Assembly: GCA_050298055.1 (NCBI GenBank) | Contig: JBNKTL010000045.1 | Location: 1-42,093, forward strand | Direction of reading: 5' to 3' | Origin: Spirochaetota bacterium | GTDB lineage: Bacteria; Spirochaetota; UBA4802; UBA5550 | Length of the DNA stretch: 42,093 nucleotides | In this document: piece by piece, positions 1 to 42,093 of the stretch | Layout: each line of letters opens with the position of its first letter | How positions within the stretch are numbered: the stretch's first letter is position 1 | The notes under the pieces: model-generated | What the model was told of the DNA's origin: nothing | What the model saw: the letters and a program-made list of their open reading frames with translations, nothing else | The model's database searches: none | Position numbers and translations under genes: made by a program

Positions 1-356
1 GGACATATTGTTGATATTTTTGCAAAAAGTTTATTTTGGTCATATAGCTGAGTAGTTATGATTTTAGCATGTAAAAAATATAATGAATATATATCAGGAA
101 AGTTACCTTTTTTCTAGTGACATAATTTATCAGGTATCGGCAAATTTGTAAAAATAGATGTTAGATCTAAAAAGTTCTTGTCATAAAAAAACTCTGCTGA
201 TATTTCTTCCTCTCACGGGAAGTTGGAGGGATATCTGTGAAACAGATCACAAATTATCTTTTGATAAAGTAAAAAAGATAAAGTATCTGAATGAATGATC
301 CCTTAAAACAGTTATCTGCTATGCGGGAAAGAGCAGATGAGGAGTATTCTTCACAT

Positions 357-959
357 ATGTCTAAAATTGAAAGAGCGTTAATAAGTGTTTCGGATAAAAC
401 AGGCATCGTTGAACTGGCAAAGGAGCTGGCATTGTTTGGTGTTGAAATTTTCTCTACCGGGGGAACAGCCAGGCAGATGAGGGACGCAGGTATCGAGGTA
501 ACGGACGTTTCCGATTATACCGGTTTCCCTGAAATGATGAACGGGAGGGTAAAAACCCTTCATCCCATGATCCATGGGGGGCTCCTGGGACTCAGGAACA
601 ATCCGGAGCATATGGAAACCATGGAGAAGCATGGAATAAAGAAGATCGATATGGTCGTTGTCAATCTCTATCCTTTTGAAGAGACCGTGGCGATGCCCGA
701 TGTAACACTGGAAAATGCCATAGAGAATATTGACATTGGCGGACCCTCAATGCTCCGCTCAGCTGCAAAGAACTTTGAAAGTGTAACTGTTTTGACTGAA
801 CCGGGAGACTATCCGGATGTTATTGAAGAAATGAAAAAGAGCGGGGGCTCTGTTTCCCGTGAGACGAACTTCAGGATGGCAGTAAAAGTCTATAAAAAGA
901 CTTCTGAATACGACAGGATGATTACCGGGTATCTTGTAAAGGTTTTGAACAGTCTGTAA
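357..959 (+). CDS. purH: Stand-alone IMP cyclohydrolase (PurH N-terminal MGS-like domain only), ~200 aa
   Basis: Motifs [42 protein letters not shown]. Stops before the AICAR transformylase domain. Start moved from 291 to the in-frame ATG at 357 (GAGGAG upstream, family begins at [11 protein letters not shown]). Confidence 0.9.
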
Positions 960-1062
960 TTGTGGCTTATAATCTTGGAGAGACCCGAATTTATACGGAC
1001 TATCAGGAATTCGGAAATCTGCAAGTTAATTGTATTTACAACTTTAACGAGGAGGTCTCTTG

Positions 1063-3054
1063 ATGGGAGAAGAACTTAAAAGCGTATATCCTGTTCCTGA
1101 AGAATTCAGGAAGAAGGCATACTTTAAAAGTAGAGAGGATTATCAGAAACTCTATAAAGAATCGATCGAAGACAACGATGGTTTCTGGTCAAGAATAGCT
1201 GAAGAGTATGTTACCTGGTTCAAGAAATGGGACAAGGTCCAGGAGTGGAAATACAGCAAAGACGAAGTCTCTGTTAAGTGGTTTTTAGACGGTAAACTCA
1301 ATGTTTCCTATAACTGTCTTGACAGGCACCTTGAGTCAAAAGGCGACCAGGTCGCCATTATCTGGGAAGGAAACGAACCCACGGAAGATAAGACGTTTAC
1401 TTATAAGGAAATGCATGAACTGGTAAGCAGGTTTGCCAATGCCATGAAGGCAAAGGGAATTAAGAAAGGAGACATTGTGACCATCTATCTTCCCATGATC
1501 CCTGAACTGGCAATAGCCATGCTCGCCTGTACGCGTATTGGCGCGATTCACTCCATCGTTTTTGGCGGATTCTCCGATACGGCCCTCCGGGACAGGATTC
1601 ATGACTGCGATTCAAACACGCTTATAACCTGTAACGGTTACTTCAGGGGCGCGAAGATGATCAACCAGAAGGCCCAGGCCGACAGTGCCATGGACGAATG
1701 CCCCACAATCAAGACATGCTTTGTTGTGGACCGGCTTGAAAAAGACAAGGTTGATATAACCATGAAAGAGGGACGGGATGTCTGGTTTTACGATGAAGTT
1801 AACGCGGCCAGCCCCGATTGCCCGCCTGAAGAGATGGACGCGGAAGATCCTCTTTTCATCCTTTACACATCCGGTTCCACCGGGAAACCCAAAGGTGTCA
1901 TGCATACAACCGGCGGTTATCTTGTCTATACGGCATTTACGCACAAGAATATCTTCGATTATCATGATGGAGATATCTACTTCTGTGCTGCCGATATTGG
2001 CTGGGTAACAGGCCACAGCTATATTGTTTACGGTCCCATGGCGAACGGCGCAACAAGCGTGATGTTCGAAGGTGTACCGAACTATCCGGATCCGGGCAGG
2101 TACTGGCACATAATTGAAAAGCATAAGATCCAGACACTCTATACTGCTCCCACGGCCATCAGGGCCATCGCCAGCCAGGGTGATAACTGGGTAGCCGATA
2201 ACCTGGATAAACTTGATTCACTGACACTTCTCGGGACTGTAGGTGAGCCGATTAATCCGGAGGCATGGAAGTGGTACTTTGAGCTTCCCGGAAGAAATAA
2301 ATGTCCTATTGTTGATACATGGTGGCAGACTGAAACAGGCGGTATCCTCATTACGGGACTTCCCGGCGCAATCGACATGAAACCGGGAAAAGCAACCACT
2401 CCCTTTTTCGGCATTGAACCGATTATTGTTGATCCCGAAAGCGGTAAGGAGATAACGGAACCCGATGAAAACGGAAACGTCAGCGGCGCCCTCTGTATTA
2501 AGAGGCCGTGGCCGGGACAGATGAGAGGGGTCTATGGCGATCCTGACAGGTTCAGGCAGACATACTTTGTCCAGTATGACGGATACTACTTCACAGGTGA
2601 CGGAGCCAACAGGGACAAGGACGGTGATTACCAGATAACCGGACGAATTGATGATGTTATCAATGTTTCCGGTCACAGGATGGGGACAGCAGAGGTTGAG
2701 AGTGCCCTTGTTCTCCACGACAAGGTCGCGGAAGCGGCTGTTGTGGGTTTTCCCCATGATATTAAAGGACAGGGAATTTACGCCTATGTTACCCTGAATA
2801 AGGGTATAGAGATGACCGATGAGCTGAAAAAAGACCTGGTCCAGCTTGTGAGAAAGGAGATCGGACCTATCGCGACTCCTGACTTTATCCAGTGGGCGCC
2901 GGGACTTCCCAAGACACGGTCAGGTAAGATCATGAGGCGTATCCTCAGAAAGATCGCGGCCAACGAAGTTGATGCGGGCTTCGGTGATACGTCAACACTT
3001 CTTGATCCGACTGTTGTTGATTCTCTCGTTGAGAACAGGGAAAACAAAGGATAA
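1063..3054 (+). CDS. acs: Acetate--CoA ligase (AMP-forming acetyl-CoA synthetase)
   Basis: [34 protein letters not shown] and [11 protein letters not shown] motifs; AGGAGG RBS at 1050-1055. Confidence 0.97.
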
Positions 3055-3076
3055 GAGGAAATTTTAGTGAAACAAG

Positions 3077-3110
3077 AAAAGGGCGTCCCCGCGGGACGCC
3101 CTTTTTTTTT
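3077..3110 (+). terminator. Rho-independent terminator of acs
   Basis: AAAAGGGCGTCCC-CGC-GGGACGCCC-TTTTTTTTT directly after the acs stop. Confidence 0.92.
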
Positions 3111-3111
3111 G

Positions 3112-3200
3112 GTGCGCCCGGAATGGGCGTCCAGAAGGGATAAAATTATAGATGGCGATAAAAAAGCCTGACAGTGAAACGATACCAATGACAATGTCGT
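3112..3200 (+). mobile_element. Decayed 5' fragment of a class C group II intron
   Basis: GTGCGCCCGGAATGGGCG follows the terminator T-tract plus G, 17/18 identical to the 5' end of the full intron at 18331 (GTGCGCCCGGCATGGGCG). No RT ORF or domain V follows. Right boundary approximate. Confidence 0.8.
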
Positions 3201-3350
3201 AATTGAGGAAAAATTGCAATCAAATAGAAAAATGAATTAAAAATATGGGCAAATATTATTTATGAACATAAAAAACACGTATATACTATATGATATTAGA
3301 TAAACAGGCAAAAAATTAATATAATATATGAAAAATAACAATAAATTTAC

Positions 3351-3379
3351 TTGACATTTTGTAAAAATACAAATATTTT
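3351..3379 (+). promoter_or_regulatory. Putative sigma70 promoter of the MFS transporter
   Basis: TTGACA-17 nt-TATTTT in an AT-rich intergenic region; the -10 is imperfect. Confidence 0.4.
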
Positions 3380-3548
3380 AATATATAATATGATTATATG
3401 GTTATAATTTTATATGTAATAAGGTTATGCATATAAAAAACAATTATGATCCAGAATTGGATTGCATAATAAAGCGAAAATAAGTATTTAAAAAAGATAA
3501 AAAAGTAATGGGAAAATGCTTAAATCTTAAAAGAATAGAGGAGTATTG

Positions 3549-4856
3549 ATGAATACCGAGAAAAAAAACATGGGATGGTTTGTGGCCCTCTCTGGGATTG
3601 GGATCAATCTTGCTCTTGGAATTCTCTACACATGGAGCATTTTCAAAAGTGAAATTACACGATCAATTGAATCGGGTGGGGACGGTGGTTTCAGCTGGGA
3701 TCTGGCATCGATTAACGATCCCTATGCTGTAACATGTATTGTATTTGCCTTTGCCATGATACTTGCAGGGAAAGTGCAGGACCGGTTTGGTCCCCGGCTT
3801 ACGGCAATGATTGGCGGAGTCCTGGTTGGCACGGGATTTATCCTCATTTCACAGTTCAACTCGTATTATGTATGGATTGTGGGATTTGGAGTGCTGGTGG
3901 GAACAGGTATTGGCTTCGGTTATTCCGCGGCGACCCCTCCCGCACTGAAGTGGTTTCCTCCTGAAAAAACCGGGCTCATCGCAGGTCTCGTTGTATCCGG
4001 TTTTGGGCTGGCTTCGGTCTATATAGCGCCCCTGGCCACATACCTGATAAAGATATGGGGACTTCAGCAGTCCATGCTCTTTTTCGGAGTGGCCTTTACT
4101 ATAGTTGTCTGCGGCCTGTCTCTTCTGCTGAAAAATCCTCCTGAAGGTTATGTTCCGGTACCGGCAGCAACGTCCGGACCAAGCGGGAAAAAAGTCAATA
4201 AGGACTTTATTAAGACAGTGGATATTACGCCTTCGCAGATCTTCAGGAAATATGAGTTTTATCTTCTCTGGATCACCTATGCCTTTGCTTCAGGTGCGGG
4301 ACTTATGGTTATCGGCAGTGTTGCCGGGATGGCAAAGAAAAGCCTGGGGACTTACGCTTTTCTTGCTGTTGCCATACTGGCAATCGGTAATGCGGGGGGC
4401 AGGATCATTGCGGGGATATTGTCGGATAAAATCGGAAGGACCAACACTCTCATTATTATGCTCGGGTTCCAGGCAACACTGATGTTTACGGCAATCCCAG
4501 TTCTCAATGCGGAGATCCCCAGCGCGGTACTCCTGGTGCTTCTGACGACCTTTATCGGGTTCAACTACGGGACAAACCTTTCGCTCTTTCCTTCAATAAC
4601 AAAGGACCTCTGGGGACTTAAAAACTTCGGAGGGAATTATGGTATTGTCTTTACTGCGTGGGGTGTGGGTGGTTTCGTCATGGCCAGGGTTTCACAGATG
4701 ATCAAGGCGGGCAGCGGTTCATTTACAAACTCATTCCTCATTGCGGGAGGTGTTCTTATCCTTGGAATGGCCCATGTGCTGCTCCTGAAAGCTCACCTGA
4801 AAGCTATACAGGAAAATGAGAAGGAAGCTGTAAAGTTAAATAACCTTGCAAACTGA
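3549..4856 (+). CDS. MFS transporter, oxalate/formate antiporter (OFA)-like
   Basis: About 12 hydrophobic segments; GKVQDRFGPR and GILSDKIGR motif-A loops; KWFPPEKTGLIAG; KNFGGNYG; AGAGGAG RBS. Confidence 0.9.
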   Translation: MNTEKKNMGWFVALSGIGINLALGILYTWSIFKSEITRSIESGGDGGFSWDLASINDPYAVTCIVFAFAMILAGKVQDRFGPRLTAMIGGVLVGTGFILISQFNSYYVWIVGFGVLVGTGIGFGYSAATPPALKWFPPEKTGLIAGLVVSGFGLASVYIAPLATYLIKIWGLQQSMLFFGVAFTIVVCGLSLLLKNPPEGYVPVPAATSGPSGKKVNKDFIKTVDITPSQIFRKYEFYLLWITYAFASGAGLMVIGSVAGMAKKSLGTYAFLAVAILAIGNAGGRIIAGILSDKIGRTNTLIIMLGFQATLMFTAIPVLNAEIPSAVLLVLLTTFIGFNYGTNLSLFPSITKDLWGLKNFGGNYGIVFTAWGVGGFVMARVSQMIKAGSGSFTNSFLIAGGVLILGMAHVLLLKAHLKAIQENEKEAVKLNNLAN

Positions 4857-4875
4857 ATTTTAAACAATGAAAGAT

Positions 4876-4913
4876 AATAAAAAAGCGACGATTTAAATCG
4901 TCGCTTTTTTATT
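4876..4913. terminator. Bidirectional terminator between the MFS gene and pckG
   Basis: Perfect 38-bp palindrome AATAAAAAAGCGACGATTT/AAATCGTCGCTTTTTTATT between convergent genes. Confidence 0.9.
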
Positions 4914-4919
4914 TTACTC

Positions 4920-6782
4920 TCAGGCAAAACTCTCAGGGAGAACAATATCCTGTTTGTATTGCTCCCTGGCAGCTGTGAGACTTTCCTTTATCCTGTTAAG
5001 TGTTTCCATAAAGGGGGCCGGGATTTTCTCTTCTTTCCCGAAGACCTCTTCCATTCTCTCCATCTTTTCAATGAATTTTGAGATCCTCAGAGAGAACTGT
5101 GTGTTATAATTTTCCTGCGTATAATCCCTGTTGAAGATCTTTTTAAAAAGGTCTTTCAGGTCCTCATATTTGGGGATAAAACCTATTGGCGTTTCAATCG
5201 CGTCGTATTCTCCATGCACCCGGCCCTCCATCCAGAGGAGCCAGACCTTCTTGTCCACCTTTTCATTGAGGAACGTCCCATTTTTCTTGAGAAAATAGTT
5301 GGTGGCAAAAACCAGCGGTTTTTTGTCAAGGCTGTTCCCGAATTTTATATGGTTATCAATATACTTTCCCAGTGAAACAACCAGGAAGTCGAGATTGGCC
5401 ATGGGATTGTGCTTTCTCACGCCTGCTGCTCCCAGGGTCGCGGCGGTTGTCTCCGATTCAACGGTTGAGCCCACAAAGACACCGTGGGCCCAGTCAAGGC
5501 ACTGGTAGACCGGAACGGATGTGTCCGAATCCCTTCCCCCGTATATGATCCCGCTTACGGGGACACCGTGGGGATTATGGAGGTTCTCATCGACATTTTC
5601 AAGGTCGATGATACGGACCGTATACCGGGCGTTTTTATGCGCCGGGAGGACCTCATTTCCGCTGCTGTCCTTATCACCCAGTTTCCAGTCTCCGTAATGG
5701 TTATGCCCCTCTCCGGGAAGTTCCTTCCCCATACCCAGCCAGTAGGGTGTGCCGTCATTTACCAGGATATTTGAAAAGATAAGTTCCCGGGGAGATGTCA
5801 GTGTCTTATAGATCAGGGGATCATCAACCGGGTTGACATCTTCAATAATCCCGAAGATCCCCTGTTCAATATTGACGGCATAAGCGGACCCGTCGCTGCC
5901 TTTCCTGATGTACGCGATATCATCACCCACGATTGTCTGACCCGGTATCATTGCCGTTGAGGTTTTACCGCACGCGCTGGGGAAGGCACCGGTAAAATAC
6001 GTTGTCCTCTCTTTATCAAGGGGTTTTGCCCCCATGATGAACATATGTTCCGTAAGCCAGTCTTCGTTGTTTGCCTTGTATATGGCCAGTCTCAGGGCAA
6101 GTTTTTTAAGTCCCAGGCTGTTTCCCGCGTACTGGTTGTTTACGGTAAAAACCCTGTTCTCCTGAACGTCAATATAGATCCTTCTTTTATCAATATTCCT
6201 GCTGTTTCCCCTCTCATCCAGCTCTCCCGCTGAGTGGACAAGGTAGAAAAAGTCTTTAGACCCTTTAAGTTTTTTAAACTGTTCATATCCTGTCCTGTAG
6301 AGTATGTCCTCGCTGTGAGCCACATACGCGGAGTCTGTGATCTGCAGGGCCGATATTGAAAACCGTGAATTGATTGGCCCCAGGCAGAAGAACCTGATAA
6401 TGGCTTCTTTCCCCTTCATGGAACCGTCCATTATCTCAAGGACCTCCTTCAGCCCTTCCTCTTTATCGGTCCTGTTGATGATGCTGCTCATCTCCATCTC
6501 AGGAGTGGCAAGGACCCTGGTGTTGTTCTTGTCCCGGGCCTGGTCCTGGTAACCGTCAAAATGGATGGTGTGCCCTTCCGTGGAGAGTGTTTTCTCCTCC
6601 CCGTTTTTTATTGCCAGTTCCCTTATATATTTAATGTCTTCCTCACTGTCTGTTATGACTGAAAGGCTTTCCGGTTTGCAGATGTTGATATATTCCTCGA
6701 TAATCTCTTCGGCAAATGGATTTTCGATATCTTTGATTTTTGCCAGGTCTGACTGGCTGATAATATCTTTAAAAAGACTCAT
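4920..6782 (-). CDS. pckG: Phosphoenolpyruvate carboxykinase (GTP)
   Basis: YAGNSLGLKK, EHMFIMG, GAFPSACGKT, VGDDIAY, AHKNARYT and IIYGGR motifs. Confidence 0.95.
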   Translation of the reverse strand: MSLFKDIISQSDLAKIKDIENPFAEEIIEEYINICKPESLSVITDSEEDIKYIRELAIKNGEEKTLSTEGHTIHFDGYQDQARDKNNTRVLATPEMEMSSIINRTDKEEGLKEVLEIMDGSMKGKEAIIRFFCLGPINSRFSISALQITDSAYVAHSEDILYRTGYEQFKKLKGSKDFFYLVHSAGELDERGNSRNIDKRRIYIDVQENRVFTVNNQYAGNSLGLKKLALRLAIYKANNEDWLTEHMFIMGAKPLDKERTTYFTGAFPSACGKTSTAMIPGQTIVGDDIAYIRKGSDGSAYAVNIEQGIFGIIEDVNPVDDPLIYKTLTSPRELIFSNILVNDGTPYWLGMGKELPGEGHNHYGDWKLGDKDSSGNEVLPAHKNARYTVRIIDLENVDENLHNPHGVPVSGIIYGGRDSDTSVPVYQCLDWAHGVFVGSTVESETTAATLGAAGVRKHNPMANLDFLVVSLGKYIDNHIKFGNSLDKKPLVFATNYFLKKNGTFLNEKVDKKVWLLWMEGRVHGEYDAIETPIGFIPKYEDLKDLFKKIFNRDYTQENYNTQFSLRISKFIEKMERMEEVFGKEEKIPAPFMETLNRIKESLTAAREQYKQDIVLPESFA

Positions 6783-6890
6783 AGCTACACCCCATTAATC
6801 AAATTATTTCCCCTGCTGCAGTCAAATATTCAACAAACAGGTAGCGGACTTGTATCATGGTGCCCGTAATTTGACAAGAGAAATTTTAAA

Positions 6891-7520
6891 CTAATTCTCT
6901 GAGAAATTATCCGGATGAATTTTTTCCAGGGTTTTTTGAATGACGCTGCTGTTGAATCCCCTGCTGCTCAAAAAGGATACCAGGCGTGATTTTTTATTGT
7001 TTTTGTTTTTTATGGAGATAAGTTTTTTTTCCGCTTCATTGATAACTCGTTGGATATCAACTTCTCTGCTACCTGTTTCATCCAGGGCTTGTTCAATGAT
7101 GTTTGCTGCCACACCTCTTTGGAAGAGTTCCTTCCTGAGATAAATTTCTCCGACAACTTTCCGGGAGGTCCTGTTCCGGATAAAGCGAAGGGCATATTCG
7201 TGATCGTCGATATACCCGGACCCGGCAAGCTGCTCCAGAGTGGTCTCAATATGCCCGCTTTTGAAGTTTTTCTTTTTCAGTTTTATCACAAGTTCACTGC
7301 GGGAGTGGGACCTCAAGGAAAGGGACTTCAGGGCGCTGTTCCTGCACCTGAACCGCTCCGATGCGTCCCTGACCCTCTCAACCTCTTCCGGTGACAGATT
7401 TTTTCCTGTTTCCAGGTGAAGTTCTTCAATGGATGAATAGGGAACTTCCGGTTGGGTCCCGTCATCAAGAAGAAGGGTTGCCGAATGGCCGTTGTATTTT
7501 ATCTTTTCTATTAATGGCAT
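6891..7520 (-). CDS. recX: Regulatory protein RecX
   Basis: LSLRSHSRSELVIKL, GYIDDHEYA, ELFQRGV and FLSSRGF three-helix repeat pattern, with an N-terminal extension. Confidence 0.88.
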   Translation of the reverse strand: MPLIEKIKYNGHSATLLLDDGTQPEVPYSSIEELHLETGKNLSPEEVERVRDASERFRCRNSALKSLSLRSHSRSELVIKLKKKNFKSGHIETTLEQLAGSGYIDDHEYALRFIRNRTSRKVVGEIYLRKELFQRGVAANIIEQALDETGSREVDIQRVINEAEKKLISIKNKNNKKSRLVSFLSSRGFNSSVIQKTLEKIHPDNFSEN

Positions 7521-7546
7521 AAAGGATCTACTATTAGAAAAAAAAT

Positions 7547-8185
7547 TCAGGAGCCTTTAAATGCTCTCACACAGTGGGATAGAAATTCCGTTCCTTTTAG
7601 ATTTTCTCTGCGGCTTACGGTCTGCACCTGTTTAAAATCCCGGGAAGAAAAAAGAGTTTCCAGTTCTCCTGCTGTATACGCTCTGAAAACCTTCTCGGTG
7701 GCAACGGGTATTTTGCGAAGAGATTCTTTGTCCGTATGGTAAAGGACCAGCCGTCCTCCTGGTTTCAGGACCCGGAGTATTTCATGGATTTCCTTTAGGG
7801 GGTCTGTCCAGAAATAGACAATGTTTATACCGAATACCAGGTCAAATTGATTGTCAATAAAAGGCATATTCTCAACATTGCCTGTAAATAATTCAACTTT
7901 TCCGGCCTGTATCTGTTTCCTGTTTCGCCGGGAAGCATGTTTATACATAAGTTTGCTGAAATCTATTCCGTAGATTTTACCTGTGTTCAATCCTGAAACA
8001 ATTTTTTCAATGGCGTATCCCGGACCATACCCCAGTTCAAGAATCTGCTCCGAAGGTTTGATCTGGCAGTTTTCAATGACCCAGTCGTTGGTAGTTGCGT
8101 TCATTTTCAGCAGTTTTTTGCTGATATACTTTCCCAGGATTCCCGAAGGTTTTCGAAACTGTTTTGCGAAGAGATTGTTCAACAT
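7547..8185 (-). CDS. Class I SAM-dependent methyltransferase
   Basis: ILELGYGPG motif I, GIDFS, RVLKPGG; N-terminal QFRKPSG. Confidence 0.9.
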   Translation of the reverse strand: MLNNLFAKQFRKPSGILGKYISKKLLKMNATTNDWVIENCQIKPSEQILELGYGPGYAIEKIVSGLNTGKIYGIDFSKLMYKHASRRNRKQIQAGKVELFTGNVENMPFIDNQFDLVFGINIVYFWTDPLKEIHEILRVLKPGGRLVLYHTDKESLRKIPVATEKVFRAYTAGELETLFSSRDFKQVQTVSRRENLKGTEFLSHCVRAFKGS

Positions 8186-8536
8186 GGTAAATAAGTGATG
8201 GCAATATAAATTATTTTATTCTTTATATAACTTCTTCTGATCAATTGGTTTTTCTGTCAAGAGAAAATAGTGTGCTGTGAAAATTCAATATTTACTTGAC
8301 ATCTGAGTCATTATGATGTATCGCTTAGTTTGTAAATAGATGTGTGTTTTCCTTTTTTCTGGTGTTTTAAATAATCGGCGCTTTTATTGCATGTATATCT
8401 GTTCCATTTATTAATATAAAAAGTATAAGTTTATTTCATTTGGAGTTATCGTTATCCAGGGAATTATAATCTAACACTGGTTAGAATTAATTTCCAGGCA
8501 GGCTTATGGATTTTTTGAAAAATGTAAATTCTATAG

Positions 8537-11500
8537 ATGGAGAAGAAAATGAAAATCGAAAGAAACCGGATCCCCAAAATCGTATCTTTTGTACTTTTAT
8601 TTATAGTAACTGTTTTATTATCTTCCGGTTGCGATAATACTCAAAATTTTGAAGATGATCTGATACCGGATGAAGACGGGATGTCTGTTATTAAGCTCTA
8701 CCTGACGGACACTCCGGTCAAAAGACCTGAAGTGAGCAAGGTCTTTGTTCACATTAAATCCATTTTGGCTGAACATACGGAAAACGGGTGGTTGACAATA
8801 GCCGATTTTGGCGAACCGGGAAAGACCTATGATCTTATGGAATTGCAAAATGGAAAGAGAGCGGAACTGGGAGGCTTCCCCATTCCCTTTGGAAAATATA
8901 AAAAACTCAAAATGATTGTGGGTACTGAAAATGAAATAGAAGTTGACGAAGGTGACGGTCCCGTAATGCGTCCTTTGAAGACACATAAGAACCGGGAGCT
9001 GGAAGTCAAAATTGAACACACTTTTATTATTGCGGACAGCGGAGTACATGAGTTGACCTTTGATTTCGACGCAAAGAAATCGGTAATAATCATGAAAGGG
9101 ATGCTCTGTGAGATAATAGATTACTTTGATAATGTACTTGGAAAAATCAATAATAATCCGGATGCCAATGGACAGGGCAGAAAACATCCGGACAGATGTG
9201 ATGAAGGAACGAAGCATCACCAACATCGCCACCGCTGCGGCAGGGAAAAAGAAACATGTTACTTCCTGGAACCGCACATAAAAATTGTTGATTCTTTATC
9301 TTTGAGTATCTCAAAAGGAGTGCCGACCCTTACACTGCCGGATGGTGTTCCGGATGCGTTCATCATTAATAAATCAAATCTTTTGCCTCCTCCCCGGGTG
9401 AATTCAGAATATGTTCCCATTGGGAGTATTTATAATATTGAGCTGGATATAAACCGAATAGAGGGTCTGGATCCGGTCGAAGATAGTGGTGGGTCAGTCT
9501 TTTTCCCGGAGGGAACATTTGCCGAAATACATTACAGATATGATAAAACAAAACTGCAGGAAGCCGGACTGGCGGAGGATTTTATGGTATGGTACTATAA
9601 CGATGGAAGCTGGTACCCTGTAGAGAGAGTAGAGGTGGATACTGAAAATGGCGAGGTTATAGCATATACGAACCACTTTACTCCTTTTGTTCTCACTGCC
9701 ATGCCTGTGGGAACAGGAAGTGTTGCTGAACCACCGGCCTGTATTGTAAACGATTATCCTGCGGGTATAGGCGGAAGTGGAACTGCTGCCTTCACAGTGG
9801 TAGATGCCAATTTTAAATATTACCAGGACCGGAATTATACGATTATTCCCACTACAGACTTTTCGGATCTCGGGTTTGAGGGGGCCCTGGGAATTTCAAC
9901 CTGCAACGGCGGATCTCCCTGCGGGCCAGTGACGTCTCACAAGCAGTTCACCGGTACAAACTATATATCCTTTGTAACACAGCGTGATATAGATGTCTAT
10001 CTCATGTATGATTCCCGGGGAGGTGTGGACCGTTTCGATACCAGTGAAGACGCGCCCTGGATTGCCGGGGACGGGTTTGTCAATACGGGGAAGTTCATCG
10101 AGACAACTGACGCTGTTCATTATTATACAGTCTATAAAAAGTCTTATGCAGCCGGCGAAGTGGTTACTTTACACGGCAATCGTAACGGGATAACCGGTCC
10201 TACAGCTATTGATACCAATTACTGGCTCGTAGTAAAACCCCAGGGGGTTACGGCAACAGCGCCCGCAGGTTCCGTATGTACCATCCCGGATGAGAATCCC
10301 CCGGCACCGGTGGAGAATCTTACAGCTTTTTCCGGTCAGAACTCCATAATTCTTCAGTGGTCCAACCCGGTAGATAATGATTTTGCCGGTGTAGTCATTC
10401 GTCGTTCCTCGGTGAGTCCTCCCGCGCTTGTTTCGGAAGGGGAAGAACCTACCGGGGTGGTAGTCCATCCGGAGGTTTACCGTGATGAGGGATTGTCCCT
10501 GGGCACGACCTATTATTATACTGTTTTTGCCCTGGATAAAGACCAGAACATCAGTGCCGGTCGTACAATTGTCATGTCTACTGCCCTTGACCTGGACGGT
10601 GACGGCCTTTCCGATGTTTATGAAAACACAGTAACTTACGCAACCGGAAGCATGACTGATCACACAAATCCGGACACCGACGGTGACGGCATTGATGACG
10701 GTGTGGAAGTGGCCAACGGCACAGATCCCACCAATGGTGATGTCAGTGCGCCGGTTATAAGCGCTTTTACCCTTACAAGCGGTGACCCAACAACCTTCCC
10801 TATCATTGAATTTTCCCTTGAAGGAAATGATGATACGGGTATTACCGGCTGGCTCATAACAAAGACGGCGGATCCGCCACTGAGTACTTCCCTGGGCTGG
10901 CAGACTGCCAAACCCTCTGAAATGGAACTCTTCGCTTCAGGATCGTATAGCTTTTATGCCTGGGCCAGAGATGCCGCGGGAAATGTCAGTTCACCGGTAA
11001 CTCCTGTGTCAGTTACCCTGGAAGGTATCAATATCCCCAAGTTTGCCTATACCCTGAACCAGGGGTCCAGTATTATTGATATTTGCGGTATAGACAAAAG
11101 TACAGGAGAGCTCACCGATATTTCTTCTGTGGAGAATAGTTACACACCCAGGCAAATCCATATCCACCCCGGCGGTAGATGGGCTTATGTGGAAAACAGT
11201 AACACTATCAGAAAGTATGATATTAACAGCGCAACGGGAGAATTAATATATGTAAGTAATATTTCTCCGGATATTTCTCTTTCCGGGACCCGTATGGATT
11301 CATTGGGTGAATATTTCTATATCTATAATTCGCAAAAGATCAATATGTATAATATTAACAGTGTAAACGGTGAATTACAGTATATAAACCAGGTAAATTT
11401 GGGTGATAATGCCAGCATTGCGTCATTGTTTACAGTGCCAACCGATGATGGAGGTGTCCTGGTACCGGTTACCACGTCAACCCAGGTTTATGATCAGAAT

Positions 11501-13003
11501 CTGAAAGATCAATGCGTTGATAGTTGCTGTACGGACCAGACAATATTTGGCCCGGTAAATATGTGTGTTGCTACAATATACTGGTCATGGGAGCTGGCTC
11601 TCCTGCGATATCTTAACTGCAGGGATAATGTCTGTCCTTCCCAGGCTTACCGGACGGAATACAGTGATTATATGAGATTATATGACTTGATGCCTTTTTA
11701 CTCTCTGAAGGTAAATATCAATGCTCCGAGAATTCGGGGTTCCAGGGGGATTGTGTCTCCTTATGGAAATTTTGCCTACATGGTTAACAGTAATAGTAAT
11801 ACAATTTCAAGTTACAGTGTAGACCTTTCGGGAGGCGACTTGCAGCATATCGGGGACACTTCCATTGGAAGCAATCCTCTGGATTTTCAGATTGATCCCG
11901 AGCAGAAATATCTCTACCTGAATTATTCGGGCTTAAACATTATTTCCATCTATGCCATCGATCCGGGTACCGGCCAGCTGAGTCTTATCTCGGACCAGGC
12001 AGTGGATAATATTCCGGTATCTATCAGGCTGGACCCCACAGGACGAATCCTCTTTTCACTGGATGGCCAGGGGCAGACGATTGCCTCTTATCGTTTAAAT
12101 CCCGACGGGACGCTTCATCTTACCGACTACAGGTCAACAATCCGCCAACCGAAAAAAATGGCCATACTGGAGTATCACGGCGGAAATGATCCCCCTGTGG
12201 CAAGGATCACCACGTATAATAAAACCAGGTATTTTGACGGGAGCGACTTTAAGGAAACCTTTAAGCACTTTGTTCAGGCGGGTGAGGGTATCGAATTTAA
12301 TACTCACGGGAGTCTTGATCCTGACGCGGCACAGTGCGGTGCGGACCCCAATAACTATCACCACCATATTGAGCTTATAAGTAAGCCCGCCGCTTCGGCA
12401 ATGACCCAGGCGGACATAGATATCTGGGAAACAGCTATGGGAAGCCCGCCATACAAGATGATGTACTTTTACGCTCCGGGTAAAAGGGGGAGATTCACTC
12501 CCGATGTTCCGGGTGAATATGAATTCGAATACCGGTTTACGGACGATCCCGGAAGCTGTGACGATATTGCCAAAACTTCCAGTTCCCGGATCGTGATCAC
12601 TGCGGTGAACCAGATGAGAGATTCATCAAATTATCTATTAACAAGTGATCCTCCCGGTGCTGCACCGGCGGGCAACGCGGTTCTTGAATACGATTGGGAA
12701 AAATATTATGATCTGGAAGGTTCCGGATATTCCTATAATAGGATCTATAAATACAAAAAACGTAAGTATTATCGTGCGAGAGTCGATTCTCTGCATCATA
12801 AATGTTTTTTTTGGACTTGTGAAGATCATATTGATGCTGAATGTATTTCACCCTATGAAAACAGCGAGAAAAATGCTATTAATTACTGCCTGGAGTCTTT
12901 ACCCGATACTTTTAATAGTGGATTTTTACATTGGTCATATCGACATAATTATATCATCTGGACAAAAGAATATTATCACACGACCTGGTACTGGTGGGAA
13001 TAG
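8537..13003 (+). CDS. Large multidomain surface lipoprotein (DUF4382-like, ZU5/GPS-like, Fn3, DxDGDG Ca-binding repeats, Ig-like, lactonase-type beta-propeller, PKD-like, Cys/aromatic-rich tail)
   Basis: Lipobox LSSGC; LYLTDTP and ELTFDFDAKKS (DUF4382-like); TNHFTPF; YYYTVFALD (Fn3); DLDGDGLSD and DTDGDGIDDG; YAWARDAAGNVS (Ig-like); HPGGRWAYV and DPTGRILF propeller blades. Confidence 0.8.
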   Translation: MEKKMKIERNRIPKIVSFVLLFIVTVLLSSGCDNTQNFEDDLIPDEDGMSVIKLYLTDTPVKRPEVSKVFVHIKSILAEHTENGWLTIADFGEPGKTYDLMELQNGKRAELGGFPIPFGKYKKLKMIVGTENEIEVDEGDGPVMRPLKTHKNRELEVKIEHTFIIADSGVHELTFDFDAKKSVIIMKGMLCEIIDYFDNVLGKINNNPDANGQGRKHPDRCDEGTKHHQHRHRCGREKETCYFLEPHIKIVDSLSLSISKGVPTLTLPDGVPDAFIINKSNLLPPPRVNSEYVPIGSIYNIELDINRIEGLDPVEDSGGSVFFPEGTFAEIHYRYDKTKLQEAGLAEDFMVWYYNDGSWYPVERVEVDTENGEVIAYTNHFTPFVLTAMPVGTGSVAEPPACIVNDYPAGIGGSGTAAFTVVDANFKYYQDRNYTIIPTTDFSDLGFEGALGISTCNGGSPCGPVTSHKQFTGTNYISFVTQRDIDVYLMYDSRGGVDRFDTSEDAPWIAGDGFVNTGKFIETTDAVHYYTVYKKSYAAGEVVTLHGNRNGITGPTAIDTNYWLVVKPQGVTATAPAGSVCTIPDENPPAPVENLTAFSGQNSIILQWSNPVDNDFAGVVIRRSSVSPPALVSEGEEPTGVVVHPEVYRDEGLSLGTTYYYTVFALDKDQNISAGRTIVMSTALDLDGDGLSDVYENTVTYATGSMTDHTNPDTDGDGIDDGVEVANGTDPTNGDVSAPVISAFTLTSGDPTTFPIIEFSLEGNDDTGITGWLITKTADPPLSTSLGWQTAKPSEMELFASGSYSFYAWARDAAGNVSSPVTPVSVTLEGINIPKFAYTLNQGSSIIDICGIDKSTGELTDISSVENSYTPRQIHIHPGGRWAYVENSNTIRKYDINSATGELIYVSNISPDISLSGTRMDSLGEYFYIYNSQKINMYNINSVNGELQYINQVNLGDNASIASLFTVPTDDGGVLVPVTTSTQVYDQNLKDQCVDSCCTDQTIFGPVNMCVATIYWSWELALLRYLNCRDNVCPSQAYRTEYSDYMRLYDLMPFYSLKVNINAPRIRGSRGIVSPYGNFAYMVNSNSNTISSYSVDLSGGDLQHIGDTSIGSNPLDFQIDPEQKYLYLNYSGLNIISIYAIDPGTGQLSLISDQAVDNIPVSIRLDPTGRILFSLDGQGQTIASYRLNPDGTLHLTDYRSTIRQPKKMAILEYHGGNDPPVARITTYNKTRYFDGSDFKETFKHFVQAGEGIEFNTHGSLDPDAAQCGADPNNYHHHIELISKPAASAMTQADIDIWETAMGSPPYKMMYFYAPGKRGRFTPDVPGEYEFEYRFTDDPGSCDDIAKTSSSRIVITAVNQMRDSSNYLLTSDPPGAAPAGNAVLEYDWEKYYDLEGSGYSYNRIYKYKKRKYYRARVDSLHHKCFFWTCEDHIDAECISPYENSEKNAINYCLESLPDTFNSGFLHWSYRHNYIIWTKEYYHTTWYWWE

Positions 13004-13349
13004 ATGTACTTTGTTCTGCGTTATGATGAAGGTGAATTTCAAGCTGTGAAGATGCTTGACAGGCCGGAAATCCCGGGATATGAAAATATCGCCTTCGATA
13101 ATGGTACAAAATTGAATCAGCAAATCCCGGGAATTGAGTTCCGCATCCGGCCTGATCAGAGAGGCGAACTGCTTGATATTCTGCCTGCCGGTTTACCGGG
13201 ACGAAAGCAGAATTCAGGGAAAAAAGATATTCCGGCCGGAGAAACAGACCACCCTGGTTATTGTGGACGAAGATATAAAAATAAAACTGGATGCGGCAGG
13301 ACTAAAAGGAGTTAAGTTCCTGGATGCAAACGGGTATTCGACTTTTTAA
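13004..13349 (+). pseudogene. Imm11/DUF1629-like immunity protein remnant with internal deletion and frameshift near 13200
   Basis: Frame 1 (MYFVLRYD...GELLDILPAGLPG) continues in another frame as DESRIQGKKIFRPE..LVIVDEDIKIKLDAAGLKGVKF, which resembles the Imm11 C-terminus. Joined length is only ~115 aa. Confidence 0.6.
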
Positions 13350-14047
13350 CGAATATCTCCGAAAAGAGATGATGATTGTGGACTGATACTTTCGGCCTTA
13401 TATTTGTCCACATCAATATCTGCCAGGCGAGTGGGTTCGGGAATCCTGTACTTTTTTGTACAGCCAAGCATGATATATACCGAATCTTTGAATCCTGTCA
13501 AATGACCGGGGGAGACGAAAACCGGTTTTACCCTGTCACGTGTTCGAAGGACCGTGCCAATCTGCTGCCCTGAACTGCCGGTGAGAATGCTTGTTGAGCC
13601 CTTTGATTCAGCCGGTTCCTTATAAGTGCCGCAGAGCCTTGACTTCGCGCAGCCGATAGAGGGCAGCCCCAGGGAAAGGCCCATATGGGATGCGATTCCG
13701 AGCCTTCTGGGGTGGGCGACACCCTGGCCGTCAAAGATCAGAAGATCAGGTTCCGAATTGAGTTTCTTATATGTTGCCAGGATAAGGGGCCCTTCCCTGA
13801 ATGAAAGAAGTCCCGGGATATAGGGAAAATCCACTTTCCCGGATGATCTCGCAATTTCGATTACTTCAAGACCGGGGTAAGTGAGAACAATGATGGAGCA
13901 ATAACCGGTATCGGTTTTTTTATGGTAGGCAAGGTCTATGCCTGCAACACGTTGCGGTGTGGTTTTAAGTTCTCTTATGGCAACCTTATCCGCAAGCTGC
14001 CTCTGAAGTTCAATAGCTTCCGTGTATGTAAGGTCCCAGGTGTGCAT
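13346..14047 (-). CDS. nfi: Endonuclease V (deoxyinosine 3' endonuclease)
   Basis: AGIDLAY, FPYIPGLLSFRE, DGQGVAHPRRLGIASH, GCAKSRL and RIPEPTRLAD motifs. Confidence 0.96.
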   Translation of the reverse strand: MHTWDLTYTEAIELQRQLADKVAIRELKTTPQRVAGIDLAYHKKTDTGYCSIIVLTYPGLEVIEIARSSGKVDFPYIPGLLSFREGPLILATYKKLNSEPDLLIFDGQGVAHPRRLGIASHMGLSLGLPSIGCAKSRLCGTYKEPAESKGSTSILTGSSGQQIGTVLRTRDRVKPVFVSPGHLTGFKDSVYIMLGCTKKYRIPEPTRLADIDVDKYKAESISPQSSSLFGDIR

Positions 14048-14104
14048 TGTTTGTTGCCATAATTGTCCTTTTACTGCAAGTCTGTACCTGGGGTCCGGGA
14101 CCTG

Positions 14105-15214
14105 TTACTGTTCTGCAATAGCTTTGAGACGGTCATAAAAGGGACTCCGGTTATCTCCCGAGTCTCCCATTATCAGCATACTGCGGGCTATGAGCTTTAC
14201 TGCCCTGTGCTCAGGATTATTTTTGTGAAGATCTTCAATAAATTCCACGAACTTTTCAGCTGATTCCAGTGTTCTCTCTTCAGTGAGAGGCTGTCCCAGT
14301 CCCATGGCACGTTTTGCCACCTGAAGGTCAGGAAACCGTGTTCTGTTGTCACCCAGCATGGCATCAAAGACCCTGTTAACCATTTCCTGGATAGAGAGCA
14401 GTTCCTCCCAGTCTTCGTTTACGGCATTTTCATACATTGCGTGGTATGCATAGACCATGCAGGCCGCGGCACCTGATGTTGCGCCGCACTGGTTGGTCCC
14501 ATCAGAACGGATACCGGATTTTAATGCCCGGGCATAGTGGGAGTCCCAGCCCTGTACGATCTTTTTATCTTTAAAGGCACCTTCTTCGAGGTATTCCTGT
14601 GTACTGTCTTCAAAAAAAGGTTCGGTTACTTTGACTGCAACAATATATCGGGATGCCTCGTCTCCCAGGTAGTCAAGAAGAATAGCGGCTGCAGAAGCTT
14701 TTAAAGGAGCTCCATCAATTGTTGAGACGGAGTAAATTCCCATGGGAAGACCGGCTTCTGCTGAGGCTTCCGCAAGGGGGAGAATATTCCTGGCGACCTC
14801 CCGGTCATCTGCGGCAGGTTTAACGACGCTGCCTCTTCGTGTCCAGACCACGGAATATCCCCACTTCTTTAAGTCACCGATCAGTTCCCTGTTGAATTCA
14901 ACCGGGTCCTCAATGCGAATAAGTGCCTGTTTTATGGTTGAACCGAGTTCTGCTTTCCCGTAGACTTCCAGTGTTTCCCTGTGCTCATCAAGGTTCCTTT
15001 TGTGCCCCCACCCGGTTGATGCTGCAACAAGGACTCCCGGAGCACCGGCATTGGAAATTGCCCTTGCATACCTGACTGTTCCCTCAATATCCAGTTTTCT
15101 CCTGGGAAGGTCCCCGGTTGTGGGATCAAAGAGCGCCACTGTCCATGAAGGCATATTTCTTACAGGGTCAGAAACGATCATTTCTCTTATTTGTTGTGCT
15201 GCATTATTAAACAT
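14105..15214 (-). CDS. Divergent dihydrodipicolinate synthase/class I aldolase family protein
   Basis: LDIEGT..Y, GVLVAASTGWG (cf. GxTGE), GIYS and IVAVKVTE (candidate Schiff-base Lys). Confidence 0.6.
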   Translation of the reverse strand: MFNNAAQQIREMIVSDPVRNMPSWTVALFDPTTGDLPRRKLDIEGTVRYARAISNAGAPGVLVAASTGWGHKRNLDEHRETLEVYGKAELGSTIKQALIRIEDPVEFNRELIGDLKKWGYSVVWTRRGSVVKPAADDREVARNILPLAEASAEAGLPMGIYSVSTIDGAPLKASAAAILLDYLGDEASRYIVAVKVTEPFFEDSTQEYLEEGAFKDKKIVQGWDSHYARALKSGIRSDGTNQCGATSGAAACMVYAYHAMYENAVNEDWEELLSIQEMVNRVFDAMLGDNRTRFPDLQVAKRAMGLGQPLTEERTLESAEKFVEFIEDLHKNNPEHRAVKLIARSMLIMGDSGDNRSPFYDRLKAIAEQ

Positions 15215-15427
15215 TATTCTTAACCTGTAATAACTCTGTCAATCAATTGATGATATTCAGGGGACTTTGCTTAAGCAGGATGCTGAAAAAAGCAAAGATA
15301 TGATATTACAACGGATTTGACCATACACAGAAACTCCTGTCAATAAGAATTAATTTTTTTCACCGGTACTTTATCGTGATGCCTGTCCGGATAAATCAAC
15401 TATATGGTTAAAACAGACCTGTTTACT

Positions 15428-15508
15428 AAAATATCAACAATATGTCCACGCCGCCAGGGGCGGCGGGGACATATCAGTTCTCTTTTTTAATGAAAATGAT
15501 TGTTCATA
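15428..15508 (+). repeat. Dispersed ~80-bp structured repeat, copy A
   Basis: Shares AAAATATCAACAATATGT (18 bp) and TAATGAAAATGATTGTTCATA (21 bp) with 39962-40038, around a GC-rich hairpin ATATGTCC-A-CGCCGCC-AGG-GGCGGCG-G-GGACATAT. Confidence 0.85.
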
Positions 15509-15737
15509 TGTATAGCAGGGTCGTAACAATGCAAAAATCATTCTGAATATTATTGAAAAAAACTTGCTCCTGTTTTGAATTACTTGTAATATTATTCAGA
15601 TTTTATGTGAAAATTTACCGGGCAGAGAAGAAGTTTTTCTTAATTAATTCTGTAGTGTGGTTTTACAGGTATTGAAGTAAAAAGTCTTTGTTTTCAGAAA
15701 ATTTAAAGAAATTTTTAGAAGGGAGGACGAGAGAAAT

Positions 15738-15956
15738 ATGGCTGATTGTGAATTATTTAAAGGATGTATATTCTTTAATGACAAAATGCCCATAGAAAAG
15801 GGAATTGGGTCACTCTATAAAAAGAACTTTTGCCAGGGTGATAATTCATCCTGCGCCAGGTACATGGTTGCTGAAAAACTGAGCAGGGAAAAAGTCCCTC
15901 GGGACCTCTATCCTAATATGCAGGAAAGGGCAAATGAAATAATTGTTAAAGGATGA
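15738..15956 (+). CDS. Small four-Cys hypothetical protein, possibly metal-binding
   Basis: 72 aa; C-x5-C...C-x6-C spacing; GGGAGG RBS upstream; terminator downstream. Confidence 0.8.
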   Translation: MADCELFKGCIFFNDKMPIEKGIGSLYKKNFCQGDNSSCARYMVAEKLSREKVPRDLYPNMQERANEIIVKG

Positions 15957-15964
15957 ATATACAT

Positions 15965-16002
15965 AAAAAAAGCCGTCCCGGTTTTCCTGAGACGGCTTTT
16001 TT
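15965..16002. terminator. Bidirectional terminator between the small ORF and rpsI
   Basis: AAAAAAGCCGTC...GACGGCTTTTTT between convergent genes. Confidence 0.85.
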
Positions 16003-16023
16003 GACAGAAATTGTATAGAGTCC

Positions 16024-16413
16024 TTAACGTTTTGAAAACTGGAATTTCTTTCTGGCTTTTTTCTGACCCGGTTTTTTTCGCTCAACCTGTCTTGAATCCC
16101 TTGTGAGGAACCCGCCGTCACGGAGAGGCTTCCTGTTCTTCTCATCTAACTGGGTAAGACACCTGGCAATTCCCATCTTCATTGCCCCGGCCTGACCTGA
16201 CCAGCCGCCACCGGATACGTTTGCGCTTATATCATAATCGTCCACAACACCGATATATTCCAGCGGCTGCCTGACGATGAGCTCCAGGGTCTGTCTCCTG
16301 AAATATTCATTGATTGGCTGTTTATTGACTGTTATCTTACCTGTACCCGGTGTTATCCACACCCGTGCAACTGATGTTTTTCTTCTTCCTGTCGCATAAA
16401 TTCTGTCTGCCAT
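16024..16413 (-). CDS. rpsI: 30S ribosomal protein S9
   Basis: TGRRKTSVARV, GGGWSGQAGA, LTRDSRQVERKKPG, FQFSKR. Confidence 0.99.
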   Translation of the reverse strand: MADRIYATGRRKTSVARVWITPGTGKITVNKQPINEYFRRQTLELIVRQPLEYIGVVDDYDISANVSGGGWSGQAGAMKMGIARCLTQLDEKNRKPLRDGGFLTRDSRQVERKKPGQKKARKKFQFSKR

Positions 16414-16445
16414 TTATCTCTCCTGTTATAACTCCTGAAAATCCC

Positions 16446-16886
16446 TTAAATATCAAGTTTTTCCGGTTTCTGAGCGCCGTGGGGATGATCTATGCCCGCA
16501 TACACCTTCAGGTTCCCCATTATCTTTCTTCCCAGCCTGTTTTTGGGGACCATTCCTTTTACTGCATGGGTTATGATATATTCAGGCTTTTTCTCCATGA
16601 TTTTTTTTATACTTGTAAACTTCTCTCCGCCCGGATACTGCGAATGCGTAAAGTACTTTTTATCTTCTGATTTCAACCCGGTAAGGGAAATCTTTTCTGC
16701 GTTGATAACCACGACGTTATCACCCATATCCATATGAGGGGTAAATCCCGGTTTCTTTTTCCCTCTTAAAATGGAAGCAATTTCTGTTGCAAGACGGCCG
16801 AGAATCTTGCCTTCTGCATCTATGAGATACCACTTCTTCTCAATTTCAGATTCTTTAATGGAAAAGGTTTTCTGTATACTTCTCAT
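16446..16886 (-). CDS. rplM: 50S ribosomal protein L13
   Basis: WYLIDAEGKILGRLA, FTPHMDMGD, HPHGAQKP. ATG at 16886 chosen; GTG at 16889 is the alternative. Confidence 0.99.
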   Translation of the reverse strand: MRSIQKTFSIKESEIEKKWYLIDAEGKILGRLATEIASILRGKKKPGFTPHMDMGDNVVVINAEKISLTGLKSEDKKYFTHSQYPGGEKFTSIKKIMEKKPEYIITHAVKGMVPKNRLGRKIMGNLKVYAGIDHPHGAQKPEKLDI

Positions 16887-17184
16887 CACTGGTTCCTTGA
16901 TCTACCTGTATATAAATTTATATTAAAATTCAAATTTTTCTGACGGTTATTTTAAGAGTGTATACACTTATTAATGACCCTGTTTCTGTCAATAAAAAAT
17001 ATCCGGAATTCATTAATTAATGCCAACTAGCCAGATATTTATATGGCTGATGAGTAACAATTAATGAGTGATAATTGATTAATTGTTGACACCGGCTAAT
17101 TTATAAATTTTTAATTACATTATGAATTGCCCCGGTTTTAATCTGCATTTCATTGATTCCTGTGTTGAGGCGGCAGTGTAGTCC

Positions 17185-18249
17185 ATGGATATTGTACCTG
17201 TGATCATGGCCGGGGGTGCCGGTACACGACTCTGGCCTCTTAGCAGGAAGGAGAAACCGAAGCAGTTTCATAACCTTTCAGGAGCAGGAACACTTCTCCA
17301 TGAAACCATGGAAAGACTAAAACCTCTTGAGCCGAAATATACTTTAATAGTAACATCAAAGGATTATGAAGATCTTTCGCAGGAGGAGATCGCCCACTCG
17401 GGAATCAGGGGTGTGGTTCTTTCTGAACCGAGGCCCCGAAATACCGCCCCTGCCATCCTCTATTCCACTGTTTTCATCGATAAGTTTTACCACGATTCCG
17501 TAATGGTGGTTCTTCCCGCTGATCATTTTATCAGCAACAGTGAGGAGTTTATTCGGATAATCAGACTGGCGATTGAGGAGGCGGAATCGGGTTCACTGGT
17601 AACAATCGGCATAAAACCGGGATATCCGGAAACAGGATATGGGTACATCAAGGCAGCGGAGGGAGCGTCGGGGGATTGTTATCCCGTTGAAAGATTTGTT
17701 GAAAAACCGGACAGGGATACAGCGGAGAAATACCTGGATAGCGGAGACTATTACTGGAACAGCGGGATCTTTGTCTGGAAGACAACTGCGATCTTTGAAG
17801 CATTTATGAAGTATCTGCCCGGGTATGTTAAGGCATTTGAACCACTCTACAACCTCACATCCGATAAGATCGAGAGCGACACCCCTGAAGTCTGGGAGAT
17901 AAAAACAGAAATCTTTAATAAAATTGATCCCCTGTCAATCGATTACGGAATCATGGAGAAAGCGGATAACTGCATGGTTATACCTGCGGATTTCGGGTGG
18001 GCCGATCTCGGCAGCTGGAAATCCATAGATGATATACTGAAAGGTGATAAAAATAACAACAGGTCACCGAGTAAAGACAGGGCCCTGTTTCTGAATTCTG
18101 ACAACTGTTCTGTTTTTTCTGAAGAGAGTACTGTTGCTGTTGTGGGGCTTGATAATGTGGTTGTTGTTCAGGCGGGGGATAATATTCTCGTTATGGACAA
18201 GGACTCTTCGCAGGACGTGAAGAAGGTTGTTGACCTGGTAAAGCCGTAA
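17185..18249 (+). CDS. manC: Mannose-1-phosphate guanylyltransferase (no PMI cupin domain)
   Basis: MAGGAGTRLWPLSR..PKQF, RNTAPAI, PETGYGYI, FVEKP, WNSGIF, SIDYGIME, WADLGSW. Confidence 0.93.
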   Translation: MDIVPVIMAGGAGTRLWPLSRKEKPKQFHNLSGAGTLLHETMERLKPLEPKYTLIVTSKDYEDLSQEEIAHSGIRGVVLSEPRPRNTAPAILYSTVFIDKFYHDSVMVVLPADHFISNSEEFIRIIRLAIEEAESGSLVTIGIKPGYPETGYGYIKAAEGASGDCYPVERFVEKPDRDTAEKYLDSGDYYWNSGIFVWKTTAIFEAFMKYLPGYVKAFEPLYNLTSDKIESDTPEVWEIKTEIFNKIDPLSIDYGIMEKADNCMVIPADFGWADLGSWKSIDDILKGDKNNNRSPSKDRALFLNSDNCSVFSEESTVAVVGLDNVVVVQAGDNILVMDKDSSQDVKKVVDLVKP

Positions 18250-18300
18250 CGGAACTGATATTTTTCAATTTTTATCATAGAGGAAAATTGTGATGGTTTT

Positions 18301-18329
18301 TGGCGGGCTATTAGCCCGCCATTTTTTTT
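18301..18329 (+). terminator. Rho-independent terminator, target site of the IIC intron
   Basis: TGGCGGGCT-ATT-AGCCCGCCA followed by T8. Confidence 0.9.
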
Positions 18330-18901
18330 GGTGCGCCCGGCATGGGCGCACGCTTGGTGGTGCGGTGTAGAGCCATTAACGACCTTTCTGGTAATACACC
18401 TAGTCCACTACGGGGGTTGATAGTACCAACCGTTAGCTTAAGGCAAGGGTGTCCACCGTGAGGTGGAATCTGAAGGAAGCCGACGGCAAAATCCCGGCCT
18501 GACGAACAGGAATCACATAAGAGGCCGGTCAGAGTGGGTAAGTTTGCCAAACAAAACAAAGCCCATACTATCAAAGGTCTGACAGGTAAATGTGGCAGGT
18601 ATATGGGAGGAAAGCGTGCGTTCTTACCCGGGGAGGTCTGGCAACAGGTGAAACTGATGAACTTCAGGATCGCAACCCATATAGCAATATATGGCTGAGC
18701 TGTCAGAAGTCAGCAGAGGTCATAGTACTGTGGAAGGATAAGAGAAGCAGGAAGGACTGAACATTAAGAGGATATTGAAATCCGAATTTTGAGTATCATG
18801 CGGTGACAGCAGCCAACTCATTAAATGAGCCTTTGAGGGGACGTGAGGGTGAAGCCCTGAGAGAAACCGCAGAGAGCCGAGTATGATACCAGCGAAGAAA
18901 G

Positions 18902-20197
18902 ATGGAAATATCAAATGGACAAAAGATGAGTAATACACTATTTGATAGAATCTTATCAAGAGAGAACATGATGCTGGCACTGGGTCGGGTGCGTCGGAAT
19001 CGTGGCAGTCATGGTGTTGATGGAATGACGGTGGATGAACTTCCAGCCTATCTTGTGACAGCATGGCCATTCATCAGAGGTGAATTACTCTCCGGTACAT
19101 ATACACCTCAACCGGTCAGAAGGGTAGAAATACCCAAACCTGACGGTGGGATCAGACTTTTAGGAATACCAACAGTGCTGGATCGTCTGATACAGCAGGC
19201 TACAGTGCAGGTTCTTAGCCCTGTTTTTGAAGAAACATTCTCAGAGTACAGTTATGGTTTCAGGCCCGGGAAAAGTGCTCATACCGCCATCTTAAAGGCA
19301 AAAGAGCATATAGAACAGGGCTATACCTGGACAATAGACATGGATCTGGAGAAATTTTTCGACAGGGTGAACCATGACATCCTGATGTCCCGAATAGCAC
19401 GAAAGATAAAGGATAAGAGAGTCCTGAAGCTTATCAGGAACTATCTGGTATCTGGAGTGTTGGTGGAAGGGATTAAAGTATCTTCTGAGGAAGGGACCCC
19501 CCAGGGAGGTCCCCTCTCCCCGCTTCTTGCCAATATTCTTCTTGATGACCTTGATAAGGAACTTGAGAAGAGAGGCCACGTCTTTGTTCGATATGCTGAC
19601 GATTGTAATATTTACGTCAAAAGTGAAAGAGCAGGATTAAGGGTTATGGCAAGTGTAAGAAAACTGCTGACAGGAAAGTTGAAATTAAAGGTCAATGAAT
19701 CAAAAAGTGGAGTTGATCGACCTTGGAAACGGAAATTTCTGGGCTTCAGCTTTTACAAGATCAATGGTAAAGTCGGTATAAGAATTCATCCAAAATCTAT
19801 CAGGAAATTTAAGGAAACCATTCGTAAAATAACCAACCGGAACCACAGCCGTAATTTTGAGGAAAGACTTCAAAATCTTGCGGTTGTTACACGTGGCTGG
19901 ATAAACTACTTTGGAATTGCAGAAGCCAAAAGAGTCATGGAAGAGATTGATATGTGGACAAGGAGAAGACTTAGAGCCTGTCTTTGGAAACAATGGAAGC
20001 GTATTAAGACAAAACATGATAATCTTGTAAAACTGGGAGTCAACAAAGCCAAAGCATGGGAATGGGCCAATAGCCGAAAGGGTTATTGGAGAATTGCCGG
20101 TAGTTATATTCTATCGACAACTTTGACTAATAAATTTCTTGAAGAAAAGGGATATAAGAGTCTGTTAAAACAGTACAGGAAAGTACATTGTGCTTAA
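18902..20197 (+). CDS. ltrA: Group II intron reverse transcriptase/maturase, no endonuclease domain
   Basis: GVDG, IPKPDGGIRLLGIPTVLDRLIQ, SYGFRPG, DLEKFFD, GTPQGGPLSPLLAN, RYADD, RGWINYF (thumb/X domain). Start may be the ATG at 18926. Confidence 0.97.
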   Translation: MEISNGQKMSNTLFDRILSRENMMLALGRVRRNRGSHGVDGMTVDELPAYLVTAWPFIRGELLSGTYTPQPVRRVEIPKPDGGIRLLGIPTVLDRLIQQATVQVLSPVFEETFSEYSYGFRPGKSAHTAILKAKEHIEQGYTWTIDMDLEKFFDRVNHDILMSRIARKIKDKRVLKLIRNYLVSGVLVEGIKVSSEEGTPQGGPLSPLLANILLDDLDKELEKRGHVFVRYADDCNIYVKSERAGLRVMASVRKLLTGKLKLKVNESKSGVDRPWKRKFLGFSFYKINGKVGIRIHPKSIRKFKETIRKITNRNHSRNFEERLQNLAVVTRGWINYFGIAEAKRVMEEIDMWTRRRLRACLWKQWKRIKTKHDNLVKLGVNKAKAWEWANSRKGYWRIAGSYILSTTLTNKFLEEKGYKSLLKQYRKVHCA

Positions 20198-20198
20198 T

Positions 20199-20276
20199 GA
20201 ACCGCCGTATACCGAACGGTACGTACGGTGGTGTGAGAGGACGGTGAGTGAAATAATCACTCACCTCCTACTCGAT
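20199..20276 (+). ncRNA. Group II intron catalytic domains V-VI
   Basis: GAACCGCCGTATACCGAACGGTACGTACGGTGGTGTGAGAGG, then the GGTGAGTGA/TCACTCACC stem and the bulged-A region. Confidence 0.95.
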
Positions 20277-20367
20277 TGAAACCAGCAAAGCCTTCCCATT
20301 TCTCTCTAGTGTAAAATCATATCCTGTTAAACCAGTCTCTTCAAGGGGATGCTTGGATTATTTACTG

Positions 20368-20395
20368 TTGACATGAATTTATTCACGCTTATAAA
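20368..20395 (+). promoter_or_regulatory. Putative sigma70 promoter with a palindromic operator-like spacer
   Basis: TTGACA-16 nt-TATAAA; the spacer contains TGAAT-TT-ATTCA. Confidence 0.5.
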
Positions 20396-20401
20396 GATAA
20401 T

Positions 20402-20493
20402 ATGTAACGACTCAGCTGTATCAGCAACTAATAAGTCTGTGATCCCGGTTGAAGCGAAGCAAATTTGTTGACTTTTAGCTGAAACGTTAAGAT
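20402..20493 (+). other. attC-like recombination site (degenerate)
   Basis: ATGTAAC...GTTAAGAT ends; TAACGACTCAGCT pairs with AGCTGAAACGTTA apart from a 2-nt bubble; inner arms TCAGCAA/TTGTTGA. Confidence 0.55.
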
Positions 20494-20546
20494 ATTTACT
20501 CTCCAGGAAAAGTTATGGGAGATAAAAACAAGAGAGAGAAGAAAAG

Positions 20547-21428
20547 ATGAAGAAAAAGATCTTGAAAGGACTGGTATTTTTCGCAATTGGGTTTGTTATC
20601 GTGTTTACTCTGCGATTAATCTACGGATATGTAATATACCCTGACGGTAAAACCCGGACAATGCAGGAATCAAATTTCCAGGTTAACCGGGACTTTAGTT
20701 TTAATGTCAGGAACTATGCTTCCTATAAATACAGAAAATCCGCCAAAACTGGGGTCCAGACATACTCGGTTGACCAAAAATATGAAAAAATTGCCGATAT
20801 AAAATCTTCCACCGAAAAAATTGATGAGAATGAAAAAACGGTCAGGGATTTAATAAAAAGTCATGATTCAATAATTCAATATGAACAAAAAAGCGGCGTA
20901 AAACGTTCAAGAAACCGGATTTTAAACCTGGCAATCGGGGTGCCTCCCGGAAAATTCGATGAGCTGGTTGTAAAACTGAAGGCAATCGGGAAAATCATTT
21001 CGATTAATATCGATAAGAAAGACAAAACAAACGAATATAAGAAATTAAAAGCGAAAAAGAACTCGCTCCTTACTATCCGAAAATCACTGATCGCCTTAAA
21101 AAACAGGGGCGGTAAGATTGATGAATATATAAAACTGGAAAACCGCATACTGGAGATTGAAAAGGAAATTCAGGATTTAGGTATCAACCTGGGTGAATTT
21201 GATTCTGAAAACGAATTTTGTACGATAAAATTCTCATTGATTGAGGCATCGTATATCAAATCGAGTATCTCTTTTTTTCAGCGGTTCACTGTTGCGTTTA
21301 CCTGGAGCCTGAAATTCTATTTTGCTCTGACCCTCTTTCTCTTTTTTGCGAGCCTGACGATTCTCATCATCAATTCAATTATATCCAATTCAAAATGGAT
21401 ACAGAAATTATTTGAAAAGACGTCCTGA
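20547..21428 (+). CDS. DUF4349-like membrane-anchored protein
   Basis: N- and C-terminal TM segments, VPPGKFDELV and DKTNEY, coiled coil ending FCTIKFSL; AT-rich. Confidence 0.7.
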   Translation: MKKKILKGLVFFAIGFVIVFTLRLIYGYVIYPDGKTRTMQESNFQVNRDFSFNVRNYASYKYRKSAKTGVQTYSVDQKYEKIADIKSSTEKIDENEKTVRDLIKSHDSIIQYEQKSGVKRSRNRILNLAIGVPPGKFDELVVKLKAIGKIISINIDKKDKTNEYKKLKAKKNSLLTIRKSLIALKNRGGKIDEYIKLENRILEIEKEIQDLGINLGEFDSENEFCTIKFSLIEASYIKSSISFFQRFTVAFTWSLKFYFALTLFLFFASLTILIINSIISNSKWIQKLFEKTS

Positions 21429-21441
21429 AAAGAAGGAACAC

Positions 21442-23007
21442 CTATTCCCACTCAATGGTGCTGGGCGGTTTTGATGAGATATCGTATACTACCCTGTTGA
21501 TGCCTTTGACTTCATTAATGATCCTGTTGGAGACCTTTCTCAGGAGGTCTTCGGGGAGATAGGCCCAGTCCGCGGTCATGGCATCAACCGAGGTAACGCC
21601 CCGTATTGCGATAACATTCTCGTATGTCCTCTTGTCTCCCATAACGCCTACTGACTTTACCGGGAGGAACACGGCAAAGATCTGCCAGAGTTTGTAGTAG
21701 TATCCCGCGTTCTTGATCTCTTCAAGAAGGATATCATCGGCCTTCTGGAGGACCTTTATCCGGGAAGGTGTCACTTCTCCTATGATCCTGATTGCAAGTC
21801 CCGGTCCGGGGAAGGGCTGTCGGTAAACCAGTTCATCGGGTAGTCCGAGCATCTTGCCCAGAATCCTTACTTCATCTTTGAAAAGTTCCTTGAGGGGTTC
21901 AATGACCTTTCCCGATTTAATCAGCTTCATCACTTCGGGGACCCTGTTATGGTGGCTCTTGATGGTATCCGAAGGTCCCTTTGTTGAAACAGACTCAATA
22001 ACATCGGGATAGAGGGTCCCCTGGGCGAGAAAATCAAACTTGCCGATCTTTCGCGCCTCATCCATGAATACCCTGATGAACTCCTTTCCGATTATCCGCC
22101 TCTTCTTCTCGGGGTCTTCGACTCCTTTTAATTTATCGAGAAACTGTTTTGATGCATCGGCATAGATCAGGTTGAGCTTCATGTGCTTTTTAAACCTGTC
22201 AATAACGCGGGTATGCTCATCCTTTCTCAAAACGCCGTTATTTACAAAGACGCAATAAAGCCTTTCCCCTATGGCCTCATGGAGAAGAGCCGCAGTGACC
22301 GATGAATCCACACCCCCGGATAGACCGAGAAGAACGGTCCCGTCCCCCACTTCCTCCCTTATTGCCTTTATTGAGGTTTCAACAAAGGATTTCATGGACC
22401 AGGAGGGTTTCAGTCTGCATATCTCGAAGAGAAAATTTTTCAGTATCTTTTTGCCGTTTTTCGTGTGGTGGACTTCAGGATGGAACTGGACCCCGTACAT
22501 TTTCAATTTGCTGTTTTCGATGGCCGCATATTCTGCATTTTCAGATTTTCCCGATCTTTTAAATCCTTCGGGAAGGGAAGAGACCCTGTCCCCGTGGCTC
22601 ATCCAGACAAGTTCTTTTTTCTTGAGTCCCCTAAAAAGAGGTGATGTGCTTTGTATATCAAGTGTTGCCCTGCCATACTCCCTTTCATTGCTGGGCTCAA
22701 TATTTCCGTTGAAGGCGTCCACAAGCATATAAAGCCCGTAGCATATCCCAAGGACCGGGACGCCCATCTTGAAAATCTCTTTATGGATTTTTGGAGAGTC
22801 TTTTTCATAGATGGATGAAGGCCCTCCTGAGAGAACCAGGGCAGATGGTTTAAATGCCTTTATTTCTTCTATTGACTGATGGTAGGGAACGATCTCAGCA
22901 TAAACCTTCAATTCCCGGATTCTCCTGGCTATGAGCTGTGTAACCTGTGAACCAAAGTCCAGGATAAGGACCCTTTCCCGGGGCAGGGCTATTTTGTGGT
23001 CTATCAT
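21442..23007 (-). CDS. guaA: GMP synthase (glutamine-hydrolysing)
   Basis: LDFGSQ, LGICYG, QFHPEV, LSGGVDSS, IKSHHN, PFPGPGL, SKPPSTIEWE; ATGA overlap with the purE stop. Confidence 0.98.
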   Translation of the reverse strand: MIDHKIALPRERVLILDFGSQVTQLIARRIRELKVYAEIVPYHQSIEEIKAFKPSALVLSGGPSSIYEKDSPKIHKEIFKMGVPVLGICYGLYMLVDAFNGNIEPSNEREYGRATLDIQSTSPLFRGLKKKELVWMSHGDRVSSLPEGFKRSGKSENAEYAAIENSKLKMYGVQFHPEVHHTKNGKKILKNFLFEICRLKPSWSMKSFVETSIKAIREEVGDGTVLLGLSGGVDSSVTAALLHEAIGERLYCVFVNNGVLRKDEHTRVIDRFKKHMKLNLIYADASKQFLDKLKGVEDPEKKRRIIGKEFIRVFMDEARKIGKFDFLAQGTLYPDVIESVSTKGPSDTIKSHHNRVPEVMKLIKSGKVIEPLKELFKDEVRILGKMLGLPDELVYRQPFPGPGLAIRIIGEVTPSRIKVLQKADDILLEEIKNAGYYYKLWQIFAVFLPVKSVGVMGDKRTYENVIAIRGVTSVDAMTADWAYLPEDLLRKVSNRIINEVKGINRVVYDISSKPPSTIEWE

Positions 23008-23534
23008 TTCTGTTCCTCGAGATTTTTAATATACTCTTTGTAGCCGGTATTTTCCATCTTTCTGTTTTTTTCAGATATTTTATCGGCCATATCGTTCCGG
23101 TATTTTTTTATTTTCTCTTCAAGGGATGGGTCGCTCAGGGCAAGTATGCTGATGGCAAAGAGAGCTGCATTGGCACCGCCGGCTTTTCCTGAGGGCATTG
23201 TTGCCACCGGTATTCCCGAGGGCATCTGCAGTATTGAGAGTATTGAGTCGAGACCACCTGAGATATTTGTCTCAATGGGGACCCCTATTACCGGAAGTGT
23301 TGTATGTGCGGCGACAATCCCGGGCAGGTGTGCGGCTCCTCCGGCAACAGCAATAATTGCTCTGACCCCTCTCTCACGGGCGGTTTCAACCCACTCCTTT
23401 GTCTGGTCTGGTGTCCTATGGGCTGATGAAATAAGGATCTCAAATTCAACGTCAAATTCCTCCAGTAATTTAAAACATTCCTTTATTTTTGGGAGATCAG
23501 AGTCGGATCCAAGTATTATACCAACCAGAGCCAT
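23004..23534 (-). CDS. purE: N5-CAIR mutase
   Basis: GSDSD, SAHRTP, AGGAAHLPG, LPVIGVP, QMPSGIPVAT. Start set at the second ATG (23534), which has GGAGG upstream. Confidence 0.97.
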   Translation of the reverse strand: MALVGIILGSDSDLPKIKECFKLLEEFDVEFEILISSAHRTPDQTKEWVETARERGVRAIIAVAGGAAHLPGIVAAHTTLPVIGVPIETNISGGLDSILSILQMPSGIPVATMPSGKAGGANAALFAISILALSDPSLEEKIKKYRNDMADKISEKNRKMENTGYKEYIKNLEEQK

Positions 23535-23646
23535 AACAGGTACCTCCATTGCATTTAATAGATTACATTACTCTTACCGGTTTTAGAAATCTTCACTGTC
23601 CATATTTGTCAATAGAATTATTTATCTGGAATGTATTGAAAAAATT

Positions 23647-23689
23647 TGCTCTGACCCCTATTTTAAGCTCAAAAAAATGCTCTGACCCC
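23647..23689 (+). repeat. Pair of TGCTCTGACCCC direct repeats upstream of the RAYT-like gene
   Basis: Exact copies start at 23647 and 23678 (31-bp period). Confidence 0.92.
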
Positions 23690-23781
23690 ATTTCAAAAAA
23701 AATGCCTGAACTTTCCAAAAAGTTTTAATTTTTTTCATTTACAATCGTATTAATACATAAAGCTAGAATAAGGAGAAAAAC

Positions 23782-24372
23782 ATGCCCAGACCATTAAGAG
23801 AATGCAAACCAAACTTAACATACCATGTCTGTTCGAGATGTGTTGAAAGCCGTGATTTTATTCAAAATGATTATTTTAAAGACATAATGATTGAAATTTT
23901 GAAATCAGCACTGGAAAAATATAATTTTGAGCTCATAGCATATGAAATCCTTCACAACCATTTCCATTTTATTATAAGAACAGTAGATGAAGGGGAGTCC
24001 ATTTCAAGGATAATGCAGTATATTAAGTCCCGGTTTGCGCAAAAATACAATAGAATAAACAAAAGAGAAGGCGCATTCTGGAGTGAAAGATTTGTGAGTA
24101 AGATTATTGAATATACTAAAAATCCAAAAAAATATTTATTTTGGCTATTATGGTACCTGGGATTTAATCCTGTTCGAAAAAAAATTGTCAGAGATCCGAG
24201 AAAATCAAAATATGGAAGTATTAATGTATATCTGGATGAAAAATATAAGTCACCGGTAAAAATTACATTGCATGATTATTTTATCCAGTTAGGAAATTCA
24301 TTTAAAGAAAGGGCCCAGAAGTTCCTCTATTATGAGGATGCATATAGAAAAAGACTTTCAATAATTTATTGA
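23782..24372 (+). CDS. REP-associated tyrosine transposase-like (RAYT / Y1 HUH nuclease, IS200 superfamily)
   Basis: MPRPLR..YHVCSR N-terminus, NHFHF HUH motif, GAFWSERF, YLGFNPVR catalytic-Tyr helix; AAGGAG RBS; low GC. Confidence 0.9.
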   Translation: MPRPLRECKPNLTYHVCSRCVESRDFIQNDYFKDIMIEILKSALEKYNFELIAYEILHNHFHFIIRTVDEGESISRIMQYIKSRFAQKYNRINKREGAFWSERFVSKIIEYTKNPKKYLFWLLWYLGFNPVRKKIVRDPRKSKYGSINVYLDEKYKSPVKITLHDYFIQLGNSFKERAQKFLYYEDAYRKRLSIIY

Positions 24373-24585
24373 TTCCACTATTGAATAAAGCTTCTCATCG
24401 AACTTTTCTCATATAAAAAAATAAGTTTATATTTTATATCTTTCAGAATTTGATGCAATTATTGTTATTAATTTACAAGTAAATTTTATTCGATGAATAA
24501 GTGAACTTATAAAATTTATGTAGTATAATTTGTTTTGTAGTGAAGAAATAATTGTTAGAGTGAAGTCAAGGTTCTTAATGAGAGT

Positions 24586-24632
24586 TGCTCTGACCCTTAT
24601 TTTTATTTATATTTCTAAAATTGCTCTGACCC
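24586..24632 (+). repeat. Pair of TGCTCTGACCC direct repeats downstream of the RAYT-like gene
   Basis: Exact copies start at 24586 and 24622 (36-bp period). Confidence 0.92.
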
Positions 24633-24854
24633 TGAAATCCCTTGCAGCAAAGTTCTTGAAAAAATCTTTACTATTATATTAACTACATTCATGAAATGAG
24701 TAAGAAATTACAAATGTCCACAAACAGATAAATAATCAGGTCTAACTCATCGTTGACAGCTATCGGCATTTTGTAATCATAATGAGAACTTTTTTAACCG
24801 TGCTAAGAAACCTTAAGATACAGTAAATATTAATGGAATGAAAAATAGAGTAAG

Positions 24855-26423
24855 CTGAAAATCGTAATTAACAACATCCCGATAAAACCGGATGAACCTG
24901 AAAGCAGGATTATTGAGGTTCTGAAGGTGGATTATGGACTGAAAAAAGTCTCATATACTATATTAAAGAAGTCCCTTGATGCCAGAAAGAAGAATAATAT
25001 ATTCTACACCTACAGGGTTCTGGTTGAAGTCAGTGACGAGGAAGCGGACAAGCTCCTAAAAAGGGACCAGGTAACCCATTACAGGAAGAATAATTTTCCC
25101 TGTCCTCCGTTTATTAAGAAAAAAATCAAAGTAAAGATTATCGGTTTTGGCCCTGCAGGCCTTTTCTCTGCATTGAGGCTGGTCAATGCCGGTGTGGAGG
25201 TTGAGATTTTCGAGAGGGGGAAGGAGGTCAGTGAGAGGCTGGCTGATATTAAAGGGCTAGAGGCAAACGGGAACCTCGATCCTGAGAGCAATGTCCTTTT
25301 TGGTGAAGGGGGCGCGGGGACCTATTCCGATGGAAAGCTCACCACTAGGATAAACAGGCCGGAAGTAAGCTGGTTTTATAAACAACTTGTTGAGTTTGGA
25401 GCGGATTCATCTGTTCTTGTGGAATCGAAGCCTCATTTGGGAACAGACCGGGTCAGAGCAATTGTCCAGAACATCAGGGAGTTTATTATTTCACAGGGCT
25501 CACATGTCTATTTTCATGAACGGGTTGATGATCTTGTCATTAGAAAGGGGAAGATAGAAGGGATAAGGACATCCTTTGGGAGAGAATATCCAGCGTCCCT
25601 CCTCATCCTTGCTGCGGGACACTCAGCCAGGGATGTTTATCGGCTCCTGGAGAAGAAGGATGTTACCATGGAGAGGAAGGGCTTTGCCATGGGACTTCGG
25701 ATTGAACACCCGGCAGAGCTGATACGAAGCATTCAGTATGGCAGTTCGGAGTACAGGGATATCTTACCAGCTCCCGATTACAGCATGGCCTATAATAATG
25801 GTGTTACAAAGCGGGGGACTTACACTTTCTGCATGTGCCCCGGAGGGATAGTAATAAATTCTTCGTCGGAACAGAAAATGCTCTGTATAAACGGGATGAG
25901 CTACTCAAAAAGGGATTCCCTGTTTTCTAATTCAGCGGTTATTGTTACAGTCAGGCCTGAAGATACAGGAAATATGATCCTTTCCGGCATTGAATTTCAG
26001 GAGGACATTGAAAGAAAGGCATACATTGCTGGAGGGGGAGGATTTATTGCTCCTGCCCAGAGGGCTCTTTCCTTCATGGAGAAGAAGTTAGACGTCAACT
26101 TGCCGGGATCATCCTATAGACCGGGGGTCAGAGCAGCGAATTTGGAAGAGTTGATACCTTACTGGATGGCCGAAGAGATAAGAAAAGCTCTGGTTCATTT
26201 TAATAGAAAAATGAAGGGTTTTCTTTCAGAAAATGCACTTCTCTTGGGGGCTGAGACTCGTTCATCATCACCGGTAAGGATCCTCCGGAATGATAATTAT
26301 CAGTCAGTAAAAATAAAGGGGCTTTATCCAGCGGGAGAGGGTTCTGGATATGCCGGAGGTATTGTCAGTTCCGCAGTTGATGGAATCAGAGCAGCCGATG
26401 CAATATTAAGGAGGTTTAGTTAA
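24855..26423 (+). CDS. Uncharacterised FAD-dependent oxidoreductase
   Basis: KKSLDARKK, IIGFGPAGLF, FGEGGAGTYSDGKL, PHLGTD, TFCMCPGG, GEGSGYAGGIVSSAVDG. The frame is open back to CTG 24855; the ORF track starts at GTG 24927. Confidence 0.88.
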   Translation: MKIVINNIPIKPDEPESRIIEVLKVDYGLKKVSYTILKKSLDARKKNNIFYTYRVLVEVSDEEADKLLKRDQVTHYRKNNFPCPPFIKKKIKVKIIGFGPAGLFSALRLVNAGVEVEIFERGKEVSERLADIKGLEANGNLDPESNVLFGEGGAGTYSDGKLTTRINRPEVSWFYKQLVEFGADSSVLVESKPHLGTDRVRAIVQNIREFIISQGSHVYFHERVDDLVIRKGKIEGIRTSFGREYPASLLILAAGHSARDVYRLLEKKDVTMERKGFAMGLRIEHPAELIRSIQYGSSEYRDILPAPDYSMAYNNGVTKRGTYTFCMCPGGIVINSSSEQKMLCINGMSYSKRDSLFSNSAVIVTVRPEDTGNMILSGIEFQEDIERKAYIAGGGGFIAPAQRALSFMEKKLDVNLPGSSYRPGVRAANLEELIPYWMAEEIRKALVHFNRKMKGFLSENALLLGAETRSSSPVRILRNDNYQSVKIKGLYPAGEGSGYAGGIVSSAVDGIRAADAILRRFS

Positions 26424-26477
26424 TATTTAATATGAATTTCAATCCTTTGAAGAGAATCTTTATTCAAATTTAACTTT

Positions 26478-26550
26478 GGGTCAGAGCAAAATACAATATA
26501 GAGTAAACAATAATCAAGGACCTCCGAACACATATTTCGGGGTCAGAGCA
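26478..26550 (-). repeat. Pair of inverted copies of the motif (GGGTCAGAGCA) downstream of the FAD gene
   Basis: Exact copies at 26478-26488 and 26540-26550 (62-bp period). Confidence 0.92.
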
Positions 26551-26671
26551 AAACCGCTTGATAAATGATAAAGCTTTTATTTCCTCTTTCTTCCTTAGGA
26601 AAAGTAATTTAAATTTTTGGACCGGATTTTCAGCCAGCTTAAGTTACGCGGTAATAAAGAAGTGAAAATAA

Positions 26672-27070
26672 CTATTCCGATGAAGTGTCAGAAGAAGTTG
26701 ATTTCTGGTAGATGACCTCAAGCTGAAGTGTGGGGCTGTCGGAACTGGGATAGTTAGCCGTAAGGGATTCGTTCTGAACAAGGTCGTCATTGAGATAAAT
26801 GTAAACATAAAGTGATGCGGATGCTGCAGATTTTGTAACATTTACTACAAGGGTATCTACATTCTCAAAAACTCTCTCATATACATACGTATCTGTAGTG
26901 ATCTCTGTCCCGGACAGATCTGTTGCTGACCCTCCGTCAACCCAGTATGTTCCCGAGAATGTGCTGTCCGTGCAAGAAACAACCAGTTTGAGTTCATCAG
27001 GATCATCATCACATGTAAAGAACATAGATCCAAGAATAAGAAAAACGAGTATGATAATTTTTTTTCTCAC
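26672..27070 (-). CDS. Hypothetical lipoprotein
   Basis: Basic N-terminus, hydrophobic core, FFTC lipobox, acidic Ser/Thr-rich body; GTG start. Confidence 0.75.
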   Translation of the reverse strand: MRKKIIILVFLILGSMFFTCDDDPDELKLVVSCTDSTFSGTYWVDGGSATDLSGTEITTDTYVYERVFENVDTLVVNVTKSAASASLYVYIYLNDDLVQNESLTANYPSSDSPTLQLEVIYQKSTSSDTSSE

Positions 27071-27157
27071 CTGCCCAATCCCCTCTTTATCTCGCTGATT
27101 GTGTTTTTCCGGATAGTAAAAAGTTGCATATTAAATGTGAAAATGTCAAGAAAATAA

Positions 27158-28192
27158 TCATTTCAGGATAACTTTCTCGTTCCTGTAATCTGTTATCTCT
27201 CCCAGAACAACCGGCCTTTCACCCTCGTTCCCCAGTGTCTTCATGAGCTCTTTCGTGTCCTCTTTTCCGGTCACAAGCATCATCCCGATACCCATATTAA
27301 ATGTTGTAAACATCTCTCTTTCATCGATCTCGCCCTCTTTCCTGATAAGCTTGAAAATTGGCGGTATTTTAAATGAATCCTTTTTTATCTCTGCCGCGCA
27401 GTTTTCAGGAAGTATCCTGGGAATGTTTTCATAAAAACCCCCACCGGTTATATGGACAAGACCTTTAATTTTACTCCCTGACTCCAGGGCATTGCAGATA
27501 CTCCGGGTATATATTCTCGTGGGTGTCAGAAGGATGTTTCCCAGTGTATCGTCCAGTTCCGGGAACCTTTGGTTAATATCAACTTTCTTCAGATCGAAAA
27601 AGAGCTTTCTAATAAGGGAAAACCCGTTTGAATGTACACCGCTGGATGGGAGGCCGATAATGACATCTCCTTTTTCGATGGTGCTCCCATCGATTATTTT
27701 TTCCCTGTCAACAACGCCCACTGCAAAGCCCGCGATATCGTAGTCATGGGGCTCGATGACATCGGGGTGCTCCGCGGTCTCTCCCCCGATGAGGCTGCAT
27801 CCTGCCTGCCTGCAGCCTTCAACAATTCCCCTGACAACATCCAGATGAATTGATTCATCCAGCTTCCCGCAGGAAAGGTAATCAAGAAAGAAGAGAGGCC
27901 GTGCCCCGGAGACAACAATATCGTTAACGCACATTGCCACAGCGTCGATACCCACCGTATCATGCTTTTTCATCATCTTCGCAATCTGCAGTTTTGTGCC
28001 CACACCATCGGTCCCGGAAACAAGTACCGGGTCTTTCATTTCTTCAAATGATCCTGAAAAAAGAGCTCCAAAACCGCCGATACCGGTTATAACCCTGTTG
28101 CTGAAAGTTGATTTTACAAGAGGAGCAATCTTCCTGACAAAGTCATTCCCCCCCTCAACGTCAACTCCTGAATTTTTATAGGTCAGTCCCAT
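27158..28192 (-). CDS. purM: Phosphoribosylformylglycinamidine cyclo-ligase (AIR synthase)
   Basis: YKNSGVD, GTDGVGTK, AMCVND, GGETAEHP, SSGVHSNGFS, HITGGG, TFNMGIG. Confidence 0.98.
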   Translation of the reverse strand: MGLTYKNSGVDVEGGNDFVRKIAPLVKSTFSNRVITGIGGFGALFSGSFEEMKDPVLVSGTDGVGTKLQIAKMMKKHDTVGIDAVAMCVNDIVVSGARPLFFLDYLSCGKLDESIHLDVVRGIVEGCRQAGCSLIGGETAEHPDVIEPHDYDIAGFAVGVVDREKIIDGSTIEKGDVIIGLPSSGVHSNGFSLIRKLFFDLKKVDINQRFPELDDTLGNILLTPTRIYTRSICNALESGSKIKGLVHITGGGFYENIPRILPENCAAEIKKDSFKIPPIFKLIRKEGEIDEREMFTTFNMGIGMMLVTGKEDTKELMKTLGNEGERPVVLGEITDYRNEKVILK

Positions 28193-28270
28193 GATATCCT
28201 CGTTTGATTAAAATAGGGCATCCAATCCCGGATACACCATTTCATCCAACTGTGTTTTTTAATTTTCTGG

Positions 28271-28368
28271 TAACGACTCATGTATATGTCCCCTACCCAA
28301 GGCTGCGAGGATATACACGTTATATTTTATTTATTATCATGTCTCTTTTAATAAGAGCTGAGTCGTAA
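28271..28368. repeat. attC-like nested hairpin between the csp gene and purM
   Basis: TAACGACTCA-TGTATAT...ATATACA-CGTTA, plus AGCTGAGTCGTAA at 28356-28368; shares TAACGACTCA(GCT) with 20405. Confidence 0.5.
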
Positions 28369-28378
28369 TTTGTACTGT

Positions 28379-28579
28379 TTATATAGCTTTAACAGATACG
28401 GCTCTTGGTCCCTTATCGGAATTTTCAACTTCAAATTCAACCTGGGCCCCTTCTGTAAGGGTCTTAAAACCTTCGTTTACTATTCCTGTGTAATGAACAA
28501 AGATATCTTCACCATTCTCCTTCTGGATAAAGCCATATCCCTTGTTTTCATTGAACCATTTTACAGTTCCTTTTTCCAT
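28379..28579 (-). CDS. Cold-shock protein (CspA family)
   Basis: GTVKWFN, KGYGFI (RNP1), DIFVHY (RNP2); AGGAG RBS. Confidence 0.97.
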   Translation of the reverse strand: MEKGTVKWFNENKGYGFIQKENGEDIFVHYTGIVNEGFKTLTEGAQVEFEVENSDKGPRAVSVKAI

Positions 28580-28915
28580 TGTACTACTCCTGAATAAATA
28601 AATCTTTGATACAATGATACTATGCGTATGGATATAGAGACACTCAACCGGTAAGCCGTTTTTGTTGCCCTATTTTAAAATGAGGAAAAAAAAGCGGTGT
28701 AAATCCTTCGTGCTATTCCACTGATGCATAAAATCCTGCATCTTATCTTGTCTAAGACATTCAATTATAAATGAGAAAAAATTTCAAGAAAAAGTTAAAT
28801 TTAATTTAAATTAATTCATAAGCTCTCATTGGGAACCTGTATTTACCTTGACTTTTCACATCCAGGAATGATAGGTGCAAGCACTGAGTAAATGTGAACT
28901 CAACGGAGCAGGTGA

Positions 28916-29926
28916 ATGGAATTGTTTAAAAATATATTGTATGGTGTTATTGTGGGAATTGCCAATATCATACCCGGGGTTTCCGGCGGAACTATGGCCC
29001 TGGTCCTGGGCTTCTATGAACGGCTTATAGATGCCGTACATAATATTTCGGGAAAGACCATAGAAGCACTCTTTGGCCTTTTCAGGTTTAACAGGACCGG
29101 TATTGAAAATCTTAAATCTGAGCTCAGGAGAATTGACGCGGATTTTCTTGCAGCTATACTTTTGGGGGCTTTAGCGGCGATTGTTGCTCTGGCCAGCCTG
29201 ATGACCTATCTTCTCAAAAAATGGCATGATCCTACCTATGGTTTTTTCTTTGGGCTGGTCCTTATATCCGCTTTTGTCCCTTACAGGATTATTAAAAGAA
29301 AAACAATTCCTGTTTTTCTTTCATTTATATTGGCAGTTGCAGGTGTGCTTGCAGTCTCCGGAGCAATATCGGATGCTGAAAAAATTGAAAAAGCCAGGGT
29401 CAAGTATGAGTTGAAAGAAAAAGGAAAGAGCGGGAGAACGGAAAACAGTGTAAAAAGAGACCTGTCTCCTGTAAAAATAGTTTATCTCTTCTTTACAGGC
29501 GCAATAGCAATATCGGCAATGATACTTCCCGGCGTGAGCGGGTCTCTTTTACTCCTGATCATGGGAGCATATTTTGATATTTTAGCCGCAATTGCAGACC
29601 GCGATTTTCTCCTGCTGGGGATCTTTGCCGCTGGCTGTATTGCCGGGATCCTGCTTTTTACACGGCTTCTGAATTTTCTTCTCAAGAGATGGGGTGATGA
29701 GACCATGGGTGGCCTGCTGGGGCTTGTTGTTGGTTCTCTCTGGATGATATGGCCTTTCAGGAACAGTGCAAATGTCGGTGATGAGATCATTTATCTCTCA
29801 AACCGCATGCCAGGGGAATTCGGACCCAATGAGTGGCTGACAATAGCCTGTACGGTTGCGGGCATGATCATTGTCGCTCTCTTTATAAAAATGGAGGCCC
29901 CGGAGAGGGAAGGGCGGGATGGATAA
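28916..29926 (+). CDS. DUF368 family membrane protein (putative undecaprenyl-phosphate translocase)
   Basis: Two PGVSG motifs (IIPGVSGGTMAL, MILPGVSGS), FFFGLV, polytopic hydrophobicity. Confidence 0.9.
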   Translation: MELFKNILYGVIVGIANIIPGVSGGTMALVLGFYERLIDAVHNISGKTIEALFGLFRFNRTGIENLKSELRRIDADFLAAILLGALAAIVALASLMTYLLKKWHDPTYGFFFGLVLISAFVPYRIIKRKTIPVFLSFILAVAGVLAVSGAISDAEKIEKARVKYELKEKGKSGRTENSVKRDLSPVKIVYLFFTGAIAISAMILPGVSGSLLLLIMGAYFDILAAIADRDFLLLGIFAAGCIAGILLFTRLLNFLLKRWGDETMGGLLGLVVGSLWMIWPFRNSANVGDEIIYLSNRMPGEFGPNEWLTIACTVAGMIIVALFIKMEAPEREGRDG

Positions 29927-30072
29927 AATTTCGAGAAAACAGGTAATATAATTGACATTCTAAAGTATGATTAGATATTTTTATAGTGGGGAGTTAGTCT
30001 GTAGAGGAGTTTATTAAAGAGGGAGATGTTTCCTTAATATCATATTGTACCGGTAAACCGGATAATCCTGAA

Positions 30073-31872
30073 ATGGACAAAGTAGAAAAAACAAAAGAGA
30101 GTCTCAAAATCGATGACATCCATGAGGATGACAGGAAGCGCCTGTTCAAGAAATTTGTTGAACATGGCGGGGAAGTTATTGATGAAAAGTCAAAAAGAAG
30201 AAACCTGATTATTGACCGTGAAAAACAGAGAGATTTCAAGAGACGAACCGATGAGAGAAGGAGCAGACAGCCGGCTGGGAAAACAGCCGTAAAAAAAACT
30301 CTGACTAAAGCCGGGAAAAGACGTGAAAAATCAGATTCAATACTGAAGCAGTTCTTCGGCAGGTTCATGCTTCGCGTCAAACTGAAATGGCTTAAAGTTA
30401 CTCAATTAAACGGACTTTATTTTAATATTAAATTTCTGGAAAGGTTTAATAATGCTTACAAACCTGCGTTTATCGAGATACAGATGCAGTATCTTGATAT
30501 CTTCAAGAGCAATCCCGGAGTATCAAAGAAAATAATTTTCAACCTAGACAGGGTAAAACCTCTCCTCTATGAGTTGATCGAGATTGTCAGTAATTTGTAT
30601 GATAATATAACAATAAATCAGATTGTTGACCATTATAAGAACTTCCCTGACGTCCCAAAGAATATTTCAGAGCTGAAAGAACCGCTGATGAACTACTACC
30701 GCAGGCTCTATATCCTGAAACCCTATGAGAATACAATACTTAACGCATTTGAAAGAGCACTGGTACTTCAGAGCAGGATTGATCAGAAGAAAAATGTATC
30801 GTATTCTCAGCAGAGGAGAAAGATCAAAAATGCCCTCTATCTGCTTTTTAACAAGCTCTTCCCGCGGCTTCACTGGCTTTTCTGTCACTATGAAAGCAAG
30901 ATCTATGAGATTGATGACAGGGAGATAGAAAAGATCCTGAAGATTACAGGTGATGATATCCCGGGACACAGGCATTCGGGCAGCAAAAAAGACAGAGAGA
31001 GAGAAGAGGCCGCATCACAAACACATGATGAGAGCTCCCCGGATGAAGAGGAAAGCGGGGAGAGTGAAGAAATTTCAGATAACATCAGGAATGGCCTCAG
31101 GATCATGTCCAGACTTGATATAAAAAAGCTGAAGCAGGAATTCTACTCCGATGATGCGTACAAATTCCTGAGTATCAGGGACAAGGTACTGATAACATAT
31201 ATTCTGTTCAGGGAATTTGATAAAGAATATTCCTTTATCCTCACAACAAACAAGATAAAATACAGGATAGACATATCTCAAAAGAACAAACTGGATTTCC
31301 GGTCCAGGATGCAGGAGTACTATGATCTCATGAGGAAGTGCTTCAGTCTTTTCAAAGACTACGCCTCCGTTTCCAATGACTATAAGAAAATGGAAGGAGA
31401 GAAGCCGATGACGAATACACAGTATATACAGTACTCCCGGAGGCTTACCGATATCAATAAAAAGAGAACACAATCCGCGCAGAATGCAAGAAATGCGGTC
31501 AAGTCTTATATGGACAGGCTCTCTTCAGATCTTGCTGTTCTTATCGAAGATTATTTTGACGAAAAGAAACTTGTTGAAAATCCCGATGAAATTCTTGAAT
31601 TTATACCCCAGATCGAGGGTGAGAAAAAGATCAATGGCAAGAGCATCGGCCAGGCAATTATGATTGTCCATAATTTTGCTTCAGCGTTCTCATACAGGCT
31701 CGGGTTTGGCGGTGATCTTACCGGAAGTATAGAGTTTGATACCGAGGAACAGATAAGGAAGGAGCTTGAAGAAGCCGGTGACCGTCATGAGGGTGATGAA
31801 GAGAAAGAAGTCATTGGCAGCCTGGAGGAATCGGATAAGTCTATTCTGGACGAGCTTGACGATATTCTCTAG
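30073..31872 (+). CDS. Hypothetical protein, 599 aa, charged and helical
   Basis: Long ORF with native-looking codon usage; acidic linker and tail; no motif recognised. Confidence 0.8.
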   Translation: MDKVEKTKESLKIDDIHEDDRKRLFKKFVEHGGEVIDEKSKRRNLIIDREKQRDFKRRTDERRSRQPAGKTAVKKTLTKAGKRREKSDSILKQFFGRFMLRVKLKWLKVTQLNGLYFNIKFLERFNNAYKPAFIEIQMQYLDIFKSNPGVSKKIIFNLDRVKPLLYELIEIVSNLYDNITINQIVDHYKNFPDVPKNISELKEPLMNYYRRLYILKPYENTILNAFERALVLQSRIDQKKNVSYSQQRRKIKNALYLLFNKLFPRLHWLFCHYESKIYEIDDREIEKILKITGDDIPGHRHSGSKKDREREEAASQTHDESSPDEEESGESEEISDNIRNGLRIMSRLDIKKLKQEFYSDDAYKFLSIRDKVLITYILFREFDKEYSFILTTNKIKYRIDISQKNKLDFRSRMQEYYDLMRKCFSLFKDYASVSNDYKKMEGEKPMTNTQYIQYSRRLTDINKKRTQSAQNARNAVKSYMDRLSSDLAVLIEDYFDEKKLVENPDEILEFIPQIEGEKKINGKSIGQAIMIVHNFASAFSYRLGFGGDLTGSIEFDTEEQIRKELEEAGDRHEGDEEKEVIGSLEESDKSILDELDDIL

Positions 31873-32680
31873 ATCTTTTTTCCGCCATTTCATCCAGCCG
31901 TCTTTTCAGAATTTCTTCCCTGGATGATCCACCCGAAATATCCCGGTAGGGCGTGGACTTGATATTTTCCCTGATCTCTTTCAGCTCATCATCGGAGAAA
32001 AGAGTTATTACCCTGCTTTTTGACGCGAGAGTTCCCTCTTTCTTTCTCCCTACGGAAGGTCCCCTGCCCGGATAGAATCCCGCTTCAAGAAGTGCCCCCC
32101 TTATCTGTGGCGCGCTTGAATAGGTTGTGAGTATCCCCTGAAGGAAGATGAGCCTGTAAATTTCCCTGAAGAATTCAACTGTCCAGAGTTCAGGGTTTTT
32201 TGACGGTGAAAAGGGATCATGAAAAACACCGTGAAAACCGGCTTCTTTTATCTTCCTTATGGTTTTCCTTGCATCGCCCTTTATAACGCGAATACTGTAA
32301 TTATCAAATATCCGGTTGCCGGTCCTGTATGCTTTTCGGATTTCGCTGTAATAATCATCAAGAATATTCCCGAACCTTATATCTTTCATGACCCGGTCAA
32401 TGGATTCGGATTTTTCAAGGGATGTAATATTGACCTTTAGTCCTTTTCCCTGTTTGTCTGCTTCTGTGATGAGCGCCAGGATGTTGTAGCCCAGGCCAAA
32501 GCCCACATCAAGAACATTGATCTCCCGGTAATCTTTCTCCAGGAGAGCAGAGGGGTAAACATGTTTCATCACTGCTTCCTGGTAGGCGCCGGAAACAGAG
32601 TGCATGGCTTCCTGGAATTCATCCGAATAGGCGGTTTTTGTCCCGTCATTGGTGGGAAGAGAGCGGTATTTATCTTTCAA
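31841..32680 (-). CDS. MnmC/MnmD-like tRNA methyltransferase domain protein
   Basis: TNDGTKT..S..FQEAMHS..GA..EA, LDVGFGLGYN, FHDPFSPSKNPELWT, TYSSA; TTG start. Confidence 0.82.
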   Translation of the reverse strand: MKDKYRSLPTNDGTKTAYSDEFQEAMHSVSGAYQEAVMKHVYPSALLEKDYREINVLDVGFGLGYNILALITEADKQGKGLKVNITSLEKSESIDRVMKDIRFGNILDDYYSEIRKAYRTGNRIFDNYSIRVIKGDARKTIRKIKEAGFHGVFHDPFSPSKNPELWTVEFFREIYRLIFLQGILTTYSSAPQIRGALLEAGFYPGRGPSVGRKKEGTLASKSRVITLFSDDELKEIRENIKSTPYRDISGGSSREEILKRRLDEMAEKRSREYRQARPE

Positions 32681-33131
32681 GGATCTTCTCTTTTTCTTCT
32701 TTCTCAGAGGGGGGAGCTTTTTCTTTGTTCGCAGCGGTGTTGATCTTTTCTATAAGGTTTACCGTGTCATAGTCGGTGAAGGCTTCACAGTAATTATCAT
32801 TGCAGTCTTCAAATTTCAGGGCACCTTTTTTAACAACGGCAAGGATATCATTATCGTACGCATTATACCTGCTTCTCTCCTTTATATTTGCCCTTATGTA
32901 GCTTATAAGAAGGTGGACGGCCCTGTCGTTGGCCATCCGGATAAGTTTTTTTCTTGCCCTGTTCGCGAAATCCTTGTCCCCTTCAACATCTTCCATGCTG
33001 TCCCGCACATAAACCCTCAGTTTCCCGTTTTTCAGCCCTTCCCATCTTTCGGACTGTTTTATACCCGATGAACAGGAGAGGAATATAAGCAGGGATATGA
33101 ATAGATGGATGTTTTTATAATAAATATTCAT
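32670..33131 (-). CDS. Hypothetical lipoprotein
   Basis: Signal peptide with FLSC lipobox; stop overlaps the start of the downstream methyltransferase. Confidence 0.7.
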   Translation of the reverse strand: MNIYYKNIHLFISLLIFLSCSSGIKQSERWEGLKNGKLRVYVRDSMEDVEGDKDFANRARKKLIRMANDRAVHLLISYIRANIKERSRYNAYDNDILAVVKKGALKFEDCNDNYCEAFTDYDTVNLIEKINTAANKEKAPPSEKEEKEKILER

Positions 33132-33172
33132 AATGATAAATCTTTTAAAAAACCGAAAAGTTGCCCTTATTT

Positions 33173-33242
33173 CCCCCTACCCCCCCGGAGGGGGCGAAAG
33201 ATTCTTCTCAACTCTCTTATGCCCCCTTTGGGGGTTAGGGGG
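33173..33242. repeat. C/G-tract palindromic REP-like element
   Basis: CCCCCTACCCCCCCGGAGGGGG...GCCCCCTTTGGGGGTTAGGGGG; terminal inverted arms with two internal hairpins; intergenic. Confidence 0.75.
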
Positions 33243-33377
33243 CCGAAACTCAAAATCTTTTTAAATCATCTTCACGTATTATCAACGATTTTATTGTTTT
33301 TTCCCGAAAAAGATTTGAAAAATCGATCCGGTTCTGCTAAATACAAATCATTAACAGGGGAGGATTGGAATTGATAG

Positions 33378-35048
33378 ATGCCGGATAAAACCAGGGAAAT
33401 ACTTATAAACGAACCGTATGAGATAAAAAAGATGGGGACTTCCGGTCTCAGGCAGACCCAGGAGGTCTATAACCGGGAACTCTTCCTGGAGCAGTTTACC
33501 CAGGGAGTTGCCGATTATTTCAATGAGATAACCGGGAAGGAAAGGATTGCCGAGAATAATAAAACCATTCTCCTGGGAGGGGACCCCCGGAAAGGAAACA
33601 GGGAACGCATCAACACAATTTCGCGGATCATGACCGCCAATGGTTTCAAGCTTAAAATCGCGGAAAACGGGCTCTCTTCAACGCCGGCCATGTCCCACGG
33701 GATCAGGGAGCTGAAACTCGCGGGGGGGATAATACTTACCGCGAGCCACAATCCCTCTACCGATGTGGGGATCAAGATCAACATGGCGGACGGTTCACCC
33801 GCCCTGGAAGAGACGACTGAGAGGATCCACCGGCTCCAGAACAGCGTAAAGAAGGTACTGGTTTCGGATGAATCGGTCATCGCGGAGAGTGAGCTTGTTG
33901 AGTCGGTTGATATTGTTAAGATATATACCGATCTCCTTGACAGGATTTTCAGGTTTTCAAATATGAGGCAGAAAATTGAGGTGAGGGGGATAAGGGGGGC
34001 CTTTGATTCAATGTACGGGGCCGCCGGTCCCTTCGCGCAGTCTGTCTTCCGGGAGAGGCTGGGGATCAATGCCGAAATGCTCAGACGGGAACCGAGAGAA
34101 GACCTGGGAGGCACTGACAGCAAGGGAGAACCTCTCCACCCCGAACCTGACTATGATTATATCAGTGAACTGATAAAGCTCAACGGCACCGGGGAGTATG
34201 ATATTGTTGCCGCGTGGGACTCGGACGTGGACAGGAGACTTGACGGCGGGAACGGTTTCTTCATAGAATCCGCCGATGAATTCGCCCTCTTCGCGGAATA
34301 CAGCGAACTGATCAATATTGAAGATCTTTTTCCCGGGGCCCTTTTCTTCTGCAGATCTACCGTTACTGCCGGTACAATTGATCATATGGAAGAATACCTG
34401 GGGAAAAAATTTACCGGGAGAAAAGTCAGGACAGTTGAAACGCCAACAGGCTTCAAGTGGATAGCCGACCTCGGGAACTGGGGAGTTGAGGAGAGCAACG
34501 GTGTGGGCAATCCCTATCACAGGGAGAAGGACGGGATCTTTTCCACGGTCTTTTTGCTGAAAATTATGCTCCACACGGGAAAGAGTGTGAAGGAGCTCAT
34601 GGAGGATATATGGGAGAGGTTCGGCAGGGTCTATTTTACCCGGGGGGAGGTCTCCGGTGAACTTTATGACGAAAAGGATAAACTCGCGGAGATACTGAAT
34701 AATGCCGGGAAGAGCGCCGGGAAAAAATTCGGGGGCCTTACCCTGGAGTCCGCCGGGGAGTGGGACTACCTGCACCCGGTATCCGGAAGTATCGAGGCCA
34801 GGGGCGCGGCCTGGTTCCTCAAATTCAGTGAAGGTAATACCGTAAAGGCCAGGTTTTCCGGTACGGGCTCATCGGGCTATACATTGCGGGTCTACTGTAC
34901 AAAGTATGATAAGAGATACACAATCCCCAAATCAGTGATAACAGGGCCCATGAAGGAAGCGTTTGATGATTTTCTCTCGCAGCACGGGTTCGGGAGAAAG
35001 AGCGGCAGGTATACCGATGCCAACCAGCCTGATCCTTACGGGGGGTGA
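33378..35048 (+). CDS. Phosphoglucomutase-like alpha-D-phosphohexomutase
   Basis: GTSGLR, TASHNP (phosphoserine loop), DSDVDR (metal loop), TPTGFKW, EESNG, REKDG, RFSGTG. Confidence 0.88.
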   Translation: MPDKTREILINEPYEIKKMGTSGLRQTQEVYNRELFLEQFTQGVADYFNEITGKERIAENNKTILLGGDPRKGNRERINTISRIMTANGFKLKIAENGLSSTPAMSHGIRELKLAGGIILTASHNPSTDVGIKINMADGSPALEETTERIHRLQNSVKKVLVSDESVIAESELVESVDIVKIYTDLLDRIFRFSNMRQKIEVRGIRGAFDSMYGAAGPFAQSVFRERLGINAEMLRREPREDLGGTDSKGEPLHPEPDYDYISELIKLNGTGEYDIVAAWDSDVDRRLDGGNGFFIESADEFALFAEYSELINIEDLFPGALFFCRSTVTAGTIDHMEEYLGKKFTGRKVRTVETPTGFKWIADLGNWGVEESNGVGNPYHREKDGIFSTVFLLKIMLHTGKSVKELMEDIWERFGRVYFTRGEVSGELYDEKDKLAEILNNAGKSAGKKFGGLTLESAGEWDYLHPVSGSIEARGAAWFLKFSEGNTVKARFSGTGSSGYTLRVYCTKYDKRYTIPKSVITGPMKEAFDDFLSQHGFGRKSGRYTDANQPDPYGG

Positions 35049-35054
35049 TGTTTC

Positions 35055-35330
35055 GTGGCAAAACAGCTGATTATTGACGGGGTTGTACAGGGTGTTTTCT
35101 GCCGGAGCTACTGCAGCCAGTACGCGAAAAAGATGAAGATCAGGGGATCGGCAACCAACCTGCGGGACGGTACCGTGAGGGTTGTTCTGGAAACCGATGA
35201 TGAGGACCTTGTGAGGGAATATGTCGTTCAGCTGAAGACAAATCCCCTGGGTTTTACTTTTTATGGTACCATTAATGGCATATCGGTTTCTGATTACAGG
35301 GGGCCGGTAACCGGAGACTACAGGTTTTAA
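35055..35330 (+). CDS. acyP: Acylphosphatase
   Basis: GVVQGVFCR and NLRDGTV motifs; GTG start. Confidence 0.85.
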   Translation: MAKQLIIDGVVQGVFCRSYCSQYAKKMKIRGSATNLRDGTVRVVLETDDEDLVREYVVQLKTNPLGFTFYGTINGISVSDYRGPVTGDYRF

Positions 35331-35351
35331 TTCAAAAAGGAACATCAGTAT

Positions 35352-36110
35352 ATGTTTATTCTCTCAAAAATTCTTCCCTGTTTTATTCTTCCCCCCGGAA
35401 TTTTTATTGTTCTTCTGTTTATCATACTTTTTCTTTTCAAAAAGAAGAGGCAGGTCCCCGCGGGGAGATTAACGGTAACAGTCATTCTCCTTCTCTACTT
35501 TTTTTCCATTGAACCTCCCGGAGATCTGCTGATAAAATACCTGGAAAACCTTTATCCGCCCATTGACATGGAAAAGAACCGGGAAGCAGAGTTTATTGTT
35601 ATCCTCGGGGGCGGTGTAGTGGACAATTCTCCTGAAAGCGGGGGAAAAGGGAGCCTGGGGTCCGAATCACTCCAGCGTCTTTTACACGGCTATTACCTGT
35701 CAAAGAGGTATAAAATTCCGGTCATAACATCGGGGGGCAGGGTCCTTAAGGGCGATGATGCCGAAGCGGAATCTGATGTTGCCATGAGGGAACTGGTCAG
35801 GCTCGGTATCAGCAGGAAGAGAATTTACCGGGACAGTATAAGCAGGAACACCTTTGAGCAGGCGGTCAATATCAAAAAAAAGTTCTCCGCGGGGAGTGTC
35901 ATCCTTGTGACATCAGCCTATCATATGCCGAGGAGCGTTTACAGTTTCAGATCACATTCAGTCAAGGTTATACCGGCGCCCACAGGGTATATTGGGAACA
36001 GGTATGGCTACGATTTTTTCAGTTTTTTGCCCCGTGCCGACAACCTGCTGAAATTTTATAAGGCCTGCAAGGAGATGATCGGCTTTCTCTACTATGCGGT
36101 GCGGTATTAA
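35352..36110 (+). CDS. YdcF/ElyC (DUF218) family protein
   Basis: Two N-terminal TM segments, IVILGGG, TSGG, SRNTFEQA, LVTSAYHMPRS. Confidence 0.9.
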   Translation: MFILSKILPCFILPPGIFIVLLFIILFLFKKKRQVPAGRLTVTVILLLYFFSIEPPGDLLIKYLENLYPPIDMEKNREAEFIVILGGGVVDNSPESGGKGSLGSESLQRLLHGYYLSKRYKIPVITSGGRVLKGDDAEAESDVAMRELVRLGISRKRIYRDSISRNTFEQAVNIKKKFSAGSVILVTSAYHMPRSVYSFRSHSVKVIPAPTGYIGNRYGYDFFSFLPRADNLLKFYKACKEMIGFLYYAVRY

Positions 36111-36178
36111 AGTGATTGAGTTTTTTTGAGAAAAAAGCTTAAATGTCTTTCAATTAAAGAAGTTATCCGGGGGATAAA

Positions 36179-37153
36179 ATGTTTGTACTTGGACTTATGG
36201 GCAGTCCCAGGAAAAATGGGAACACAAATCACCTCCTTTCCCTCTTTATGGAGGAAGCGGGGAAACTCGGCGCGGAGACAGAGATCATTGATGTCACACG
36301 GAAAAATATCAAACCCTGCAGGGAATATATTGTCTGTGAAAAAAAGGGGGTCTGTCCCATTGAAGATGATATGGAGGCTGAAATTATCCCTCTCTTAAGA
36401 AAAGCCGATGTTATCGTAGCTGCCACACCTATCTTCTTTTACAGCTGTACCGCGCAGCTTAAACTGCTTATCGACAGGACCCAGTCCCTCTGGGCGAGGA
36501 AATATATGATGAAACTCACGGACCCCGCGAGACATTACCGGAGAGGGTTTCTTCTGGCCCTGGGGGCCACAAAGGGGAAAAATCTCTTTGAAGGGATGAT
36601 CAACACCGCAAAATATCTCTTTGATGCCGTTGGTGCGAAGTATGCGGGTGAACTGACATACAGGCGTATAGAGAAACCGGGTGATCTGAGTAAACATGCC
36701 ACTGTTCACGCTGATGTCCGGGAAGCTGCAGAAAAACTTCTTAAACCGTTCCTTTCCCGGAAAAAAGTCCTCTTCGTTTCAGAAAGCGATTCATCTCTCG
36801 GCCAGGTGGCATGCGCTTATACACAGCTTCTTGCCGGTGAAAAGATTGAGGCGGTCAGCTGCGGGAACAGGGTATCCGGTAAACTGGAAAAACCGGTCAT
36901 TGAAGCCATGGGAGAGAAGGGTATCGATATGGGGTACAGGGAACAGAACAGGTTTGATGAGATCATGGAAAAATTTTCTCCTGAAATTGTCGTATACCCG
37001 GGATCAAAGGGTAACTTTCCCGGTATTGAAAATGTCATAGAGATAGAATGGAATATACCCGAAAAGGATGAAATTTCTCTTGAGAGGATGAGAGAGTTGA
37101 GGGCTGATATTGAGGTCAGGGTGAAGGACCTTATAGATGAAGTTCTTTTATAA
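36179..37153 (+). CDS. Flavodoxin-like iron-sulfur flavoprotein/FMN reductase fused to a degenerate ArsC/LMW-PTP domain
   Basis: GSPRKNGNT, PCREYIVCEKKGVC, TPIFFY..TAQLKLLIDR; C-terminal KVLFVSESDSSLGQVA...EAMGEKGID...IEWNIP. Confidence 0.8.
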   Translation: MFVLGLMGSPRKNGNTNHLLSLFMEEAGKLGAETEIIDVTRKNIKPCREYIVCEKKGVCPIEDDMEAEIIPLLRKADVIVAATPIFFYSCTAQLKLLIDRTQSLWARKYMMKLTDPARHYRRGFLLALGATKGKNLFEGMINTAKYLFDAVGAKYAGELTYRRIEKPGDLSKHATVHADVREAAEKLLKPFLSRKKVLFVSESDSSLGQVACAYTQLLAGEKIEAVSCGNRVSGKLEKPVIEAMGEKGIDMGYREQNRFDEIMEKFSPEIVVYPGSKGNFPGIENVIEIEWNIPEKDEISLERMRELRADIEVRVKDLIDEVLL

Positions 37154-37181
37154 AGATTTTGATAAATTCCGGAGGCACAGT

Positions 37182-38129
37182 ATGTTTTCAGGAAAAAGAG
37201 TCAGAAGACGTGAGTTTATAAAAACAACTCTCTTTGCATTTGCCGGTATGTTTATGGGGCGGATGTTTTTCCCGGTAAAGAGGCTTTTTGCCGGAAGGAA
37301 ATTGAGCGGCGAAGACAGGTCAATATCCGTCATAAGAGGAAAGAAGATAGACCGGACGACAATAGAGCGGATGGTCAAAAGGGGATTTGAAAGCCTGGGC
37401 GGAATAAAAAGGTTTATCAAGCCGGGGATGAAGGTTGTCATTAAACCGAACATCGGGTGGAATTCAACTCCAGAACAGGCGCACAACACAAATCCCGATC
37501 TTGTTGAGACAGTGGCCAGGATCTGCGTTGAGGCGGGGGCCCGGGTAAAGATCTTCGACAGGTCGGTGCAGACACCACAGCTCTGCTACAGGAGAAGCGG
37601 TATCCTTGCAGCGGCAAAAAATGCAGGCGCTACAATCGAATACATGGATGAGAGGAAGTACCGGAAGGTTTCCGTGAAAAACGGGCTGGCCCAGAGTTCA
37701 CTGGAAGTGTACGGGGAGATCCTGGATGCGGACTTTGTTATCAACATGCCCATCGCAAAGGACCACTCCGCGTCAACCCTGACCCTTGCCATGAAGAACC
37801 TCATGGGGGTCCTGGGAGGGAGACGGGGATGGTTCCACCTCAGCCTTCATAAGTCTATTGTTGATTTTAACAAGGCGATCCCCCAGCATCTTGTGATCCT
37901 TGATGCCCTGAGGATCCTTACGGACCACGGGCCTTCTTCGGGGACCGGTGCCGACGTGAAGGAGATCAGAACGATTGTCATGGGAACAAACCCGGTCACC
38001 GTGGACGGTTACGCGGCGGGTTTCTTTAATATCAGTCCCAAAAGGATCGATTATCTCAGAATGGCCGCGGGAGAGGGCATGGGTGAGATCAACAGGAAAA
38101 GGATGAAGATAAATCACGTTCACGTATAA
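37182..38129 (+). CDS. DUF362 domain protein with a Tat signal
   Basis: RRREFIK twin-arginine leader, VVIKPNIGW, TNPDLV, KDH..TLAMKNLMG; GGAGG 6 nt before ATG 37182. Confidence 0.87.
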   Translation: MFSGKRVRRREFIKTTLFAFAGMFMGRMFFPVKRLFAGRKLSGEDRSISVIRGKKIDRTTIERMVKRGFESLGGIKRFIKPGMKVVIKPNIGWNSTPEQAHNTNPDLVETVARICVEAGARVKIFDRSVQTPQLCYRRSGILAAAKNAGATIEYMDERKYRKVSVKNGLAQSSLEVYGEILDADFVINMPIAKDHSASTLTLAMKNLMGVLGGRRGWFHLSLHKSIVDFNKAIPQHLVILDALRILTDHGPSSGTGADVKEIRTIVMGTNPVTVDGYAAGFFNISPKRIDYLRMAAGEGMGEINRKRMKINHVHV

Positions 38130-38155
38130 GAATACGTTATCGGGAGAGGAGGCAG

Positions 38156-39742
38156 GTGGTTAAGAATAAAAGATGGTCGGGAACCAGGGCGGCGGGACAG
38201 CTAATCTTCTGGCTTCTCTTCATAACAATTCTTATCAATACACGTGATCCCATAAGTGATCCGTTTATCTATAATCTCCTGCCCAAACTGTCAATACACC
38301 TGGGGATTACATCCTCCCTTGTGGCGGGAAAGCTGCTGGATTCCTTTTTCATCTCACTGGTTGTGGTTGCTCTGACCCTTTTCCTGGGAAGATTTTTCTG
38401 CGGCTGGGTCTGTCCCCTGGGGATAACTCTTGATGTAACGGACAGGGTCTTTAACAGGGGAAAAAACAACAGCCGGTCCCTGAGGGGGAAAAAGTGGAAT
38501 TTTAAACCGTACAAATATATTGTCCTGATCATATCCATTGTTGTGGCCCTGGCGGGTGTCCATGTGGCGGGGATTATCGACCCCCTCTCTCTTGTTTTCA
38601 GGACCTACGGCACGGTCATTTACCCTTATTTCGACAGCAGTATCAAACTCATCTTCACCCTGCTCTATAAGGTCCCCCTGGTGAATTCGGTAAGCGAACC
38701 GGTCTATGAGCTGTTGAAATCGCATCTTCTTGACTACAGGAACATCATGTTTTTGGGACACCTGAAGATCTTTTTCTTTTTTCTCCTGATAATAGCCCTT
38801 TCCTCTTTTGCCAGGAGGTTCTGGTGCCAGTCCCTCTGTCCCCTGGGGGCGTCCCTCTCCCTCTTCTCACGCTTTGCTCCTTTCCGGAGAGTGGTGGATA
38901 CGGATAAGTGTACCAATTGCCTCAGGTGTGAAAGAGCCTGCAGGATGAATGCCATTCATAACAGCGGTGAGAATACCTATGAGGGTGAGTGTATTAAATG
39001 CTTTGAGTGTCTTCCCTCGTGTGAGTATGATGCCATATCCTTCGGCTTTGAAAATCCCCTGGCCGGACCGGGGAAGGGAGAGGAAACAGTGAAAAAGGGC
39101 CGGGGAAAAGCAGAGGATGTTGATATATCCCGGCGCGGCCTGATTTACGGTCTCGTTTCTTCGGCTGTGGCGGTTCCGGTCTTAAAGAGGAAACCGGGGT
39201 ATGAAAAAGACCATACTTATCTCATAAGGCCTCCCGGGGCCCTTCCCGAGGAGGATTTTATTGACCACTGTATACGCTGCGGTGAATGCATGAAGGTCTG
39301 TCCCACAAACGCCCTTCATCCAACTATCTTTGAAGCGGGACTGGAGGCTGTTTTTACGCCCCGGCTTATTCCAAAGCTGGGATATTGTGAAAAGAACTGC
39401 ATACTCTGTTCGCAGATATGCCCCACTGATGCCATAAAAGAGTTGAAAATATCCGACAAAGAAACAACAATATTCGGGACGGCATATTTCAATAAAGACC
39501 TCTGCATACCCTGGTCGGAGCATATTAACTGTATTGTTTGCGAGGAGGTCTGCCCCACGCAGACAAAGGCAATCAGGTTCATGGACAAAACTGTTCTTAA
39601 CAAGGAGGGAAAGAGGGTCAGAGTCAAGCTTCCCTATGTTATCGAGAAACTCTGCATAGGGTGCGGGATATGCGAAAACAAATGCCCGGTACCCGGCAGC
39701 AGTGCCATTCGGGTAAGGACGCCGAAGCTCCCCCCGGTCTGA
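38156..39742 (+). CDS. Membrane-bound polyferredoxin (NapH/MauN-like plus NapG/MauM-like domains)
   Basis: GRFFCGWVCPLG, RFWCQSLCPLG, six CxxCxxCxxxC motifs, IRPPGA. Confidence 0.88.
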   Translation: MVKNKRWSGTRAAGQLIFWLLFITILINTRDPISDPFIYNLLPKLSIHLGITSSLVAGKLLDSFFISLVVVALTLFLGRFFCGWVCPLGITLDVTDRVFNRGKNNSRSLRGKKWNFKPYKYIVLIISIVVALAGVHVAGIIDPLSLVFRTYGTVIYPYFDSSIKLIFTLLYKVPLVNSVSEPVYELLKSHLLDYRNIMFLGHLKIFFFFLLIIALSSFARRFWCQSLCPLGASLSLFSRFAPFRRVVDTDKCTNCLRCERACRMNAIHNSGENTYEGECIKCFECLPSCEYDAISFGFENPLAGPGKGEETVKKGRGKAEDVDISRRGLIYGLVSSAVAVPVLKRKPGYEKDHTYLIRPPGALPEEDFIDHCIRCGECMKVCPTNALHPTIFEAGLEAVFTPRLIPKLGYCEKNCILCSQICPTDAIKELKISDKETTIFGTAYFNKDLCIPWSEHINCIVCEEVCPTQTKAIRFMDKTVLNKEGKRVRVKLPYVIEKLCIGCGICENKCPVPGSSAIRVRTPKLPPV

Positions 39743-39848
39743 TGCTCTGACCCCCTGAGGGGATAAGCTCAGAGGGGGGATAAGAGTGTTTGGGAAAAGA
39801 CCTTGCACTAAATGGTCAAAATTTGTTATTTTAAATTGATATTAATAT

Positions 39849-39929
39849 TGTCATTCCCGCGGAAGCGGGAATCTATTTTTTTAAAAAAAGTGGATCCCGG
39901 CTCTTCGTTGCACTTCGGCCGGGATGACA
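39849..39929. repeat. TGTCATTCCCGC...GGGATGACA palindromic repeat (dRS3/RPE-like GTC-tagged family)
   Basis: TGTCATTCCCGCGGAAGCGGGAATCT...TGGATCCCGGC...GCCGGGATGACA; terminal IR TGTCAT/ATGACA and an ATTCCC-N8-GGGAAT core. Confidence 0.85.
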
Positions 39930-39961
39930 GACTTGTAGCTGTTAAGATATATCCAAGTTAC

Positions 39962-40038
39962 AAAATATCAACAATATGTTCCTCTCCTGGGCGGCGGGGA
40001 ACATTCCGGTAATGTTCTAATGAAAATGATTGTTCATA
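39962..40038 (+). repeat. Dispersed ~80-bp structured repeat, copy B
   Basis: Same 18-bp and 21-bp blocks as 15428-15508; hairpin base ATGTTCC/GGAACAT. Confidence 0.85.
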
Positions 40039-40082
40039 CACATGGTCGGGAAGTTACTAAAAAAAATTAAGGAGCAAATATT

Positions 40083-40925
40083 ATGGTAGAAAGACAAAAT
40101 GTAGACCTTGATGAAATCATAAACAAGTTCAAAGGGGGGAAAACCCTGCCCACGCTTGTTATCATCGCACTGGTGCTTATCGGGCTTCTCTTCCTGAATC
40201 CCTTTGTGACCATCGATGCCGGTGAACGGGGGGTCGTCCTGAATTTCGGTGCCGTTCAACCTAAGGTCCTCGATGAAGGGCTCCATTTCCGGGTCCCGAT
40301 CATGCAGAATATCGTTGAGATGGACGTGAAGATCCAGAAGGCACAGACAGACTCCGCGGCATCCACCAAGGACCTCCAGGACACACAGTTCTCAATTGTG
40401 GTCAACTACCATATCATTCCCGAAAAGGCAAACTGGATTTACCAGAACATAGGGCTTGCCTATAAGCAGAGGATCATCGACCCGTCGGTGCAGGAGGTGG
40501 TGAAGGCTGTATCGGCAAGGTATACCGCCGAGGAGCTTATCACCCAGAGGGAGAAGGTGAGCCGGGAGATCAAGGAGCTGCTGAAAAACAGGGTGAAAGG
40601 ATACAATATTATCGTGGATGATTTTTCAATTGTGAATTTCAAGTTCTCCGACCAGTTTACCCAGGCCATCGAGGAGAAGCAGACCGCGGAGCAGAGGGCC
40701 CTCAAGGCAAAGCGGGACCTGGACAGGATCAAGACCGAGGCCATGCAGAAGGTCGAGCAGGCCCGGGCGGAAGCCACGGAGCTGAGGCTGAAAAGGGCAC
40801 AGGTGACCCCCCAGGTCATCAGGCTGCGCGAAATAGAAGTGAGGCTCAAGGCCATCCAGAAATGGAACGGGGTCCTGCCCCGGGTCACCTCGGGAGCGGT
40901 TCCCTTTCTTGATATAGATAAGTAG
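40083..40925 (+). CDS. Prohibitin/SPFH (Band 7) family protein
   Basis: TM anchor, AGERGVV, EGLHF, TKDLQ, AEELITQR, AIEEKQTAEQ; AAGGAG RBS. Confidence 0.93.
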   Translation: MVERQNVDLDEIINKFKGGKTLPTLVIIALVLIGLLFLNPFVTIDAGERGVVLNFGAVQPKVLDEGLHFRVPIMQNIVEMDVKIQKAQTDSAASTKDLQDTQFSIVVNYHIIPEKANWIYQNIGLAYKQRIIDPSVQEVVKAVSARYTAEELITQREKVSREIKELLKNRVKGYNIIVDDFSIVNFKFSDQFTQAIEEKQTAEQRALKAKRDLDRIKTEAMQKVEQARAEATELRLKRAQVTPQVIRLREIEVRLKAIQKWNGVLPRVTSGAVPFLDIDK

Positions 40926-41144
40926 GGAGAAGGTGTCAGTATGTAACGGTTAGATATATCTGACCAATTTGTATAGACCGGTCCCCTGTTTTATTCGTGC
41001 GGAGCCCGCGTGATTTTGCACCAATTAAATTTTGTAACTCCTGGTTCATTCCGTGGTTATGTTTTTGCAATGAGTTAAAATCACGCAGTCGAAGTACTAA
41101 AAAACAATTAATCCAGACACAGGAGCGGCCCCGAAAAGGCGCAT

Positions 41145-41993
41145 TTACTTTTTCCCCTTATCAAATGGATTGACTTTCTGGTTGAGATGCTGAGTAACAG
41201 CGGCCACCTTTTGAATATGTTCGTTCATGGTGTCCGCGCCGTGGGCGTTTTCCTGGGTCAGTTCGTTAATAACGGAAATTGATCTCACGATTTCATCGGC
41301 GGCAACCTTGTGCTCCGCGGTGGATGTCTTTATCTCTTCCGACCAGCCTTTTACCTGGGAGGTTTCTTCGATAATCAGCCTGTTTGTTTCAAACTGTTTT
41401 TCCATGAAGTTCTTCAGCATCCCCACCATTTCGTTTATGCTGTTGACCCCGTTAATGATCTGCTTGATGAGATCAATTGTGTTCCGGACATTATCCATGC
41501 CGTTTTCGATTTCACTGTTGCTGGTGTGTATCAGTGTATCGATTTCTTTGACGCTGGTGGTTGTCTGGTCTGCCAGCTTCGAGACTTCATCCGCAACCAC
41601 GGAAAAGCCCCTGCCGTAGTCCCCCGCACGTGCCGCCTCAATGGAGGCGTTGAGGGCAAGAAGGTTTATCCTGTCCGATATTTCATTGATGATATTAATG
41701 ATGTTGAGCATTTCCCGGGAACTCACGAGTATCTTTTCCATGGTCAGGCTCATATTGTTCAGGGAGATTTCCCCGTCGTTTGCCTTCTTTGATATTTCCA
41801 GCCCCTGTGCCATGGCGTTGTTCATTTTTGTGCGCATCTCGTCTATCATTCGGGACAAACCGGTGATTTTATCAGAGAGGGAGGTCATACTGGCGAGCTG
41901 TTCGGAAGCGCTCCCGGCAACGCCGTCTATTCCCGATGACATTTCTTCAATGGTGGAAGTGATCTCCTCCGCCGATGCCGCCTGGTTCTGGGA
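41145..41993 (-). pseudogene. Methyl-accepting chemotaxis protein, signalling domain only (5'-truncated)
   Basis: [43 protein letters not shown]; no TM or sensor region, and the sequence turns unrelated beyond ~41993. Confidence 0.8.
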
Positions 41994-42093
41994 GCCGGTA
42001 AAACTCAACTGGCTGGCCCGGAAATATCAACCCAAGGTGGTGATCAGCCCGCGCTCCGGCTGGGAAGGGGATTTCCAGTGCGACGAAGGCGGG
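41986..42093 (+). other. Internal fragment resembling an alpha-L-fucosidase (GH29) gene
   Basis: Frame reads [36 protein letters not shown], like the GH29 W..L...R..QP...I..R.G..GDF segment; only 36 codons visible. Confidence 0.5.

Follow-up and report, generated by a model that had tools for sequence, protein, structure and literature searches.

Closest described systems

Enzymes of the HUH/Tyr superfamily nick single-stranded DNA, hold the 5' end on a tyrosine and join this end to another 3'-OH (PMC8266576). The TIRtron contains a RAYT-like gene, TIRYT, that lacks GTAG REPs and is flanked by repeats sharing GGGGWSAS; in the part of that report used here, these are long terminal inverted repeats (Di Nocera et al. 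2013, PMC3733652). Subclass 2.1 (Bertels group 1) is characterized by Y---NP, an HuH motif of the NH[YF]H/NHVH-like type, the absence of REP hairpins, and a median length of 238 aa with a C-terminal HTH-like extension. The sections of its description drawn on here permit heterogeneity within subclass 2.1.2, report no REP-like sequence near 2.1 genes and ask for the TIRYT link to be analysed further (Quentin et al. 2018, PMC6006769).

The window analyzed here, the whole 42,093-nucleotide stretch of a contig from an uncultured member of the Spirochaetota, carries a Y1 HUH nuclease/transposase gene of 196 aa (23782-24372, plus strand) amid copies of a short motif. Comparison with the described systems revealed the following features: (i) as for TIRYT, GGGGWSAS repeats flank the gene at similar distances (here GGGGTCAG at 23647 and 23678), an inverted copy follows right after the stop codon in 21 of 47 homologous loci, and dispersed repeat families occur, as they do in the part of PMC3733652 used, whereas the repeat unit here is only 10-11 bp with unrelated flanks, and 11-mers in direct orientation lie to either side of the window gene in place of long bracketing inverted repeats; (ii) Y---NP, the HuH motif and the lack of REP hairpins agree with subclass 2.1, but the protein is shorter and has no HTH, and its gene is present in high copy number with near-identical copies; (iii) the E. 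coli TnpA-REP of the REPtron (PDB 4ER8) is the closest structural match to the modelled protein, with the same predicted HUH/Tyr chemistry, and shares an own repeat per paralogue, clusters near the gene and tandem arrays (as far as described in the part of PMC8266576 used), but here there is no GTAG/GTGG-footed palindromic REP, no GTAG foot and no hairpin, the gene itself moves, and repeats take the place of coding bases instead of lengthening the sequence by 20-40 bp; (iv) the IS200/IS605 TnpA (IS608, ISDra2) has the same Y1 fold and likewise moves without target duplication outside the motif (judged by eye), but differs from this family, which has Y---NP and not Y---Q, no subterminal hairpins, no tnpB and variable ends.

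The nuclease protein

The protein contains H60-F-H62, Y125xxxNP and FWSERF, and no HTH domain was detected in it by Pfam. It matches Pfam Y1_Tnp (E 1.4e-13); H60, H62 and N129 are invariant, and Y125 is present in 47 of 48 homologues. The top fold match of its AlphaFold model (pLDDT 93.9) is 4ER8 (E 6e-8, TM 0.60). A sequence search against solved structures gave a weak IS200 match only, and the scores of the NCBIfam RAYT profile (68 bits, cut-off 80) and the IS200 profile (33 bits, cut-off 55) fall below threshold. The HuH and Y---NP catalytic motif on a Y1 fold is the hallmark of class-2 TnpA-Y1 (RAYT-like) proteins. Together with the Pfam and fold matches and the invariant histidines, it bears out the sequence-only reading of a RAYT-like HUH nuclease, and at the sequence level the gene encodes an intact class-2 Y1 HUH protein.

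By its motifs, the nearest known group is probably TIRYT/subclass 2.1: NHFH fits, while FWSERF (FWxERF) and YLGFNP depart from W[EQ]/FQ and YIELNP/Y[IV]HLNP. The next-nearest clusters beyond this family have YIELNP/YIHLNP and LFQGRF, with Bac_DnaA_C in 3 of the 19 scanned. Plasmid-borne matches are only 24-34% identical.

Abundance and form of the motif

All twelve exact 11-mers that had been found by eye are present in the window, on the strands claimed. Genome-wide, the 11-mer occurs 89 times (4.71 Mb, 199 contigs) against 1.2-3.4 copies expected under Markov models of order 2-6, and the reversed-pattern control occurs 0 times. Although coding copies do fall within frequent peptides, GVRA and ALT among them, these counts refute chance or codon preference, to which we assign practically no probability. 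The conserved core is the 10-mer GCTCTGACCC, with 149 genomic copies; the letter before it varies (T 89, G 40, A 10, C 10). Single mismatches at positions 2-11 are at chance level only throughout the genome, and 1-mismatch copies of the 11-mer are absent from the window. The reverse strand, GGGGTCAG, fits GGGGWSAS, the fourth G being present in 88 of the 149 core copies.

Folding of nine neighbourhoods revealed no stem common to motif copies, as proposed from the sequence, and rules out a hairpin REP. In eight, z ranged from -1.7 to +1.6; the z of -3.0 at the copy at 39743 is due to a flanking terminator-like stem. An Rfam search of the window returned a group II intron only. Motif copies have no conserved flank beyond 11-12 bp and no long shared arm, and tandem arrays with a period of 18-20 bp are present. 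An excess of shared 3' extensions, which overwriting of sites by the motif predicts, is seen only weakly among non-coding copies (16 vs 8 of 88, p 0.09, with one tandem array inflating the difference); here and below, coding and non-coding labels were assigned with a hexamer gene caller of our own (3954 genes, 82% coding) rather than taken from curated annotation.

The motif follows the enzyme and its paralogues

The core motif has 0-8 copies in all 11 relatives without a close enzyme homologue and at least 17 copies in 25 of 29 relatives with one, the related genomes not being independent samples. Two of the four exceptions carry the variant TCTCTGRCAC beside their enzyme genes; one relative (G019) has six enzyme matches, yet no enriched motif among those tried. 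Motif variants match enzyme clades, an agreement that is descriptive only, as the protein tree is a quick IQ-TREE run. Within the source genome, the first letter is 27 T/0 G/2 A within 6 kb of TGC-type genes and 14 G/1 T/1 A near GGC-type genes or ends; coding copies alone give 5 T/0 G and 5 G/1 T, respectively (p 0.015). Coding copies are enriched locally, as had been suspected: the 14.0 kb that lie up to 3 kb from the three TGC-type genes hold 5 (36 per 100 kb), and the 3.77 Mb beyond 20 kb hold 20 (0.5 per 100 kb). Of all 89 copies, 57 are more than 20 kb from an intact TGC-type gene or on other contigs. These patterns support the motif as the cognate repeat of this enzyme family, apparently of the non-hairpin GGGGWSAS type, in line with the proposed link to GGGG-W-S-A-type repeats.

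The motif might instead be a polar host chromosomal signal, related to replication or segregation, that the element only targets. Its presence genome-wide and the two broad motif-rich domains in the complete genome of a relative (G047) would agree with this, but the near-absence from relatives without the enzyme, the match of variants to enzyme clades, the lack of strand skew (core copies 74/75 in the source genome and 43/50 in G047) and one element copy lying in a motif-free 1.3 Mb stretch of G047 largely refute it, leaving it very improbable.

Polarity of the motif field

The order of plus and then minus copies in the window is as originally described, with a chance probability of 0.0095 for 10 copies and 0.057 for 7 clusters; the switch, however, is not at the gene but farther downstream, from 24632 to 25450. 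Across 48 homologous loci, most upstream copies within 160 bp face the gene (55+/10-), and all those in the first 60 bp downstream have the inverted orientation (0+/21-), but orientation is unbiased beyond 400 bp downstream (31+/36-). One clean switch occurs in only 4 of 24 motif-rich loci and is lacking at the C26 and C5 paralogues. The proposed polarity is thus partly supported: the near-gene bias stands, while strict field polarity as a family trait is rejected. In the 5-kb field, three of the four coding copies are read as [G/R]-V-R-A along the coding strand of the host gene; their orientation is thus set by that of purE and the FAD gene, which are divergent.

Mobility and element ends

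Located between purE and the FAD gene, the nuclease gene is a lineage-specific insertion: in 7 of 7 relatives, the corresponding neighbourhood has no homologue at this place. The source genome has four paralogous nuclease loci, among which the C45 and C26 paralogues share 93% nucleotide identity; G047 has four copies 99-99.8% identical at unrelated sites, and a single genome has up to 27 enzyme matches. The low copy number and low inter-copy identity of class-2 TnpA-Y1 genes are thus not found here. The element is, on this genomic evidence, mobile and multi-copy, contrary to the earlier view of a domesticated system.

Upstream of the gene, the copy at 23647-23657 (plus strand, about -135) belongs to the left part of the mobile unit common to the C26 paralogue, and the promoter-proximal copy at 23678-23688 (plus strand, about -104) points at the gene; such an anchor copy, located from -60 to -160, occurs at 38 of 47 homologous loci. 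Downstream, intergenic copies lie at 24586-24596 and 24622-24632 (both plus strand, +214 and +250 from the stop codon). In G047, three of four aligned near-identical copies start and stop exactly at a motif, and no target duplication outside the motif is seen by eye on moving; at the filled versus empty site L098, the insert begins exactly at a motif. Alignments of these loci show mobile copies to start at a motif. Right ends at C45/C26 and L098 are not defined by a motif; among other filled/empty junctions, L092 and L099 are too diverged, and L091 is readable only roughly. Around one element copy in G047, no further motif cluster lies within 450 kb, compared with 22-24 for the other four, which argues that the element carries its end motifs and that halos are not needed for insertion. 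The left end as judged from C45 versus C26 was rejected as confounded: an IS, presumably IS3-like, directly adjoins the motif of C26 (by eye, it has TG...CA ends and is bordered by TTTG at either end), and the likeness runs about 15 bases past the motif.

Motif copies inside host genes

Five copies in the window lie in coding sequence. In the DUF4349 gene (20547-21428, plus strand), the copy at 21323-21333 (plus strand) is read F-A-L-T-L and aligns gaplessly to 5/5 orthologues, of which 0 have the motif. In purE (23004-23549, minus strand), the copy at 23358-23368 (plus strand) is read G-V-R-A and is gapless against 29/29 orthologues, which typically have G-[ILV]-K-V; this site is the best pre-existing near-match in frame (rank 1 of 170). 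In the FAD-dependent protein gene (24927-26423, plus strand), the minus-strand copies at 25450-25460 (R-V-R-A) and 26125-26135 (G-V-R-A) are each gapless against 29/29 orthologues; the former places Val where 28/29 have Leu. In the 4Fe-4S membrane protein gene (38156-39742, plus strand), the distant copy at 38368-38378 (plus strand; V-A-L-T-L) is gapless against 13/13 homologues. The remaining copies are intergenic exact matches at 26478-26488 and 26540-26550 (minus strand) and the copy at 39743-39753 (plus strand), which begins immediately after the 4Fe-4S stop codon.

All five coding copies thus align without gaps to orthologues lacking the motif, except for one FAD-gene orthologue (G024) with the G-variant GGCTCTGACCC at the 26125-equivalent site, and some alter conserved residues. 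Near the C1 element, two further coding copies likewise align gaplessly to paralogous genes of the same genome. Identity of the orthologues at motif sites is 0.36-0.51, below the gene background of 0.49-0.64 and above the motif's likeness to them elsewhere (0.24-0.27), for orthologues at about 35-73% protein identity and no close relative, none being found even among metagenome contigs. Judged by these alignments, coding copies are shown to replace host bases in register and not to be inserted; in the part of PMC3733652 used, intragenic REPs are insertions and replacement is unmentioned. No pre-motif alleles appear among the difference rows listed from three sequencing runs, two of them possibly the window's own source.

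At 27 sites compared among congeners, 89 alleles are perfect, 4 have one mismatch, 19 have 2-5 mismatches and 4 have indels. Both partners are perfect in 62 of 71 pairs against 12.4 expected, synonymous positions included; by this comparison the copies are held perfect across species. Gains alter several adjacent codons (G-A-G to G-Q-S, G-P-E to G-S-E, A-I-T to A-L-T), and in two congeners a gain at one spot accompanies in-frame deletions of 3 and 9 bases. Among imperfect partners of perfect sites in one genome (G035), 2 of 9 have one mismatch, not significantly below the neutral-decay prediction.

Most congener sites are old and shared, and purifying selection explains them equally well.

DNA uptake sequences and Chi sites accumulate in coding DNA, and by analogy the motif could be a site bound by the Y1 protein, or by a host co-factor, that is born by point mutation and kept by selection. 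The perfect congener pairs, the lack of a 1-mismatch tail in the genome and the gapless coding copies at near-match sites are all expected from mutation and selection. We nevertheless consider this explanation unlikely: the first letter tracks the nearest paralogue inside one genome, alleles change by multi-codon jumps with few single-mismatch forms, arrays recur at 18-20 bp, a Leu conserved in 28/29 orthologues was lost, and a patchy, mobile gene poorly fits a host-beneficial site.

Another explanation is that whole elements or non-autonomous derivatives enter near-match sites, hop locally and leave one end motif on excision, with no short-patch writing. The coincidence of motifs with element ends, the longer flanks common to the orphan clusters C12, C13 and C26, the up to 27 family matches per genome and the two gains with in-frame deletions are in its favour. 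It would, however, need purE and other conserved genes to be disrupted for a time and then repaired in register, one of them twice, with length exactly kept at all five coding copies in the window, and we regard it as improbable.

Proposed mechanism

The comparisons suggest that the enzyme overwrites look-alike sites with its motif. Our main reading, with a probability of about 0.6, is that the enzyme, a mobile Y1 HUH protein of TIRYT-like type, recognises the short hairpin-free motif and spreads it by overwriting and repair. The (T/G)GCTCTGACCC strand would be cut at the motif or immediately 5' to it, and the motif-led strand would be joined to a nicked site half-resembling the motif, preferentially near the enzyme's own gene. 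Rejoining of the transferred strand with the target within about 10-11 bases would overwrite the target or restore a decayed copy; longer tracts would yield tandem arrays, and tracts from the promoter-proximal copy through the gene would move the element. Protein-level selection would afterwards retain only tolerated frames. Among the activities named in the sequence-only reading (binds, cuts or deposits), local deposition appears best supported, while its premise of domestication fails.

More tentatively, at somewhat less than even odds, the 196-aa enzyme may be a natural short-patch DNA writer that works without guide RNA or reverse transcriptase. It would take a DNA-templated 10-11-mer lying next to its gene and write it over sites that half match it, editing host proteins in frame, restoring decayed copies and moving itself by the same reaction, with an output partly programmable via the donor copy.

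Implications for the family

The subclass-2.1/TIRYT group is the largest RAYT-like group (14.9% of strains, PMC6006769), and the parts of PMC6006769 and PMC3733652 used here demonstrate no substrate or function for its proteins. The family described here offers a defined 10-11-nt candidate substrate, natural paralogue-motif pairs and predicted junctions, which make this question testable by the published cleavage and strand-transfer assay. If overwriting is true, it would be a new route for a mobile element to rewrite host coding sequence without insertion, it would impose DNA-level conservation that mimics selection, and the protein would be a very small candidate editing enzyme.

Abundance and form of the motif

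All 12 exact copies of the non-palindromic 11-mer TGCTCTGACCC counted in the sequence-only reading are present in the window at the positions assigned to them, and none with one mismatch occurs there. The genome holding the window (4.71 Mb, 199 contigs, 98% complete) contains 89 copies, compared with 1.2-3.4 expected from a Markov background, and 149 copies of the invariant core GCTCTGACCC. The core is preceded by T (89), G (40), A (10) or C (10) and followed by C (88) or T (47); among the copies of this genome no letters further outside are conserved, and one-mismatch variants of the core positions are at chance level only. Folded motif neighborhoods share no common hairpin, in line with the original description. 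The 27 of 89 copies in predicted genes use four of five stop-free frames.

Other repeats of this genome include the intergenic TGTCCCCGCCG (285 copies; window 15462), whose reverse strand contains GGGGACA, close to GGGGWSAS, and the high-copy intergenic ACTACTCAGCT (107; window 46) and CCCCTAACCCC (63; window 33231). Two more Y1 genes, at C13:35427 and C37:46914, are each flanked by their own repeats. Tandem motif arrays with an 18-20 bp period were observed in two relatives, G009 (contigs C80, C91) and G027 (C22, C19, C70); their lengths are probably under-assembled, because several sit at contig ends.

The Y1 protein and related systems

The Y1 gene (23782-24372, + strand) encodes 196 residues with H60-F-H62 and Y125-x-x-x-N-P signatures. 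Its description as a RAYT-like HUH nuclease holds: the protein passes the Pfam Y1_Tnp cut-off, and its predicted structure (pLDDT 93.9) is best matched by E. coli TnpA-REP (4ER8). It falls below the NCBIfam RAYT and IS200 cut-offs, and no C-terminal HTH was found in it. H60 and H62 are invariant among 48 aligned homologs, and Y125 is kept in 47. Among 1.84 billion representatives, 85 clusters match it at E <=1e-30; this compact family grades into subclass-2.1-like proteins, and 24 of 25 named relatives come from uncultured Spirochaetota. A recent preprint reportedly ties Y1/HUH proteins to short motifs.

The motif-enzyme feature is real. Judged by sequence, it has the workings of a Y1 system associated with REP or TIR repeats and is nearest to TIRYT and TnpA-Y1 subclass 2.1, membership of which also depends on TIR sequences (Di Nocera Figure 9) and Quentin profiles; unlike these groups, it lacks a long TIR, an HTH and a low copy number. 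Association of RAYT-like genes with GGGGWSAS repeats is already published (PMC3733652), and these genes have been linked to subclass 2.1 (PMC6006769).

The motif follows the enzyme and its paralogs

The proposed tie between motif and homologs was recovered across a set of 40 relatives, which as kin are non-independent samples: the 11 genomes without an enzyme match (E below 1e-30) hold 0-8 cores, whereas 25 of the 29 with a match hold 17-321. Two of the four remaining genomes, G002 and G009, carry the variant TCTCTGRCAC beside their Y1 genes, and in G014 (65% complete) the motif adjoins the Y1 gene; G019 stands as an exception. In a quick tree, the variants GCTCTGACAC, ACTCTGACMC, TCTCTGGCAC and CTCTGAGC/GAGG group with protein clades.

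In the genome holding the window, the first letter of the motif follows the nearest paralog. It is T in 27, G in none and A in two copies within 6 kb of TGC-type genes, and G in 14, T in one and A in one near GGC-type ends, many of the copies being element-borne or tandem; coding copies alone give 5 T/0 G versus 5 G/1 T (p 0.015). In orphan clusters at C4:63126, C12:79903 and C13:26050, TGCTCTGACCC is followed about 10 bases on by (A/G)CTCTGAGCA, the variant belonging to the C30 paralog, as if different paralogs shared hotspots.

Enrichment near the gene was also recovered, the density of coding copies being ~70 times higher within 3 kb of TGC-type genes than at distant positions; 57 of the 89 copies, partly in orphan clusters, lie more than 20 kb from such a gene or on other contigs. 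In the complete genome G047, cluster density is 154/Mb at 0.4-5 kb, drops to 7-23 as far as 600 kb and is 1.8 at larger distances. One of its element copies has no other motif cluster within 450 kb; the other four have 22-24, but fall into only two broad domains. On its 4.8-Mb chromosome (C2), one motif domain begins at ~4.24 Mb and wraps around to 0.83 Mb, and the second spans 2.15-3.5 Mb; the domains may reflect spread from older element copies or chromosome folding.

The polarity noted earlier, with plus copies followed by minus copies, stands for the window (chance 0.0095 by copies, 0.057 by clusters) and fails as a family rule: of 24 motif-rich loci, 4 have a single clean change of strand, which is absent at the C26 and C5 paralogs. 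Across 48 homologous loci, surveyed with a pattern that misses GAGG and GAGCA variants, upstream counts are 55+/10- (within 160 bp), 44+/17- (160-400 bp) and 49+/18- further out (11 from one array); downstream counts are 0+/21- (within 60 bp), 7+/18- (60-400 bp) and 31+/36- further out. What proves robust is the presence of a promoter-proximal copy directed at the gene (38 of 47 loci).

Mobility of the element

The suggestion that the system is domesticated does not hold, since the Y1 gene is mobile and multi-copy. Its paralogs in the same genome are 95% (C26), 68% (C5), 54% (C22/C1) and 46% (C30) identical. The C22 type is a multi-copy element that has collapsed in the assembly, where two of its left ends and three of its right ends lie at contig breaks. 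In the guaA-purE-FAD neighborhood a Y1 homolog is absent from 7/7 relatives, three of which have about 300-500 bp between purE and the FAD gene. G047 has five element copies; the genes of the four that were aligned share 99.0-99.8% identity. Three of these copies run from TACTCTGACCC to TACTCTGACAC, with unrelated DNA immediately outside; the fourth starts at the second upstream motif and differs at its right end. At locus L098, the site is empty in three congeners, and the G035 insert begins precisely at the motif and has a right end that is not motif-defined.

In genus g30 (L091, L092, L098, L099, L101), regions upstream of the Y1 genes are mosaics of modules each beginning at the motif, and the motif also lies within the Y1 coding sequence, just past Y---NP. 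Upstream of the C26 paralog an IS, presumably IS3-like from its end pattern, is inserted (C26:23730-24960) with an apparent TTTG duplication overlapping the first letters of the motif there. In sequencing runs X1 and X2, contigs join ~28280 to 24659 of the window, with 11 letters added at the joint, close to the motif copy of 24622; this is possibly another repeat.

Copies inside host genes

All five coding copies of the window align to orthologs without a gap: those in purE (29/29 orthologs), the FAD-dependent protein gene (two copies, 29/29 each), the DUF4349 gene (5/5) and the 4Fe-4S gene (13/13). Near the C1 element, two further coding copies are likewise gapless against paralogous genes of the same genome. 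Coding copies replace host bases and are not insertions. The motif is absent from the orthologous sites except in G024, which has the form with initial G at the site of 26125; the copy at 25450 encodes Val, where 28/29 orthologs have Leu. All five sites resemble orthologs less than the remainder of each gene does. They rank high among positions already motif-like in orthologs (purE 1/170; FAD gene 10/482 and 23/482; DUF4349 31/287; 4Fe-4S 9/497), a ranking that is partly circular because orthologs resemble the query anyway. Among the differences listed for three sequencing runs, two of which may derive from the window's own source, no pre-motif allele was seen. Searches of a literature collection lacking most subscription journals found no description of such enzymes replacing coding bases with a motif without a gap.

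Motif copies might instead be excision footprints of the element, which would account for the junctions but would require transient disruption of conserved genes; we regard this as improbable.

Elsewhere in the window, 18452-20276 is a group II intron (Rfam, Pfam) that encodes an intact reverse transcriptase/maturase (18902-20197) and contains no motif, and 8537-13003 encodes a 1488-aa protein with DUF4382, TSP3 repeat and beta-propeller stretches.

Conservation among congeners and possible mechanism

Eight of 14 fetched G035 regions were aligned with up to eight other g30 species. At 27 sites with the motif in at least one genome (two element-borne sites and one uncertainly aligned site excluded), 89 alleles are perfect, 4 have one mismatch, 5 two, 11 three (largely from two sites) and 3 four or five, and 4 have indels. 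For sites perfect in G035, 62 of 71 partners are also perfect, compared with 12.4 expected at 18% local divergence; the copies are therefore old, and it is their DNA sequence that is maintained. A strong interpretation is tempered by the reliance of the three-mismatch class on two sites and by the single mismatches found in 2 of the 9 imperfect partners. Differences are often multi-codon (G-A-G vs G-Q-S, G-P-E vs G-S-E, A-I-T vs A-L-T), the frame having been checked at 9 sites, one of which looks non-coding. At one site CAC and CCC variants differ in each direction, and at the uncertainly aligned site two species gained the motif along with in-frame deletions.

Selection of the motif as a binding site accounts for this conservation but fits the paralog-matched first letter and the multi-letter jumps poorly, and we regard it as rather unlikely. 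HUH enzymes nick single strands, the tyrosine keeping the 5' end, which is joined to a 3'-OH (PMC8266576). We favor motif-led strand transfer of variable length by the Y1 enzyme, with a probability of about 0.6. Short tracts would rewrite sites that nearly match the motif, or repair decayed copies; tracts of medium length would yield arrays of 18-20 bp period such as those found in several genomes, and long tracts from the promoter-proximal anchor copy would carry the gene. The excess of shared 3' flanks predicted by strand transfer is weak. More tentatively, the Y1 enzyme may be a natural short-patch DNA writer.
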